Shown: in pieces, positions 1 through 64,000 of the stretch
Layout: every line of letters starts with the position of its first letter
Position numbering within the stretch: the stretch's first letter is position 1
Source of the DNA: Phycisphaerae bacterium
GTDB taxonomy: Bacteria > Planctomycetota > Phycisphaerae > UBA1845 > Fen-1342
Length of the DNA: 64,000 bases
NCBI GenBank assembly: GCA_963675745.2
Contig: CAXXWX010000016.1
Location: 96,001-160,000, forward strand
Reading direction: 5' to 3'
Program-made: the position numbers and the translations under genes
Notes under the pieces: generated by a model
The model's input: only the letters and a program-made list of their open reading frames with translations
Databases searched by the model: none
Told to the model about the DNA's origin: nothing

Positions 1-2
1 GC

Positions 3-1856
3 TCGCTGCAATCCACGTACTCGTGGTGCTCTGAAGCCGGCGCCACGTATTACATCCACGTCGGCGGATACAGCGCGAACATTGGCGTGTTTGAGCTGTT
101 CGTGCTGGATGATGGCGTCGTTTGTCAGGCACCGCTCGGTCGTTGCTGCTACGATGACCCGGTGCAGTGCCTGGTCAACACGGCCTCCGAGTGCGCCGAC
201 CTGACCGGATTGTGGATCGAAGGCCTCGATTGCAACACCCCGTGCCCCGAACCGTTCGCCGAGGATTGTGATGCGGCCACGGTGGTCGGTGCGCTGCCCT
301 TCGTCGTATCCTTCAACAACGATTCCGCCGTGGCCGACGGCCCGGAAGGCATGTGCGACAAGTACTATCCCACCACTTCCGGGCTGATGCAGAACGACGC
401 CTGGTATGTCTGGACCGCGGCGGAAGACTGCTTCGCAACCGCGACGGTCTCGGGTGGCTACGACATCATCCTGGTAATCCGCGACAATTGCGTGGACTTG
501 ACTGAGCTCTATTGCGCCGACGCCGGCGCCACGGGCGAGGACGAGGTGCTCGAATTCGCGGCGACCGCCGGCAGTACGTATTACTTCCAGATCGGCGATA
601 CCGGGTCGTTTGAGGGCGGCGGTTCAACGTTGTTCTCGCTGACCTGCTCGTCCGGTCAGGGTGCCTGCTGCTTCTATGGCGGCGACTGCCAGGTATTGTC
701 CGGCGCCGACTGCGCCGCCGCCGGTGGCGACTACCAGGGCGACGGCACGCTCTGCGATCCGAATCCTTGCCCGCTGCCGTGTGTCGAGTGTCCGCCCGGT
801 GCCCTGGACGAGGGCGAACCCTGCGGCGAGGACACGAACGGCGGCTGCCTTTCGGATCCGAACGCGCCGATCGTCGTGTCAATCGCCTGTGGCGACACCG
901 TGTGCGGCACGGCCTGGGCCGAGGGCGGCACGCGCGACACAGACTGGTACGAGATCGTCACGACCGAGCCGGCTATCTTCACGATGTCTGTCGAGGCCGA
1001 GTTCGAGGTGGTCTTCGGCCCCCTCGAGAGCAACAACCCCGGCTCCGGCGACTGCGCCGATCTCACCGGGTATGTCAGCCCGTACGCGACCGCGGCCGCC
1101 TGCGAGGAAGGTGTCAGCGTCACGTCGCTGTGTCTCCCCGCCGGCACGCACTGGTTCTTCGTCGGCCCAACGGTCTACGATGGTATCCCGTGTACCGCGG
1201 GCGAGATCAACTACGTGATGACGATCACCTGCGAGTCGTGCGAGGTCGATCCATATTGCCCGGCTTCGGGCGGTTGCGATGAGTATATCGAGAACGTCTC
1301 GATCATCCCGATCGACAACACCACGGCCTGTGAGGGCTATGCGGCGTTTCTTGACCAGAAGACCCGCATGGTCCCGGGCAACTCCTACTCGATCGAAGTC
1401 CTGGTCGGCAACGCCTACACTTCCGACCTGGTCAACGTATGGATCGACTGGGATCAGGACCATGACCTGCTGGACGAGACCGCTGTGGCCCTGACCAGTG
1501 GCGGCACTGATCTGTTCACCGGCATGATCGATTGTCCGGCCGCCGCGTTGCCCGGCGACACGCGCATGCGTGTGCGCCTCGAGTACTCATCCAGCGTCGG
1601 ACCTTGTGGTGCATCCGAATACGGCGAGGTTGAGGACTACACCGTGAACGTCGGGCAATACGAGCTCGGTGACATGAACTGCGACGGTTGGGTCAACAAC
1701 GGCGACATTGACGCGTTTCTGTTGGCGCTTGACGACTATGCCGCATATGTCGCCGAGTACCCCTGTGACAACGCGGACTGCAATCTCGACGGCGTCGTGG
1801 ACAATGCCGACATCGACCCGTTCGTGATCGCGCTGATCGCCGCGAACCTGTACTAG
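3..1856 (+). CDS. Cys/acidic-rich secreted protein, 5' partial; G(A/R)CC repeats, GEVED domain, C-terminal dockerin-like EF-hand module
   Basis: The frame is open from base 3, so the real start is upstream of the window. Motifs GRCC/GACC..C...GG.Y.G...C; VWIDWDQD...TRMRVRL...YGEVEDYTVNV (GEVED); GDMNCDGWVNNGDIDAF...ADCNLDGVVDNADIDPF. Confidence 0.8.
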   Translation, partial: SLQSTYSWCSEAGATYYIHVGGYSANIGVFELFVLDDGVVCQAPLGRCCYDDPVQCLVNTASECADLTGLWIEGLDCNTPCPEPFAEDCDAATVVGALPFVVSFNNDSAVADGPEGMCDKYYPTTSGLMQNDAWYVWTAAEDCFATATVSGGYDIILVIRDNCVDLTELYCADAGATGEDEVLEFAATAGSTYYFQIGDTGSFEGGGSTLFSLTCSSGQGACCFYGGDCQVLSGADCAAAGGDYQGDGTLCDPNPCPLPCVECPPGALDEGEPCGEDTNGGCLSDPNAPIVVSIACGDTVCGTAWAEGGTRDTDWYEIVTTEPAIFTMSVEAEFEVVFGPLESNNPGSGDCADLTGYVSPYATAAACEEGVSVTSLCLPAGTHWFFVGPTVYDGIPCTAGEINYVMTITCESCEVDPYCPASGGCDEYIENVSIIPIDNTTACEGYAAFLDQKTRMVPGNSYSIEVLVGNAYTSDLVNVWIDWDQDHDLLDETAVALTSGGTDLFTGMIDCPAAALPGDTRMRVRLEYSSSVGPCGASEYGEVEDYTVNVGQYELGDMNCDGWVNNGDIDAFLLALDDYAAYVAEYPCDNADCNLDGVVDNADIDPFVIALIAANLY

Positions 1857-1892
1857 ACCGCGGCCAAGCCGCATATGCAACTCGGCAACAAC

Positions 1893-1936
1893 GCGTGGCG
1901 GCCGGCGCTTATCGAGCACCGGCCGCCACGCTCTTT
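1893..1936 (+). terminator. GC-rich hairpin, probable terminator
   Basis: 13-bp perfect inverted repeat GCGTGGCGGCCGG / CCGGCCGCCACGC followed by TCTTT, about 36 nt after the stop codon. Confidence 0.55.
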
Positions 1937-2047
1937 GCATCGCCTTGTGCAACATCAATGCGACGCATCGTCGCCGAATCGCGACCCGCCGGCGTTTTTC
2001 TCACATGTCAACCTAACTCCAGTCGGCTAAGGGCTATCCCGCGCATG

Positions 2048-2087
2048 ATGACAGCCCAATGACAGGCTGTTGACACGGTTATCCACA
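2048..2087. promoter_or_regulatory. Three 11-bp-spaced TGACA (minus-strand TGTCA) repeats followed by a perfect DnaA box
   Basis: TGACA at 2049, 2060 and 2071; TTATCCACA at 2079-2087. Confidence 0.45.
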
Positions 2088-2173
2088 CACGCGCGCGTTG
2101 ACCGGCGGCAGCCACGACTCTAGGCTCGCCCGCTTGGCGGATCACTCTGAAACTCTGACAGACGAGGACTCTT

Positions 2174-3358
2174 GTGGCGCTTACTTCCGGTCCGATTTCG
2201 TTTCAGCGGTTCAACGTGGACGGCGCATTGCCAGCCGATGTCGACGACAGGTTTGTCGCGGCGCTGAACCGGCACACTTTCGGCAAGCTGGCAACACTCG
2301 AGGACGGCACGCAGCTCGGTTGGATTGGTCCCGGGCATCTCTTCGAGAACGAAATCGTCGCCGAACGCATTGCGTGGGGACGCTTCGCTCTGTTCGCGCT
2401 GCGGGTGGACAAGTCGCAAGTGCCCGGCAACGTGCTCAAGAGCTATGTGCGTTTGGAGGAGGACATGGCGCTGGCCGCCAGCGGCCGCGACTACCTAAGC
2501 CGTGGTCAGAAGCGCGACGCCAAGGAAGCCGCCCTGCTGCGCGCCCAACAGGAGCTCAAGGACGGCGCGTTTCGCCGAATGAACTCCTACCCGCTGCTGG
2601 TCGATCTGGAGCACCGGCGCGTCTACTTCGCCAGCCACAGCCGCGCGCTGGCCGACCATCTGGTGCGCTTGTTCACCGACACGTTTGGCGGTGTCCTCCA
2701 GGTCGCGACTCCCGAAGTTGTCGCCCGGCGTATCTGCAGCGCGGGCGGCCGCGACCACGTGCTCGACAGCCTGACCCCTTTTCGCCTGGTTAAACCGCCG
2801 ACAAACATCGACGAATCCGCGGGCGTTATCTCGACAGACCTCGATTTCCTGGGCAAGGAGTTTCTCACCTGGCTGTGGTACCAGACCGACGACGATGGTG
2901 GGCCGCTCAAGCTGCGCGGTGGTGACGATGTAGCTGTCATGATCGATCGCACGCTCCGTCTCAAGTGTGACTTCGACGTAACCGGAACCGACGTGATAAC
3001 CGCCGACGGCCCGACCAACCTGCCGGAAGCCCGCGCGGCGTTGGCTGTAGGTAAGCAGCCGACCAAAATGGGCCTGATCGTCGGCAGCCCGTCCGGCGAA
3101 TTCCGGCTGACGCTCGATGGTCCGCGGTTCACCGTGTCCGGACTGGTGCTGCCGGAAGGTGAGGCGGAATTGGACGCGCGGGCGCGGGTGGAAGAGAGAT
3201 TCGAGCTGGTTGCCGACGCCGCCGATCTGATCGACGCCCTGTACGAATTGTTCATATTGCGCCGAACCTCGCGCGAGTGGGCGCGCGACCTGCGACGTAT
3301 ATCGGACTGGGCTGCGGGCAGACGTTCGCAGAACGCGGCGCGCGCGGCCTCGGCCTAA
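2174..3358 (+). CDS. RdgC-like recombination-associated protein
   Basis: 394 aa, GAGGA RBS. Pattern F..F.V...GW......F......G.F.LF.LR.D...VP and FLG.EFLTWLW....EAR.AL..GK.P, typical of RdgC-like proteins. Confidence 0.6.
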   Translation: MALTSGPISFQRFNVDGALPADVDDRFVAALNRHTFGKLATLEDGTQLGWIGPGHLFENEIVAERIAWGRFALFALRVDKSQVPGNVLKSYVRLEEDMALAASGRDYLSRGQKRDAKEAALLRAQQELKDGAFRRMNSYPLLVDLEHRRVYFASHSRALADHLVRLFTDTFGGVLQVATPEVVARRICSAGGRDHVLDSLTPFRLVKPPTNIDESAGVISTDLDFLGKEFLTWLWYQTDDDGGPLKLRGGDDVAVMIDRTLRLKCDFDVTGTDVITADGPTNLPEARAALAVGKQPTKMGLIVGSPSGEFRLTLDGPRFTVSGLVLPEGEAELDARARVEERFELVADAADLIDALYELFILRRTSREWARDLRRISDWAAGRRSQNAARAASA

Positions 3359-3512
3359 GACTGGCACTGCACGGCCGGGATGCCGGCGTGGGCGTGGCGC
3401 GTGTGATATTGCGTCCAGCGCCGATTTCGGCGACACTCCTTCGCACTGGCAGTGACACGTTTTCCGCCCGGCACCCTCGCTGCGCCGGACGACCAGTCTC
3501 CACCTGGGAGTT

Positions 3513-5660
3513 GTGATGAACTGTCGACTTGATGGGCATTTGCGCCGCGCGCTGTGGTACGCGACCGCAACCCTGCTGTGCGTGGCCGCCGCCGTCGCCC
3601 AGGAACCCTTGCGCAACACTGGTGCTCCCGACCGTGCTGACGCACTTCGCGATGATGTGCGTCAGATGATGCGTGCCGCCCGCGATCGTGTTTTCCCCGC
3701 GCTGGTAAATATCGAGGCCATCACGGTGCAGTACTGGGGTGGTGTTGAACAGAAAGACAGCAGCGTCGGCAGCGGCACGATCATCAGCCAGGAAGGCCAC
3801 GTGCTCACGAACTATCACGTGGTCGAAAACGGCCAGGAGTTTCGCTGCCGCCTGGCCGACAAGCGCGAAATCAAAGCTACACTCGTCGGCGAGGATCCGC
3901 TTACCGACCTCGCCGTGTTACAGCTTGACGCAACCGAGCTGCAACCCGGCGAGCAGCTACCGATCGCGCAATTCGGCGACTCCGACGAACTGGAAGTTGG
4001 TGATTATGTCATGGCCATGGGGTCGCCGCTGGCCCTTTCACGCTCGGTCACGCTCGGGATTGTCTCGAACACCGAGCGCGTCTTTGCCAGCGACGATGAC
4101 TCGCCGTCCGAGCTCCAGTTCTTCTCCGGGCAGCGCACCGGCCTGTTCACGCGCTGGATACAGCATGATGCTCTCATCCAGCCCGGCAACAGCGGCGGAC
4201 CGCTCGTCAATCTCCGGGGCGAACTGGTCGGCGTGAATACGCGCGGCGGCAGCGGGCAGGGATTCGCCACGCCATCCAACCAGGCACACAACGTCGCCAA
4301 CCTCCTCATCGAGCACGGCGAGGTCGAACGCAGTTATTACGGCCTCAGCCTGCGCACGATCAAGGACACCGGCCTGGACCACGGCGTGATGGTCAACTCG
4401 GTGGTTGAAGACGACCCGGCGCACAAGGCCGGAATACGCGCCGGCGACGTGATCGTAAAGGTCGCCGGCCGGCCCGTTACCGTGCGCTATGTCGAGGAAC
4501 TGCCGCCGCTCATGAAAATGCTGGCGGTTCACCCCGTCGGCGAGACTGTCGCCATCGAATATGAGCGCGACGGCAAGACCGCGGTCGCCGAGGTTGTAAC
4601 CAAGCGACTCAAGAAAGACGTCGGCGACGAAAACGTCTTCCGCGCCTGGGGGCTGACCGCGATGGAAATCACCGAGAAGATCGCGCGCGACCGCCGGCTC
4701 GACAGCACGCGCGGGGTAATAGTCAGCAGTATCCGTCCGAGCGGCCCCGCGCAGTTGGCTGAACCGGCAATCGATCGCGGCGACGTGATCCTCGCCGTCG
4801 ACAGCCGCAAGATCGACACGCTGGAGAGTTTCATCGCCCTCTACCGGGACATCATGGACGCCGAGCCGCTACCCGAGTATCTGCTGGTCGAATTCGAGCG
4901 CAGCGGCCGCAACGAACTCACGCTGATCAAGCCCAACCCGGAAAAGGACGAAGATCCGCCGCGCGAACTGCCCAAGGCCTGGATCGGGGTGGCGACACAA
5001 CCGGTGCTGCAGAAGCTCGCCGAGCAGCTCGGGCTTGAAGGTGTTCGCGGGTATCGCATCACGCGCGTGTATCCGCACACTACCGCCGCCGAGACCGATC
5101 TCCAGGTCGGCGACATTATCGTCAAGCTCAACGAACAGGAGCTGCACCCCAGCGGCGTGCAGGATGCGGGGCTTTTCGCCCGGCTTGTGCGACAGTTGGA
5201 GATCGGTGACAACGCCTCGTTGTCGCTGGTGCGCGGCGGAGTTACCGAGCAGGTGGTTGTGCCGCTTGAACGCACCCGCCTGACATCAAAAGAGGCGCGC
5301 CGCGACCGTAATCGGGATTTCGACATCATCGTGCGCGAGCTGACCTTCTTCGATCGCGACTTGCAGCGCTGGGACGAGGATGTCAAGGGCGTGCTGGTTG
5401 AGTCGGTCGAGTCCGCCGGGTGGGCCAGCCGCGCCGGGCTACAGCGCGGCGACCTGATTCAGCGCATCAACGACCGGTCGATAAAGGGCCTGAAGTCGTA
5501 CCGCAGCGCTATGGACACCATCACCGATGAGCAGCCCGAGCGCGTGGTCTTCGTCGTGCTGCGCGGCGTGCAGACGAGTTATCTGTTTGTGGAACCCGAG
5601 TGGAAACCGATCGGAAACGAGGCCCAGGCCGCGACGGCCGCCGATGAAGAGAGCGAATAG
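3513..5660 (+). CDS. HtrA/DegP-family serine protease with four PDZ-like domains
   Basis: Signal peptide; GSGTII, TNYHV, TDLAV, DALIQPGNSGGP triad; four G/D-I/L-xxGD(V/I/L)I PDZ signatures. Confidence 0.9.
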   Translation: MMNCRLDGHLRRALWYATATLLCVAAAVAQEPLRNTGAPDRADALRDDVRQMMRAARDRVFPALVNIEAITVQYWGGVEQKDSSVGSGTIISQEGHVLTNYHVVENGQEFRCRLADKREIKATLVGEDPLTDLAVLQLDATELQPGEQLPIAQFGDSDELEVGDYVMAMGSPLALSRSVTLGIVSNTERVFASDDDSPSELQFFSGQRTGLFTRWIQHDALIQPGNSGGPLVNLRGELVGVNTRGGSGQGFATPSNQAHNVANLLIEHGEVERSYYGLSLRTIKDTGLDHGVMVNSVVEDDPAHKAGIRAGDVIVKVAGRPVTVRYVEELPPLMKMLAVHPVGETVAIEYERDGKTAVAEVVTKRLKKDVGDENVFRAWGLTAMEITEKIARDRRLDSTRGVIVSSIRPSGPAQLAEPAIDRGDVILAVDSRKIDTLESFIALYRDIMDAEPLPEYLLVEFERSGRNELTLIKPNPEKDEDPPRELPKAWIGVATQPVLQKLAEQLGLEGVRGYRITRVYPHTTAAETDLQVGDIIVKLNEQELHPSGVQDAGLFARLVRQLEIGDNASLSLVRGGVTEQVVVPLERTRLTSKEARRDRNRDFDIIVRELTFFDRDLQRWDEDVKGVLVESVESAGWASRAGLQRGDLIQRINDRSIKGLKSYRSAMDTITDEQPERVVFVVLRGVQTSYLFVEPEWKPIGNEAQAATAADEESE

Positions 5661-5668
5661 GGATACGC

Positions 5669-6547
5669 ATGACGAATACTCAGCAGACTTGCGGAAGGCG
5701 TCGTGGCATACGTAACTGCGTGCTGTTGACGGTGGCCGTCACGATCATTGCGGCTGTCGCCATGGCCGATGACGAGGCCTCCGAGTTCCAAACGCTGATC
5801 GAACAGCGCGGCGGCGCACTCGTGGCGATCAAGTATGTCCTCAAGAACCCCGCGTCGGATCAACAGCGCGAGCTCGAAGTGTCCGGCATTGTGGTCGATC
5901 CGACGGGCCTGGTGTTGTGTGCCAACACGCGACTGGGCGGCAATCCGCTCGGGGGCCAGAGCCTGACGCCGACCGAGATTAAGGTGCTGATCGGCGACGA
6001 TACCGAGGGGCTCGCAGCCAAGGTCATAGCGCGCGATACCGAACGCGATCTTGGTTGGCTACAGATTACCGATGAGCTCAAGGCGCCGCTGGAACACGTC
6101 GATCTCGCACGGGGAGTCGAGGCCCACCCCGGCTCGCGCCTACTCAGCTTGCGCCAGTTGGACAAATATTTCGGCCGCGCGGTGGTCGCGTCGGGGGGAC
6201 GCGTGTCGGGGACAGTCACCAAGCCGCGCACCTTGTACGTGCCGACGTCTGATCTGGACAGCGAGCCGGGCCTGCCCTTCTTCACGCCCGGCGGCGACTT
6301 TGTGGGCGTGCTCGTCGTGCAGGTGCCCGACCTGGATGCCCAGCGCGCGTCCGGCCGGCAGCTCAATGCCCGCGATATTCTCTTCATTCTCCCCGCGGAA
6401 CAGGTGCGCAAGGCCACGAGTCAGGCTAAAACGCAGGCGGCGGCTGATGAGGAGGAAGAGGACGACGACAGTGGCGAGGAGCCCGCCACGCCCGCGCCCG
6501 CCGACACTCCGCCGGCAGAAGCGCCCGGCGATGCCGAGGGAGAGTGA
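5669..6547 (+). CDS. Secreted trypsin-fold protein lacking catalytic His/Ser (pseudoprotease), acidic tail
   Basis: SGIVVDPTGLVLCANTR, AKVIARDTERDLGWL, SEPGLPFFTPGGDFVGV follow the HtrA fold without H or GNSGG. Lies 8 nt downstream of the HtrA gene. Confidence 0.7.
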   Translation: MTNTQQTCGRRRGIRNCVLLTVAVTIIAAVAMADDEASEFQTLIEQRGGALVAIKYVLKNPASDQQRELEVSGIVVDPTGLVLCANTRLGGNPLGGQSLTPTEIKVLIGDDTEGLAAKVIARDTERDLGWLQITDELKAPLEHVDLARGVEAHPGSRLLSLRQLDKYFGRAVVASGGRVSGTVTKPRTLYVPTSDLDSEPGLPFFTPGGDFVGVLVVQVPDLDAQRASGRQLNARDILFILPAEQVRKATSQAKTQAAADEEEEDDDSGEEPATPAPADTPPAEAPGDAEGE

Positions 6548-6560
6548 CCATCCCCCCTGT

Positions 6561-6639
6561 GTAACGGCCGGCGCCCCGCCGGCCGCCGGCTACTGTGACG
6601 CCCTTTCGCGCCGCCGGCCTGCGAGGCGCAGGCCTTTAC
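6561..6639. repeat. Inverted pair of GTAA/GTAG-type REP palindromes
   Basis: GTAACGGCCGGCGCCCCGCCGGCCG (6561-6585) and inverted CGGCCTGCGAGGCGCAGGCCTTTAC (6615-6639). The same family recurs elsewhere in the window. Confidence 0.75.
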
Positions 6640-6953
6640 AGGGCTTGGGCGAACCATGAGACCCAGGCGATGGCGCAGCATTTTGTCGTTAACCGCCCGT
6701 TTTGTGGGGAATCGGTCGCTGGCCATATGTGCAGCCCCCACTAACTCGCGGCACATGTTGGCGTGAAGTGCCGCCGATCGTGACCGCCGCCCATTTGACC
6801 CTATTGCGGGCAAGTTCTTATACTGGCGTGACTAAGCAGCGGCTTGCGGTTGCCGGAGACCTGGAACCGTGCGCCTTTGTGCGGCAGATGGCGCCGGGTG
6901 TGTACGCCCCCTGCGACTGGCACACGCGGCAGCTCTGTACTGGCGAGGATGTC

Positions 6954-8135
6954 ATGGCGGAAGTCACTCTTGAGAACATCGTCAAAATCTACCCCGGTGA
7001 CGTCAAAGCCGTTGATGACGTCAGCCTGACCATCAATGATCGCGAGTTCATCGTGCTCGTCGGCCCCTCCGGCTGCGGCAAGAGCACCACGTTGCGCATG
7101 ATCGCCGGCCTCGAAGACATCACCGCCGGCACGATACGCATCGGCGACCGCACGGTGAATGGCGTGGCGCCCAAGGACCGCGACATCGCCATGGTCTTCC
7201 AGAACTACGCGCTCTACCCGCACATGACGGTCTACAAGAACATGGCGTTCGGCCTGTTGCTGCGGCGCAAGCACGGATTCTGGGATAACTTTCTGTGGGC
7301 GTTGCTCAATCCGCCGGCGCACAAGCGGGCCCGCGCCGAACGCATGGAAATCGACGCACGCGTGCGTGACGCCGCCCGTGTGCTCGGCATCACCGAGCTG
7401 CTAAATCGGCGCCCCAAGGCCCTCTCAGGCGGACAGCGCCAGCGCGTGGCAGTCGGACGCGCGATTGTGCGCCAACCCAAGGCGTATCTCTTTGACGAAC
7501 CCCTCTCGAACCTCGATGCCAAGCTGCGTGTCGAGATGCGGGCCGAAATCAAGAAAATCCACCGCCAGGTAAACACCACCACGATTTACGTCACGCACGA
7601 CCAGGAAGAGGCGATGACGCTGGGCGATCGCGTGGTGGTGATGAAGGACGGCATTATCCACCAATGCGCGTCGCCTTTTGACGTCTACGACCGCCCGGTC
7701 AACCGCTTTGTCGCCGGTTTTGTCGGAACACCGCCGATGAATTTCCTCACCGGTCGGCTGGTCCGCGAAGGCGGCGCCCTGTTTTTTGATGACGGGGCCA
7801 ATCGCCTGGCGGTGAGCGCGGCACATCAGGGCCGGCTTGAGAGCCACGTGGACAGTCAGGTCATCGCCGGTATCCGCCCCGAGGTGCTCAGCCTGCCCAA
7901 CGGCCAGAAGCGCGCCAACTCGACGCTAAAGCTCAATGTCACCGTGGTCGAACCCCTCGGTGACCGGATGGACATCTACACCGACACCGAGCGCGGCGCC
8001 CGCGTGGTCTGCCGCGTCGACGCGCGCAGCGAGGTCGAAGAAGGCCACGCGATGGATATGCAGGTTGATATGGATCGGGTACACTTCTTCGAGTCGAAGG
8101 AGGACGGCCTGAATATCAGCCTCGGCGAGACGTAG
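6954..8135 (+). CDS. MalK/UgpC/MsiK-type sugar ABC transporter ATP-binding protein (stand-alone)
   Basis: Start re-called to MAEVTLENI after a [50 protein letters not shown] and a C-terminal TOBE-like region. Confidence 0.92.
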
Positions 8136-8236
8136 CTTCGCACGGGGTTGTGGGACCAGCGCCGGGTTGAGTCAACCGCCCGGGCCCTGTCCCGCCGCCC
8201 GGCCTTCCGGACCCGAGTCGGTCTTATCGGAGACTC

Positions 8237-8268
8237 ATGGGGTCGCACGTTGCGGCCCATTTTTATTG
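8237..8268 (+). terminator. Terminator-like hairpin in the nusA leader
   Basis: ATGGGGTCGCA-CGT-TGCGGCCCAT followed by TTTTATT, about 130 nt before nusA. Confidence 0.55.
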
Positions 8269-8395
8269 CCCGCGGCTGGTCCGCGGAAAGCCGGACAACT
8301 GAATATGGTCGAGTCGCCTTCAACCAAAGCCGCTTGCCGGGCTGCCCGCGTAAACGGCCGGAGGCGCACAGTGCCACCGAAAGGCGGTAACAAGC

Positions 8396-9943
8396 ATGAA
8401 CCAGGATCTGCCCCGCATCATCGACGGTATCTGCCGTGAAAAGAACATCGATCGCGAATCGTTCATCGCGGACCTCGAAAACGCCATCGCCAGCGCCGTG
8501 CGCCGGGCCTACGGCGAGATGGAAGAGGTCGAGGTACATCTCGACATGCTGAACGGGCAGATCGCCGCGACCATCAACGGCGAGCCCATCGACATGGCCA
8601 CGCTTGGTCGCATTGCCGCCCAGACCGCCAAACAGGTCATCGTGCAGAAAACACGCGAGCGCGAACGCACCAGCATTTTTGAGGAGTTCACCGAGCGTAA
8701 GGGCACGATAGTCACCGGAACGGTCGTCCGCGCCGAACGCGGCAACCTGCTCGTGAACCTCAGCCGCACAGAGGGTTTTCTGCCGCGCAGCGAACAGATC
8801 CCCGGCGAGACACACCCGGTCGGGGCGCGCATACGCGTGCTGATCCTGGATGTGCGCGAGCAGGGCAACCAGGTAAAGGTTGTGCTTTCGCGTTCGCATC
8901 CAGACCTCATTCAACGTCTGTTCGAGCTCGAGGTGCCCGAAGTTGCCGAACGCATTATCGAGATCAGGGCGTTGGCGCGCGAAGCCGGCTATCGCAGCAA
9001 GGTGGCGGTTACCAGCATTGACTCAAAGGTTGACGCCGTCGGTGCGTGTGTTGGCGTCCGCGGTAGCCGAATCAAGAACATCGTCGACGAGCTCAGCGGC
9101 GAGAAGATCGATATCGTGCGCTGGAACGAATCGAGCCAGATTCTGATCCAGAACTCGCTGAAACCGGCGGAGGTCCAGGAAATCGCCCTGTGCTTCGAGC
9201 TTAACAAGGCGATCGTCGTGGTGACCGAAGACCAGCTTTCACTGGCGATCGGCAAGCGCGGGCAGAACGTACGCCTGGCCGCCCGGCTGACCAAGTGGGA
9301 CATCGATATCCTCACGCCGGCCGAGTACAACCGGAATCTCGAGACCATGGAGAAAACGGTCAAGGGCGTCGAGGGCGTTGACGACCTGGTCGTCGACAAG
9401 CTGGTCGCCGTCGGCTGCGTATCGGTGGCGGACATCGATGAGGTCGGCCCCGAGCCGCTCGTCGCCGAGCTCGAACTGGACCCCGAACTGGCCGAACGCA
9501 TAGTCGTCGAGTGCGGCGAAGAAGCCATCCGCCAGGAAGAGCTCAAAGAGGCGGCTCAGAAGAAAGCGGCGGAAGAGGCCGCCGCGGCGCGCGAGCTGGA
9601 AGAGAGCGCGCCGTCCACGCCATCCGCCTTTGTCCCCACCGAGGGCATCCCCACTGCCACGCCGGCCGATTCACCATCGGACAGCGCAGACGCTGCCGTG
9701 CCCGTGACGGCGACGAGCGAGGCAGAAGCCGGGGCCGAGAGCGCGGCGGTGACCACGCCCGCGGCGGAGCCGGATGCCGAGGTGCCCGAGGGTTCAGCGC
9801 CGACTGATCTTATCGCCGGCTCAACCGTCCCGGGAGACACGTCGGACGAGCCACCCGCCGACGACACCCCCGCCACCGAAGGTGTCACCGCCAACAGCGA
9901 TGAGCCGCCGGCGACGGACGAGACAAAACCCGCTGACAGCTAG
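8396..9943 (+). CDS. nusA: Transcription termination/antitermination factor NusA with long acidic low-complexity tail
   Basis: LGRIAAQTAKQVI, S1 domain, AREAGYRSKVAV, GACVGVRGSRI, QLSLAIGKRGQNVRLAARLT. Confidence 0.97.
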   Translation: MNQDLPRIIDGICREKNIDRESFIADLENAIASAVRRAYGEMEEVEVHLDMLNGQIAATINGEPIDMATLGRIAAQTAKQVIVQKTRERERTSIFEEFTERKGTIVTGTVVRAERGNLLVNLSRTEGFLPRSEQIPGETHPVGARIRVLILDVREQGNQVKVVLSRSHPDLIQRLFELEVPEVAERIIEIRALAREAGYRSKVAVTSIDSKVDAVGACVGVRGSRIKNIVDELSGEKIDIVRWNESSQILIQNSLKPAEVQEIALCFELNKAIVVVTEDQLSLAIGKRGQNVRLAARLTKWDIDILTPAEYNRNLETMEKTVKGVEGVDDLVVDKLVAVGCVSVADIDEVGPEPLVAELELDPELAERIVVECGEEAIRQEELKEAAQKKAAEEAAAARELEESAPSTPSAFVPTEGIPTATPADSPSDSADAAVPVTATSEAEAGAESAAVTTPAAEPDAEVPEGSAPTDLIAGSTVPGDTSDEPPADDTPATEGVTANSDEPPATDETKPADS

Positions 9944-10046
9944 CAACGCTGAGCCCTGCTACCCGACGTTCCGTGAAAACCGTGGCTCGCGATTCGTATG
10001 AGACTGTCTACCGCTCGCGAACATCCTCGTTCTCATTGTCGGCGAA

Positions 10047-10325
10047 CTACGCCGCTACAAGGGCGGTGTGTAGCTCCACGCCAACCTCGCGGCAGTCATC
10101 AGGGGCGAACCCGTCCAATCCGTATGTTTGAGAGAAGATTCGCGACAGAGCGTTCGCCGCGTCGTTGGGGGAGTGGAGTGCACCCGCCTGGGATACGACC
10201 AAGAGGATCTGCTGATCGTATTCATCCGCGGGACAACCATTTGCCAGCAGGCCACACGGATCCCACTCATGGATGATCTGACGCACGATCAACTCGAACT
10301 GTTTCCAGCGCTTCCTATCCGTCAT
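10047..10325 (-). CDS. Small WDP..DEY helical protein (DUF1871/YugE-like)
   Basis: 92 aa from MTDRKRW with a GAGGA RBS; motif IIHEWDPCGL...PADEYD. Confidence 0.6.
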   Translation of the reverse strand: MTDRKRWKQFELIVRQIIHEWDPCGLLANGCPADEYDQQILLVVSQAGALHSPNDAANALSRIFSQTYGLDGFAPDDCREVGVELHTALVAA

Positions 10326-10545
10326 CTTCACATCCTCGTATGCAAGCTGGCGATGTCTGGTTTGCCGTTGCGGGCCCCCATGATCGCCCGCATTCCCGCG
10401 GGGCGCGTTTCCTAAACCCACGGCATTCTACTACGGCTAGCAGAGTGTGCGAATGCATGGCGTCTGTGGCTGACCGCCGACAAACGTGCCAACTAACACA
10501 AACCGCTCACCCGCGTTTGGGCCTTGGATTGGGAGTGTGATTCGG

Positions 10546-10575
10546 TTGCGTTTTCCGACGGTATCGGGATATACT
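10546..10575 (+). promoter_or_regulatory. Putative sigma70 promoter for the leader and ABC-F gene
   Basis: TTGCGT-N18-TATACT. Confidence 0.4.
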
Positions 10576-10635
10576 GACCGCTGGACAATCTTAATCCTTC
10601 ACGTGGTGGTTTCACGGAATGACCGACCGGTAGAC

Positions 10636-10749
10636 ATGACGAAACGTGTGCGACGCTCCCCGCGTTGCCGCCGCCGGCCGCCTGTGTTGCGCGGCTCGCG
10701 ACGTCGTTTCGTCAACTGCCGTGCTCCCGTGGCCGCCGTTTTTGTGTAA
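10636..10749 (+). CDS. Putative Arg-rich leader peptide (37 aa)
   Basis: MTKRVRRSPRCRRRPPVLRGSRRRFVNCRAPVAAVFV. Its 3' end and stop codon are complementary to the ABC-F RBS/start region. Confidence 0.35.
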   Translation: MTKRVRRSPRCRRRPPVLRGSRRRFVNCRAPVAAVFV

Positions 10750-10850
10750 TCCCAGAAAACAACACCGGCCGTGCCACGGGGCTGTCGTGGTGATCAGGCG
10801 CGCCCGACGCCGTCGAATCGGCGCGGCGCAAATGGCCGGGAGTTACACAA

Positions 10851-12491
10851 ATGTTGCCAGCCAGTCTGGAGTTCCAGGGCGTTACTTTCATCTACGATTC
10901 GGCCGCCGACCCGGTGTTTGAGCAATTGTCGGCGTGTTTCCCACGCGGTTGGACCGGAATCATCGGCGCAAACGGCTCCGGCAAGACTACGCTCCTGCGG
11001 CTGGCATGTGGCATGCTGATGCCGATACACGGGCGCGTTATCGCACCGGACCGCGTTATCTATTGCCCGCAGCGTACTGATGATCCACCCGGAGAACTGA
11101 CGGCGTTTGTCGACGCCACCGACCGACTCGCCTGCGCCTTGCGCGGGCAACTCGGCGTGTTGGCCGAGTGGGTCGAGCGCTGGCAGACACTCAGTCACGG
11201 CGAGCGGAAGCGCGCGCAAATCGCAGTGGCCTTGTGGCACGAACCCCGCCTGCTCGCCATCGATGAGCCGACCAACCACATTGACCTGCACGCTCGGCAA
11301 CAGCTTGGCCACGCGCTATCAACTTTCCGCGGCGTCGGACTGCTCGTCAGTCACGACCGTGCCCTGCTGGACCGACTCTGTCGCCAGTGCCTGATGGTCG
11401 AGTCGCCCAGCGCGACCATCCGCCCCGGCGGGTACACCAAAGCGACCGAGCTGGCCAAAGCGGAATTGCAGCGGCGACGCACCGAACGCGAACAGGCCCG
11501 ACATGAGCTCGCGCGCTTGAAGCGCGAAGCGGCCAAGCGGCAACAGGAAGCCGCCGCCTCACATAAGAAGCGCTCCAAGCGCGGCCTGGCGATCAAGGAC
11601 CACGATGCGAAATTCAAGATCAACCAGGCACGTATCACGGGCAAGGATGGCAAGGCCGGCGAGTTGTACAACCAGCTCCAGGGGCGTGTGCAGCAGGCAA
11701 GTGAGCGGCTTGACCGGCGCAGCGTCCCGCGGCAACAGCGCATGGGCATTCGGCTGACCGGCGAACGCTCGCGACGCGACACCCTGTTGCGCCTACCGGC
11801 ACAGACGATCCCACTGTGGCACCGGCCGGCATTCAGAGATCCGTGGCACCGGTTTCAAACCGGTGATACGGCAGTTAAGTGCCCGGCCGGCGCCCCGCCA
11901 GAAGCATCAGCGGAAGCGCCCGCGCGGCCAGGCCAGCGCACATTGGCTATCCCCGATCTGGAAATCACCCCCGACGCGCGCATCGCTCTGACAGGTCCGA
12001 ACGGATCCGGCAAGAGCACGCTCCTGCGCCACATCACGCACGAGCTCTCGCTCCCGCCCGATCGCCTGATCTACCTCCCCCAGGAACTGCCGGCCGCCGC
12101 GGCCGACGCCGCCCTTCGTGACCTGCACAGCCTGCGCAGCGATGCATACGGCGAGATGATCTCGACCATCGCCCGGCTCGGCTCCGACCCCGAGCGCGTA
12201 ATGCAGGCAGAGCATCCCAGCCCCGGCGAGCTGCGCAAGATCCTCCTGGCGCGCGGCCTGACGAAACGCCCGTACCTGATCATCATGGACGAGCCGACCA
12301 ACCATTTGGATCTGCCGTCGATCGAGTGCCTGGAGTCGGCGTTGCAACCCGCGGATTGCGCACTGCTGTTGGTGAGTCACGACCTGCCGTTCCTGAAGCG
12401 GCTGTGCCGCACCTGGTGGCATATCAAGTGCGATGCCGACGAGGCCACGATCTGCCGCCTGACAACGAGCCCGCACGCCCCTCCGAACTAG
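10851..12491 (+). CDS. ABC-F family ribosome-associated ATPase
   Basis: Two NBDs (GANGSGKT/LSHGE/DEPTNH; GPNGSGKS/SPGE/DEPTNH), long basic inter-domain linker, no TM segments. Confidence 0.9.
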   Translation: MLPASLEFQGVTFIYDSAADPVFEQLSACFPRGWTGIIGANGSGKTTLLRLACGMLMPIHGRVIAPDRVIYCPQRTDDPPGELTAFVDATDRLACALRGQLGVLAEWVERWQTLSHGERKRAQIAVALWHEPRLLAIDEPTNHIDLHARQQLGHALSTFRGVGLLVSHDRALLDRLCRQCLMVESPSATIRPGGYTKATELAKAELQRRRTEREQARHELARLKREAAKRQQEAAASHKKRSKRGLAIKDHDAKFKINQARITGKDGKAGELYNQLQGRVQQASERLDRRSVPRQQRMGIRLTGERSRRDTLLRLPAQTIPLWHRPAFRDPWHRFQTGDTAVKCPAGAPPEASAEAPARPGQRTLAIPDLEITPDARIALTGPNGSGKSTLLRHITHELSLPPDRLIYLPQELPAAAADAALRDLHSLRSDAYGEMISTIARLGSDPERVMQAEHPSPGELRKILLARGLTKRPYLIIMDEPTNHLDLPSIECLESALQPADCALLLVSHDLPFLKRLCRTWWHIKCDADEATICRLTTSPHAPPN

Positions 12492-12530
12492 CAGCCGACA
12501 TCCTCTGAAGCCGCGGCCGACGTTTTTCAT

Positions 12531-12555
12531 GTAACGGCCGGCGCCTCGCCGGCCG
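12531..12555 (+). repeat. GTAA-type REP palindrome
   Basis: GTAACGGCCGGCGCCTCGCCGGCCG. Confidence 0.7.
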
Positions 12556-12625
12556 CCGACAGCAGCACGGCGGCAGGTCTCACTGCGCTCTACCTACGTT
12601 ACATGAAGACCTGGTTGCGTGAGGC

Positions 12626-13948
12626 TCACTCGCCGTCTGACGCGACATCACTCTGGAATGGCATGGCGGGTTGAACCGGCAGTGAAAACTCGCCGCTCCA
12701 GAAAGCATCCCGTTCCCAATCGCGCAGCGCCAGCTCTTCGTCGCTTGACACACGGATGGACCAGTCTCCCCACGCACCGTCCGACGCGGCCAGCTTGTCG
12801 GCCAGCCAAGCCGGACGGTTCATCGTGGGCATGTGGAAATAGGCTTCAGTCCGCGACAGCCGCTCGAAAAGCGCATCCGCCGGATCGTTCGCGAATACCA
12901 GCCCGCGGCGCGCACTGCCGTTCGAGATCCAATGGCCTGGCGGCACGCGGCACGCGGGAATCAGCGAACTGTGAATGCGCGACCATGCCACAGACTCTCC
13001 ACGGTGCATGAGATCCCACCGCACACACAGGCTGACATCGTCCGGCCACGCGCCGGGCTCCAGGGCAATCCAGATCAGCGCAACGACCGCTGCCCAATGT
13101 GGCGTTTCGTCGTCAGGCTCCATACGCCGAACCACAACTGCGGTGTTGTCACGCAGCAATCGCAGCAACTCCGGCGAGCTCCGCGCCTGGATCGCATCCG
13201 ACGTGTGAGCCACCGCTGTGACGGGGATGTCGGCGACACCGGTCCAGGTGTTAGTCATCGAGGTCAATGGGCCCACGGCGCAGTTGAACCGCACGCTTCT
13301 TGATTCAGCGGCGATAAACGTCCTGCCGTACTCCGATCGCAGTGACGAGTACCTCACTCGCTGTCCGGCCGCCGTGAAAACGGACTCGGGCTTGGCGCTG
13401 ACCGTCCAGGGCGACAGGTCGTGAACCTCGAAGTGGAAAGGCACATCGACCGGCCAGCGGTCACGAGTCCTGATGATCCCCTTTCGCTGAAACAGGTAAC
13501 GCCATTGGTGATCGGAGAGCGTGCGGCTGGAGAGTTCATGCGTTATGGGGGGGTTTTGTGGGACGACGCTCACCGGCGCGTGATGTTCATAGGCCATCGG
13601 GACGAACCAGAGCAGCACATCGGTCGGTACGATCGACAGCCAGCCGTCACGCCTGATTTGCGGGGTGAGGTACAGTGCCCCTGCGGCGAGCACGAACATG
13701 CAACCGGCAGCCGCCATGCGCCAATAGCGGCCTGTGCGGTGCAGTTGCCGCTCGCGGCCGGCGTCGAAGCCGCACTCGGAGCAACGCAGTCCGGGTGTTC
13801 CGCGCATATCGTAGCCACAGCGTGGGCACCGCCGCCAGCCACGCGGGCGATCCCACAGCAATGCGCGATAAAGCACATACGCGCCGACGAGCAGCAGCAT
13901 CCCCGCGACAGGCCAGACCACCCAGATGTTGTCGAGCCAGGTGAGCAT
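12626..13948 (-). CDS. Membrane protein with CPxCGYD...CxECG zinc finger
   Basis: Likely start MLTWLDN. TM helix, CPRCGYDMRGTPGLRCSECG, second TM helix, large soluble domain. Confidence 0.65.
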   Translation of the reverse strand: MLTWLDNIWVVWPVAGMLLLVGAYVLYRALLWDRPRGWRRCPRCGYDMRGTPGLRCSECGFDAGRERQLHRTGRYWRMAAAGCMFVLAAGALYLTPQIRRDGWLSIVPTDVLLWFVPMAYEHHAPVSVVPQNPPITHELSSRTLSDHQWRYLFQRKGIIRTRDRWPVDVPFHFEVHDLSPWTVSAKPESVFTAAGQRVRYSSLRSEYGRTFIAAESRSVRFNCAVGPLTSMTNTWTGVADIPVTAVAHTSDAIQARSSPELLRLLRDNTAVVVRRMEPDDETPHWAAVVALIWIALEPGAWPDDVSLCVRWDLMHRGESVAWSRIHSSLIPACRVPPGHWISNGSARRGLVFANDPADALFERLSRTEAYFHMPTMNRPAWLADKLAASDGAWGDWSIRVSSDEELALRDWERDAFWSGEFSLPVQPAMPFQSDVASDGE

Positions 13949-14022
13949 CAGGGAATTGTACCGGAAGGCGCTTGCCGCGGTGGCAAGTTGCCGGGAGTTC
14001 ACGCCGCACTGCCGGGCTTGAC

Positions 14023-14047
14023 GTAACGGCCGACGCCTCGTCGGCCG
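14023..14047 (+). repeat. GTAA-type REP palindrome
   Basis: GTAACGGCCGACGCCTCGTCGGCCG, with a compensatory change relative to other copies. Confidence 0.7.
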
Positions 14048-14223
14048 TCGCTGTCAGCGCGTGCCGCGCTCGCTCAAAGCGGCGGCCACGACGCGGGCGC
14101 TTGCCGGGAGTTCAACCCGCGCGGCCTTTGGTGAAGTTGCGCAGACGCCAGCAACCGGCGACGATGGGCGACAATCTGCGCGGCGGTCATAGTCACGCGG
14201 CGCCGAGCCACCTACGATCGCGC

Positions 14224-15768
14224 GTGAAGAGCAAGCGAAGCAGAAAGCGTCGCGGGGAGTCCGCCGACCTCTCCGCGTGTCTCCGATGGGCGCGCGAATA
14301 TCTTCCTGATTATTTCACCGACGACCCGTGCCAGTTCCACCGCGAGCTGGTGCGCGACCTTCAGGACTCGCGCAAACGCCTGATCGCCCGCGTGGCTCCG
14401 CGCGGTCACGCCAAGAGCACCTGTAGCGCCTTCGCATACCCCCTGTGGTGCATCTGCCAGCAGTTGCGCCGGAACATCGTGATCATCACCCACGAAACCT
14501 CACTGGCCACACAATTCGTACGCGACATTCGGGGCGAGCTCGAGTGCAACGAGCGGATTCTGGAGGAGTACGGCGACCTCTGCAGCGACGAGGCGGCAGC
14601 CGATGACCGATCGGGGGTTACCCCTTCCGACCGTCCCGCCAAACAGCAGCAGACGAAAGCGACACAGCGACCTAAGCGCGCTGCCAAACGGCGACGAACC
14701 TGGTCACAGACCAAGTTCACGACGACGACCGGGATCACAGTGCAGGCCAAGGGCACCGGTGCCAGCTTCCGCGGCGCGCGCGTCGGTCCACATCGGCCCG
14801 ATTTGATCGTCTGCGACGATATCGAGAAAGATGAGCACGTCGAATCGCCCGAGGGACGCCGCAAGCTCGAACATTGGTTGCGACGCGTGGTCATGCCGGC
14901 CCTGGCGCCGGATGGGCAGCTGCTCGTGCTGGGATCGATCATCCACTACGACTCACTGCTCGCGAATCTGCGTGACAAGCAGCGGTTTCCGCGCTGGGAC
15001 TACCGGGTCTACCGCGCCCTCGAGGCCGAGCAGCAGACGGATGGCACGTATCGTCGTGTGGCATTGTGGCCGGCGCGCTGGCCGGTGGAACGGTTGGACA
15101 TCGAGCGCGAGCGCGTCGGCACGCTGGCGTTCGAGCAGGAATACATGGCCAACCCGATCGATGACACCATCCGCGTGTTCCGCCCGGAGTGGCTGCGGCG
15201 TTACGAAGACGCCGAGCTGCCCGGGAAGCGCGCCGTGACTCTGATGGCCGTCGATCCGGCCACCGGCGTCAGCGGCGGCGACTACTTCGCGCTCTGGGTT
15301 GGCGACCTCGATCCAAACACGGGCGTCATCTTCACCCGCCGGCTCACGCTGGACCGCATCGGCGTTGTGCAGCAGATCAAACGCATCATCGCCGCGTTCG
15401 ACGAGTGGCACCCGATGAGGATAGGGATTGAAACCGTTGCGTATCAGGTCGCGCTCAAGGAAATCCTCGAGGAAGAAAGCCGCAAGCGCGGCCTGTACAT
15501 GCCGATCGTGTCGCTCCAGACAACGGCGAATAAACGCGCCCGCATCGAAGGTAGCTCGACGTTTTACGAGAACGGTATGTTCCGATTGCCGCCACAGCTT
15601 GACCCGGAAATCGAGCGCCAGTTTCTGCACTTCCCCAAGGCCCGCCATGACGATGCGCCCGACGTATGCGCGATGGGCATCGAATTGGCGCGAGCACTGC
15701 GCGGCGGACTGGGTGTCGATGGCACCATCGGCGGAACGAATCCGTTTGCGCGCAACGGCGGATGGTGA
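14224..15768 (+). CDS. Phage terminase large subunit (orphan); start uncertain
   Basis: Walker A APRGHAKST, RGAR...RPDLIVCDDIE Walker B, LWPARW, FEQEY, nuclease motifs AVDPA, IETVAYQ, NKRARI, FPKARHDDAPD. Confidence 0.88.
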   Translation: MKSKRSRKRRGESADLSACLRWAREYLPDYFTDDPCQFHRELVRDLQDSRKRLIARVAPRGHAKSTCSAFAYPLWCICQQLRRNIVIITHETSLATQFVRDIRGELECNERILEEYGDLCSDEAAADDRSGVTPSDRPAKQQQTKATQRPKRAAKRRRTWSQTKFTTTTGITVQAKGTGASFRGARVGPHRPDLIVCDDIEKDEHVESPEGRRKLEHWLRRVVMPALAPDGQLLVLGSIIHYDSLLANLRDKQRFPRWDYRVYRALEAEQQTDGTYRRVALWPARWPVERLDIERERVGTLAFEQEYMANPIDDTIRVFRPEWLRRYEDAELPGKRAVTLMAVDPATGVSGGDYFALWVGDLDPNTGVIFTRRLTLDRIGVVQQIKRIIAAFDEWHPMRIGIETVAYQVALKEILEEESRKRGLYMPIVSLQTTANKRARIEGSSTFYENGMFRLPPQLDPEIERQFLHFPKARHDDAPDVCAMGIELARALRGGLGVDGTIGGTNPFARNGGW

Positions 15769-16013
15769 GGCCCGGCCAGCTACGCGCACCGCCACAATCG
15801 CCGGCGTGAGTTGTCACGATCTCCGGTTCTTCGGTTATCATCATGCGCACCGTGGCCCCGTGTTTGCAGCTCGCCGCGGAAGCCGCCACGATCCCGCGTG
15901 GCCGAAGCGGATCGCCAAAACCGCCGTGAGATTCATGTGCCGCCACGGGGCGCGGCTGTTAAGATCATCTTCGCAACGGCCTGTTTGCTGTTACTCGGAC
16001 ACGAGGAGCTCAG

Positions 16014-16385
16014 ATGCCAAGCGGCGCGCAACTCAGCATTGACACGATAGAGGATGTGACCGTTGTGAGCTTTGAGGACACGCGGATTCTCGGGACGGTG
16101 CAGATCGAGGCGATCAAGTCCGAGCTGAACCGTCTGGTAACAGAGCGCAAATGCCAGAAACTCATCCTCGAGTTCAGCCGAGTGCAGTTTCTGGCATCGT
16201 CGGCGGTCGGGGCACTCCTGAACCTGCAGAAACAGAGCTCGGCGATCAAGGGAACGCTGGTCATCAGCGGGCTGAAGGACAAGCTGCTGAAGATCTTCGA
16301 GATAATGAAGATCAAGAAGCTCTTTACGTTCTGTCCTACGCTGGACGAGGCCCTGCAGCATTTCGGACTTAGCGAATCGGCTTAG
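16014..16385 (+). CDS. STAS-domain anti-sigma factor antagonist
   Basis: LILEFSRVQFLASSAVGALL...LLKIFEIMKI; GAGGAG RBS. Confidence 0.9.
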   Translation: MPSGAQLSIDTIEDVTVVSFEDTRILGTVQIEAIKSELNRLVTERKCQKLILEFSRVQFLASSAVGALLNLQKQSSAIKGTLVISGLKDKLLKIFEIMKIKKLFTFCPTLDEALQHFGLSESA

Positions 16386-16453
16386 CGTGACGCCAATCGA
16401 CGCAACTCCAAGTGCCGATAACGTGTGCTGCGAAACATGCTCGGGCATTTGTT

Positions 16454-16482
16454 TTGCCACCGGGGTTTGTCGGGGCTAGTAT
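16454..16482 (+). promoter_or_regulatory. Putative sigma70 promoter
   Basis: TTGCCA-N17-TAGTAT. Confidence 0.45.
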
Positions 16483-16585
16483 ATATGTGGCAGGGTCAGC
16501 TCAACGCGGGCCAGAAGTCTTGACTAATTCATAATCGTCTTAGTGTGCGCTTACTCAGCGCGCCTGTGTACCGAGGGTTGAGAGC

Positions 16586-17242
16586 ATGTTGTCTGCGTTT
16601 TCACGGCGTGTTTTACTGAGCGGGCTCGTGTGCCTCCTGGGGGGCAGCGTCAGCTTTGCGGAACTCAGCCAGGTTTCCGTGTTCCTCGATCAGTCGAACG
16701 AGTTCGCCGACGGCCAGATGTACGGGCGTGTGGACGTGACTGCGAATTCGCAAACCGGCGTCGTGAGCTTCCATGTCGAGGCGTTTTCCAATCCCGAGTA
16801 TGACGTGCCTGGGTGGAACCAGGGTTTTGACAGCTTTGGGTTCAACTTCAGTGGAATTGCCGACCGGGTCTGGACCTGGTCGTGGTCGAAGCCTACCAAC
16901 TGGATCAGCCGGACGAACCGGCGCCAGGATGGCTTTGGGCTGTTCGACATCATCATTCAAAAGGGGCCCGGCGGCAGTCGCCAAGAGCCGCTCGACTTTG
17001 AGTTTACCCTCCCGAATGCCAGCGATGCCGTGGTCAGCAATTTCATCGACCTGTCGCGTGACCAGGCCGACCAGGGCAACCAGGTCTTCGCAGCCCACTA
17101 TGCCGGATTTAACGCCGGCGACTCGGTTTCCAGCCACTTCATTGGCGGCTCGACGCCGCACGTTGTCCCCTTGCCAAGCGCCCTGTTGCTGGGCGGCTTT
17201 GGGCTATCCCTTGTCTGCCGTCTACGGCGCCGCCTGGCCTAG
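16586..17242 (+). CDS. Secreted protein with VPLP-type PEP-CTERM-like sorting tail (paralog 1)
   Basis: Signal peptide; C-terminus VPLPSALLLGGFGLSLVCRLRRRLA. Confidence 0.85.
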   Translation: MLSAFSRRVLLSGLVCLLGGSVSFAELSQVSVFLDQSNEFADGQMYGRVDVTANSQTGVVSFHVEAFSNPEYDVPGWNQGFDSFGFNFSGIADRVWTWSWSKPTNWISRTNRRQDGFGLFDIIIQKGPGGSRQEPLDFEFTLPNASDAVVSNFIDLSRDQADQGNQVFAAHYAGFNAGDSVSSHFIGGSTPHVVPLPSALLLGGFGLSLVCRLRRRLA

Positions 17243-17441
17243 CCGGCAACCAACTGACGCCGCTGTCTCCCCACCGGCGCGCACCACCCCGAAAAATGCC
17301 CGATAAACCCTCCGGGGAAAATACGTATTTGCTTTGGCGGGCGGCCTATCCACGGTATTATGGACTCGGCAGGCTCGTAGGGTCCCGGGTGTGGCCTTTC
17401 GGAAGATGTCCGTGCATCGTCGTGATTTTAAGGGGAAGATT

Positions 17442-18098
17442 GTGAGCCCATCACTTCCACGCAGATTCCTCGTCGTCGGCTTGATTTGCACGCTTGGCGC
17501 CGCCATCAGTGTTGCGGGCTTCAGCGAGATGTCGATCTTCCTTGATCAGTCGAACGAGTTCGCGGACGGCCCGAGCTATGGCCGTGTGGACATCACGGCT
17601 GATTCCACCACCGGTCTGGTCACATTCCATGTCGACTCGTATACGGTTGCCGACTACGTCAGCCTGAGTTCGAACGCCGGCTTTCAGACCTTTGGCTTCA
17701 ACTTCACCGGAGTCAGCGATCCGGTGTCGGCGTGGAGCGACTGGTCGCGCCCGAGCGGTTGGGGCGTGCACACGAACTCAAACCAGGACGGTTTTGGAGA
17801 GTTCGACGTCGTCCTGAGCGGCAATGGCGGCAACCGCGTTGAGTCGATCGAGTTCGAGTTCAAGCTCCCCGACGCCAGCCAGGCCGTAGTTGACAACTTC
17901 ATCGATTTCTCACATGACTCGGCGGGCCAGGGCAACGTCTTCTTTGCGGGCCACTACGCCGGCTTCACCGGCACCCCGGGCAGCAATTACATTGGCGGCA
18001 GCAAGATCGTGCCGCCTCAGGTTCCGATACCAGGGGCAGCGCTGTTGGGGGCCATTGGGTTGTCGGTCGTGTGCGGGATTCGTCGTCGGCTAGCCTGA
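17442..18098 (+). CDS. Secreted protein with VPIP-type PEP-CTERM-like sorting tail (paralog 2)
   Basis: GTG start after AGGGGAAG. Shares FLDQSNEFADG, YGRVD, FGFNF, QDGFG.FD and GN..FA.HYAGF with paralog 1; tail VPIPGAALLGAIGLSVVCGIRRRLA. Confidence 0.85.
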   Translation: MSPSLPRRFLVVGLICTLGAAISVAGFSEMSIFLDQSNEFADGPSYGRVDITADSTTGLVTFHVDSYTVADYVSLSSNAGFQTFGFNFTGVSDPVSAWSDWSRPSGWGVHTNSNQDGFGEFDVVLSGNGGNRVESIEFEFKLPDASQAVVDNFIDFSHDSAGQGNVFFAGHYAGFTGTPGSNYIGGSKIVPPQVPIPGAALLGAIGLSVVCGIRRRLA

Positions 18099-18187
18099 AG
18101 CCTGACACTCGCCAACAGCCGGTGGTGCGAGCGCTGAGCGCATCCACCCCAGGGTTTATATGTCGCTACTCACCCGACCGGCTCACT

Positions 18188-19306
18188 CTATGCGCTGCCG
18201 CCCAGCAGCCTCACCAGCACCCCGCGCATTTCCTGTAGAAAACGCGACCCGCTGAACCGCCCCATCAGCGTGTGCATGTGCATCGGGTCAAAACCTGTGT
18301 GGGTGGCACGCTCGATGGCGTCAATCACGGCGTCCGTTGTCTGCTCCTCGAACCACACGCCTGTTTCACCAGGGACAACCGTCTCGCACGCCCCCCCGAC
18401 GGCATAGGCCACCACCGGGCAACCATGGGCCATCGCCTCGACCGGCACGATGCCGAAATCCTCTTCACCGGGGAATAGCAGCGCCGCGGCACGGCGGTAG
18501 TGCGCGTTGATCACATCCGCACGCTGCCAGCCCAGCCACTCCACATTGGCCGACTTGCGGCGTTTCAGGCGGCTCACGTCGGGGCCTTCACCGATCACGA
18601 CCAGATGCCGGCCGAGTGCTTCGGCCGCCAGGAGTGCCAGGTCGAGCCGCTTGTAGGGCACGTGATGGCCAACCGCGAGTAGAAAATCCTCGCGGGCGGT
18701 GGTCGTGGGTTTGGACGGCAGATCAACGGGCGGATAGACCACCACGCTATCGCGCCCGTAATAGCGCTCTATGCGCGCGGCCACGTGCCGGGAATTGGCC
18801 ACGAACTGGTCCACACGCTGCGCCGCCGCGTGGTCGGCCTTGCGAATACGGGCAGTCGTCCACTCCCAAAGCGGGTACAGAACACGCGGTAGAGTGCGGC
18901 GATATTCGCGTGACAACTCTGGTTCCCAGGCGTAGCGCGCCGGGGAGTGGCAATAGCAGGCGACTTTGCTGCGCGCGTGTGGCGTCATCGCCTTGGCGAT
19001 CGCGGCGTCAGAGCAAACGACCAGATCCACATCGGGCAGCCGCATCCGGCGATAGGCCAGCGGCATGAGCGGCAGCAACTTGGGGTACAGCTTCAGCGCG
19101 TGGGGGATGTGCTGGATAAACGACGTGTGGATTTCCCTAGTCGGATCGTCGGGTTCGAAGCGGAAATCCGGGTTGTGAACAAGCGTGTAGATCGGACTGT
19201 CGGCTGGCAGCAGCGCTGCGATGGCCTCCAGCACGCGTTCACCGCCCCGCCGACGAATGAGCCAGTGATGCGTCAGGGCCGCGGTGCATTCCAGTCGATC
19301 ATCCAT
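18188..19306 (-). CDS. GT4-family glycosyltransferase
   Basis: Start MDDRLE. HHWL..RRGGERVL, YCHSPARYAW, YKRLDL, EEDFGIVPVEAMAHG. Confidence 0.92.
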   Translation of the reverse strand: MDDRLECTAALTHHWLIRRRGGERVLEAIAALLPADSPIYTLVHNPDFRFEPDDPTREIHTSFIQHIPHALKLYPKLLPLMPLAYRRMRLPDVDLVVCSDAAIAKAMTPHARSKVACYCHSPARYAWEPELSREYRRTLPRVLYPLWEWTTARIRKADHAAAQRVDQFVANSRHVAARIERYYGRDSVVVYPPVDLPSKPTTTAREDFLLAVGHHVPYKRLDLALLAAEALGRHLVVIGEGPDVSRLKRRKSANVEWLGWQRADVINAHYRRAAALLFPGEEDFGIVPVEAMAHGCPVVAYAVGGACETVVPGETGVWFEEQTTDAVIDAIERATHTGFDPMHMHTLMGRFSGSRFLQEMRGVLVRLLGGSA

Positions 19307-19345
19307 GGCGAGAGTATAGCGGACGAGGCGGGGGGAGAAGAAACC

Positions 19346-19393
19346 AGGCAACAAGGCAACGAGGCAGCTAGGCAACGAGGCGGCTAGGCGGCG
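19346..19393 (+). repeat. Six tandem degenerate 8-mers (AGGCRRCN)
   Basis: AGGCAACA AGGCAACG AGGCAGCT AGGCAACG AGGCGGCT AGGCGGCG, in a divergent intergenic region. Confidence 0.8.
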
Positions 19394-19438
19394 GTGTATG
19401 GTTGGCGTGGTGGTGGGGTGGGGTTTACACTTGCGCGC

Positions 19439-20299
19439 ATGGAGCGTGGGTTGCATTGGTTGAGTGGTCGCCGTGAGCGTGTGCTGGCATGCGCGGTTGT
19501 TGTCTGTGTCGCCAGCGCCGGCTGCGAACGACCGCCCCCGCCGCCGGGAACAAGTCCGACCACGCAGCCGGCCGCGCCCTCACGAGCAACGGAGCCAATC
19601 GCTGACCTGGCGCCCGGTTGGGACACATGGACGGTCGAGGACGCCGTTGCCAGGCTGGATGACGAGCAATTCGCGCTTAGTGCGGCGGTGCGGCTGGTCC
19701 GGCTGGCGGAACTGCAACCGGTAATGCTGCCCGACCCGCTACCGGCGGACCTGGCGGCTACGCTGGCGGTTGTACGGCTGGCGGACGATCAATGGGCGGT
19801 TGGCGTCCCAGAGATCGGGGCACCCGACCGCCTGTGGGGACCGGTCCTGATCGCGCGCGACGGAGGTGTGACGCTGATCGCCGAAGGCACCGCCGACCCC
19901 GTGCTACTGCGCATCTCCGACAACCCGGAGGTATTTCCGCACGTCGCGGTCGCGCGTGACGAGGTTGTGCTGCCCAGCCGGCCCGACGTCTCGGCCATCT
20001 GGCTCGTCGGCCCGGAGAGCGTGGGTTTCGCGGTGCGATTTGAGGAGGGATATCCCTATATCGCGCTGGTGTTGTGGGACCAGCGCGACATCGAAGTCGC
20101 GCGGTACACGTGGGAGCCGTGGGAATTGGTCTTTGTCGGTCCGGCCGGGGATTCGCTGCCCGATCCGCCCGGCGGCGAGTTTGAAATGGACCTGGATCTC
20201 AGTGAGCTGTTGGAGCCGGTCGGCGGAATAATCGAGGAACCGATTGAGCTCCCAGAGCAGCCGGCCGTGGACCTGGGTGCTGAGCCGGAACCAGCCTGA
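19439..20299 (+). CDS. Acidic lipoprotein of unknown function
   Basis: Hydrophobic stretch ending ASAG-C (lipobox), then a Pro-rich linker. Confidence 0.65.
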   Translation: MERGLHWLSGRRERVLACAVVVCVASAGCERPPPPPGTSPTTQPAAPSRATEPIADLAPGWDTWTVEDAVARLDDEQFALSAAVRLVRLAELQPVMLPDPLPADLAATLAVVRLADDQWAVGVPEIGAPDRLWGPVLIARDGGVTLIAEGTADPVLLRISDNPEVFPHVAVARDEVVLPSRPDVSAIWLVGPESVGFAVRFEEGYPYIALVLWDQRDIEVARYTWEPWELVFVGPAGDSLPDPPGGEFEMDLDLSELLEPVGGIIEEPIELPEQPAVDLGAEPEPA

Positions 20300-20314
20300 C
20301 GAGAACGCGAGCAA

Positions 20315-21217
20315 ATGGCAAAGACCCGGAGATCAGGGGCAAACGCGGCGAAAAAACGCGCTGCCAAGGCCAAGGCCGCCACAAAGTCGGGTAGAGGGCG
20401 CCAACATGCCGACGCGAACAGCCGTCGGCATGGCACCCGGCCCATACCGAGCGACACGAGCCATCGGCGTGGCACACAGCCCTCGCGTGCCGGCGCGAAC
20501 AGCCGTCGGCATGGCACCCCGCTGGTCAAGGGGCGACCGGCGGCGCGGCGCTCACGCGAGACAAAGGCCGCGCGTGGCGAGCGGGCGCTAGGGATTTTGA
20601 ACACGCTGCGCGCGACGTACCCCGAAGCTCTCTGCGCATTGCGCCACCGCAGCGCATACGAACTGCTCGTGGCGACCATCCTGTCAGCCCAGTGTACGGA
20701 CGAGCGCGTCAACCAGGTTACGCCGGAGCTGTTTCGCCGTTACCCCGACGCCGAGACCCTGGTACGGGCGGCGCAGCCAGAACTTGAGGAGCTGATCCGC
20801 TCGACCGGGTTTTTCCGCAACAAAACGAAGAGCCTGATGGGGTTGGCCCGACTGGTCTGTGAGAACTTCGACGGCGAGATTCCGAGCGCGATGGAAGACC
20901 TGCTCAAGCTTCCCGGCGTCGCGCGGAAGACCGCGAACTGCGTGCTCGGCACGTGGTTCGGGCAGAATGTCGGCGTGGTGGTCGACACGCACGTCGGGCG
21001 GCTGGCACTCCGGCTGCGCTTGCTGACGACGGCACGCGATGACAAAGACGCCGTCAAGATCGAACGCGACCTGATGCAGCTTTTCCCGCAGGAGTCATGG
21101 ACCTACCTCTCGCACGCCCTGATCCAGCACGGCCGCACAACCTGCACGGCGCGCAAGCCGAAGTGCGACAAGTGCGCCCTGGCGCCGGATTGCCCGTCGG
21201 CCGGGCAGCTTGGTTAG
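20315..21217 (+). CDS. nth: Endonuclease III with basic N-terminal extension containing REP-like inserts
   Basis: LLVATILSAQCTDERVN, HhH LPGVARKTA, VDTHV, 4Fe-4S motif CTARKPKCDKCALAPDC. Confidence 0.95.
   Translation: MAKTRRSGANAAKKRAAKAKAATKSGRGRQHADANSRRHGTRPIPSDTSHRRGTQPSRAGANSRRHGTPLVKGRPAARRSRETKAARGERALGILNTLRATYPEALCALRHRSAYELLVATILSAQCTDERVNQVTPELFRRYPDAETLVRAAQPELEELIRSTGFFRNKTKSLMGLARLVCENFDGEIPSAMEDLLKLPGVARKTANCVLGTWFGQNVGVVVDTHVGRLALRLRLLTTARDDKDAVKIERDLMQLFPQESWTYLSHALIQHGRTTCTARKPKCDKCALAPDCPSAGQLG
20405..20519. repeat. In-frame palindromic REP-like repeats inside nth
   Basis: CATGCCGACGCGAACAGCCGTCGGCATGGCACCC (20405-20438), a near-identical copy at 20486-20519 and a degenerate copy between them. 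Confidence 0.8.
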
Positions 21218-21272
21218 CGCCGTCGCCAAACCACAAGCCACGCGCACTCAACCATGCTGCCGAATGACCAAC

Positions 21273-21297
21273 GTAACGGCCTGCGCCTCGCAGGCCG
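21273..21297 (+). repeat. GTAA-type REP palindrome
   Basis: GTAACGGCCTGCGCCTCGCAGGCCG. Confidence 0.7.
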
Positions 21298-21526
21298 TCG
21301 GATGCTGGAAAAGCCGCGGCCAGTAGCGGCTGCTGGGCCCGCGCCGACTACCAATGGCCACTTCGTCCGCCTGATGGTGGGATGACCACGCTTTGCATGG
21401 TACGATGGCGCGGCACCGGCGCGACCGCGCTTGTGCCGGGCACGTTCCGCCGTGTGGGTTGATGCTCTGGCGTGGTCCGCGCGGCGAATCATGTGCGAGC
21501 CACTCTACCGGCGGAGAGGACGCGGG

Positions 21527-21832
21527 ATGAGCTCACGACCCCTTGGCATATCAGCAGACCGAGTGGCGGACTTCTGCCGACGCCACCGTATTCGCAAGCT
21601 GTCCTTGTTCGGCTCGGTGCTGCGCGACGATTTCCGCCCGGACAGCGACGTGGATGTGCTCATCCAATTCGAGGCGGGGCACGTGGTCGGCCTCGACATC
21701 ATGGACATTGAAGAGGAGCTGTCGCAGCTTCTCGGTGGCCGCAAGATCGACCTGGTCAACGAGAAATACCTGAATCGGCGTTTGCGCTCCCGTATTCTGG
21801 CCGAAGCCCAGGTGCAATATGCCCAAGGATGA
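21527..21832 (+). CDS. Minimal nucleotidyltransferase (MNT/MntA-type antitoxin)
   Basis: LFGSVLRDDFRPDSDVDVL...KIDLV; GAGAGGA RBS. Confidence 0.9.
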   Translation: MSSRPLGISADRVADFCRRHRIRKLSLFGSVLRDDFRPDSDVDVLIQFEAGHVVGLDIMDIEEELSQLLGGRKIDLVNEKYLNRRLRSRILAEAQVQYAQG

Positions 21833-22160
21833 CTCCATATACGTCGGGCACATGCTCGACACCGCCAGGCTGGCCGCTGCAAAGGTGGCGGGCATCACGC
21901 GCGAAGCCTTCGATGCGGATGAGAATCTTCGGCTGGCACTGGCCCACCTGATCCAGACCATAGGCGAAGCGGCCCGTCAGGTCTCACCCGGTTTTCGCAA
22001 AGTCCATCCGCAGGTCCCATGGAACAAAGTCATCGGCATGCGCCACCGCGTGGTGCATGACTACCTTCACGTGGACTACGACATCGTGTGGGGCGTCGTG
22101 AGCATCGATTTACCCCAGTTGATCGAGACCCTGGCGGACATCCTGCCGGCTGGGCAATAG
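21819..22160 (+). CDS. HEPN/DUF86 ribonuclease (HepT-type toxin)
   Basis: IGEAA...VPW..VIGMRHRVVHDY (Rx4H) ...IVW; overlaps the MNT gene. Confidence 0.9.
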   Translation: MPKDDSIYVGHMLDTARLAAAKVAGITREAFDADENLRLALAHLIQTIGEAARQVSPGFRKVHPQVPWNKVIGMRHRVVHDYLHVDYDIVWGVVSIDLPQLIETLADILPAGQ

Positions 22161-22474
22161 CTGGAATGAGGTGGTTCGTGCTGTCGGTCCGGAATGACCC
22201 AGGCAACCATCAGGATGATCGAGGCGTCGTTGGGAGCCACGGGAGCGCGTCCACGTAGCCCCATGCTCGCGCAGGACCCGCATAAACCTGTCGGGCGGTG
22301 ACGACCGACTCGGGGTGAGCCGCTACGGTTGCATATGAACACACCCGGTCAATAGCCGATCAACTGGGGCTCAAATCACCCGGCATATCATGACGATATA
22401 GGGTAGTATTCCGCGCGAATGCCGCGGTCGGGTTGCGCGGCGAGTTTTTTACTTGATCAAAAGGGAGATGCCTG

Positions 22475-24607
22475 ATGGATCAGGCCCACAACACCATTGC
22501 TTCCTCGGAGATTTTCGGCTCATTGACCTTCAGCGGGGCGATGCTGCAATCGCGACTGCCGGATGACGTCCGGCGTAAGCTCGAAGAAACCATGGCGCGC
22601 GGCGTGCCCCTCGATCCGGCGATCGCCGACACGGTGGCCACCGCCATGAAACAGTGGGCGTTGGAGCACGGCGCCACGCATTACACACACTGGTTTCAGC
22701 CGCTGACCGGCCTGACCGCCGAGAAACATGACGCCTTTCTCAAGCCGGACCAGCGCGGCGGCGTGATCGAGGCCTTCACCAGCGATGAGCTGATCCAGGG
22801 CGAGCCCGACGCCAGCTCGTTCCCGTCCGGCGGCATCCGCGAGACGTTCGAAGCCCGCGGCTACACGGCGTGGGACGCGACCAGCCCGGCGTTTATCCGC
22901 AAAACACCCACGACCGCCACCCTCTGCATTCCGACGGCGTTCGTGTCCTGGACCGGTGAGGCGCTCGACAAGAAAGTACCGCTCCTGCGGTCGATGCAGG
23001 CCGTCAGCGAGCAAGCCCTGCGCATCTTGCGGATTTTCGGAAACGACGAGGGCGTAGCGCGCGTAATCACGACGCTCGGCTGTGAGCAGGAGTATTTCCT
23101 CGTTGACGAGGAGTTCTGCCGCGAGCGGATCGACCTGCAAATCTGCGGGCGGACACTGCTGGGGGCCGCACCGCCCAAGGGACACCAACTCGACGATCAC
23201 TACTTCGGCGGCATCCCGGAGCGGGTGCTGGCATTCATGGCCGAGGCCGAACAGCGGCTGTATGAGCTGGGTGTACCGGTCAAAACGCGGCATAACGAGG
23301 TCGCCCCGGGTCAGTACGAGATCGCGCCGATCTTCGAGAATGCCAACGTCGCCACCGACCACCAGATGCTGACGATGGAAGTGCTGAAACAGGTGGCGCT
23401 ACGGCACGGTCTTGTCTGTTTGATGCACGAAAAGCCCTTCGCGGGCGTCAACGGCTCGGGCAAGCACAACAACTGGTCGATTTCGACCGACACCGGTGTG
23501 AACCTGCTCGACCCGCGCGACGAGGCCTATCCGAACAGCCAGTTTCTGGTGTTCCTGGTGGCCGTGATCCGCGCGGTCGATCTGCACGCGGACTTGCTGC
23601 GCGCTTCGATCGCCAGTGCCGCCAACGACCATCGCCTGGGTGCGAATGAAGCGCCGCCGGCGATCATATCCGTCTTTCTCGGCGAAACACTGAGCGCGAT
23701 TCTCGACCAGCTTGCCAAGGGACAAGCCGCCACCGCCCGCAAGGCCGGCAAGCTCAACCTGGGAGCGCACACGCTGCCGCAGATTCCACGTCACGGCGGC
23801 GACCGCAACCGCACCAGCCCGTTCGCGTTTACCGGCAACAAGTTCGAGTTCCGCGCGGTCGGCTCCAGCCAATCGATCGCGTGGCCCAATACCGTGCTCA
23901 ACACGATCATCGCCGACTCGCTGGCATACATGGCGGATGAACTCGAAGGCCGGGCCGGACTTAATCCAAAACCGCTCAAGCTCGACGCCGCCGTCCGGGC
24001 GTTGCTGCGGGGGGAAATCAAGGCCCACCGGCGCGTGGTATTCGACGGGGACAACTACTCGGCGGCTTGGCATGCCGAGGCGGAGAAGCGCGGGCTGCCA
24101 CACTTGCGCAACGCCGCCGAAGCGCTCCCGCGCTTCAACACCCGCGCCGCGCGCCAGCTCTTCGCGCGGCACAAGGTACTCAATGGCCGCGAACTGAAAG
24201 CACGGCACGACGTGTTGTGCGAGCAGTACGTAACCGTCCGCGAGATCGAGGCACGCACGCTGATCCGAATGCTGAGAACACATGTGATGCCCGCGGCGCT
24301 GCGCTACCAGAGCGAACTGGCCGGCGCGGCGGCGACGGCCCAGGCCGCCGGCGTTACCGCCGCCAGCGCCGACCGGCAGCTCGCGCAAATCGTGGGTTTG
24401 ATCGAGACTCTCGATGGGGCTGTCGAAGAGCTCGAACGCGTGACACGTGGCGAGGCGATGGGCAGCGAGAAGCGCGCCATGCAGGTCGCGGAGAGACTGC
24501 TGCCGGCTATGGATCGCGCGCGAGAGGCTGCCGACACGCTGGAGATGCTCCTGCCGGAAGATCTCTGGCCATTGCCGAGCTATGCGGAGATGCTGTTCGT
24601 GCGCTAA
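22475..24607 (+). CDS. glnA: Glutamine synthetase type III
   Basis: 710 aa; [79 protein letters not shown]. Confidence 0.96.
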
Positions 24608-24775
24608 GCCGCGGCAAGCGATCGCGGCTTGGCGTCAAGTGGCAACGTCCGGAAAGCGCGGCGGCCACACCCAATCCCGGCGTATTCACGGCCTGGGCTT
24701 GACCTGCGTGCGATCGCGGTCCTAGAAACTGCTACGGGGAACGTGCGTCTCGAAGCAGCTTCCAGGAGACATCAC

Positions 24776-25945
24776 ATGTTGGGACGGACCACTTCAGCAT
24801 CACTCGCTCTCGTTCTCGCGCTTTGCTGCACACTGGCGGCGGTCGCCGATGCCCCCCGCAACGTGATCATCTGCATCGGCGACGGAATGGGCTTTGAGCA
24901 GGTCAAGGCCGCCGGAATGTACGAAAACGGCGCGCCCGGCACGCTGCCCTTTGAGTCGCTGCCCTACACGGCCGAGTGTATGACCTATTCGGCGAATTCG
25001 TCCGTGACGGATTCCGCCGCCTCCGGGACGGCCATCGCGACCGGCCACAAGGTCAACAACGGCGTGGTCAGCCGTGCGTTTCCCGGTAACGGCGCCGAGT
25101 TGACGACACTGCTTGAGCACGCCCAGGGCCTCGGCAAACGCACCGGCCTGGTCACCACGACCTACATGACACACGCGACCCCCGCCACCTTCGCCGCCCA
25201 TGAAAGCAGCCGCAACAACCTCACTCAAATCGCGGGCGATTACCTCAACCAGACGCGTCCCAACGTGCTCCTGGGCGGCGGTGCCCACGGCATGTCACCC
25301 GCCGCCTCGGCTGCCGCCGGCTACACCGCCGTTACTAACCGCAGCGGCCTGCTGGCGCTCGACACGAATGCCGAGACGATGGTGTCGGGGCTGTTCGGCA
25401 GCTCGCACCTGCCGTACGAGTATGACTACGCCACGGGCTCAGATCACGGCTACGACACGTTGCCGCACCTGTCGGAAATGACCTCGGTCGCGCTCGACAT
25501 TCTCGACAACGACGCCGACGGCTTCTTCCTGATGGTCGAAGGCGGGCGCATCGACCACGCCGGCCACGACAACAACATCCAGCGCAACATCTACGAGACG
25601 ATCGAGTTTTCCAACACGGTCGCCGACCTCCTCGCCTGGGCCCAGGGCCGCGACGACACGCTCGTGATCGTCACCGCCGACCACGAGACCGGCGGCCTCA
25701 GCGTGCTCCAGAATAACGGCCAGGGAAACTTCCCCAGCGTGCACTGGTCTTCGACCAATCACACCGCCGCCAATGTCCCGGTCTACGCCTGGGGCGCCAA
25801 CGCCGACCTCGTCTCCGGCGTAATGGACAACACCGACTTCTTCGAGGTGGTCACCACCCCCGAGCCGAGCACCGCACTGGCGATGCTGGTCTGCGCGCTG
25901 ATATGCGGCGGCGCACGCCGCTCGTGTCGCGGCATACGCACATGA
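24776..25945 (+). CDS. Alkaline phosphatase (PhoA family) with PEP-CTERM tail
   Basis: AGGAG RBS, signal peptide, IGDGMG, VTDSAASGTA, HATPA, EGGRIDHAGH, TADHETGG; tail TPEPSTALAMLVCALICGGARR. Confidence 0.92.
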   Translation: MLGRTTSASLALVLALCCTLAAVADAPRNVIICIGDGMGFEQVKAAGMYENGAPGTLPFESLPYTAECMTYSANSSVTDSAASGTAIATGHKVNNGVVSRAFPGNGAELTTLLEHAQGLGKRTGLVTTTYMTHATPATFAAHESSRNNLTQIAGDYLNQTRPNVLLGGGAHGMSPAASAAAGYTAVTNRSGLLALDTNAETMVSGLFGSSHLPYEYDYATGSDHGYDTLPHLSEMTSVALDILDNDADGFFLMVEGGRIDHAGHDNNIQRNIYETIEFSNTVADLLAWAQGRDDTLVIVTADHETGGLSVLQNNGQGNFPSVHWSSTNHTAANVPVYAWGANADLVSGVMDNTDFFEVVTTPEPSTALAMLVCALICGGARRSCRGIRT

Positions 25946-26231
25946 GGCGCGCGATCCCGCGCGGCGTCGAAATCGCAGTCGTTGTCACACCGATGTAAGT
26001 ACGAATTTGAAAGTACCACGATCCGGTTCGACGAAGCGCCCCGTTGTCTGCTTCTGATTCAGAGCGGACAGCGCTCCGGCGATTGCGACGTAATGTGCCC
26101 GCAGAACTCCTGACCCCATCCCATTGACATCGCAGCACTGCGTGCGTGGTCTATGTTCACTCGTCCTTGTTGGACTGAACCTGCGCCGTTCACCGCAGGT
26201 TCGGCGGAATGACAGGACCGTTCTGGGCGTC

Positions 26232-28622
26232 TTACTCACCTGTGAAGTACGCCTGCAAGACGGTGAAGTCTGCGAGGTCGACGTCCAGATCGCCGTCGCC
26301 ATCTTCGCTTGCGCACAGATGACCCGGAACATACGTCGTATCCGGTCCCTGGAAGCAGAATACGAAGATGAAGAAGTCACTGATGTCCACGTCGCCATCG
26401 TCGTCGTAATCGAAGTCAACGCACAACACATCGAAGTTGTCGACATATGTGCCGTGCACATTGTCGTCATTGGCGAAGTACTCGTGGTGCCCAATGCCGA
26501 ATCGTCCTGACACATGCGTTGTGTCGATCACGTCGGCTACCACGGCTCCGTCAACGAGGAAGCGGATCGTTGTGCCACTGCACTCAATGCGGAGCGCTCG
26601 CCACGCCGTACTCGGCTCATACAGCGGGCTCGCCTCCAGGAAGTCGGTGAAGACGCCCGTGACAACCACGCCGGCGCGGATCCGGCCCGTATCAGTGTCG
26701 TAGGTCAAGGCGTAGCAATTGCCGCCGCCAAGATCGCCGGCGTCGAAATTGGCGTTGCCATCGTCGCGCGTGAAGAGACCCACACGCTCAAAACCATCGC
26801 TCGCTACCTCGGGCCGATACTCGCAGTAGATCAACGCCTCTACCGAGCAATCCGCATCACCGCTCGCACCGACCGATGATGTCTCGAGATCGCCGAATTC
26901 GTCGACGACTTCCATTACGTACCCATCGCCACCGGGGGCGGCTGGCGTGAACGGCACGACCGGGTTGAAGCCGAACTTGTCGTCCCAGGCCAATGAACGG
27001 CCGCCGGCTGGAAACGTATCATTCAGTGCAATGTTGGTGGTCGCGTCGCGCCGCGCAAGAAACAGCGCGTTGGGTAAAGCACGTTCTGATCCCGTGCAGG
27101 GTGTCGTGGCGCCGTCCGATGGGCAGTTGACAACGGCCCCGTTGATTACCATGGTCGTTGACCCGCCGCCATCGAGATTGATCGCGTTGTCCACCTGGAG
27201 CGAGTTGATCAGGAAGTCCTGCATTTCAGCCACACTTACGCCGACGCTATAGCCCGGTTGCCGACCGTCGAACGTGACAAACCAGTGCCGCGTACCACTC
27301 CAGGCGAGCACTGTGCGCGGGTGTCGCTCGGGACCACCTCCGTGGAAAGGCACGCCGTCTTTCACCATCCAGGCGTTGCCGGTGCAGAGCGTTTTCATGT
27401 TCACAAGCTCAGGCGGTGACATCTCAAACCGCACGGACACGAGGTCTCCCACGACGGCGTGGCTAAGCAGTTCCGCTTCGGCGCCCGCGCAGGCCGCCAG
27501 CACATACCCGTCAGCGGGGATTGGGTTGTCGAGCGATGCCACTCCGGTTCGGATAGCGGTGATGATGCCGACCAATCGCTTGTTTGGTCGCAACGGGACG
27601 TTGACGTTCTCGACGATGATCTCGACGCCCTCGCTGGTGGACTTGGTGGAAGCTCCCCAATCCCTGGTGTACAGGTTGATGGAGCCGGCAGCGCAAGGGT
27701 AGTCCAGGATGTCAATCTGCACCTCCGCCTCGTCGGCGAAGCGCGCCACCATGTTCGCGCTAGCAAGATCGGAGCCTGCCCACCCGCTGGCGGATTTTTG
27801 GAGCATGTACGTCTGTTGATCCCACCACGTGTCATCGCGCGAGCTGATCAGATTCCCCCCGGTGCCGAGCATGCCGAGAATGCTCAAACCGGGTTCTGAG
27901 TAAGAGGCGTTTATCGCCCCCACCACATCGTACGCCGCACCATCGTAGTGCCCGGCGATCTGACTGACCGTCTCATTTGCCGTGTAGTTGCGCTTGCCCT
28001 GTGAGAACCCCATCTCGATCGTGTACGCCGGGTCGGCCAGGTCGAATTCGAGCACATGGTTCACCTGGGGGGTGGTCAGTTCCCACTTCGAGTGCCAGAC
28101 CCCCGGGGCGACCTCCACCGGCTCCGGAGGTTCCGGAGGCTCGCCGCCGCCGTCGCCAAAGCGCACCGCGTCGGCGACAGCCGCGCTACCACCAGAGCTT
28201 CCGCCCGCGTCGAGCGTGATCGTGTTATCTCCGGCGTTGAAAGTGAATGTGCCGAGGGAGTCCCACGTATAGCCTCCACCGGTCTGATCTATGTAGACGG
28301 TGTGGACCTGGTCGGCGGCGGCAATGTCGTACTTGGTTGATGTCGGGCGATTGGTTCCCGGTGTGTACCAGACGAAGACCTCGTATTCGCCGGCGGTGGG
28401 TAGATTACCAGTCCACGTGGCGGTCTTTGTCCCACCCGGCGACGTCCAGCGATAGGTCCCACCGTCATAGCCGGTGCCGCCGCTCGTGACCCAAGTGCCG
28501 GTCTCGGTGTACGCGGGGGCCCCGTCATCATTGTCCACAATGACCGCGGCGAGCGCGTTGTGGGAAGTAACCAGGACCGCCAGACCGAGAGCTCGCGCAA
28601 GGAGCGACCGATATGCCGCCAT
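26232..28622 (-). CDS. Secreted modular protein: golvesin/Xly-CBD-like domain, phosphodiester glycosidase (NAGPA-like), DUF1080-like domain, dockerin-like tail
   Basis: Start MAAYRS after AGGAGGA. IVDNDD...W...ADAVRF; RHPRTVL...DGRQPGYSVG...AINLDGGGST; DYDDDGDVDISDF...DGDGDLDVDLADF. Confidence 0.8.
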   Translation of the reverse strand: MAAYRSLLARALGLAVLVTSHNALAAVIVDNDDGAPAYTETGTWVTSGGTGYDGGTYRWTSPGGTKTATWTGNLPTAGEYEVFVWYTPGTNRPTSTKYDIAAADQVHTVYIDQTGGGYTWDSLGTFTFNAGDNTITLDAGGSSGGSAAVADAVRFGDGGGEPPEPPEPVEVAPGVWHSKWELTTPQVNHVLEFDLADPAYTIEMGFSQGKRNYTANETVSQIAGHYDGAAYDVVGAINASYSEPGLSILGMLGTGGNLISSRDDTWWDQQTYMLQKSASGWAGSDLASANMVARFADEAEVQIDILDYPCAAGSINLYTRDWGASTKSTSEGVEIIVENVNVPLRPNKRLVGIITAIRTGVASLDNPIPADGYVLAACAGAEAELLSHAVVGDLVSVRFEMSPPELVNMKTLCTGNAWMVKDGVPFHGGGPERHPRTVLAWSGTRHWFVTFDGRQPGYSVGVSVAEMQDFLINSLQVDNAINLDGGGSTTMVINGAVVNCPSDGATTPCTGSERALPNALFLARRDATTNIALNDTFPAGGRSLAWDDKFGFNPVVPFTPAAPGGDGYVMEVVDEFGDLETSSVGASGDADCSVEALIYCEYRPEVASDGFERVGLFTRDDGNANFDAGDLGGGNCYALTYDTDTGRIRAGVVVTGVFTDFLEASPLYEPSTAWRALRIECSGTTIRFLVDGAVVADVIDTTHVSGRFGIGHHEYFANDDNVHGTYVDNFDVLCVDFDYDDDGDVDISDFFIFVFCFQGPDTTYVPGHLCASEDGDGDLDVDLADFTVLQAYFTGE

Positions 28623-28827
28623 GCTTTCTCCTCCTAAGTGGCAAAGCAGAGCACAACGGACCCATCGTGCGGCGGCAAACAACCTAACCCTAATGCCAGC
28701 ATAGCAGAACCGCGCTAAGATACCAAACCTCCCCCGGATCGATTTGGTTCAGCGATTGAAGCGCATGCAAACGTCCGCGAAGCGCGCAAGTCCGCTGCCA
28801 ATCCCACAACACAGATTGGATGGTGCT

Positions 28828-30596
28828 CTATGGTTGTGATGCCAGAATGGCGCGCAGGATTGGCTCGTATGCGGTTGCCATCCGATGGAAGCCCAGATCG
28901 GTTGGATGCACGCCGTCGACTGTGCCGTTTTCCGTGCCGGCGAGTTGCGGTTCGCCCGGCAGGTAGTACAACCGGCCGACGCCTTCTTCGGTCAGCTTCA
29001 CAAACGCTGCGCGCAGGGCTGCGTATTGCCGGGATTGTCGGAGGGATTGAGGGGACTCTCGACGAGCAGGATCGGCGTTGCCGGCCGCGCCTCGCGGAGT
29101 ATTTTCACAAACGGCTGCACGCGCTCGCGCACCATGTCCGTGGTCATGTTCGGCAGACACTCCAGCACAAAAACCGCCGCGTCCAGTTCGCCGAGCAGGC
29201 GGGCGAGTTCCGGCTCCATTTTCCCCGCGCCGGAGAATCCGAGGTTCAACACCTCACGATCGAACCAGCGTCCGAGGATGGCCGGATGGCACATTCCGGT
29301 GCGCGACGCGCAACCGCCCTGCGTAATCGACGTGCCATAGAAAACGAGCGGCTTGGCGCGATCGGCCGGCCGGGGCCGGGGCGCGACCATCCGGGCTTCG
29401 CTCTCAATGCCGATCCGCAGTTCGCTCACGCCGCAGTAGAGCGGCAGGTACAGCAGGTACTCGCTGAGCTTGCCGGGCAGGTTGGTGGCGAGATTAGCGG
29501 TTGTTCGTTGCAGCTTCGGGCGACCGACGCCACAGAACACCCAGCGGTCACCGCGTCTGGCGTAAAGATCGAGCCCGCTGTTGCCGGTGGCGGCCATGTG
29601 GTTCATGGCGCCGCCACCATCCCAGATCGCCGCGATCTTCTTGGAATCGGTCGAGAAACGCACCGCCAGCCCGGCGGCGCGCTTGCTGAGTGTCCAGACC
29701 GCCTCGGGGACTTGTGATTCGGCGCGCGCGGGCAGGCGCTCGTAAAAGTTCTCCGTATCGTCCCACCCCTTGCCTTCGACAACCAGGCGCTTGGCGTCGT
29801 ACCAGAGCAAGTCGGAATCCGGCTCTCGTGACGCCGTCGCCGGGTCCAGCACGCCGTCATCGGCCGCCATCAGGCGCACGAGGGCGTCGTCGAGCATGCG
29901 GGCCCACACCTCGTATCCCGGCTTGGTCAGGTGCAGCCCGTCGCGTGCGTACTCCGCGCGCAGCAAACCCTCAGCGTCGGCGAAACTCGGGTACATCTCC
30001 AGAAACGTGCAGCCGCAGTCGCTGGCGATCTCCTTCAACCGGGCGTCGAGCTTCACGATCAGCGGAACCAGATCGGCGTATTTGTCGCGCGTCGGAAACA
30101 GGCCAACAACAATCAGTGGAACGTCGGGCAGTCGGCCACGAATCCGCTGGACGACCTCTCGATAGCAATCGGCGATCTCGTCCACCGTTGGCGTTCCGTG
30201 ACGCCAGAGTTCGCCCAGGTCGTTCACGCCGTTCTGGAGCACGACGACGCTCGGCGCGCAATTGAATACGGAGCTGTCCAGGCGGTGCAGGATGCCGCGC
30301 TCGTCAATCCCGATGCGATCGGAGGATATGCCGCGATTGATCACGCGCCAGCGCGGCAGCAACCGGTCGGCGTCAAGACCTTCGACGTGCGATGAACCCA
30401 CGATCACGACATTGTGTCGCGGCGTATTCTCACGCTGGAACTGGGCGACGCGGTTGTAGTAGTGCTGCGCCCATTTATCCGTTGACGCCGGCTTGGCGGC
30501 GTCAATGGTGTCCTGTGCGGTGGCAAATGCGCTGAAAGCGGCCATCGCGAGCACCAGCATGGCCCGCGCGGCGCTGATTCGATGGGTGCTTTTCAT
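28828..30596 (-). pseudogene. Double GDSL/SGNH hydrolase, frameshifted near 29021-29027 (real lesion or sequencing error)
   Basis: Domain 1: GSSH, NRGISSD, GVND, DGLH. Domain 2: GLDLY, FYGTSITQG, NLGFSG. The domain-2 catalytic DGVHPTDLG is in the adjacent frame (ORF 28828-29160). Confidence 0.8.
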
Positions 30597-30650
30597 GCTG
30601 CAAGTGTCCTCAGGTGCATCGCGCCGCCGCCGGGCTTTTGCCGCAGACGG

Positions 30651-31112
30651 CTATGCGGCGGTAAACGTGACGTCGATCTCGACCGTGGCGCCGAGCGGGA
30701 GCTCGGCCACACCGACCGCGGCCCGCGCGTGCTTACCGGCCTCGCCGAAGATTTCCGCCAGCAGATCACTGGCGCCGTTGGCGGCCTTGTGCTGGTCGGT
30801 GAACCCGTCAGCCGAGGCCACGTATACCACCACTTTCAGCACACGCGTCAGCGCATCGATACCACCGGCGGCCTCAGCGGCGACCGCCAGGGAGTTAAGG
30901 GCGCATTGCCGCGCGGCCGCTTGCGCGTCTTCAAGCGTGCGGGCGTCCCCGGCCTTGCCCGTGTACACCAGCTTGCCGTCCCGCATGGGCAACTGCCCAC
31001 TGAGGATCAGTGTGTCCCCGTGCCGCAGCGCCGGCACGTACGCGCCCACCGGTTTGGCCACCGGCGGTAGACTCAGGCCCAATTCACTAAGGCGTTGGCT
31101 TGGCTTGCTCAT
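30651..31112 (-). CDS. RidA/YjgF family protein
   Basis: LSGQLP...ANGASDLL..IFGEAGKHARAAVGVAELPLGATVEI. Confidence 0.9.
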   Translation of the reverse strand: MSKPSQRLSELGLSLPPVAKPVGAYVPALRHGDTLILSGQLPMRDGKLVYTGKAGDARTLEDAQAAARQCALNSLAVAAEAAGGIDALTRVLKVVVYVASADGFTDQHKAANGASDLLAEIFGEAGKHARAAVGVAELPLGATVEIDVTFTAA

Positions 31113-31941
31113 CATCCAGCTCCGTATTCTGTTGAGCCGCGGCGCGCGCGGCCGACTCATCCTCGGACACAATGCGCGGCAAACGCGGCTCATCGTCAGG
31201 TAGCGCCCGATCTTCCAGCTCGGCGTCAAAAAGCAGCGTCAGGTAGATCGCCGCGAAGTTCCGCGGCTGCTCGGCGCGTACGCGGCTGTTGCGGATCAGC
31301 TCGAGCAACGCCAGAAACAGGCCAACCACCTCGGCGCGGGTGCGCCGTCCATCAAATACCTGTTCAAATGTGCGCGGCCCGTCAGCGCGCAACATCGCCA
31401 CGATCTCCTCGGCATAGACCTCGATCGGCGTGTCATCGAACGAGACCTCGTGCCGCGCCGGCCCCTTTCCGATCGCCGTCATCACCTTGCCGAAAACGCT
31501 GACAAGATCCCAGAGCTGCACGTCCTCCAGCTCGACGCCGGCAAGTTCCTTGGGCAGATCAGCCGGCGCGCGGACAAACCGTTTGGCCCGGTCGTCGGCG
31601 GACGTGCCCAGCTTGGCGGCGGCGTCCTTGAAGCGCTTGTACTCCAGCAGCTCGCGCACCAGCGTCGCGCGCGGATCATCCTCGTCATCCAGCGCCTCGA
31701 TCGGTGGCGTCGGCAGCAGTGCGCGCGATTTGAGCTCGAGCAGCGTGCTCGCGAGCACCAGAAATTCGCTGGCGGCGTTCGGATCGAGCAACTCCAGCAG
31801 CTTCGCATACGCCAGGTATTGATCGGTAACGCGCGCGATCGTGATGTCCTGAATGTCCAGCTCGTCACGCCGGATCAGGTAAAGCAGCAGATCGAGCGGG
31901 CCGCTGAAGACATCCAGGTTTACGCGGTAGTCCGGAGTCAC
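31087..31941 (-). CDS. scpA: Segregation and condensation protein A (kleisin)
   Basis: FSGPLDLLLYLIRR..., EFLVLASTLLELKSRALLP, FLALLELI. Confidence 0.93.
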   Translation of the reverse strand: MTPDYRVNLDVFSGPLDLLLYLIRRDELDIQDITIARVTDQYLAYAKLLELLDPNAASEFLVLASTLLELKSRALLPTPPIEALDDEDDPRATLVRELLEYKRFKDAAAKLGTSADDRAKRFVRAPADLPKELAGVELEDVQLWDLVSVFGKVMTAIGKGPARHEVSFDDTPIEVYAEEIVAMLRADGPRTFEQVFDGRRTRAEVVGLFLALLELIRNSRVRAEQPRNFAAIYLTLLFDAELEDRALPDDEPRLPRIVSEDESAARAAAQQNTELDDEQAKPTP

Positions 31942-31947
31942 GATTGA

Positions 31948-32919
31948 TCAATCCCCTGCCGTGACGATGCCACAGGCGGCGCGAACATCCGCCATCAGAT
32001 CCTGCGCCACCGCGCGTGCCTTCCGCGCCCCCGCGCGCAACACGTCTTCAACGTCATCGGGCCGCGCCGCCCATTGCTCGCGCAATTCGCGTTTCACGCC
32101 GAAAGTTTCTTCATACAACTCGCAGAGCCGTTTTTTTACCTCGCCATAGCCGGTGCCGCCGGCGCGATAGCGTTCCACCCATTCGCGCAGCTCATCAGGC
32201 GTAGCCATGAGCTTCAGCAGGGCCAGCACGCTGCACCGGTCAGGATTCTTGGGCTCCTCGACCGGCGTGCTGTCCGTCTTGATGCTCATGATGCGCTTGC
32301 GAATCTGCTTGGGTGGGCCGAAGAGATCAATGTAGTTGTCATAGCTCTTGCTCATCTTCTGCCCATCAACGCCGGGAACCAGCGGTGCCTCGTTGAGCCG
32401 CGTCTCCGGTCGGGTCAGCACGTCACCATAGGCGCTGTTGAAGTAACCGGCCATGTCCTGCGTAAACTCGACGTGCTGCACCTGGTCGCGCCCGACGGGC
32501 ACGATGTTGCTGCGGTATATCAGTATGTCGGCGGCCATGAGCAGCGGGTAGCAATACACGCCCATGTTGACGGGCTGGTTCTTGGCGACGAAGTCCTTGT
32601 AGGTCGTGGCGCGGTCCATCAGCCCCTTGCCGGTCACACAACCGAGAATCCACGCCAGCTCGGTAACCTCGGGCACGTCGCTCTGACGGAAGATGCACGC
32701 CTTGCCGGGGTCCAGGCCCATCGTGAGATAATCGACGATCACGTCAAACGTCAATTGCCGCAGTGTTTCGGCGTCGCGCACCGACGTCATCGAGTGGTAA
32801 TTCGCGATGAAGTAAAACCCCTCGCACTCGTTCTGAAGTTCGATGTACTGCTTCATCGCACCGAAGTAGTTGCCCAGGTGAAGCTTCCCGGTGGGCTTTA
32901 TGCCGGACAACGCTCGCAT
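31948..32919 (-). CDS. trpS: Tryptophanyl-tRNA synthetase
   Basis: SGIKPTGKLHLGNY, YPLLMAADIL, VPVGRDQ, KMSKS; GGAGG RBS before MRALSG. Confidence 0.97.
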   Translation of the reverse strand: MRALSGIKPTGKLHLGNYFGAMKQYIELQNECEGFYFIANYHSMTSVRDAETLRQLTFDVIVDYLTMGLDPGKACIFRQSDVPEVTELAWILGCVTGKGLMDRATTYKDFVAKNQPVNMGVYCYPLLMAADILIYRSNIVPVGRDQVQHVEFTQDMAGYFNSAYGDVLTRPETRLNEAPLVPGVDGQKMSKSYDNYIDLFGPPKQIRKRIMSIKTDSTPVEEPKNPDRCSVLALLKLMATPDELREWVERYRAGGTGYGEVKKRLCELYEETFGVKRELREQWAARPDDVEDVLRAGARKARAVAQDLMADVRAACGIVTAGD

Positions 32920-33115
32920 GGCATCCTCCAATAACCGCCAGCGCCGGCCACCAGGCTCGGAAGCCTGACGCCGCGGGTTACTCAATGTGCTCTGATCTAC
33001 TCTTGGAGACGGTCCGGCGTGCCGCTGTTGTCAAGCGGTGCGTGTTAGACGCGAACCTCACAGCTCGCCGCGCCGTTGCACAACGCTGGACGATAGACCT
33101 GCTTCAAAAACCGGT

Positions 33116-33682
33116 CTACACCTCCATGATGTCCTTCGATTTCTCGTTCGTCAGGCTGTCGATCTCGCGGCAATACGTGTCGGTCAGCTTCTGAATCTGA
33201 TCCTGGCCGCGCTCGCAGTCATCTTCCGGCAACGTCTTGGCCTTTTTCTCGGCATCGAGCGCCTTGTTGGCATCGCGGCGGAGATTGCGAATGGCCGTCT
33301 TCTGTTGCTCGGCCAGCTTCTTCACATGCTGTACAAGCTGATCACGTCGCTCGGTCGAGAGCGCCGGCACCGGCAAGCGGATCATCTTGCCGTCGTTCTG
33401 AGGGTTAATCCCCAATTCGCTGCCTTCGAGGGCTCGCTGAATGTCCTTGAGCGTCGAGGGATCGTAGGGCTTTATCACGATCACGTTGCCCTCGGCCACG
33501 GCGACGTTGCCCAGCTCCTTCATCGACATTGTCGAGCCGTATGCCTCGACATTGACCTTGAGACCATCAACCAGTCCGGCGGACGCCCGGCCTGTCCGAA
33601 CTCCACGGTATTCCTGACGCAGAAAATCGACCGCCTTCTTCATCTGCTGTTCGGTCTGGGATACGGTGTCATCTAGCGGCAT
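33116..33682 (-). CDS. frr: Ribosome recycling factor
   Basis: VRTGRAS, LGINPQNDG..IRL.VP.LS.ERR, IRNLRRDAN, KSKDIMEV; AAGGAG RBS. Confidence 0.97.
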   Translation of the reverse strand: MPLDDTVSQTEQQMKKAVDFLRQEYRGVRTGRASAGLVDGLKVNVEAYGSTMSMKELGNVAVAEGNVIVIKPYDPSTLKDIQRALEGSELGINPQNDGKMIRLPVPALSTERRDQLVQHVKKLAEQQKTAIRNLRRDANKALDAEKKAKTLPEDDCERGQDQIQKLTDTYCREIDSLTNEKSKDIMEV

Positions 33683-33828
33683 CTGAGCTGCTCCTTCGAT
33701 GGATGGTTGGCCAGGATAACCAGCATAGCCAGCGACCCTGTCGCCGACAACCCGGCGGCGTTGGACCCCGCCGTGTGGCGGCCGTGACACCTGCGCGTGG
33801 AATTCCGCACGCGTCATCGTCGAGTCAT

Positions 33829-34013
33829 GTGCCCCGCAGGGGCATCTGAATATAGCCCAGCACGCAGTGCTGGGTTTCGATCGCGCACCGGGCCGCCAAG
33901 TCCCGTACGGGACGACTGAGATCTCAGCCGTCCCGGTGGGACTGGGTCCTCACATGGCCACAATTGCCCCAGCACTGCGTGCTGGGCTAAGTTCATTGCG
34001 TCCCTGTGGGACG
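33829..34013. mobile_element. About 185-bp nested-palindrome REP/MITE-like element
   Basis: Perfect 22-bp inverted repeat TAGCCCAGCACGCAGTGCTGGG (33853-33874 / 33968-33989); central AGTCCCGTACGGGACGACTGAGATCTCAGCCGTCCCGGTGGGACT; outer short hairpins. Confidence 0.75.
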
Positions 34014-34079
34014 GCCCAGCTACGACCCGCAGGCCGTTACATTGCTGTGTGCGCTATGATGGCGGATTTCGAGGGGTGT

Positions 34080-36281
34080 CTAGCGTTTTCCGATGACTTC
34101 TCTGATCGTCTCGATCAGCGCGTCGTTCATGAATGGTTTGTGGATGATCGCCGCCGGTCGCGCCCCGCTTGGCCGGTCCCCGCCGTATTCCTTGACATAC
34201 CCGCTGACCATGATCACTTTTGCACTGGGGCGAGTGGCCAGAATCTCCTCATACACTTCCCAGCCGCCTTTGCCAGGCATGATCAGATCCAGCAGCACAA
34301 CGTCTATCCGGCTGGCGTATTCCTGGAAGATCTCGACGCCCTTGGTGCCGTTTTCGGCGGTCAGCACGTCAAAGCTGTTGTTTTCGAGCACGTCGCGGAG
34401 AACGTCCCGTACGTCATCATCGTCGTCGATGACCAGCACGGTCGGCTGGCCCCGCTCCTCGGCATGCTTTGCGCTGGTGGCGGTGGCGGTGGCGGGTCGC
34501 GGCGACATTGGGAGGGCAACCGTGAAGCGCGCCCCGGTGCCCACTTCGCTCTCGACGCGCACGCCTCCCTGATGCGCGCGCACAGCCCCGCGCATCGCCG
34601 CCAATCCCAATCCGCGTCCATCGGCCTTGGTCGAGAAGAACGGTTCAAAAATACGCCGCGCCGTATCCTGGTCCATGCCGCAGCCGGTGTCGCGCACATG
34701 CACGCAGGCGAAGGCACCCGGTTCGAGCGACTGTCCCGGAAACAGCCGACGCAGTTCCTCGGCCCCCCACTCGCTGCGGCTGGCCGAGGCGCTTATCGTG
34801 CCCGGCGCGTCGCCGATCGCTTCGATGGCGTTGACGAGCAGATTCGTGATCACTTGTTGGAGTTGGGCGGCGTCCGCCTCGATTTCGAGAGGCTCACCGC
34901 GCGGCTTCAAGTCCAATGTGATGGCGCGCGGCACGGTGGGCCTGATGAACTCGACCGTGTCGTGTACCAGCTCGTGCAAATCGAGCTTTGCCGTCTCGCG
35001 TGTCTTTCGCCCGGCACATGTCAGGATCTGATCGACGACCGCCGAGGCGCGCTTGCAGGCGCCGACCACACGCTCGATGCGCGCGCAGACGGGCGAGTCG
35101 CCGCCGAGTTCGCTCAGTGCCAGGCTGGCGTTTCCTTGTATGCCGGTGAGCATGTTGTTCAGATCATGCGCGATTCCGCCGGCCAACAATCCCAGGCTCT
35201 CGAGGCGTTCTGAAGCGCTGATCTGCGCCTCGAGCTCCCGCCGTTCGCGTTCGGCGTTGTGTTGCTCGGTTTTGTCGACAAACAGCAGCACCGCACCGAT
35301 CACGTCCGGTCCGGCGTGCATCGCGGTTATCGAATAAGCGACCGGGAACCGTGAGCTGTCGGCGCGCGTGAACTCACCCTCACAACGCAACAGGGCGGCC
35401 CGGCTATCCAGGATGGCGTCGATCGGCGAGTTGACCGGTGCCGCGTCAGGCTCATCGAGGCTGCCGAAAATGTCGCGTGCCGAAGTCCCGATCAGCTCAC
35501 CGCCGCGCACACCGAGCATCGCCTCGGCCGCGGGATTCGTGAAGGCGATGTTGCCGCTGCGGTCTAGCCCGACAATGCCTTCGCCCGCCGAATCGAGAAT
35601 CAGACGCTGCTCGCGAGTCAGGCGCGCGAGTTGCTCTTCGGCGCGCTTGCGGTCGGTCACATCGCGCGCAAATGCGACCAGAATCTTAGCGCCGTTGTCG
35701 TGCAACACGTTGACGCTGATCTCCAGATAGACGATGTGGCCGTTTTTGTGGCGATGGGCCGTGGGAAAATGGTGCAGCCCGGTCTGGGTGTGTGATGGAA
35801 CGCCGCCATCCGCCTGGTTTTCCGCCTCCAGGTCGGTAATCCGCATGCGCATCAGCTCATCATTCGAGTAGCCGGTCATGCGACAGAAGGCTTCGTTGAC
35901 TTCCAGAAAGCGGCAATCCTGGTCCACGACAAAGAACCCGTCCATGGAGCAGCGCAGGATCGCCTCGTTGCGTCTGGCGAGTGCGGCCAGGCGCCGTTTG
36001 GAGCTGTTGAACTCGTCTTCGTCATAGAGGAACACCAGGGCCGGCACCTCCGGTGTCGCCTTGGTCTGGAGCGGGACGATGTCCACCACCAGCATCGGCG
36101 CGGAGCTCTGCGTGATGGTCAGGCGCTGTCGCTGGCCACCCACGCAGGCGGCCTCGAGCATCTGCATGAATTCCTCGTGCGACTCCTCCGGCAGGCGTGC
36201 CAGGATGTTCTGCGTCGCCGACTCCACTCCGGAACTGGTCCGGACGCAATTGGCGGCTCGATCGACAAGGGCCCAGTTCAT
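34080..36281 (-). CDS. Cytoplasmic hybrid histidine kinase (2 PAS, HisKA, HATPase, receiver)
   Basis: AGGIAHDLNN, NLLVNA, DTGCGM, FEPFFSTK, GRGLGL; receiver VIDDDD...LLDLIMP...IHKPF. Confidence 0.93.
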   Translation of the reverse strand: MNWALVDRAANCVRTSSGVESATQNILARLPEESHEEFMQMLEAACVGGQRQRLTITQSSAPMLVVDIVPLQTKATPEVPALVFLYDEDEFNSSKRRLAALARRNEAILRCSMDGFFVVDQDCRFLEVNEAFCRMTGYSNDELMRMRITDLEAENQADGGVPSHTQTGLHHFPTAHRHKNGHIVYLEISVNVLHDNGAKILVAFARDVTDRKRAEEQLARLTREQRLILDSAGEGIVGLDRSGNIAFTNPAAEAMLGVRGGELIGTSARDIFGSLDEPDAAPVNSPIDAILDSRAALLRCEGEFTRADSSRFPVAYSITAMHAGPDVIGAVLLFVDKTEQHNAERERRELEAQISASERLESLGLLAGGIAHDLNNMLTGIQGNASLALSELGGDSPVCARIERVVGACKRASAVVDQILTCAGRKTRETAKLDLHELVHDTVEFIRPTVPRAITLDLKPRGEPLEIEADAAQLQQVITNLLVNAIEAIGDAPGTISASASRSEWGAEELRRLFPGQSLEPGAFACVHVRDTGCGMDQDTARRIFEPFFSTKADGRGLGLAAMRGAVRAHQGGVRVESEVGTGARFTVALPMSPRPATATATSAKHAEERGQPTVLVIDDDDDVRDVLRDVLENNSFDVLTAENGTKGVEIFQEYASRIDVVLLDLIMPGKGGWEVYEEILATRPSAKVIMVSGYVKEYGGDRPSGARPAAIIHKPFMNDALIETIREVIGKR

Positions 36282-36341
36282 CGTGTGGCTCCTTGTTCGG
36301 ACGCCTTGCAGAGAACCGCCGCGCGCACGATCGCTGGCTTT

Positions 36342-38807
36342 TTATGCATCGCTTCCCCCTTCTCGAACTGGAGGTCTCGGTACCCGCGCGGCGCCGGAAC
36401 TCACCAATCGCTGCATCGCCTCTGACTTCTGGCGCCTGGCCGCCTCCTCCATGGGTGCGTTCGAGTGTCGTCGAGCCAATTCGATGCGCTGGTCGGCGCA
36501 GCGAACCGCCTCGTTGAAATTGGAGAGCTTGAGGTTGAGCTCGGCCATGTGGTCATAGACGCGGGCGAGCCCGTTCCAGAACTTGGTGTGAACGAGGATG
36601 TTCAGCGCGACGGCCAGCTCATTCTTGGCGTCCAGCAGCCGCCCCATCAGCATCGCGCAGTTGCCCAGGTTCATGTACGCCACGCCTTCGTTGACGCGGT
36701 CATCGCTCTCCTGTGCCAACGCCAGCGCCCGCCTGAAGTAGCCGCGCGCCTCTTCAAAACGCTTCTGTTCGCGGAGCACGTGCCCCACGCCGGTATACGG
36801 CCCGATGAGCGAGATGAGCGCGCCATTGCGCTTGTGCGTGTCGATCGCCTGCTGGTAGCTCCTTTCGGCGTCAGTAGCGCGCCCGAGCTGCAATAACACA
36901 TATCCAAGATTGTTGCGGATACGCGCAAGTTCTGCGCTAAGCCCGAGCGTCTCGGAAGCCTGCGCCGCACGCTCCAGGCAACTGTTGGCGGATTCGTAAT
37001 CGCCCTGGAAGTAGTACATCGAGCCGAGGTTGGCATGTGCTTCGATTTTCAGGCGCTCATCGCCGGCGCGCGCTGCCAGTTCGCGCTGCCGCCTGTTGTA
37101 CTCGACGGCGTCTGCGTAGCGGCCCATGCGCGCACAGCACACGCCGACGAAACCGACGGCCTCGCCGAAGTTCGCATCAAGCCTGATTGCCTCGAGTCCG
37201 AGCTTCATCGCCGTCTCGTAATCGCCGCGCAGGAAAGCGCGTTTTCCGGTGAAGAACTGCTCTTCCGCCGCGGGAATGCGCGTGGCAGCGGTCCCGGCGA
37301 CCGCCGCCCGGCTCGCCGTTGCCAGTCCGAGTCGGCGTGTAAGCCGACCGAGCAGCTCGCTCTCCAAGTCAGCAAGCGCCGATAATGCCCCGGTCACCGC
37401 CTCGACACGCATGGGTTCCGTCTGCGGCGCCTGGTGGGCACGTACGCTCAGTTTTATCGTGTCGCCGCTGCGTTCAAAAACACCCTCAACTACGGAGGCC
37501 GCACCACTGAGACGTCCGGCGTGCAGAAGTTGCGCCACGTGTGGGCCGCTCTCGCGGGCACGTACACGTTCGAGCGTTTGCAGGTACTGATTCACGTCAA
37601 CTACATATGTGCCCTCGTACTGGCCGAGCGAGCGTGCCAGGTGATCCGCGAGGGCCTGGCCGATCCAATCGTCACCATCGGTACGCGAGGCGTTCTCGAA
37701 GGGTAGCACGACCACACCACGCGGTTCGGGGAAGACGGGGGCACCGGCGGGAGCAACCTGTGTGCCGGGGCGCGACGGGTTCTCCAGATAGTCCACGAGC
37801 GCCGCCGGCGACGGAAAACGCTCGCGTGGGTCTTGGGCGAGCAGGCGCAGAATGGCGTTGCGGAGCCAGTCAGGCGCATCCTGAGCGCCCGACTCGGGCC
37901 AGGTAATGGCCTGATCCCCTCCGTTCAGCAGCGTCCGATATACGCTGTCGCCGCGCGGCGCCGTGCCGGTGACAAGCTCGAACAGCGTGGCCCCCAGGGC
38001 ATACAGATCGGCGGGAGGCCCAGCCGGCTCCTCTCCCGCGAGCACCTCGGGCGCGGCGTAGGCGAGCGTACCAACCCGGTCGCTGGCGCCTTGCGGCGTC
38101 GCGTCATCCGCCTCGGGCATCAGTCCGACCACTCCCAGGTCGGCAATCCGCAGTGCCCCGTCGACACCCAGGATCAGGTTGCTGGGCTTGATGTCGCGAT
38201 GAATCAGACCTGCGCGATGGATTGCTTCGAGACCGCTGGCGGCGTCGACGGCGAACTGTGTCACTTGCCGCCAGTCGATTACTCCCGCGCACTCCCGGGC
38301 CCGCGCCAGGTCGACACCGTCAATGAAATCCATGACGAAATACCAGATGTTCTCAAAAATATCGCCATCGAGGACGCGGACCACATTGGCGTGGTTCACA
38401 CGAAAACCGGCGGATGCCTCACGGCGCAGGCGGTGTACATCGCGATCGGACGCATCCGCCACCCGGTGGGGCAGAACCTTCACGACGCAGGGGTGGTTGA
38501 GAAACTCGTGGTGGGCGAGGTAGGTCAGGCCGTGGGCCCCACATCCGATCAACTCCACCAGCCGGTAGCGATCCCGGAGCGTGCTGCCTAGCGGAAACGG
38601 CGCAGTTATCGGCGGTGCTGGCGCAGCCGAGTCACGAGAGCCGCGACGTGGGAGCGGTACCAAATGCGCGCACGCCTCACAGCGCGCCAACCGCTCCGAG
38701 ACGTTACGGAGCGTGCCGTGCTCACGGCAGTACGTGCATGGCCCCACGTTTTGGGGCCAGGCGTCATCGCGTGCCACCTGAGCCCTGTTCGAGGGGGTGG
38801 CCGCCAT
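36342..38807 (-). CDS. Ser/Thr protein kinase with N-terminal Zn ribbon, TolB-N-like domain and C-terminal TPR array
   Basis: CTYC...CEAC; IGCGAHG, VVKVL, HRDIKPSN, IADLG, GTLAYAAPE; VVVLPFEN; multiple TPRs (ANLG, NNLG, MNLG); no TM segment. Confidence 0.9.
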   Translation of the reverse strand: MAATPSNRAQVARDDAWPQNVGPCTYCREHGTLRNVSERLARCEACAHLVPLPRRGSRDSAAPAPPITAPFPLGSTLRDRYRLVELIGCGAHGLTYLAHHEFLNHPCVVKVLPHRVADASDRDVHRLRREASAGFRVNHANVVRVLDGDIFENIWYFVMDFIDGVDLARARECAGVIDWRQVTQFAVDAASGLEAIHRAGLIHRDIKPSNLILGVDGALRIADLGVVGLMPEADDATPQGASDRVGTLAYAAPEVLAGEEPAGPPADLYALGATLFELVTGTAPRGDSVYRTLLNGGDQAITWPESGAQDAPDWLRNAILRLLAQDPRERFPSPAALVDYLENPSRPGTQVAPAGAPVFPEPRGVVVLPFENASRTDGDDWIGQALADHLARSLGQYEGTYVVDVNQYLQTLERVRARESGPHVAQLLHAGRLSGAASVVEGVFERSGDTIKLSVRAHQAPQTEPMRVEAVTGALSALADLESELLGRLTRRLGLATASRAAVAGTAATRIPAAEEQFFTGKRAFLRGDYETAMKLGLEAIRLDANFGEAVGFVGVCCARMGRYADAVEYNRRQRELAARAGDERLKIEAHANLGSMYYFQGDYESANSCLERAAQASETLGLSAELARIRNNLGYVLLQLGRATDAERSYQQAIDTHKRNGALISLIGPYTGVGHVLREQKRFEEARGYFRRALALAQESDDRVNEGVAYMNLGNCAMLMGRLLDAKNELAVALNILVHTKFWNGLARVYDHMAELNLKLSNFNEAVRCADQRIELARRHSNAPMEEAARRQKSEAMQRLVSSGAARVPRPPVREGGSDA

Positions 38808-38840
38808 GTCCAGGCCTCCTGCCCATCGCGCAAAAACCGC

Positions 38841-38868
38841 TTGACAAAACACTAGTTATCGGTATTTT
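38841..38868 (+). promoter_or_regulatory. Putative sigma70 promoter facing the micro-ORFs
   Basis: TTGACA-N16-TATTTT in an AT-enriched divergent region. Confidence 0.35.
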
Positions 38869-39030
38869 CCACAACTGGCTTAAGGAACCGGTCCGTGTTT
38901 TTTCCGCCCGGCCGTCGCAGCATTTCTGAGCGACATGGGCAACCGAGTTTGACCGCTCAATGTAACTCTCATCGCACTGTCTGATTACGCGGACCATTAC
39001 ACCGGTAACTCATCTCACAGGAGCCCACCA

Positions 39031-39114
39031 ATGGTATCGCTTTGGATCGAATGGACCCAGACGTTCGCCGCGATTTTCGGCACGGTCGTCGACTTCATTG
39101 ACGAGATCACCTGA
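39031..39114 (+). CDS. Micro-ORF 1, 27 aa amphipathic peptide MVSLWIEWTQTFAAIFGTVVDFIDEIT
   Basis: AGGAG Shine-Dalgarno ending 7 nt before the ATG; mostly G/C third positions; below the ORF-track size cutoff. Confidence 0.55.
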   Translation: MVSLWIEWTQTFAAIFGTVVDFIDEIT

Positions 39115-39141
39115 GCCCCACAGCCTGGAAGGGAATTTCCA

Positions 39142-39189
39142 ATGATCGTCGAGATCACTGAAGTCGATCACATCTCCACCACCAAGTAG
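39142..39189 (+). CDS. Micro-ORF 2, 15 aa peptide MIVEITEVDHISTTK
   Basis: GGAAGGGA purine-rich RBS, host-like codons, same frame as micro-ORF 1, followed by the palindrome GCCGCGCTAGCGCGGC (39220-39235). Confidence 0.45.
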   Translation: MIVEITEVDHISTTK

Positions 39190-39602
39190 CCGTCTGCTGC
39201 TGGTTTGTTGGTCCGCGGCGCCGCGCTAGCGCGGCCCTGTGGTAATGCGCGCGTCATGCCGCGGATGGTCGGTGGCCATAGCTGCCGGCCGGTGCCCCCT
39301 GCCTCTTGACTTCCCCACCACATCTCCGTGTTTTGCCTGTACCGCCGCACAGAATCGTCGTGGTCGGCGTGCGTCGTGCGCGTTCGTACTTGTTGATAAT
39401 TGTAGCGGACCTGACGTGCGACGGACCTGCGCGCCACAATGTTCGAGCGTGTCCGCGGCGGCGTTGTCGCGCCACCTCGACACAACTGGGATCGAGAACC
39501 ATCAAACACAGCTCGCGCCATGCCCCAATCCGGCGGGGAGATTCGCCAGTGCATCCACGTGGATGGCCAGCGCTGCGGCGCGTTGTACGAGGAGATTGAA
39601 TC

Positions 39603-41702
39603 GTGATCACCAGACTCGGACCCCGGTGGCTGGTGGCGCTGTGCGTCACGCTGCTCTGGCCACCGATCGGACATGCGGATGTCGTGGAGCTGTTCGATGG
39701 CACGCGATACACGAGCGATTCAGTCACGCTGGAGAACGGCGTCGCCAAGCTCGCCGACGGCCGGTCGATTCCCCGGAGTGAGATACGCCAGATCCTGTTC
39801 GACAGCAGCGAAGCCGGCGACAGCGCTGGCGAAGTGCACGCCGGCGATACCGACGTCCAGATGTTGCTGGATCAGGCACAGGCCGCCCGCGAGAAGTACC
39901 CCGATGTCGGCGCCATCCAGCTCATCGATACCGGAGTATGGACGCTACGACCCGACGGAACACAGTTACACCGCGAGCACGCGGCGACGCTGATTCTGAA
40001 GGAGCCCTGGAAATCTCTCGGCCGCATTGCGGAGTCATACGAGGACGGGCGCGATCGCGCGACGCTCGTGCGGGCCCGGACGATCTCGCCTGAGGGTGAC
40101 GTCTACGATTTCGACCCGGCGGAGCTGAAGGAAGCCAAGCCGACCGGCGGAATGGAGTATTTCCAGCCGTACAAGACGGTTACCGGGCAACTGCCCAACG
40201 TCGAGACGGGGTCTATCGTCGAGACGATCTGGGAGGTGGAGACGTACAACCCCTATGACAAGGAGTTGTTCTTCCCACGGTGGTATTTCGGCGGTACGGA
40301 ACCAAACCTGGACAGCCGTGTGACCATCCGCGTGCCGCGCGGGCGCGGGCTTTACTACAAGGCCTACAACTTCGGCGACCGCAATGCGGACCCCAAGCAA
40401 TGGGATGAGGATGATTACCACGTCTATCAGTGGGAACTGAGTGACGTCGAGTACATCGTCTCGGAACCGATCATGCCGCCGGTAGCCACGGTCGTGCCGC
40501 ATGTGGTCGCATCGCTGCACAAGGATTGGGACCACATTTACGACTACCTCGGACGGATGCAACGCGAGCACACGCAGGTTACCCCCGAAATCGAGCAGGC
40601 CGTCGCCGAGATCATCGGCGATAGCACCGACAAAGAGGAGATCATCGCGAAGATCTACCATTGGCTGCAGCGCGAGATACGTTATATCTCGATCAAAGGC
40701 AGTCTCGGCTCGGGCTGGTCGGGGCATCCGGCGACGCTGACACTCAAGAACAAATACGGGGACTGCATCGACAAGGCGACGCTCTTTGCCACCATGCTCA
40801 AGGCCGCCCAGATCAAGGCCGAGCCGGTCGTGTTGGCGACCTACAGCATGCCCGACGATGACCGTGAGATCCCAAGCCTGTGGGGGAATCACGCGATCAC
40901 GGAAGTTCACCTCGGCGATCGCTCGTTCCATCTGGACTGCACGGGCACGTCCTTCCGCTATCCCTATCTGCCGATGCTCGACCACGGTGTCACGACAATC
41001 AACATGCTCGAGCGCAAGATCGGACGGGTCGAAGTGCCGCGCGCGGATCAAAACGCGATCAGCTTGAACGTGCGGATGAAGCTGGAAGACAACGGCGACG
41101 TGAAGGCCGTTATCAAGATCGACAGTAACGGAAGCGCGGAAGGTTTCGCGCGCCAGGGCCTGGAGCAGATCAACAAGCTGCTGCGCAAGACAGTCGCCCA
41201 ACAGGTAATCAACTCCTGGTCGCCGGGTGCCGAGCTGAAGCAGATCAAGGTCAGCGATGACGCCGATCTGGAGACGCCACTGGAGATCACCCTCAAAATC
41301 CTGCTGCCGGATTATCCGTCGCGGGCCGGTGACCTGATGATTTTGAAGCTGCCGCTGGCGGATCTGACCAAGTCGATGGCGGCCATTGCAGCGCTGCAGC
41401 AGCGTGAGTTCGACATCCTGATGCCCTCGACGATGTCGCTGCGGCAGAACATCCGCGTTGATCTGCCCGCGGGCTACACCTCGAAGGGCCTGCCGGAGGA
41501 TGCGCACCTCGAAACACCCTACACGAGCTATGACGCCAGCTATCGCCTCGAGGACGGCGCGATCGTCTTCGAGGACAACCTGAGCCTTAACGCGCGCTCG
41601 ATCCCGCATGAGGACTATGGGGAATTCAGACGCTTCATGCAGGCCTTCAGCGACTATGCCAGGGTCCCGCTCTTCATCGCCAAGACGGAGGACGAGCTAT
41701 GA
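39603..41702 (+). CDS. Secreted DUF3857 + transglutaminase-like domain protein (catalytic Cys/His/Asp present)
   Basis: Signal peptide; IRYISI...YGDCIDKATL...GNHAIT...HLDCT. Confidence 0.85.
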   Translation: MITRLGPRWLVALCVTLLWPPIGHADVVELFDGTRYTSDSVTLENGVAKLADGRSIPRSEIRQILFDSSEAGDSAGEVHAGDTDVQMLLDQAQAAREKYPDVGAIQLIDTGVWTLRPDGTQLHREHAATLILKEPWKSLGRIAESYEDGRDRATLVRARTISPEGDVYDFDPAELKEAKPTGGMEYFQPYKTVTGQLPNVETGSIVETIWEVETYNPYDKELFFPRWYFGGTEPNLDSRVTIRVPRGRGLYYKAYNFGDRNADPKQWDEDDYHVYQWELSDVEYIVSEPIMPPVATVVPHVVASLHKDWDHIYDYLGRMQREHTQVTPEIEQAVAEIIGDSTDKEEIIAKIYHWLQREIRYISIKGSLGSGWSGHPATLTLKNKYGDCIDKATLFATMLKAAQIKAEPVVLATYSMPDDDREIPSLWGNHAITEVHLGDRSFHLDCTGTSFRYPYLPMLDHGVTTINMLERKIGRVEVPRADQNAISLNVRMKLEDNGDVKAVIKIDSNGSAEGFARQGLEQINKLLRKTVAQQVINSWSPGAELKQIKVSDDADLETPLEITLKILLPDYPSRAGDLMILKLPLADLTKSMAAIAALQQREFDILMPSTMSLRQNIRVDLPAGYTSKGLPEDAHLETPYTSYDASYRLEDGAIVFEDNLSLNARSIPHEDYGEFRRFMQAFSDYARVPLFIAKTEDEL

Positions 41703-43795
41703 TGCGACGCGTGCTCTATCTCGCGCTAATACCGGCGGTGGCCATAGGCACTACGGCCGGAAACGACGTCCTCTATCTGCTGGACGGTCACGAGCATGTC
41801 GGCCAGTTGCTCAGTGTCACGCCGGACGAGGTCATCTTTCAACTTGACGGCGACGATGCTCCGACCACGTTTGCCCAGGCGCGCGTTCAGCGAATCGACC
41901 TGAGCAAGCGGCGCGTCGGTGATGAGATCACCAACGTAGATCAACTCGATGACCCGCTGCTGCAACGCCTGATTGAGGATCAGCCGCTGAAGGTCTTTTA
42001 CCCCGATTCGGGTTACGTGACGCTGTATCGCGTGCGTGACTACACGCTCGACGAGGACGGCTCGTATACATGTCGTGAGCGCCGCGTGGAGAAGATCCTG
42101 CTCGAACGGGGAAAGTCGCGCGCCAACGTGGCTCGGTATTTCAAGAAGGGTGAGCAGACGCTTGACATCGATTTCGCGCGTACGGTTAACCCGGACGGCT
42201 CGATCACACCAATCTCCGACTCCGCCGTGGATGTCTCCAGCGTAAACGCGGACACGCCGGAGTATGAGAAGCTGTACCAGGTGAAGTTCGCGATGAAACA
42301 GGTCAAGGAAGGGTCGATCATCGACTGGCAGATCACGCGGCGGTATGCCCCGACTGATCTGCTGGATTCGTTTCACACCTCAGTCTTGTTCCAGGAGGAT
42401 GAGCCGATCATCGAGGCGGAGCTGATTGTCCGCGCGCCACACGGACGCTCGGTGGCGCTGCGCGAAGATCGGCTGCGTGACAACATCACGTATGGCAGCG
42501 AGGAAACGGACACACACGTTGTCCACCACTGGGTGGCCACGCAATGCCCGCGCGTCGTCCCCGAGCCGCTCATGCCGCCGGACAACGACTTCTATCCTTG
42601 CGTGACCGTCGCCGAACAGGCGTCGTGGGAGGCGATCGGCGATGCCTATGCGGCGGCCCTGCGGCCAAACGAGACCCCGTCAGCAGCCATTCAAGCGCAG
42701 GTCGCCACGTTGATAGCCGATCTCGACGATCCGGAGCAACGCGCCAAAGCGGTCTACCACTACTTCATCGAGGCGATTCACCAACAGCACATCTCGCCCG
42801 GGGAATACAGCTATGTACCGCACCCGGTCGGCGAGGTGTTCGAACGGCGGGCCGGCAATTCAATCGACAAGTGCCTGCTCTTGTGCGTCATGCTGCGTGA
42901 GGCCGGTGTGCCCGCTTCCATGGTGCTGACGCGCGCGCAGGGCTGGGGCCGGCTTGTCGAGGATATCCCCGGCATTACGCAGTTTGACAGCGCGCTGGTG
43001 GCGGTCGACCTGCCCACGGAGCGCGTCTACCTGCCGGTCACGCGCGACACGCTCCGTTTCGGACAATTGCCCAGCGGATATCAGGGCACACGCGGCCTGC
43101 TGGTGAACGAAAGCGGCGGTCAGCTTGTCGACATACCGCTGAAAGCGCCCGATGAAGAGCTGCACGCGATTGCATTTGAGATGCGGCTGGACGCGAGCGG
43201 CGATATGCATGTCGTGCGCACCGACACCTTTGCGGGCAATGTCGAGGCCGGCCGGCGCAGCGGCTGGAAGGACCGCAAGGACGAGGATTTGCGGCGTGGC
43301 TTTGAGATGGCGATCTCAACCGAAAACCCCAAGGCCCACCTCACCGACTATCGGATTGATAACCTGCACGACGTGACCAAACCGTTGCGGCTCGTCCAGG
43401 AATACACGCTCGAAGGCTACGCCATGCGCGCCGGTGACGATTTGCTGGTGTTTCAACTGCCAACGCTGGACTACACGGCGGGCAGCGTCGGCAAACCGGC
43501 ACGCGATTACCCGATGCGCTGGTACGTACGGAGCAAAACCACGCGCGACATGACGATCACGATTCCCCCGGGATTCAAGGTGTACCACGCCGGCACAGAC
43601 TACGAAGCGGATTGTGGGATTGTGTCGTTCGTCGCGCGTTTCACGACGTCCGACGACGGCATCAGCTATCACGATGAGTTCGTGCAGCACGAACTGGAGG
43701 CGTCGCGCAAGCGATATGGCAGTTACAAGGCCTGCATGGAGACGCGGGCGCGCGTGCCGAAGGAGTGGATCGTCCTGGAACGTGCCGAGGATTGA
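41699..43795 (+). CDS. DUF3857 + transglutaminase-like paralog, catalytically degenerate
   Basis: ATGA overlap with the upstream gene; same architecture but AGNSIDKCLL and QFDSALV replace GDC and NH. Confidence 0.8.
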   Translation: MMRRVLYLALIPAVAIGTTAGNDVLYLLDGHEHVGQLLSVTPDEVIFQLDGDDAPTTFAQARVQRIDLSKRRVGDEITNVDQLDDPLLQRLIEDQPLKVFYPDSGYVTLYRVRDYTLDEDGSYTCRERRVEKILLERGKSRANVARYFKKGEQTLDIDFARTVNPDGSITPISDSAVDVSSVNADTPEYEKLYQVKFAMKQVKEGSIIDWQITRRYAPTDLLDSFHTSVLFQEDEPIIEAELIVRAPHGRSVALREDRLRDNITYGSEETDTHVVHHWVATQCPRVVPEPLMPPDNDFYPCVTVAEQASWEAIGDAYAAALRPNETPSAAIQAQVATLIADLDDPEQRAKAVYHYFIEAIHQQHISPGEYSYVPHPVGEVFERRAGNSIDKCLLLCVMLREAGVPASMVLTRAQGWGRLVEDIPGITQFDSALVAVDLPTERVYLPVTRDTLRFGQLPSGYQGTRGLLVNESGGQLVDIPLKAPDEELHAIAFEMRLDASGDMHVVRTDTFAGNVEAGRRSGWKDRKDEDLRRGFEMAISTENPKAHLTDYRIDNLHDVTKPLRLVQEYTLEGYAMRAGDDLLVFQLPTLDYTAGSVGKPARDYPMRWYVRSKTTRDMTITIPPGFKVYHAGTDYEADCGIVSFVARFTTSDDGISYHDEFVQHELEASRKRYGSYKACMETRARVPKEWIVLERAED

Positions 43796-43900
43796 CCGGA
43801 CTCGTCGGGCCCGCACTGCAACCCGGCCACCTGGCGGCGCGTACAAGACCGGGAACCCGCGGCGAGGCAACGCGCCACAAGTGAAAACGCGCTCGTCGCC

Positions 43901-45685
43901 TTACTCGCTCACCGTGACATGAACGTGCTCCATGGTGATGTCCGGCACGTTCCAGCCTTTTTGCTGCATCAGCTCGTGGAAGGCCCGCCGGAACTTCAGC
44001 GACACCTCAACGTTAACGTCGCCGGCCAGACCAACACCGAAGCTGTAAGTGCTGGTGTCCGTGGCCAATGCGGGTATGCGATTGTCGCTTAGCACGCGTG
44101 TTGGGTTCCAGTAGGCGCCGGTCGGGGAGACTTCAGTCCAAAGCTCCTCGAGCACCTTGGCAAAGGCGCGGCCAGGCAAGCCGCCATAGCAGCCGTCAGC
44201 CGGGTCGCCGATACCGCACCAATCAGGCAGCTTCGGGCCATCGACCAGCTCGAGGACGCTCCCCGCCGCATCGGTTGCGTTGACGCGCAATATCATGTGT
44301 CTCAACGGCGAACCGGTTGGAACGTGGTGTCCGGTCTGGTCGTTTGTTATTTGCACCGTTACGACGACTGTCTCTCCGCTGCGGCAGGTGGAAACATCCA
44401 TCGTCACAGCGTTGCGAAGCAACTCCTCATCGGCCGCGCCTGGTTGGGTATGGGCGTGAATCGTCATCGGATCCCGCTCAACTCCCCCCGCTCCCGGTGC
44501 GACGTTGGTCAGGATCTCGTTGTCCAGAGTCGATGGTGACGGCATGTGGCAGTCCTGACATGTTCGGCCGCCGGTTTCGTCGCTATACGGGCTTGCCAAC
44601 CATTCGCCAAACGAGTTGTAGACTACCACGTTCCAGAAAACCCCATGGTGACACGGCGCGCAAAACCGGCTCTCCTCCAGAAGCGGAAGATACGTGTCTT
44701 CCTCGGGCACGTTGTCGTCGTCGAACGTGCCGAAGAAGAGTTGTGCCCGTTCAGGGTCTTGAGGGAAAGGACGCCGGATGTCCATCGACATCACACCGGG
44801 CATGTTCGCGTAGGGCAGGCCAGTGGTCGGGTCGATGAGCACATCGGCGGTCTTGTGGCATAGATCGCAATGTACGCCGAATGTGTCCGCACCGCTGACC
44901 GTGTTGGGATTGGTGCCGTACGGGCTTGCAATGGCTGCGCCCGGAGTATGGCACGCCGCGCAGTTCCCCGCCGAGTCCGGGAAGTCGAGCGCGTGCCCCG
45001 GGCCGTAGTAGGGCTGGGCGGGATCCGGTGGCAAAGGGACGCGACCGTAATCGCGGCTGGAGACGTACCGTGTAACCGGACTCTGTCGACCGCTCAGGTC
45101 GACGCCGTTGTACATGCTCAAGAAGCGTGGGTTGCGCGCGGCGTTCGCGTGAGCGTTGTCCAGCCAAATCCGCGTCACGCCGGGCTTGCAGGTCGCGCAT
45201 GACGTCTCGCCAACGGGCGGCATCCACTCGTATTCGGGGTTGTCATCGGTCTGGTAGCGGTGGAGAGTGAGCACGACGTCGTCAGCCGGCGGCGTGATAC
45301 CCTCAACCTTGGCGCAGTAGTACCCGCGCTTCCACGCGCTGACGGTAACTTCCGCGAGATCTTGAACGTCGCCACTGAAATTGGTCAGCAGGAAGCGGCC
45401 GCTCTCGTCGCTGTTCGTGGTGTGCTTTGTGGCCTGAACACGGACGATTGCGTCGACGGCGGGTCCGGCTTCGTCCTGCACCACACCACGGATGTACGGC
45501 CGGGCGCCGCCCACCTTGCCAGGAGGTTGCTGCGCATCCGGCGATTGCTCCAATCGGCAGGCGCCGTGCAAGAGCAACGCCACGGTTACGCCGCAAACCA
45601 GCAGGCCGCCGGCCCGGCTAGCGCGGTAGTTGATCCGCGCGCCACGCCACTCCGTTTCGGAATTAACCCCAATACGGTGCATCAT
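43901..45685 (-). CDS. Multiheme c-type cytochrome with N-terminal carboxypeptidase-regulatory-like domain, probable lipoprotein
   Basis: LHGA-C lipobox; CAACH, CDLCH, CAPCH, CQDCH plus CATCK; GHHVPTG. Confidence 0.85.
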   Translation of the reverse strand: MMHRIGVNSETEWRGARINYRASRAGGLLVCGVTVALLLHGACRLEQSPDAQQPPGKVGGARPYIRGVVQDEAGPAVDAIVRVQATKHTTNSDESGRFLLTNFSGDVQDLAEVTVSAWKRGYYCAKVEGITPPADDVVLTLHRYQTDDNPEYEWMPPVGETSCATCKPGVTRIWLDNAHANAARNPRFLSMYNGVDLSGRQSPVTRYVSSRDYGRVPLPPDPAQPYYGPGHALDFPDSAGNCAACHTPGAAIASPYGTNPNTVSGADTFGVHCDLCHKTADVLIDPTTGLPYANMPGVMSMDIRRPFPQDPERAQLFFGTFDDDNVPEEDTYLPLLEESRFCAPCHHGVFWNVVVYNSFGEWLASPYSDETGGRTCQDCHMPSPSTLDNEILTNVAPGAGGVERDPMTIHAHTQPGAADEELLRNAVTMDVSTCRSGETVVVTVQITNDQTGHHVPTGSPLRHMILRVNATDAAGSVLELVDGPKLPDWCGIGDPADGCYGGLPGRAFAKVLEELWTEVSPTGAYWNPTRVLSDNRIPALATDTSTYSFGVGLAGDVNVEVSLKFRRAFHELMQQKGWNVPDITMEHVHVTVSE

Positions 45686-48600
45686 TGCCGCCTACACTTT
45701 CCCCGGGCGACGCCCCACAGCACCAGGCAGGTGATGAGCCCGGCAATTGCCACGGCGCCGCAGACACTGCCACCGCCAGTTGGCGCTACGCCGCCCTCCA
45801 TTGCGTTCTCGCCCGGTGAGTCTGTCGCGCCATCACCGGCAGCGGCGTCGCTCGGAGTCGCCGGTTCCTCACCTTCACCAGATCCGTCAACCGGAGTCTC
45901 TGGTCCTCCGTCGTCGTTGGTGCCACCTGGATCTTCTGATCCATCGTCATCGTTGGGGTCAGTTTCTGATGGCTCAGGCTCTTCTTCGTCTGAGGGCTCG
46001 TCCCCCGGCGGGCCGGGTTCCTCGCCATCATCTTCACCATCCCCAGGCGGGTCGGGTTCGTCGCCGTCATCTCCACCATCTTCGGGCGGCTCGGGGTCTG
46101 GCGGTGATGGGTGCTCCGGCCAGGCCGCGTCCGCCGGCGGCTGACCATCAATATCCAGTCGATACACTCCGCCGCCCTCGGTTCCGGCATACAGGTGCTT
46201 GCCATCGGATGAGATGTCCAAATCGTTAATGTCGCGACAGCCCAGCCCCGTCGTAGCGAGGCGCCAGTGCGCACCTCCATCAGTGGAGCGATATACGCCG
46301 GTGAATCGATCCGCGGCAAAGACTGTTTCGGGATTGATTGGATCAAAGACGATGTCGGAGACCATGGCATGTGGATCCAGGCCCGCCCCCGAGAATTGCC
46401 AGGTATTCCCGCCGTCAAGGCTGCTATACACACCAGCGTCGCACAGGCCAGCCAACACGGCGTTGGAGTGCAGCGGTTGAATTGCCACCGCAAGGGCACA
46501 AGACGAGCCTGGCATGCCGGTAGCAAGCGTGTGCCAACTCTGGCCCCCATCCAGTGTTTTCAGGAGACCGTGGTTACCGGTTGCCGCATAGACAATCAGC
46601 GGGTCGTCAGGGTCCACGGCCAGCGCCGTAACACCGGCGTCAGCCGAGAGCATGTCGTTGGCTTCCGCCCAAGTGGCGCCGCCGTCGTTGGACACGAAGA
46701 TTCCGGCCGCCGACATCTGATCATCGAAGGTCCCCGCGGAGTAATAAGCCGCTGTCCCGGCGTACACCACGCTTGGTAACGACTTCGCGAAGGCGATCAC
46801 TCTCCACGCGACGTTCGTACGCGGCGGGCCACTGACGCTATGCCAAGTCGTGCCGCGATCGCGGGTTTCCAATACAGAGTTCTCCCAGTTGTTAGCCGCG
46901 AGCACGTGCGCGGGGTCGGAAGGATCGCATGCCACGGCATACCACTCCAGGCTCGCGTGTGGCGCGTAGGCCCGCCCGACCCAGTCTTCCCCGGCGTTCG
47001 GGCTGATAAAGATTCCGCTGCGAGCGGCGGCAAACACGCGCCCCGGCGCATGCGGGTCAACCGCGATCGCGCGCACCTGGGCGCCGGTATAGCCCTTGCT
47101 GGCAGTCACCCAACTCACGCCGCCATCAGAACTCATGAAATTGCCGCCGCCGTAGTTGTTGGCGAACAAGCAGTCCGGGTCGTCCGGGTCCACCTGAAAA
47201 TCGATGGGGAAACCTGCCCGGATTCCGAGGGGTCCCCACCCCCCCTCATCACCGGCGACCACGTGCCAGGTGTGTCCACCGTCCTCGCTGCGATAAACGG
47301 ATTCTGATCCGGCGGCGTAGGCGATGTTGGGGTCAGACTGAGCGAACTCAACAGATTCAATCAGCGCGTATTCCGGCGCGAGCACATGTTCCCACGTCTC
47401 CGCCCCATTTGTTGTCAGGTATGCACCCGCGCCGGCCGAATACCCCACGTGGCCGGTACCAGCTAGCAGCGTGTCAGGATTAACCGGGTGCATGAAGAGC
47501 GACCCAACGTAGAGACTGTTCAGCCCGGCATTAACTTCGACCCACGATTGGCCGCCGTCGGTGCTTTTGATCACACCGACGCCTCCGGCGTAGCCTGTCA
47601 CCGGATCAGAGTTGGCTGCCTCGCGGTCGAATATGCCGGTTGAGACGTAGAGAACACGCGTGTCGTGTGGGTTTATCAGGATGTAGCGAGCCAGGTTGTC
47701 GCCGCGCCATACCGCCTCCCAGTTCTCACCGCCATCGGTGGTCTTGTAGACCACGCCCTTGGTCAGGTCGAACTCGCGCCCCATGCGGTTTTCACCAGCC
47801 CAACCCCAACTGGATATTTCCGCGGCGGCGTAGACTGTATCCGGCGACGTCGGGTCCACCGCGAATCCGCGAAAGCTGATGCTGTTGCTTTCCACAACAC
47901 CGTTGTCCCTGCGCTCCCACGTCGAACCAGCATCGTCTGAGCGGTATATCCCGCGAACGCCGCTGGTGCCAATCCATATAACGTCCGGGTTGGTCGGGTC
48001 GATTGTCAGGCAGAAGATCGGTATGGCGTCCCCGGAAATCCCGACACGCGTGTTGATCCCCTCGTTGGCTGACTGCCACGTCTGCCCACGGTCAGTGCTG
48101 ACAAACACCCCGGCAAACGCGTCTGTCACGTAGATATGATCCGGGCGGTCCGGCCGCATGCGTATGTCATAACCCAGCCCGCCCGGTGGCCCCCCGGTCC
48201 TCTGCCAGACCAGCCCGGTCACCGGCGCCTCGGATTCGGGGCCGAAAACCTGCACATCATCGATCCACACCCGCGCGTCAAAGGCCTCGAATGAAATGCC
48301 ACCGCTGGTCAACGCAAGTGGGTCGTCGTATGAGAAGAGCTCCACATCGTCCAGGGAAACGGATATCGACGCGCCTTGTCCGTCAATGTCCAGCGTGTGC
48401 CAGACACCGTATGGCACGCCGCTTCCTGTGGCCAGATGTTCAACAAATGCGCCGTCTCCCACCTGCTTGTGGAGAATGGTGGATTCTTCGCGCAGGGCTA
48501 CGAAGTATCGCGTGAAGCCGGTATGCCTGTAGCTGACGTGCGCCAGGTCGCCTTCAAGCTTGAGGCGGCAGCGCAGCAGGGAGTCGGCCCAGGTGCTGTG

Positions 48601-48906
48601 TGAGTATCCGCAATGCGTGTGGCCGGTCCCATCGGCGAGCAGGGTGAAACCCGTGTCAGCCGGTGCCGGTGCCCATCCGTCGTTCAGCCACCAATCGACC
48701 GCCATTCCGCTGTCAAAGTCCTCGGCGTAGAGCAACGAGTCATTGGATCCCGACGCCGGGGCGGCAGCGCTGAAACAAACGCACAAAGCGACCGACAGAT
48801 ACAGCCCGCGCTCACCGGCCGGCCAGCGCCACGCACTTCTCGCCGGCGTGCCGGCGCGCTTGGATCCCGGCCGGCGTATCCTGTTGACCTGATGACACCG
48901 AGACAT
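45682..48906 (-). CDS. Large BNR/VPS10-type beta-propeller surface protein with DUF1080-like N-terminus, acidic Pro linker and Cys-Gly-TM-basic tail
   Basis: Many S.DGG.TW Asp-box repeats; GGAGGG RBS before MSRCHQ; C-terminus GGSVCGAVAIAGLITCLVLWGVARGKCRRQ. Confidence 0.85.
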   Translation of the reverse strand: MSRCHQVNRIRRPGSKRAGTPARSAWRWPAGERGLYLSVALCVCFSAAAPASGSNDSLLYAEDFDSGMAVDWWLNDGWAPAPADTGFTLLADGTGHTHCGYSHSTWADSLLRCRLKLEGDLAHVSYRHTGFTRYFVALREESTILHKQVGDGAFVEHLATGSGVPYGVWHTLDIDGQGASISVSLDDVELFSYDDPLALTSGGISFEAFDARVWIDDVQVFGPESEAPVTGLVWQRTGGPPGGLGYDIRMRPDRPDHIYVTDAFAGVFVSTDRGQTWQSANEGINTRVGISGDAIPIFCLTIDPTNPDVIWIGTSGVRGIYRSDDAGSTWERRDNGVVESNSISFRGFAVDPTSPDTVYAAAEISSWGWAGENRMGREFDLTKGVVYKTTDGGENWEAVWRGDNLARYILINPHDTRVLYVSTGIFDREAANSDPVTGYAGGVGVIKSTDGGQSWVEVNAGLNSLYVGSLFMHPVNPDTLLAGTGHVGYSAGAGAYLTTNGAETWEHVLAPEYALIESVEFAQSDPNIAYAAGSESVYRSEDGGHTWHVVAGDEGGWGPLGIRAGFPIDFQVDPDDPDCLFANNYGGGNFMSSDGGVSWVTASKGYTGAQVRAIAVDPHAPGRVFAAARSGIFISPNAGEDWVGRAYAPHASLEWYAVACDPSDPAHVLAANNWENSVLETRDRGTTWHSVSGPPRTNVAWRVIAFAKSLPSVVYAGTAAYYSAGTFDDQMSAAGIFVSNDGGATWAEANDMLSADAGVTALAVDPDDPLIVYAATGNHGLLKTLDGGQSWHTLATGMPGSSCALAVAIQPLHSNAVLAGLCDAGVYSSLDGGNTWQFSGAGLDPHAMVSDIVFDPINPETVFAADRFTGVYRSTDGGAHWRLATTGLGCRDINDLDISSDGKHLYAGTEGGGVYRLDIDGQPPADAAWPEHPSPPDPEPPEDGGDDGDEPDPPGDGEDDGEEPGPPGDEPSDEEEPEPSETDPNDDDGSEDPGGTNDDGGPETPVDGSGEGEEPATPSDAAAGDGATDSPGENAMEGGVAPTGGGSVCGAVAIAGLITCLVLWGVARGKCRRQ

Positions 48907-49200
48907 CTTGTACCCTCCGTTGCGCAACCACCCGCTTGAGCCCGGCTGGCATGCGTGCATTCATGGCAACGTGGCCACGAGGCGGGCCTGCACCTCCCAT
49001 CTTCACATTAATCATTGGCTGACGGCGCTGCAACCTAACCAACGAATAGCGCATACAAGAGCGGGAGCCTGCGGTCTAATTGGGGCCAGACGTGTGAATT
49101 GGGCTGGCACGTGGCAAATGACCTGTTATATTACTAACAGGCTGAGCCGCGGCGCGCCGTAGCGATCGGCGGCACTGCGCGGACGGATAGGCAGGTGATT

Positions 49201-50835
49201 ATGCGTCGGCCTGGTTGGCCCGGAACTGCTTACGACACGGTACCACGCGGTTTGCGTTCACTGATCGGTGTCGGGCTGCTGCTCGTGACTGCGGCCGGTG
49301 GTTGCGCCTCATGGTACGCCGCCGACGCCGACCGCGAGGTGAACGCGGTGCTGGCGAAGTACACGCAACGGGTGCTTGCCAACCGATCCGATTGGGTGCA
49401 GCGCCCCGCGACGCTGCCCGACGAGCCGGACGCCCCCGCCGATGCCGAGCCGGCGGACCCGGGCGAGACGCTCCTGATCGACCTGCCAACGGCCCTGCAA
49501 CTCGCATTCACGTCGAGCCGCGATTTCCTGGATCGCAGTGAAGGGCTGTATGTGGACGGGTTGGGCTACACGCTGACACGCTACAACTTCGGGCCGATCC
49601 TCAACGCGACCATTTCGTATCTCTGGCAGGACGCCGAGGATACCGTGGGCAGTGACTCGCACGCCCTGGCACTGGGGGCCTCGCAGGTGCTTCCGACCGG
49701 TGGTGACCTGACGTTTTCAGCCGGGCTGACCGGTGACCGGACCGCGGACCGGCCCCCGATGGCCCCGCAAGACGAGGACTTCACCTACAACTCGAATATG
49801 CAGGTCAACCTGCGCCAGCCGCTGCTGCGCGGGGCCGGCTTTGAAGTGGCCTGGGAAAGCCTGACGCAGGGCAAGCGCGATCTGGTGTACGCCGTACGCT
49901 CGTTTGAGCTTTTCCGCCAGGATTTCTGCATCCGGATCGTCGAGGGATATTACCGGCTCGTCAGCCAGAAGCTGCGGCTGGCCAATGATGAGCAGAACTA
50001 CAAAGACGCGGTGTCGGATCGCGAAAAGGCCGAGGCGCTGCGGAGCCTGGATCGCAACACGGACAACGACGTGTTTCTCGCCCGGCGCCGTGAGATCGAG
50101 GCCGAAGACGCATTGCTGGTCGCGCGGACGGAGTACAAGCTGGCGCTGGACGACTTCCGGATTCTGCTTGGGTCGCCGGCCGGCAAGGTGATTGTGCAAG
50201 ACGAGCAGCCAGAGTTTCAGCCCGTGCGTTTCGATGCGGAGTCGGCCGTCAAGGTGGCGCTGCTGAACCGGCTTGACCTCCATACGCAACGCGACCGGGT
50301 AGACGACGCGCGCCGGCAGGTTCGTATCGCCAGGAACGCTTTGCTGCCGGATGTGTCGCTCAGCGCGCAATACGGCCTTGACGGCGGCCCCGGTGATGTC
50401 AACGACACGGTGCCGGAGCAGTGGTCGGCCTCAATGGGCCTGGAATTCGAGTTGCCGCTGGACCGCAAGGCCGAGAGAAACGCGTACCGGGCCGCGCTGA
50501 TTACGCTCCAGCAAGCCCGCCGTACGCTGGAACGGCGTTGCGACGAGATCGAGCGCGACATTTTCGACCAGTTGCGCCAGCTCAGCCAGGTGGAGAAGCG
50601 GATCGACCTACAGCGCAAGCAGATCGAGTTTGAGCAGCGCGCCGTGGCGGTAACCGAGATTCGTTACAACGCCGGCGACGTATCAAACCGTGATAAGCTG
50701 GAGGCCCGTCAGGGGCTCATAAATGCCCAGAACCGCCTGATCGATCTCAAGGTGCAGCACTTCATAGCGCGGCTGCGCCTGGCGCGTGACCTCGGAATCC
50801 TCTTTGTCGACGAAAACGGGATGTGGCGATCATGA
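49201..50835 (+). CDS. TolC-family outer membrane efflux protein
   Basis: AGG-C lipobox; LRQPLLRGAG, ALLNRLDL, NALLPDV, LPLDRKAERNAYR. Confidence 0.88.
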   Translation: MRRPGWPGTAYDTVPRGLRSLIGVGLLLVTAAGGCASWYAADADREVNAVLAKYTQRVLANRSDWVQRPATLPDEPDAPADAEPADPGETLLIDLPTALQLAFTSSRDFLDRSEGLYVDGLGYTLTRYNFGPILNATISYLWQDAEDTVGSDSHALALGASQVLPTGGDLTFSAGLTGDRTADRPPMAPQDEDFTYNSNMQVNLRQPLLRGAGFEVAWESLTQGKRDLVYAVRSFELFRQDFCIRIVEGYYRLVSQKLRLANDEQNYKDAVSDREKAEALRSLDRNTDNDVFLARRREIEAEDALLVARTEYKLALDDFRILLGSPAGKVIVQDEQPEFQPVRFDAESAVKVALLNRLDLHTQRDRVDDARRQVRIARNALLPDVSLSAQYGLDGGPGDVNDTVPEQWSASMGLEFELPLDRKAERNAYRAALITLQQARRTLERRCDEIERDIFDQLRQLSQVEKRIDLQRKQIEFEQRAVAVTEIRYNAGDVSNRDKLEARQGLINAQNRLIDLKVQHFIARLRLARDLGILFVDENGMWRS

Positions 50836-52352
50836 AGACCATACTTGTTGTCCTCACCATCGCGGTTGTGGGCACCGGCGGCGCGCTGCTGGTGCGCCAG
50901 ACCGCCTGGGCACAGTCCGACACCGAATTCCCCGAAGACGTCCTGTTCTGCGCGACCCGCGGCCAGCTCACCGTGACCATCACCGAGAACGGATCGCTGA
51001 TGGCCAAGAACTCCGAGAAGATCACCTTTCAGGGCAAGCGCGGCGGGAAGATCACGTTCCTGATCGAGGAAGGCAAGACCGTCGACCCGAACGAGGTGCT
51101 TTGCAGGCTAGAGACGACCGAGCTCGAGGAGCAGTTGCAGGAGCTCGAGCTGAGCATTCTCCAGACCGAAACAGACCTGGACAACGCGCGCACCGAGCTG
51201 GAGATCCAGGTGAGCGAGAACGCCGCCAGCATCGAGAAAGCCCAATTCGCGTCCGAGAAAGCGCAGAAGGAGCTCGAGAAATACAAGGATGGAGATGCGC
51301 CCAAGGAGCGTGACAACCTGGAGATCGCCATCAAGGAGGCGCGCACGAATTTCTCCCGGGCCAAGAAGAAGTACGAAGACTCGAAGAAACTCCAGGAGCA
51401 GGATTACATCAGCGGGTCCGAGGTTGAGCAGGATCAGATTGCCTGTGAGCGCGCCGAAATCAAGCACACGGCCGCCGTGCGCGACCTGGATCTGTTTGAG
51501 CGCTACACTTCTCCGATGATGCTCCGCGAGAAGAACGTGGCCGTAAAAGACACCGACCGTGAGCTCGTTAACGCCGAGAAACGCGCCAAGTCAAAACTCC
51601 GCAACCGCGAAGTCGCCGTTGAGAAGGCCGAAAGCCGGCTGAAGGCGCTCAACAAGCAACTCGACGAGCTGAAGGAAGAGATCGCCAGTTGCACGATCAA
51701 GGCGCCCTCACCGGGAATCGTGCTGTACGGCGACCCCAAACGCTGGTGGACACGGCGTGAGGTCAAGCTGGGTGGGCAGATCTGGAGCGGATTCACGATC
51801 TTCACGATCCCCGACCTGCGGGTCATGCAGGTGCGCATCAGGATTCACGAGGCCGACATCAACAAGATCAAGGTGGATCAGACGGTTACCGTCACCATGG
51901 ACACCTACCCGGGGTTGGTGCTCACGGGGAAGGTGACCAAGGTGGCCCAGGTCGCCGAAGACTCGCAGCCCTGGCGGGAGGATGAGGTCAAGCGCTTCAC
52001 GGTTGACATAACGCTGGATTCGACCGGCGACGTTACGCTTAAGCCCGGCATTAGTGCCAAGGCGGAGGTGTTTATCGAGACGCTCGACGATGTGCTCTAT
52101 GTCCCGCTGCAATGCGTGTTCATCGAGGAGGGCACGCACTACTGCTATGAGCTGCGCGGAGATCAGCCGGAACGTGTGGTGGTCGAGGCGGGCGCGACGA
52201 ACGACCACTACGTGCAGATTGTGAGTGGTCTCGAGTCCGGTGCCCGCGTCTTGTTGTACAACCCGCACGTGACCGCCGCCGAGGAGGCCGCGGCGCGCGA
52301 GGGTGCCGAAGCCAACACGCCGCCGCTGCCGCCACCGGCGGCCCAGCCGTGA
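50832..52352 (+). CDS. Efflux periplasmic adaptor (MFP/HlyD family)
   Basis: ATGA overlap; lipoyl-like halves, long coiled coil, IKAPSPGIV, LKPGISA, VSGLESG. Confidence 0.88.
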   Translation: MKTILVVLTIAVVGTGGALLVRQTAWAQSDTEFPEDVLFCATRGQLTVTITENGSLMAKNSEKITFQGKRGGKITFLIEEGKTVDPNEVLCRLETTELEEQLQELELSILQTETDLDNARTELEIQVSENAASIEKAQFASEKAQKELEKYKDGDAPKERDNLEIAIKEARTNFSRAKKKYEDSKKLQEQDYISGSEVEQDQIACERAEIKHTAAVRDLDLFERYTSPMMLREKNVAVKDTDRELVNAEKRAKSKLRNREVAVEKAESRLKALNKQLDELKEEIASCTIKAPSPGIVLYGDPKRWWTRREVKLGGQIWSGFTIFTIPDLRVMQVRIRIHEADINKIKVDQTVTVTMDTYPGLVLTGKVTKVAQVAEDSQPWREDEVKRFTVDITLDSTGDVTLKPGISAKAEVFIETLDDVLYVPLQCVFIEEGTHYCYELRGDQPERVVVEAGATNDHYVQIVSGLESGARVLLYNPHVTAAEEAAAREGAEANTPPLPPPAAQP

Positions 52353-52365
52353 TCGGGGCATCGTC

Positions 52366-53085
52366 ATGATAGCCGGGTCATCGACGCTGCTTCAGCTCAG
52401 CCACGTGGAGAAGATCTACGGCACCGCGGCCAATCCGCTCCAGGTGCTGTATGACGTCAACCTGACCGTGCGCGCGGGTGAATACGTGGCGATCATCGGC
52501 AGATCCGGCGCCGGTAAGTCAACCATGCTGAATATCCTCGGCTGTCTCGACCGACCCACGCGCGGCGCCTATTACCTGATGGGCGACAACGTCGCGGAGT
52601 TTGATGACGAGAAGCTGTCGCGCGCGCGCAAGCAGCACATCGGATTTATCTTCCAGTCATTCCAGCTTGTCTCCCATCTATCGGTGCTGGAGAACGTGGA
52701 GATGCCGTTGTTCTACGCGCGTCAAACGCGTCAAGCGCGTCGCCGGCGTTGCCGCGAGCTGATCGCGCGCGTCGGGCTCAGCAGCCGCGAAGACCACCGC
52801 CCCAGCCAGCTTTCCGGCGGTGAAAACCAACGGGCCGCGATCGCGCGGGCGCTGGCCAACGATCCCGCCGTGGTTCTCGCGGATGAGCCGACCGGCAATC
52901 TTGACTCCAGCACATCGGACGAAATCATGAACCTGTTGCGGGGGTTGCACGACACGGGTTGTACGATCCTGTTGATCACGCATGATCGCGACATCGCCCG
53001 CACGGCGCCGCGCACGGTTGTTCTGCGCGACGGGCGCATTGTGCAGGATGCCGGCTCGGATACGACCGCCAATGTTTCTGTTTGA
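52366..53085 (+). CDS. MacB/LolD-type ABC ATP-binding protein
   Basis: GRSGAGKST, GCLDRPT, IGFIFQ, LSGGENQR, LADEPTGNLD. Confidence 0.93.
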   Translation: MIAGSSTLLQLSHVEKIYGTAANPLQVLYDVNLTVRAGEYVAIIGRSGAGKSTMLNILGCLDRPTRGAYYLMGDNVAEFDDEKLSRARKQHIGFIFQSFQLVSHLSVLENVEMPLFYARQTRQARRRRCRELIARVGLSSREDHRPSQLSGGENQRAAIARALANDPAVVLADEPTGNLDSSTSDEIMNLLRGLHDTGCTILLITHDRDIARTAPRTVVLRDGRIVQDAGSDTTANVSV

Positions 53086-54343
53086 GCTGATTCACGAAGC
53101 GCTGCGCAACCTCGAGCGGCACAAGCTGCGCTCATTGCTGACGACGCTCGGCATCATCTTCGGCATCGCCTCGGTGCTCGCCATGGTGGCGATCGGCGAA
53201 GGGGCCCGCCGCGCGATCCTCGAACAAATCCAGCAGCTCGGCGTCACCAACATCATCATAAACGCGGAAAAACCGCCCGAAACGGAAGACGTCAGCGAGG
53301 AAGAAGAGGGCGACACGCTCAACTACGGCCTGACGTTTCGCGACGCCGAGCAGATCAGGCTCACGCTCCCCATGGTCGAGGAGGTGCTGGGCGTCCACGA
53401 CGTTGAGAAGTGGATCTGGTTTCGCAGCCACCGAATTCAGGCCAAGGTGCGTGGCGTGACACCCGACTATTTCGAGCGTTTGCGCCTGCGTCCATTTCTC
53501 GGGCGCAGCTTGGAGGAGATGGACGGCCGCGACTGTCGCCGTGTTTGTGTTGTGCGCCGGCAACTCCTGAAGGAGGCCCGATACGTCGGCGATCCGCTGA
53601 AACTTGATTTAAAGGTGGGCAGTGAGTATTTCCGCGTTGTCGGCGTGCTGCCCGACTTTGAGTTTCAGAGCCCCCACAAGGCCGTGCTCGGCATCGACGA
53701 TCGCGCGCTGGAGGTTTATGTCCCGTTTGAAACCGCGGTTGACCGCTACGGGCTGACGTCGGTGAAAGAACGCGCCAGCGGCCATGAGAGCACGCACGTC
53801 GAACTTCACCAAATCGTCTGCACGATCAAGGATGAGGAGAGCGTCTTACGCGGGGCCCGCGCGATCCAGGCGGTGCTCGCCAAGCTGCACAAGAAAAAGG
53901 ACTACCAGATCACGGTTCCGCTCGAGCTGCTGCGCTCACAACAGCGGACCCAGCGCGTCTTCAATATTGTCCTGCCGGTTATCGCCGGAATTTCTCTGCT
54001 GGTGGGCGGTATCGGCATCCTCAACATCATGCTCGCCAGTATCACCGAGCGTACGCGGGAAATCGGCATTCGGCGGGCCATCGGTGCGTCCAGTGGTGAC
54101 ATTACCATGCAGTTTCTGATCGAAACCGTAACGCTGGCGATGATTGGCGGGCTGCTCGGCGTTGTGGTCGGCATCGGCGCCGCGCTCGTACTCCAGTACT
54201 TCACCCAGTGGCACGCGGTCATCACGCCCTGGTCGCTAATCCTGTCGATGGGAGTCTCGTGCCTGACCGGTGTCGTGTTTGGCATCTACCCCGCGCGGCG
54301 AGCGGCGGCCATGGACCCAATTGAGGCCTTGCGCCACGAGTAA
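53072..54343 (+). CDS. MacB/FtsX-type ABC permease
   Basis: LRSLLTTLGIIFGIASV, ISLLVGGIGILNIML.S.TERTREIGIRRAIGA, GIYPARRAAAMDPIEALRHE. Confidence 0.93.
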   Translation: MFLFELIHEALRNLERHKLRSLLTTLGIIFGIASVLAMVAIGEGARRAILEQIQQLGVTNIIINAEKPPETEDVSEEEEGDTLNYGLTFRDAEQIRLTLPMVEEVLGVHDVEKWIWFRSHRIQAKVRGVTPDYFERLRLRPFLGRSLEEMDGRDCRRVCVVRRQLLKEARYVGDPLKLDLKVGSEYFRVVGVLPDFEFQSPHKAVLGIDDRALEVYVPFETAVDRYGLTSVKERASGHESTHVELHQIVCTIKDEESVLRGARAIQAVLAKLHKKKDYQITVPLELLRSQQRTQRVFNIVLPVIAGISLLVGGIGILNIMLASITERTREIGIRRAIGASSGDITMQFLIETVTLAMIGGLLGVVVGIGAALVLQYFTQWHAVITPWSLILSMGVSCLTGVVFGIYPARRAAAMDPIEALRHE

Positions 54344-54418
54344 ACTCGCACCCACCGAGCACGGCGCGACGCGGTCAACAACCACCCAGAATGCGTGCGA
54401 GGGCATTGCGGCGGCGGC

Positions 54419-55075
54419 CTACACCTGGAGTATTCCACGCTCGCGGAGGCAGCCACGCATTTGTCCGATTGGGTTGTTCGTGGGGTCCACGCGGATTACC
54501 TGCCAACCGCGTTGCGCCGCGGCCCGGCAATTGGCCGGCAAATCATCGAAGAACAGCACATCCTCGGGAGCGACACCGGTATCACGCTCGACGCGCTCAT
54601 ACGCGGCGGCGTCGGGTTTGGCGCAGCCCATCAAGTGGCTGGCGAAACGGTACGTCAGCCGGCCAAGCGCAACATCGTGCTCGTTGCCCGGCGTCATCAG
54701 CAGACGCCAGTGGTTGGCATTGGTGTTGGACAGGCAGGCCGTCTTCACGCCGGTGTTGGTGACGCTCTCGACAAGTTCGCGCGCCCCCGGATATGCGCCG
54801 CCCAGCCAGGCGTCCGACACCCGCATCACCTGGTCGACCGTCAGCCCGGTATACCGGGCGGTCCGCGCGGCGAAGGTCTCGGTGTCGACCGCGCCGGTCT
54901 CGGCCGGCTTGTAGATGGCTGTGAGCTCATCAGAGCGCTGGGGATCCAACGCCACGGCGGGCACCGGCACGCCGGCCGCCGCACACGCTTCAGCCCATGT
55001 GCCGCGCACACGCACCAGCACACAACCCAGGTCGAAACACACGAGTTTCACACGTCTGTCAATCTCCGCGCCCAA
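54419..55075 (-). CDS. HAD-superfamily phosphatase (YihX-like); start may be the GTG at 55051
   Basis: FDLGCVL, LSNTN, KPD, FFDD...N. Confidence 0.88.
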   Translation of the reverse strand: MGAEIDRRVKLVCFDLGCVLVRVRGTWAEACAAAGVPVPAVALDPQRSDELTAIYKPAETGAVDTETFAARTARYTGLTVDQVMRVSDAWLGGAYPGARELVESVTNTGVKTACLSNTNANHWRLLMTPGNEHDVALGRLTYRFASHLMGCAKPDAAAYERVERDTGVAPEDVLFFDDLPANCRAAAQRGWQVIRVDPTNNPIGQMRGCLRERGILQV

Positions 55076-55281
55076 GTGAACACTCCGTTTGGCTGAACTA
55101 CGCGGCGCCAGCGCCTGGCGCGGTCAGGTGAGTCTATTTGCACCGGCCACACGGAATCAAGGCGCCGGCGGCCTTAATCAGGTGCACAATCGGCGCCGGT
55201 CGCGTACAATGCGCCCTGGGTGGTGGCAGCCGGGGGTAAGGGGCACCGTGCGGCGTACGCACGGAAGCTGGTGGCCACTTA

Positions 55282-56955
55282 TTGGTGCATGTCGTGAACA
55301 CGGGGAAGACTTCAGGGCGTGACGAGTCTCACGAGGGCATGGGCGATGTGTGCCCGCGACTCGTGTCAGACAGTGAGCTTTCATGTGCACAGGCCCTGCT
55401 CGCAACGGTTCCCGATACGATCCTGCGCCTCACCGCTGACGGTGTGGTGCGCGCCCACAAGGCCGGAGGCGACCTTCTCCCCGAGTCACCTGTCAACGTG
55501 ATTGGGCGGGAGCTCGCCGAGTTGCTGCCGTCGGAAGTGGCGCAGTCGCTGAACTCCGCAATCACGCGCGTGCTGAAGACGCGCGCAGCGGAAGAATCCG
55601 AGCACCAGCTCAGGCAAGACGGCACGTTGCGGTACTTCCGTATCCGCGTCATGGCCGTTGGTTGCGATGAGGCCCTGCTGGTTGCCCATGACGTCACGCG
55701 GCGCCGCCGCACTGAGGATGAGCTGCACCGCTATCGCCACCAACTGGAGGAGCTGGTCAGCCGTCGCACGGGCGAACTGGCCGATCTCAACCAGCGTCTG
55801 CGCGCCGAGCTGGTCGAGCGGCAGCGCATCGAAGAGGCACTCCGCGAGAGTGAGCGTTTGTTCCGCACCCTGGCCGAGACCACGCCGACAGGGATATTCA
55901 TCGCACAGGGCGAGCACCTGCGTTATGTCAATCCGGCGATGGCCGGAATCCTGGGCCACTCGGTCGAGGCGCTGGTTGGCCGGCGCTACAGCGACTTTGT
56001 ACACGCAGAGATGCACGCGCTGGTCGAGAAGCGCTATGCCGCCCGCCTGGCCGGCCAGGCCGTCCCTTCGCGCTACGAGCTGCGAGTCGTTGACCGAAAC
56101 GGGGACGACCATTGGCTGGATTTCGCCGCCGCATTGATCGAATACGAGGGACAGCCGGCGATCCTGGGGACGGCGTTGGATATCACCGATCGGAAACTGG
56201 CGCAGCAGGAGGCGCGCAGACACCTCGATGAGCTGGCCCACGTAACGCGCTTGAGCACCATGGGCGAAATGGCCAGCAGCCTGGCGCATGAGGTCAATCA
56301 ACCTCTGTCCGCCACGGCCAACTACGTCGGGGCGGCGATTCGCCGCGCGCGCGCCGGCAATGTCGACACCCATGAGCTACTTGATGATCTTCAGGCGGCG
56401 ATCCTGCAAATCAGGCGCGCCGGCGACGTCGTGCGCCACATAAAGAACTTCATCCGCAAACGCGAACCCGACCACTCACCATGCCACCTGAATCACACGA
56501 TTCGCCATACGGTCGCACTGGTCGAAGATCAGCTCCGGCAACACAAGACCGCGGTCGATCTTGACCTGGCGGACAACCTGCCGCGCGCACTGATGGACGA
56601 GATCCAGATTCAGCAGGTGGTCTTGAACCTGGCGCGTAACGGCATCGAAGCTCTGGCCGAGCTTCCGGCGGATTCTCAACGCCGAATCTCGATTCAGACC
56701 ACGCCGGCGGACGCGCGCTGGATTCGCGTGTCCATTTCGGACAACGGGCCCGTGGTGCCCGCTGGCAAGCTCGATCGAATCTTCGATGCTTTTTTCACAA
56801 CCAAGCCCAGCGGCATGGGATTGGGCTTGTCCATCAGTCGTTCGATTGTCGAATCTCATGGCGGCCGTCTGACGGCGACCGCGAACCCGCATGGTGGTCT
56901 TACATTCAGTTTTACGCTGCCCGTCTATGACGAGGAGGCACGCGATGAATGCTGA
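55282..56955 (+). CDS. PAS-PAS sensor histidine kinase (FixL-like kinase core); start uncertain
   Basis: MGEMASSLAHEVNQPL, QQVVLNLARN, FFTTKPSGMGLGLSISRSIVESHGG. Confidence 0.92.
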   Translation: MVHVVNTGKTSGRDESHEGMGDVCPRLVSDSELSCAQALLATVPDTILRLTADGVVRAHKAGGDLLPESPVNVIGRELAELLPSEVAQSLNSAITRVLKTRAAEESEHQLRQDGTLRYFRIRVMAVGCDEALLVAHDVTRRRRTEDELHRYRHQLEELVSRRTGELADLNQRLRAELVERQRIEEALRESERLFRTLAETTPTGIFIAQGEHLRYVNPAMAGILGHSVEALVGRRYSDFVHAEMHALVEKRYAARLAGQAVPSRYELRVVDRNGDDHWLDFAAALIEYEGQPAILGTALDITDRKLAQQEARRHLDELAHVTRLSTMGEMASSLAHEVNQPLSATANYVGAAIRRARAGNVDTHELLDDLQAAILQIRRAGDVVRHIKNFIRKREPDHSPCHLNHTIRHTVALVEDQLRQHKTAVDLDLADNLPRALMDEIQIQQVVLNLARNGIEALAELPADSQRRISIQTTPADARWIRVSISDNGPVVPAGKLDRIFDAFFTTKPSGMGLGLSISRSIVESHGGRLTATANPHGGLTFSFTLPVYDEEARDEC

Positions 56956-57571
56956 GCCTTTGATCACCGTTGTCGATGATGATCCGGCGGTGCGACACTC
57001 GCTGACACGCCTGCTGGAGTCGGCCGGCTATGCCTGTTGCGCTTACGCTTCGGCGGAGGCATTCCTCGCGGACTATAACCCGGATGTACCCGGGTGCCTG
57101 CTGCTCGATGTCCGCATGCCCGGCATGAGCGGCATCGAACTCCAAGCCAGGCTGGCGGAGCAGACCGTCAGACTCCCGGTCATCATAGTCACGGGCCACG
57201 GGGACATACCGATGGCCGTCAGCGCTATGAAAACCGGCGTGTTTGACTTCATCGAGAAGCCGTTCGACGACGACCGGATACTCGATTGCATCAAGCGCGC
57301 CCTTGCCCACGACACGCGGGTGCGTTGCCGGCAATGCGAACGCCGCGAGTCGCAGCGCCGCCTGAATCTGCTTTCGCCGCGCGAGCTGGAGGTGCTCAAC
57401 GGCCTTGCGGCCGGCGAGACGGTTGAGCAGGTCGCGAGCCGGCTGCACATCAGCCCCAAGACGGTGTATATGCACCGCGGCCACGTGATGGAGAAGGTCG
57501 GGGTGGACTCGATCGCAGACCTGGTGAAACTGAAGTTTCAGGCGCAAAACCCGGACGCCAGCGGCGTCTGA
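56945..57571 (+). CDS. FixJ-like LuxR-family response regulator
   Basis: VVDDD, GCLLLDVRMPGMSG, TGHGDIPMAV, FIEKP; HTH LSPRELEVL...ISPKTV..HR..VMEK. Confidence 0.93.
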   Translation: MNAEPLITVVDDDPAVRHSLTRLLESAGYACCAYASAEAFLADYNPDVPGCLLLDVRMPGMSGIELQARLAEQTVRLPVIIVTGHGDIPMAVSAMKTGVFDFIEKPFDDDRILDCIKRALAHDTRVRCRQCERRESQRRLNLLSPRELEVLNGLAAGETVEQVASRLHISPKTVYMHRGHVMEKVGVDSIADLVKLKFQAQNPDASGV

Positions 57572-57804
57572 ATATCGCGGCGGCGGCCGATGGGGGCTGG
57601 CTCCCTCGCCGGCTCCCGGGGTGTGGATGCGCGAAACATCCGGTGTAGACTTTTTCTATGTTTTGTCGATCGGGGCTATCCGTTAGATTAGTGGAAGCTG
57701 TAGTATGTAAGCGCGGGGCAAGCCAGACGTAATCCCTCCCTCCCTGGGGGGCGGAGGGATGGAGTTTATCCACACACATTTCCACGTTGGGGCATGGCTG
57801 ATGT

Positions 57805-60800
57805 TTACGGCGGCGCCGGCTCAGCGGCTTGGGTTGTGGCCTCGTCCGGGGCAAGCAATGCGCGATAGCGCTCGGCTTCGTCGGCACGGCCCTGTTGCTC
57901 ATAGACCTTGATGAGCCGCTCGAGCAGAGCGCGCGTACGCCAGTGATCCGCACCCAGCGAAGCGCTGATCGCCGTGTACGCCGCCAACACCTGCTCTTCC
58001 GCCTCTTCCAGACGCCCCTGTTCCAGCAGCGCGCGGCCGTACAGGCCACGCACCACGTCGGGCAGCCAGTGTCCGGGCGGCGTGGCATCGCGCATAGCCT
58101 CGATCAGCGGCGCCAGCTCGGCGGCGGCCTCCTCAGTGCGACCGCGCTCCAGCAGGAGGATTCCCAACTGCAGCCGCGCGAACAGCGTATCCAGATGGTC
58201 AGGACCATATTCGCGCAGCCGGACCGCATACACCCGACGCATGAGCGTTTCGGCCTCGTCCAGTTCGTTGGCCTCCATCAGGCTGGCGGCGAGGTTCAGC
58301 ATGAGCGACGCGGTTTGCACGTCCTCCTGACCCTCCTCCGGCGCCAGTGCCTTCAGCGCCGTGCGGTATAGCTCCACCGCATCCGCCGTCCGATCCTGGA
58401 GTTGATAGCAGTGTGCCAGGTTGTTCAGCGCGTAGAGCGTCTCCGCGTGGGCGTCACCGCGCGTGCGCCGGGCATGCTCATAGGTCGCCAGAGCCAACTG
58501 CTCAGCCTCAGCAAACTTACCCGTCGCGTTCAACACCGCCGCCAGACTGGCCATCACGCTCTGTGTCTGCGGGTGGTCATCGCCCAACGCCGCGCGGTAG
58601 ATCGTGAGTGCTTCGCGGTAAAGCTCTTCGGCCGCGGCGGAATTGCCGAGCTCGTATAGCAGGCCGGCCAGCGATGCGGCCGCGGTCGCGACGATGTCGT
58701 GCTGATTGCCGTACGCCGACCGTGCCACGGCGAGCGCCTCGCGATAGGCCTGTTCGGCGCCGGCGTAGTCACCCGTATCCTGGAGCAACGCGCCGAGATT
58801 CTGCAACGTGCTGATCAACGCCGGATGATCGGCGCCGAGTTGTCCGCGACGCTGATCGAGCGCAGCTCGCAGCTCGCGCTCGGCCTCGACGTAGTCACCC
58901 TTGGCGTACAAGACCACGCCGAGGCTGTGGCGGCTGTTGGCAATGTCCGGGTGAACCGTGTCGTGGGCCGCGTACCGGATTTCCAGCGCCTGACGCAACA
59001 GGCTCTCGGCCTCGTCATAATCACCCTGATTCATGCGGCAGACACCCAGGTTGTGCAGGATGTCGGCGACGGCCGGGTGTTTCTCGCCGAGCAACTTGCG
59101 CTCCATCGCCAGTGCTTCACGATATAACGCCTCGCTCTTGGCGTACTCGCCGCGATCATCGAGCAAGGCGGCGAGGTTGTTCAGGTCGATCGCGATTGAG
59201 GGGTGTTCGTTGCCCAGCAGCTTACGCCGCAGTGCCAGCGATTCACGCTGAAGCTGCTCGGCGGCCGCGTAGTCGCCGCGCTCTTTCAGCAGGATCGCCA
59301 GGTTGTTCAGCCCGACGGCCACGGCCAGGTGTTCGTCGCCGTGCGCTTTGCGGTGCAGTGCCAGGGCGGCCCGGTACAGCTCTTCGGCTTCGTCAAAATG
59401 ACCCTCGAGGCGCAGAGCCGCCGCGAGGTTTGTCTCACTGGCAGCGACCGAAACGTGATCATCGCCGAGCAGCTTGCGGCGCATGGTCAGCGCGGCCCGG
59501 TGGGCTTCTTCCGCCGCCTGATAGTCGCCCTGGTCGTGGCGCAGTTGCCCCAGCGCGTTCAGGCAGGCGGCGAGCTCCACATGCTCAGCGCCCCACAGCC
59601 GGCGCGCCGCTTCGAGCGCCGCCAGGCAGAGGGGCCTCGGCTTCGTCGAATCGTCCCCGACTGCACAATACCTGCGAAAGCTCGCGCTGACTGGCGATCA
59701 CGTCGGGATGCTCGTCACCATGAATCCGGCGGCGCATCTCGAGTGCTCGGCGCATCTGCGGCTCGGCCTTTTCGTACAGGCCAAGCGTGGCATACGACGC
59801 GGCGATCGTCATGCGCAGGCTGGCCTCAACCTCACGATCGAGGTGAGTGTTTCTTCCAAGACCGGCCACAGCGTCATCCAGGACGTCGGCGATACGAGCC
59901 TCGCGCCCCAGATCGATGGGGCGCGCCAGCATGCCGGTCAGAAACTCGTTGATGGTGCGCGCCCGGTCCGCTTCGCGTTCGGCCATTTGCCGGGAGTTTT
60001 CCACGGACACACGTCGCTGTTCGGCAAGCTGCTCGGCTCTGACGGCACGTTGCCAGAGGAACGTCAGCCAGATCGACGCGGCCAGCATCAGCACCACAAC
60101 CGCGGCGCTGACGCGGACCGTGTATTGATAGCGCCGCATCGCCTTGCGCAGGTTGTACATGGCGCTGTCGCGCTTGGCTTCGATGGGTTCGCCGGCCAGG
60201 TAGTGGCGCAAATCGCGCGCCAGATCGCCGACGCTCTGGTAACGCCGGTCGGGCTCCTTCGCGAGACATTTCAGCACGATCGTCTCGACTTCGTCGTCTA
60301 TGTCCTTGTGGATCAGACTGGGCCGGCGCGGCATCGCCGTGCGGATGTTGCCGAGCACCTCGCTGAAAGTGCCGACCACCGCGTAGGGAAACTCGCCGGT
60401 GAGCATTTGGTACAGCATCACGCCCAGCGAGTACACGTCTGTGCGCACATCGATCTTGTCGGGTGTACCTTCGACCTGCTCAGGGCTGGCCCAGGGCAGC
60501 GAACCCATGAACTCACCGGTCTGGCTCATTGTGGCTTGCACCGCCGTCCCGGATGAGCCGTCTGCCAGCTTCGCCAGACCAAAATCGAGCACGTGCGGCT
60601 GCAAATCGCCGTCCAGGCGGATGTTGCTGGGCTTGAGATCCCGGTGGATCACGCCGCGCTGGTGGGCATAGTGGATCGCATCCGCGATCTTGGCGACCAG
60701 CTCCAGCGACGGCTTGAGTGACAGCAGCGGCGCGCGGTTTTGGCGCGGCGTGGGTACACGCGCGTCGAGTACGGCGGCCCCGAGCGGATCGCCACCAAAC

Positions 60801-61189
60801 ATGCCCGCCGCCGCCCCGATGGCCTCGTCGAGCCCGAGCCCCTCAATGTACTCCATGACGTAGTAGGGGTAGCCTTCATCCGTTACGCCGCTGTCGTAGA
60901 GACTGACGATGCCCGGATGGCGCAGCGAGGCGATCAGGTCGATTTCGCGTTCGAAGCGCCGTCGCCGCGAGTCAGCGGCCCAGGCGCCGGCCAGCAGGAC
61001 TTTGATGGCCACCTTGCGCTTGGTGGAGAGCTGCTCGGCGGTGTAGACGATACCCTGGCCGCCACGCCCCAACTCGCGCGGATTGCCGTAGCCGGGTACG
61101 GTTGGAAGTCGCTCGCGGCGCGTCGTGTGTTGCTTGAGCGCGCCCAGGAGCTCGTCCGGATCTTGATACCACTCGGTCTTGTCGTTCAT
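57805..61189 (-). pseudogene. Membrane Ser/Thr kinase with long TPR array, split by a one-base insertion at GGGG 59631-59634 (real lesion or homopolymer error)
   Basis: LGRGGQG, VAIK, HRDLKPSN, LDFG, GSLPWASPEQ, TM helix. Removing one G gives EAEALCLAALEAARRLWGAEHVELAAC, joining ORFs 59585-61189 and 57805-59580. Confidence 0.85.
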
Positions 61190-61205
61190 CGCCCACCCGG
61201 CGGCA

Positions 61206-61796
61206 TCAACCCTCCTCCGCCACTTGCTGTTCGATCAACTCGGAGAGCCGCCTGGTGATGCGGGATTTGGCCTGGTATACCTGGTCGACGCTGAGTTCGA
61301 GTTCCTCGGCGGTCTCGCGCGCATCCCGCCCCTCGACCGCATATTGCTTAAACGCGCGAACATCGGTCTTGTTGCACTCGGCTTCGATGCTCCGCATCGC
61401 CTGGCGCAAGTGATATTGGCGCCATTCAATCTCCCAGGCCTCCTCGACGGCATGATCGTTGGTTGCGGCGCGGGTGGCCTCGTCGATGCGTGCCAGACCC
61501 ACCTCGCCGTGATCGCGCTGGTGCCGTTTGAAAATGCCGCGCAACGTGACGGTCTTGAGGTAGGAGCGGAACTTGCCTTTCGCCGGGTTATACTCGAAGC
61601 GCCCCATTGCCTGGCTGAGGGACAGCAGCACGTCTTGGGCTACGTCATCGCAATCAGCGGGTTGCAGGCCGCGTCGCCGTGCAAACCCGCGGATCAGTTC
61701 GCCGTAACGATCGTTGAACTCACGCCAGGCGGCCGCATCATTCTGATTCTTGATCCGGCCGAGCAGCGTGACATGTGTAGCGCTGTGCGAGTACAT
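61206..61796 (-). CDS. ECF RNA polymerase sigma factor (Ser/Thr-kinase-associated planctomycete type)
   Basis: THVTLLGRI...AWREF..RY, DDVAQDV, FEYNPAKGKFRSYL, VYQAKSRI; 16 nt upstream of the kinase gene. Confidence 0.9.
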   Translation of the reverse strand: MYSHSATHVTLLGRIKNQNDAAAWREFNDRYGELIRGFARRRGLQPADCDDVAQDVLLSLSQAMGRFEYNPAKGKFRSYLKTVTLRGIFKRHQRDHGEVGLARIDEATRAATNDHAVEEAWEIEWRQYHLRQAMRSIEAECNKTDVRAFKQYAVEGRDARETAEELELSVDQVYQAKSRITRRLSELIEQQVAEEG

Positions 61797-62004
61797 AGTT
61801 GGAGTATAATCGCAGTACCTGGCAAGTAGAATGCCGAACCACACCTGGCTATAACCTCAATCGCCCGCCGCGGCAGGCCACGGCGGGCGGTGTGTGTGGT
61901 GGCAACTCATCCCGAAAGCGGCTCCCCAGCATTCTCCCGGGCGTTTGTTGACCGCGATGTGGCCGCGACAGATCCCGCCGCGGCCACCCGGTTTGGATCG
62001 GCGT

Positions 62005-62268
62005 TTAGTACCAACCGTCGTCCCAGCCCCAGTCGTCGTCGCAGCTCCAGTCATCTTGGCAGTCGTAGCCGCAATACTCCTCGCCGGTGAACGAATCGGA
62101 CTCGAAGGATTCCAGAGCGCCGGCCAACTGCTGGCCGATGTCGAATCCCTGCTGGAAGCTGGCCATGAAGTCGTTGCAGCCGCCCATCGGGGCCGCGAAG
62201 AGCAGGCCGCCACCGAAGATGACCATGGTCGCAATACGCTGGACTTTGCTGTTGAGCGTCGAGAGCAT
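62005..62268 (-). CDS. Small lipoprotein-like protein with acidic Cys/Trp/Tyr-rich tail
   Basis: AAGGAGA RBS; hydrophobic core ending MGG-C; tail EEYCGYDCQDDWSCDDDWGWDDGWY. Confidence 0.65.
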   Translation of the reverse strand: MLSTLNSKVQRIATMVIFGGGLLFAAPMGGCNDFMASFQQGFDIGQQLAGALESFESDSFTGEEYCGYDCQDDWSCDDDWGWDDGWY

Positions 62269-62411
62269 CTTGAATCTCCTTGTGGGTTGCTTGGGTTACT
62301 TGAGTGGTCTGATGCACACTTCATGAACCCTTAGCAGCCGCGCGCGGGCGTTCTGACAAAAACCACGGGGATTTTTGAGCGTAAGGAGGATTGTCGCCGG
62401 TGAGTGATAAT

Positions 62412-62556
62412 GTGACGGCCGGCGTCTCGCGGGCGAACGATGTTGTAACGACCGGCGCCCCGCCGGCCGCCGATCAGCGCAACGCACCCGCGGCGCGCGA
62501 GATCCCCCGCCACACATCCGCGCCGTGCCGACGGCCTGCGAGGCGCAGGCCGCTAC
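62412..62556. repeat. REP cluster (degenerate copy, forward copy, inverted copy)
   Basis: GTAACGACCGGCGCCCCGCCGGCCG (62445-62469) and CGGCCTGCGAGGCGCAGGCCGCTAC (62532-62556). Confidence 0.75.
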
Positions 62557-62571
62557 AATTGCACTCGCGGA

Positions 62572-63999
62572 TCAGGCCAGGGCCGCGTCCAATCCCCGGG
62601 TCAGAGCGCGCAGGGCCGCGATCGAGTGCAGGCCGATAAAGTACTCGCGATCGCGCGCTATGCTATCCTGCCGCAGGCGCGTTTCGAGCGTCTCCACGCG
62701 GCCAACAACCTCGCGCCCGGTCGCCGGGTCACCGGCCAGCATTTCGGCGTTCGCTCCGCGGATGGCGTCGAACACGCGCCGGCGCGACACGTGGTCGTGC
62801 GGTTGCGCGGCACGCAGTGCGCCGGACTTACGGATCAGTTCGGTACGTCGCTCGGCCAAGGCCGCAGGCGCCTCAACGTAGCGCTGCGGATTGTAGCGGA
62901 TGTCGCGTGCGGCGTGTCGGGCATCGCGCAGTATTGCCGGGGTAGTACCGCTGTGCGACAGTGGCAGGCACAACGTGGCGCTGATGCAGCAGATGGGCGG
63001 GGCCGCGGCGTCAAAGAAACTCCCGACGAACTCATCCGTCACTTCGTCGTACTTCGCGCCGCCGATGCCGTGGATGAAGAGGTCGGCCAGAAACAGCCGC
63101 ACGAAACTGGAGAGCATCAAAGCCCGTGGGCGCAGTTGCCAGCCGTCGGCCTGGTGCGCCCAGGGCTGCGTGTGCCGTTCAGACGACGCCAGCGCGGCTT
63201 GCGACGTGGTGCTCACCAGCGCTTGGTCCGCATACAGGCGAATATCATCACCGGCCTCCTCAACAAAAAGCCGCGCGCGCGGTTGGCCGGCCCGGACCAG
63301 CCAGAACGGCAGTTCCACGCGCTGGTGCTCCACGATCAGTGGCGGAACCGGGCGCTGCGGGTTCCGCAACTTGTGACGTTGGCGATACGCCGCCTGGGCC
63401 CGGTTATGGTCGGCGGCAAAGGCGCGCGCGTTGAGAATCAGATGGGCGGCGAACGCGCGAAAGGCCTTGGTTTGCGCAAGAGCGGACATGCGGATCGGCG
63501 TTATACCCGTCAGCCCCAGCAGATCCTCAACCGCGCCGTGCCCGCGCTGAATCGCGGCGCAGTAATCCAGCTCACGCTCCCCTCCACCAAGCCACGCCTC
63601 GGCGAACCCCCCGAGCAACACCTCTTTGCGGTCGGGCAACAGCTCGGCAATGCGCGCAAAGCAAGCCTGCCACGCGGAACGCGAGAGCGGCGGTTGCATC
63701 TCCGCCGGCAAATGGCGATCGAGCCCCGGCAGCGGAATGCGAACACGCTCCAGCCCACTGGGAGTTTCGCGTGGCACCGTCAACTCGACGTGCTTGGGCA
63801 CGTCCGAGTCCGCCACCAGAAACAACGCCCGCGCCCCGCTACGCCGCGCCAGCGCATGGTTCGCTATCGTCTTGGCCAACACGCCGGCATGGACAAACTC
63901 CGGCTGGTGGCCGGTCATGACAACTTGCCCGCCCAGGCCGAGAGCGGCACGTAACTCCGCGCGCAACGCGCCGATTGTCGTGTCCAGCAAGGGTGAACG
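62572..63999 (-). CDS. Conserved hypothetical protein, BshC-like N-terminal motif; 5' partial
   Basis: Frame open to the window edge; MTGHQPEF.HAGVLAK, LRPRAL, FIHGIGGAKYD. Confidence 0.5.
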   Translation of the reverse strand, partial: RSPLLDTTIGALRAELRAALGLGGQVVMTGHQPEFVHAGVLAKTIANHALARRSGARALFLVADSDVPKHVELTVPRETPSGLERVRIPLPGLDRHLPAEMQPPLSRSAWQACFARIAELLPDRKEVLLGGFAEAWLGGGERELDYCAAIQRGHGAVEDLLGLTGITPIRMSALAQTKAFRAFAAHLILNARAFAADHNRAQAAYRQRHKLRNPQRPVPPLIVEHQRVELPFWLVRAGQPRARLFVEEAGDDIRLYADQALVSTTSQAALASSERHTQPWAHQADGWQLRPRALMLSSFVRLFLADLFIHGIGGAKYDEVTDEFVGSFFDAAAPPICCISATLCLPLSHSGTTPAILRDARHAARDIRYNPQRYVEAPAALAERRTELIRKSGALRAAQPHDHVSRRRVFDAIRGANAEMLAGDPATGREVVGRVETLETRLRQDSIARDREYFIGLHSIAALRALTRGLDAALA

Positions 64000-64000
64000 G

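Follow-up and report, generated by a model that had tools for sequence, protein, structure and literature searches.

Mu-like transposable phages package DNA by a headful mechanism, with host sequence at the ends. A non-specific headful motor has been argued to suit a gene transfer agent (GTA), and RcGTA has a small terminase (both from the sections of PMC7947584 drawn on here). In the part of PMC9662315 that we use, GTAs such as RcGTA and BhGTA/VSH-1 are described as having a Caudoviricete-derived head and motor that were endogenised over several loci, are held under purifying selection and come without replication genes. Further GTA features given there are largely vertical inheritance alongside the host, random host DNA inside the particles, failure to package the complete set of their own genes, and DNA delivery to other cells. 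Capsid-forming PICIs (cf-PICIs), as presented in the portion of 10.1101/2025.02.11.637232 consulted here, form their own heads and package DNA without making tails, borrowing those of phages.

The terminase gene described here lies in a 64-kb window (the whole stretch of DNA that was analysed, 64,000 nucleotides of one contig) of a Phycisphaerae genome, hereafter G000. Its closest named phage counterparts are D3112 (Casadabanvirus) and Burkholderia phage vB_PR2c, whose terminases also belong to phrog_38 and are 29 to 31% identical to it; a head operon elsewhere in the genome has Portal_Mu, Mu-like_Pro, phrog_1731, Mu-like_gpT and Gp36 in common with these phages, in the same order. Unlike them, the planctomycete system has yielded no transposase A or B, gpF, gpG, small terminase or tail in our searches, its terminase is unlinked from the head genes in 64 of 66 loci and fixed in the family, and an extra GNAT gene follows the portal.

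The likeness to GTAs is of another kind. PHROGs matches show that the particle proteins are Caudoviricete-derived, and genomic evidence places the genes at four loci on four contigs of G000, under purifying selection and without replication genes, features that can be set beside those in the part of PMC9662315 cited above. Judged by its genes, the system would work like a GTA head system, although it differs from GTAs in its separate, Mu-like origin, in having its own operator and candidate regulator, in weak deep co-diversification with the host and in that no tail was found, and it differs from RcGTA in that no small terminase was found either. The tail-less design is common to cf-PICIs (10.1101/2025.02.11.637232, same portion), which however are mobile islands packaging their own DNA, whereas the planctomycete genes are scattered over the chromosome without mobility genes at the loci seen. 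Identity with a cf-PICI was rejected because the terminase is so rarely linked to the head genes and has no conserved integrase neighbour.

We put at roughly 0.62 the probability that the terminase is the packaging motor of head-only particles of Mu origin, a system that the host has kept at four or more separate loci and that is probably a tamed GTA-like one rather than prophage debris. No description of a scattered planctomycete head system was found in the literature searched (main texts, with most subscription journals outside the scope), and planctomycetes are mentioned 0 times in PMC13669383 and PMC13626063.

Results

An intact large terminase among host genes

The reading frame translates without a stop into 514 aa (534 aa in the database gene call, which begins at the alternative ATG). 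The product matches phrog_38, terminase large subunit, at E 1.8e-92 and Terminase_6C in Pfam, and it has the N-terminal ATPase with Walker A and B motifs and the C-terminal RNase H-like nuclease that characterize this protein family. Its predicted model (mean pLDDT 75) resembles the solved terminases PhiV-1, T4 gp17 and D6E, while a PDB sequence search returned 0 matches. The gene is thus an intact D3112/Mu-type large terminase, and every ATPase and nuclease motif quoted as intact in the first-pass annotation of this DNA was found in it (Table 1).

Table 1. Positions of the terminase, its motifs and neighbours, and the other loci of the system. Plain numbers refer to the window; entries with a contig name refer to G000.
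Feature	Position	Strand	Remarks
Terminase large subunit, D3112/Mu-like (phrog_38)	14224..15768	+	Alternative start ATG 14164
Walker A, APRGHAKST	14395..14421	+	Exact in 63/67 family orthologs; one GHGKST; three partial sequences
Variable low-complexity basic loop, ATPase domain	14593..14691	+	pLDDT <50
Walker B, LIVCDDIE	14803..14826	+	CDD[IL]E in 67/67 family orthologs
Nuclease first aspartate, AVDPA	15247..15261	+	DPA in 67/67 family orthologs
Nuclease glutamate, ETVAYQ	15430..15447	+	E in 67/67 family orthologs
Nuclease last aspartates, HDDAPD	15646..15663	+	HDD[AG]PD in 66/67 family orthologs; one partial sequence
Upstream host gene, outside the system	12626..14002	-	CxxC pairs; without Pfam hit; not recurring as neighbour
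STAS anti-anti-sigma gene downstream, outside the system	16014..16385	+	BLAST clustering: partner in no other locus
11-gene Mu-like head operon	C19:242.5-249.5 kb		Another contig than the terminase
Ribbon-helix-helix-like 107-aa gene	C7:157048-157371		
175-aa virion-derived gene	C15:361.6-362.1 kb		

The low-complexity basic loop that the annotation had noticed in the ATPase domain is real; the segment spans 20 aa in D3112 and vB_PR2c and 21 to 161 aa in 26 family orthologs, with 54 aa in G000. In 59 of 65 orthologs one of the two C-terminal residues is a tryptophan, which would suit a docking role. Codon use is host-like, as had been proposed (65th percentile for CAI and 56th for GC3 among 2623 genes), and the 64-kb window contains a single match, the terminase itself, to proteins from two Mu-like phages and 49 viral loci, in keeping with the earlier statement that no further phage gene lies there. 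The upstream gene, previously labelled a zinc-finger membrane protein, does have CxxC pairs and, by eye, a hydrophobic start, but the label finds no backing in Pfam. The downstream STAS gene was verified by Pfam; the idea that its synteny with the terminase might be conserved fails, as it does not recur across 66 terminase loci.

Assembly contigs from run X1 span positions 12530-15140 and 15111-20000 with zero differences and even depth, which argues against a chimera, with the proviso that X1 is perhaps the source sample and hence not independent. A short repeat at 12529-12559, common to other contigs, breaks assembly contigs. Downstream, at 16586-18098, the window holds two tandem paralogous secreted genes without a Pfam hit, whose tail we take to be PEP-CTERM-like.

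One terminase locus throughout the family

The annotation had proposed to check whether orthologs are single-copy with dN/dS well below 1, and both proved to be so. The gene is present at one locus in 70 of the 72 family genomes, and in 46/46 of those of high quality, with no internal stops; pairwise dN/dS is 0.09 to 0.38 (16 pairs, selected for closeness or for including G000, by a simple counting method at high GC). Where a genome yielded more than one terminase row, the rows are fragments of a single gene, broken up by the loop, by a contig end or, in G056 (L144), by ~3.7 kb of inserted DNA that contains IS-like transposase pieces. Sixteen genomes of other families of the order gave weak matches only, in 6 of them, and full-length phrog_38 genes are patchy across the class. 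No immediate neighbour of the terminase recurs in more than three genera over the 66 loci, and close species have neighbours in common.

The annotation had named a patchy distribution with nearest homologs in complete prophages among the outcomes that would speak against its idea. D3112-like and Burkholderia Mu-like phages, at the identities given above, supply the nearest GenBank phage proteins, so that phage relatives are only ~30% identical; relatives on viral contigs come from at least 47 loci, at 23 to 28% identity among the matches listed. By comparison, the best 120 database homologs, the gene itself aside, are 61 to 75% identical; those with names are Phycisphaerae or planctomycetes, and 60/60 named loci belong to uncultured planctomycete assemblies. 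Several of the named records are MAGs from reactors or wetlands. An ordinary prophage remnant or an assembly chimera, for which it can be said that the nearest named relatives are temperate phage proteins, is scarcely credible when all 46 good genomes hold a gene free of stops at dN/dS well below 1 and the run X1 contigs cover the junctions.

A Mu-like head operon on another contig

The terminase is not the orphan it was first called; a head operon lies on another contig of G000 (Table 1). The front genes are, in order, those for portal, GNAT acetyltransferase, protease/scaffold, decoration protein, major capsid protein and gp36 adaptor; then come genes of 107, 95 and 99 aa, a lipoprotein-like gene and a 70-aa holin-like gene, the last two labelled by eye from hydrophobic segments. 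Head gene labels rest on PHROGs and Pfam matches, with PHROGs E-values of 1.9e-73 for the portal, 3.1e-52 for the capsid, 2.9e-34 for the protease and 5.2e-18 for the adaptor. For the operon's own 107-aa product the nearest Atlas clusters are mostly viral, and the capsid is 30 to 45% identical to those of Mu-like phages, which are among its nearest relatives.

A Mu-type portal is present in G000 and in 23/24 sampled relatives, and the capsid gene in 61 of the 72 family genomes (43/46 of high quality). Among 22 operons fetched, 18 have the six front genes in identical order; the exceptions are G012, cut by a contig end, and G001, G016 and G007, which have no capsid genes inside or after a portal that is present. 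The operon of G018 ends after gp36. Head gene dN/dS is 0.04 to 0.23. HK97-type portals (PF04860) numbered 0 in G000 and were found in 2/24 family genomes. Between portal and protease, the family's operons have a fixed GNAT gene (L113:15677-16237), which four sister-family operons lack. G043 has an additional head operon that is decayed (L151; 36 to 54% identity) yet retains the promoter box described below.

A promoter signal and two further loci

Of the 21 portal upstream regions, 13 contain TCTAGA (0.2 expected by chance), and the full signal is a palindromic box, CTAG-N5-CTAG, located ~11 bases before a TAnnnT box. A matrix built on these 21 regions, with terminase upstreams held out and a threshold score of 14, finds the box in 21/63 terminase upstreams (16/38 genera), the background at that score being 0.21% of 3375 G000 upstreams and 0/446 in relatives. 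The remaining 42, G000 among them (score 0.3), are without it.

When the box was followed across the genome (full scan in G000 only), two further loci came to light. The first is a ribbon-helix-helix-like gene of 107 aa, held by 64 of the 72 family genomes; in a direct comparison it was present in 22/24 family and 0/16 other-family genomes. CTAG lies within 80 nt of this gene in 27/30 cases against 289/3381 controls, and in 27/30 its place is just after the -10 box. The predicted dimer of the protein scores 0.63 (best control 0.00) at a contact agreement of at least 92% and pLDDT of at least 73, passing a mark that 20/30 solved pairs and 1/23 solved single chains reach; its interface, residues 5-14 and 30-43, is as in RHH dimers, and the pass may reflect likeness to solved RHH dimers. 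The Atlas lead for the protein is RH3_dom at 0.89; a Pfam search gave no hit, and a fold search with the monomer found nothing above Z 4.6.

The second locus is a 175-aa gene present in 66 of the 72 genomes, which matches a gene of a sister-family particle operon (E 1e-8; HMM 2e-12) and whose upstreams score at least 14 in 10/30 cases (for this and the 107-aa gene, the upstreams of the best 30 hits each were used). The G000 copy has frame changes, as do 4/122 tested loci in that assembly. An 80-aa gene follows it in 14/30 loci (L327-L356) and was not found in G000. Going by these sequence matches, the box stands at the promoters of all four loci across the family. A role as an SOS-like signal was rejected, no repair genes being recognised by eye among the top G000 box sites. 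A strong box also stands upstream of parB in two genomes (G000 C19:93245 and G083, L362), and two box sites lie at IS ends. An Rfam search on five loci returned 0 matches.

The annotation's second suggestion, a terminase repurposed as a stand-alone host ATPase-nuclease no longer tied to heads, has one striking instance in G087 (99% complete, 7 contigs), where an intact terminase with a strong box is accompanied by no portal or capsid match. Freely varying neighbours, the two thirds of terminase copies that are without the box and the variable inserted loop would also sit well with it. It is nonetheless hard to reconcile with the two loci (G017 and G045, of 66) in which the terminase lies upstream of the portal and directly adjoins it, with the head operon's box before the terminase in so many genera, or with the nearly constant C-terminal tryptophan, and we rate it as less likely, indeed improbable.

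Searches for the remaining parts

Searching the genome for scattered portal, capsid, tail and small terminase genes, as the annotation had recommended, succeeded for the portal and capsid; in G000, homology searches found no tail and no Mu-type small terminase that could be the cognate one. For gpF, Mu transposase, Mu gp27, sheath and DUF1804, family searches of G000 came back empty; in three of them the controls were empty too, which makes those absences weak. D3112 A, B, tube, gpF and gpG matched G000 at E 0.075 or worse, against 4e-20 for the gp36 control, and when genes of D3112, vB_PR2c and the sister operons served as queries, tblastn and HMM searches matched only the terminase and head genes, with the reservation that such searches miss remote homologs, as they did the 175-aa gene. 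No integrase, transposase or replication gene was seen at any of the loci. We rejected a Mu-like transposable prophage on the E-values for D3112 A, B and tube and because host genes flank the head operon.

A P27-type small terminase at G000 C27:14480-14968 (PF05119, E 5e-27) was rejected as a partner, since it adjoins a ParB-methylase relic and was not found in 5/5 relatives (a search with no positive control). The surrounding 14.5-19.7 kb of C27 (L295) is a relic element, separate from the head system, in which the ParB-methylase is frameshifted. After a tRNA-like end, G000 C23:241.7-246 kb (L294) carries a satellite-like island with two short HTH-type genes, a 791-aa primase-like gene and two weak box-like sites (~12 bits).

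That the homology searches of G000 found no delivery apparatus gives some weight to a different use of the heads and motor, namely defence or controlled cell death, in which the terminase would cut or sequester DNA, or the heads would divert the tails of an infecting phage, and the holin-like gene would kill the cell. The fixed nuclease residues, the repeated loss of capsid genes and the more frequent retention of the terminase (70 vs 61 of 72) could be understood in the same way. On the other hand, the portal, protease, capsid, decoration and adaptor genes are all under purifying selection and have the box in common with the terminase, which fits complete, filled heads, and there is no defence-island context around the terminase; we consider this use unlikely.

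Inheritance within the family

In the tree, the terminases of the family cluster together on a long stem, separate from the phage and G040 outgroups (support 1.0). Within this cluster, 7 of the 16 genera with several species are monophyletic, where 2000 shuffles gave at most 2, and 9/16 are not. The annotation had asked whether the gene tree is congruent with the species tree, and at depth it is not: the RpoC topology is rejected by the terminase data (delta lnL 199, p-AU 4e-7; ten random trees, 240 to 331), although three RpoC clades are not (p-AU 0.66, 0.27 and 0.49). Over the 16 genomes common to these data sets, the fraction of the random-to-best gap that the RpoC tree closes is 0.96 for NusA, 0.46 for the terminase, 0.53 for the capsid and 0.27 for the portal; the portal tree, too, is rejected by the terminase data (p-AU 0.004). 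These tests exclude G001, which is partial, and G003, for which there is no RpoC. Terminase and RpoC distances correlate (Mantel r 0.32, p 0.002); shared splits between terminase and RpoC are 0/22, an uninformative figure as the two terminase halves also share 0/22. The poor deep congruence reflects either gene exchange within the family or fast, star-like divergence that misleads a simple model.

Such incongruence, with RpoC and between terminase and portal, would be expected of a satellite or prophage that is restricted to the family but still moves, with species exchanging its pieces, much as in capsid-forming PICIs, and both the head without a tail and the second, decayed operon of G043 could be cited for it. 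We find this highly improbable, given the lack of any integrase, transposase or replication gene at the loci seen, the single locus per genome, the 77 to 600 kb that separate the loci in the near-complete genomes G055, G004, G048 and G056, the lack of a close viral contig (best 23 to 28% among the matches listed), and the way in which close species form clades and have neighbours in common.

Discussion

The first-pass annotation's leading idea, a domesticated motor of a dispersed GTA-like system, is supported by these results, because there is a separate, conserved head operon, because the terminase is family-wide at a single locus under purifying selection, and because its phage relatives are so distant. 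Starting from the observed gene content, conservation, selection and shared promoter signal, we infer how binding, induction, packaging, release and delivery might proceed. The dimeric ribbon-helix-helix-like protein would bind the box and keep the loci off. Upon induction in some cells, proheads would assemble, and the terminase would fill them by a headful mechanism, mostly with host DNA, as neither a cognate small terminase nor the ends of an element would be there to guide it. The gp36 adaptor would then close the head, and the holin-like, membrane and lipoprotein genes would release the particle.

A fuller version of this scheme, which we offer tentatively and hold to be well short of an even chance, is that of a host-owned, tail-less GTA of Mu origin. 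Its heads, filled with chromosome fragments under a dedicated repressor, would be delivered by the tails of co-infecting phages or by direct uptake; its terminase would have replaced that of the sister families; and its star-like, host-incongruent trees would record exchange of the system's genes within the family. Evidence against a simple GTA reading comes from the poor fit of the deep trees to the host, from the terminase of G000, which is without the box, and from G087, which is without a head. If DNA transfer proves true, this would be an independent origin of a GTA, from a transposable phage, in Planctomycetota and without an encoded tail; we know of no GTA that lacks one. The operator and its candidate regulator provide a handle for induction and for finding more scattered parts.

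The sister families offer a natural experiment in how phages are dismantled and rewired during domestication, as they have the same head with another terminase, linked, and more virion genes. These families belong to the taxonomic order of G000. A portal was found in 11/16 of their sampled genomes, and the portal, protease, decoration, capsid and gp36 genes of their operons (L128, L130-L132) are homologous to those described here, at 31 to 44% identity. The terminase differs (phrog_5909 or phrog_2 in the three tested) and lies directly before the portal in 5/5 operons fetched. Four operons have further rear genes which, judging by their order and a phrog_490 match, look like a tail tip. The operons are without the box, and the genomes without the ribbon-helix-helix-like gene. 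On the simplest history, the Mu-like head module would be as old as the order; this family would have acquired a different terminase for it, whose gene later moved away.

One sister-family genome, G040, has a full-length phrog_38 terminase in an element composed of ParB-methylase, HTH, terminase and serine-recombinase genes (L150); it may be related to the donor from which this family obtained its own terminase. Genomes across the class commonly carry a multi-copy family of ~760-aa proteins (L026, L027, L028, L030 and others) with an N-terminal match to phrog_38, and each of its genes is preceded by one of 70 to 95 aa.

Follow-up and report, generated by a model that had tools for sequence, protein, structure and literature searches.

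The window, a 64,000-nucleotide stretch of DNA from a Phycisphaerae bacterium, holds a locus where two very short open reading frames (ORFs) point away from a protein kinase gene. This gene (36342..38807, reverse strand) encodes a protein comprising a Zn-ribbon, a Hanks-type Ser/Thr kinase, an alpha-beta domain and an LGN-like tetratricopeptide repeat (TPR) region, as assigned from Pfam, AlphaFold2 models and fold searches. With its start at ATG 38807, which has a GGAGG ribosome binding site (RBS), the product is 821 aa long. Downstream on the same strand lies a hybrid histidine kinase (HK) gene (34080..36281), in which Pfam recognizes two PAS domains, HisKA, HATPase and REC, and which is a candidate output of the system. 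On the forward strand, an intergenic gap of 223 bp leads to the gene for peptide A (39031..39114; 27 aa, RBS AGGAG at 39019-39023), followed by that for peptide B (39142..39189; 15 aa, RBS GGAAGGGA at 39127-39134). The two ORFs have in common the stretch CGAGATCAC (at 39102 and 39150), corresponding to a shared EIT. The gap contains, on the forward strand, a sigma70-like promoter of the peptide genes, TTGACA-16-TATTTT (38841..38868), found by a promoter scan and in ortholog upstream regions, with a conserved TTATCGG box immediately 5' of its -10 element (38856-38862). Further on come GTAACTC(TC)ATC repeats and a TTAC-ACCG-GTAA dyad (38962..39014, forward strand; GTAACTCTCATC at 38962, TTACACCGGTAA at 38997 and GTAACTCATC at 39005). 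A perfect 16-bp GC palindrome, part of a hairpin with no U tract, follows peptide B (39220..39235).

An earlier, sequence-only reading of this DNA had already described two unannotated micro-ORFs, each with an RBS, lying divergently from a Zn-ribbon/kinase/TPR gene and a PAS hybrid kinase. The translations and the 223-bp spacing hold with the kinase ATG at 38807, and the Pfam domains, together with an N-terminal CxxC..CxxC in the kinase-TPR, agree with the gene identities. In two contig sets, which may include the source sample, the letters of the window over both peptides are unchanged. One other contig in those sets matches just a stretch of the kinase and peptide B, at a similar spacing.

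Are such short ORFs genes at all? Both peptides occur in the same order and orientation, divergent from the kinase-TPR, in all of the first 30 ortholog loci (window included), one of which has an aberrant peptide A. We then considered 62 distinct kinase loci with upstream DNA, that is, 104 pooled loci reduced to 67 distinct kinases, minus five with about 100 bases or less upstream. Peptide A is present in 57 and peptide B in 54 of these, counts in which one A and three B were assigned by reading other results rather than by script. The finding that the sequence-only reading had named as fatal to it, kinase orthologs consistently devoid of the micro-ORFs, thus did not arise. The synonymous-biased conservation it had proposed to look for is seen as well: codon variation in A and B is mostly synonymous, with third positions the most variable. 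For B codons 2-11 pN/pS was 0.36, and for the six core codons of A it was 0.41, each the lowest value among all six frames, although the motif filters used to gather the peptide sets inflate conservation and lower pN/pS somewhat. Both AGC and TCN codons are used for serine at position 6 of B. A motif-blind DNA search with the 481-bp intergenic stretch matched three of 60 relatives, and the matches sat on the peptide ORFs, mainly on B.

The ORFs could instead be cis-acting leader peptides, parts of a structured RNA, or products of chance, as might be suspected from their very small size and lack of family matches. Pfam assigned no family to 42 A peptides (three single weak matches only), NCBIfam had no match for three of them, and the ESM Atlas returned only sub-threshold matches for one 37-aa A peptide. 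However, nucleotide changes are biased toward synonymous ones, a search against Rfam gave no family at E<=1, and the pair is retained megabases away from the kinase among unrelated flanking genes (see below). We regard the cis-element or chance reading as extremely unlikely, and as already largely refuted by these comparisons. A fusion of A and B by stop-codon read-through was also considered and rejected, because the A-B gap varies from 4 to 91 nt, in any frame. Judged from comparative sequence evidence, the two ORFs are real genes, selected as peptides.

Peptide A (20-38 aa) consists of a freely varying N-terminal part and a core, F-I-D-x-[IV]-[TP], located at or near its end; the copy in the window ends in the F-I-D-x-I-T form. 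The N-terminal part is always an acidic amphipathic helix, as first surmised from the window: the helical moment peaks at 100 degrees and reaches 0.41, versus a shuffle maximum of 0.22 (61 peptides), and all 72 peptides examined for charge are net negative. There is no basic n-region, K/R occurring within the first six residues in just two of 61 peptides, and a cysteine, when present in A, is terminal. Peptide B (14-23 aa) is leaderless and reads M-I-x-V-I-T/S-E/D-I-D or, in its general form, M-I-x-x-I-[TS]-x-hydrophobic-D with a short variable tail. It almost always starts one residue ahead of I-x-x-I-[TS]-x-hydrophobic-D and is nearly identical across genera. A hydrophobic-I-x-x-I-T motif is common to both peptides. 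The shared EIT noticed earlier therefore belongs to a real common motif, whereas CGAGATCAC as DNA is found 155 times in the genome. No extra copies of A or B were found in genome G000.

The hydroxyl residue of this motif behaves differently in the two peptides. In B it is T/S in 68 of 68 cases (12 of which came through a filter demanding T/S), followed three residues on by D in 65; at the place in A matching Thr6 of B, T/S occurs in 46 of 72 peptides and proline in 12. For this reason B, not A, is the candidate phospho-acceptor, and we rejected the threonine of A as a universal phospho-site. The S/T-rich end of B, to which attention had been drawn earlier, is the variable part of the peptide, and the conserved hydroxyl residue is T6. 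The pattern pThr-x-x-Asp is a known docking pattern of FHA domains; none was found among the 39 neighbor ORFs annotated.

The promoter scan of the peptide upstream region gave 10 matches out of 12, compared to a shuffle mean of 0.2. In ortholog upstream regions, a conserved cis element, TTGAC-N~10-TTATCGG, precedes a -10-like hexamer in 32 of 56 cases under strict settings and in 39 under relaxed ones. By this conservation, a single conserved promoter serves both peptide genes, and its TTATCGG box may be a feedback site. Across the genome TTATCGGTA is found 13 times, which we estimate to be about the expectation from base composition. The other DNA features singled out by the sequence-only reading fared less well. 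The repeats and dyad are located where it had placed them but are found in only one of the 56 upstream regions, that of the window itself, and are probably incidental. The 16-bp palindrome likewise exists but its sequence is not conserved, and we counted 182 perfect palindromes of at least 16 bp; the hairpin containing it is a possible transcript end.

Peptides and kinase are inherited together. In a set of 251 genomes from the order, we found the kinase in 91 and a B match in 80; the latter all belong to the former group, with no B match in the 160 kinase-less genomes. Within the family, kinase orthologs are present in 33 of 36 genomes and a profile of 32 B peptides matched those same 33, a result that is partly circular as the profile was trained on family matches; its matches in family f7 lie in places it had not seen. 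Genomes G003, G026 and G031 (97, 99 and 93% complete) have neither kinase nor B. No family outside the order has kinase or B in the 301 genomes of the class. Among ortholog-bearing named records, 55 of 61 loci come from metagenome-assembled Phycisphaerae or Planctomycetota, the other six being weak partial TPR matches. These co-occurrences are counted among relatives rather than independent samples, and represent few independent events; together with the 30 loci above they substantiate the coupling of micro-ORFs and kinase-TPR presumed in the sequence-only reading. As for the 11 kinase genomes with no B match, two turned out to contain a divergent pair and two others to have A beside a kinase, and seven show no match with the B profile. 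No B was found beside the kinase at L083/L084/L114 or at L100.

The pair is not always located next to the kinase. We read ten detached places, eight found through the B profile and two through an A profile, and at every one of them A and B are both present and complete, while the stretches fetched around them contain no kinase. Two single-contig genomes of a second family, in which the pair is detached, separate it from the kinase by 0.80 and 1.88 Mb, so the peptides act in trans. Three genomes contain two kinase paralogs and two A+B pairs each. In another, G368, the kinase is of the type associated with an XRE regulator (see below) while its detached pair belongs to the other type, so kinases and pairs do not match up strictly one to one. 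As far as these genomes tell, the pair is kept with the kinase even after moving far away.

What does the kinase look like? Catalytic Lys, HxD, K, N, DxG and APE are each 95-100% conserved in 61 orthologs, as expected of a Hanks-type enzyme, and the Arg of HRD is conserved in 79%. Apart from the Thr of the GT motif, the activation loop contains no conserved Thr in this set, and in the TPR region conservation exceeds 90% at several Asn and Arg positions. The earlier view of a TM-less protein stands: no transmembrane segment was found, the best 19-residue hydropathy (1.64) falling within the kinase core. Pfam identifies Pkinase and TPR domains (TPR_12, E 9.5e-36) and finds no match for the alpha-beta domain between them. 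In the representative library, the homologs that match over the full length are a compact group. AlphaFold2 models (pLDDT 86.5 and 94.5) predict a long TPR superhelix. Foldseek with the full model places PknG first by E-value, at a whole-chain TM-score of 0.28 and an rmsd of 27 A, so this is a match at the domain level. For the TPR half, the best fold match is LGN/Pins (Z 28.0, rmsd 3.9, 292 residues aligned), also its best natural sequence match at about 21% identity; lower matches include Rap (Z 23.4 and 22.3), NprR (Z 21.3) and PlcR (Z 18.1). The peptide-type TPR postulated earlier is consistent with this ranking, LGN/Pins being peptide-binding. However, TPR superhelices resemble one another whatever their ligand and helical repeats easily score high, so the modeled fold shows a groove able to hold peptides, and no specific ligand. 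A complex prediction for a same-genus ortholog (764 aa) with its own 36-aa peptide A scored 0.02 versus a mark of 0.32, controls not having been folded, and carries no weight in either direction. No B-like motif was found inside 75 kinase ORFs and four XRE proteins.

An invariant T/S in B next to a kinase gene brings to mind a RiPP-like pathway, in which the kinase would be a tailoring enzyme phosphorylating precursors into a natural product. Phosphorylated RiPPs exist, and a PKc-like kinase domain occurs in cyanobactin pathways, according to the available part of PMC12639078. Yet the cassette has no conserved protease, exporter, lyase or cyclase of the sort that a class III/IV lanthipeptide or other kinase-tailored RiPP cluster would bring with it. 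The scores for LanL (107 bits, cut-off 650) and LanKC (31, cut-off 575) involve the kinase region only, and the HaaT model remains far under its cut-off. Moreover, the peptide genes point away from the kinase or lie far off, and B is devoid of a leader/core layout. The analogy to RiPP kinases drawn by the sequence-only reading is thus not supported at the level of a pathway, and we deem this explanation very improbable.

In 28 of 30 loci the next gene downstream of the kinase is that of the PAS hybrid HK, whose first PAS domain is distinctive and strongly conserved (44 orthologs), Thr187 and Thr194 (P0002 numbering) being among its conserved residues. An N-terminal hydrophobic segment is present in 30 of these 44 HKs and absent in 13 of 14 from the clade of the window; by this measure the TM-less HK is specific to that clade and most orthologs are N-terminally membrane-anchored. 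A loose B-like motif matched 22 of the 44 HKs. The coupling of kinase and HK inferred earlier is therefore frequent but not obligatory: no HK adjoins the kinase at any of 12 distant-family loci mapped (L096-L100, L105-L111), and at four of them an XRE-HTH gene precedes the kinase and separates it from the peptides. A tblastn search with the XRE protein in G000 gave no match. Could the peptides regulate another partner, such as the PAS HK, the XRE protein or a phosphatase, with the kinase co-inherited as a member of the same pathway? The proximity of the HK would fit, as would position 10 of B, which is H/R in the TM-less-HK clade and mostly D elsewhere, a single event in a single clade. The pair persists, however, where the kinase has no HK beside it and where an XRE gene takes that place, and the kinase alone is constant. 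We consider this possibility quite improbable; on the loci compared, the kinase is the only constant partner of the peptide pair.

Our preferred interpretation, to which we give slightly better than an even chance, is that A and B are dedicated, trans-acting, intracellular putative partners, ligands or substrates, of the cytoplasmic kinase-TPR. The acidic peptide motif would dock in the Asn/Arg-lined TPR groove. Soluble B, which has T/S in the motif of all copies examined, with D nearly always three residues later, would be a phospho-acceptor or substrate-like ligand, phosphorylated at Thr6. Peptide A, where an amphipathic helix is present and the T is dispensable, may present the same motif at the membrane surface and serve to tether, activate or compete. 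Kinase activity would then depend on the balance of A to B, and the kinase would relay to an exchangeable output, the PAS hybrid HK in the family of the window or the XRE regulator in some distant loci, with the TTATCGG box possibly providing feedback on peptide expression.

An alternative is cell-to-cell signaling, in which A and/or B would be exported, re-imported and sensed by the TPR region, A through an amphipathic leader and intramembrane cleavage, and B leaderless. This would amount to a quorum-sensing circuit of the RRNPP or LCP kind with a protein kinase receptor in a diderm phylum. Several observations are suggestive. Tandem peptide copies occur at three loci. At early-branching loci of the family, a membrane HK comes after the peptides (eight loci, two with the same kinase), as do an ABC ATPase and an ABC-2/Rce1-like protease fusion (three loci), and an OPT transporter lies 3' in six related loci. 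MroQ, the protease acting on AgrD, belongs to the CPBP/Rce1-like family. In the accessible portion of 10.1101/2021.12.29.473670, MroQ cleaves the amphipathic helix of AgrD, which the N-terminus of A recalls, and the divergent layout of peptide and TPR genes is that of RopB-LCP in what is available of PMC10518010. On the other side, A shows no Sec-type n-region and is acidic in every copy, and B is near-constant across genera, unlike diversifying pheromones. The ABC-protease fusion and the second HK are present in 55 and 56 of 61 genomes of the order, including three cassette-less ones, and we therefore rejected both as dedicated, co-distributed partners. A search with AgrB (PF04647) gave no match in G000 (91% complete), nor any over the cut-off in control genomes. 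Overall we find export and re-import unlikely. A fuller version, a planctomycete pheromone system whose cytoplasmic Hanks kinase receptor would read the amphipathic pro-peptide A and the leaderless phospho-acceptor B, sharing one motif, as opposing signals on its LGN-like TPR and relay cell density to the PAS HK or XRE protein, is doubtful too.

To our knowledge, the activators of bacterial Hanks kinases and the ligands of their TPR arrays are mostly unknown. In the kinase-TPR family described here, both short candidate ligands are open to synthesis, a phospho-site is predicted at Thr6 of B and there are two alternative outputs, so that in vitro tests are feasible although the organisms have not been cultured. 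Should the peptides prove to be exported, peptide-TPR communication would extend beyond Gram-positive bacteria and involve a new type of receptor; should they not be, the system would be a new switch in which small proteins connect Ser/Thr with two-component signaling. The peptide genes escaped annotation in about 90% of the genomes of one family. From the sequence-only interpretation, what survives is a set of conserved coding genes tied to a kinase-TPR; an obligatory HK, a role for the DNA repeats and membership of RRNPP or RiPP systems find no support.

How does the cassette compare with known systems? As in RRNPP(A) systems (Rap-Phr, NprR-NprX, PlcR-PapR, Rgg-SHP), a small peptide gene adjoins that of a cytoplasmic TPR protein, whose fold resembles Rap, NprR and PlcR (Z 18-23) but is nearer LGN/Pins in both fold and sequence. 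PMC10075063 defines RRNPP systems by a propeptide of 10-100 aa with a Sec signal or an SHP-like basic-then-hydrophobic N-terminus, and a receptor of about 250-500 aa with TPRs encoded by a direct neighbor. Both peptides are of suitable length, the TPRs are present, and the genes adjoin in the window and all of the first 30 loci, though not in the ten genomes with detached pairs. Judged by composition, however, neither peptide has the required N-terminus, and the receptor is an 821-aa Hanks kinase with a Zn-ribbon; the two peptides are acidic, and the hosts are diderm Phycisphaerae rather than Firmicutes. The kinship to RRNPP suggested earlier is accordingly not upheld as membership. RopB-SIP LCPs, as excerpted from PMC10518010, also involve a leaderless micro-ORF divergent from a TPR protein gene, but those peptides are 8-10 aa long, hydrophobic and diverse, whereas B is longer, acidic and conserved, and the receptor here has a kinase in place of the RopB-clan HTH, with no HTH or Rgg match. 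With agr (AgrD/AgrB/MroQ/AgrC) the cassette shares an amphipathic N-terminal helix followed by a short conserved core in A, and a nearby HK; it differs in that Cys is terminal and restricted to some A peptides and that the adjacent HK lacks a multi-pass sensor domain.

Mycobacterial PknG has an N-terminal Cys-pair metal module. PknG of actinobacteria is likewise a cytoplasmic Ser/Thr kinase with C-terminal TPRs, which couple a signal to phosphorylation of a substrate in the part of PMC8546545 consulted. The resemblance does not extend to the whole chain, and the partners of PknG in the available portions of PMC11032199 and PMC8546545 are GlnX/GlnH and OdhI/GarA, not micro-peptides; no GlnH, GlnX or OdhI-GarA was found among the 39 annotated neighbor ORFs, which sets the cassette apart from PknG systems. 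For the TPR domain of LGN/Pins (GPSM2), there are solved structures in complex with short partner-protein segments. The domain belongs, however, to a eukaryotic scaffold, and the shared fold shows no function. Peptides of this type go unmentioned in the excerpted text of a survey of Planctomycetota kinases (PMC11032199). The literature searched, which leaves aside most subscription journals and supplements, contains no description of the cassette, in agreement with the initial impression that the arrangement is unlike described systems. Its mode of action may resemble that of RRNPP or LCP systems, although the cassette belongs to neither.

Within the family to which the window belongs, the peptide genes ancestrally lie beside a cluster (L044:1349-6299; also L059, L072 and L103, all loci from related genomes) that encodes a membrane histidine kinase, an ABC ATPase plus an ABC-2 permease. 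Its permease is fused to an Rce1-like protease, its histidine kinase has a CxxCH motif within the outer domain, and the cluster occurs order-wide. At six related loci, a gene for an OPT-family oligopeptide transporter lies immediately 3' of the peptide genes (L037:4105-6225; also L036, L038, L039, L068 and L102). In the window, peptides A and B are followed by two tandem DUF3857/transglutaminase-like genes (39603-43795, + strand), a pair that we did not see as a conserved neighbourhood among the ortholog loci. The ribosome recycling factor gene (33116-33817 and below, - strand; Pfam), just 3' of the gene for the PAS hybrid histidine kinase (HK) and on the same strand, is no conserved neighbour either.

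Tandem arrays, with at most three copies each of A and B, part identical and part diverged, are found at L102:1837-2354, L072:5837-6431 and L025:4196-4533. One aberrant peptide A (L010:4140-4232) has its C-terminal seven residues duplicated internally. The detached pairs of L117-L119, L122 and L123 are all convergent with the same conserved gene, which encodes a CxxxCxxC motif and is presumably radical-SAM-like.

In L077 (about 7700-9300), the Hanks-kinase/TPR frame appears to be shorter, at 762 aa, and a 454-aa ORF on the opposite strand, possibly an insertion, separates it from the HK gene. In f7, the more distant family of the same order, one kinase paralog is immediately preceded by a co-oriented XRE-HTH gene (L100:1777-2664, L109:2647-3585, L110:6049-6966, L111:6244-7143, L131:3463-4332), whose product of about 290 aa has a C-terminal domain without annotation. 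This protein may be an alternative output of the kinase system, and is a possible candidate for binding the TTATCGG box just before the -10 of the predicted peptide-gene promoter.
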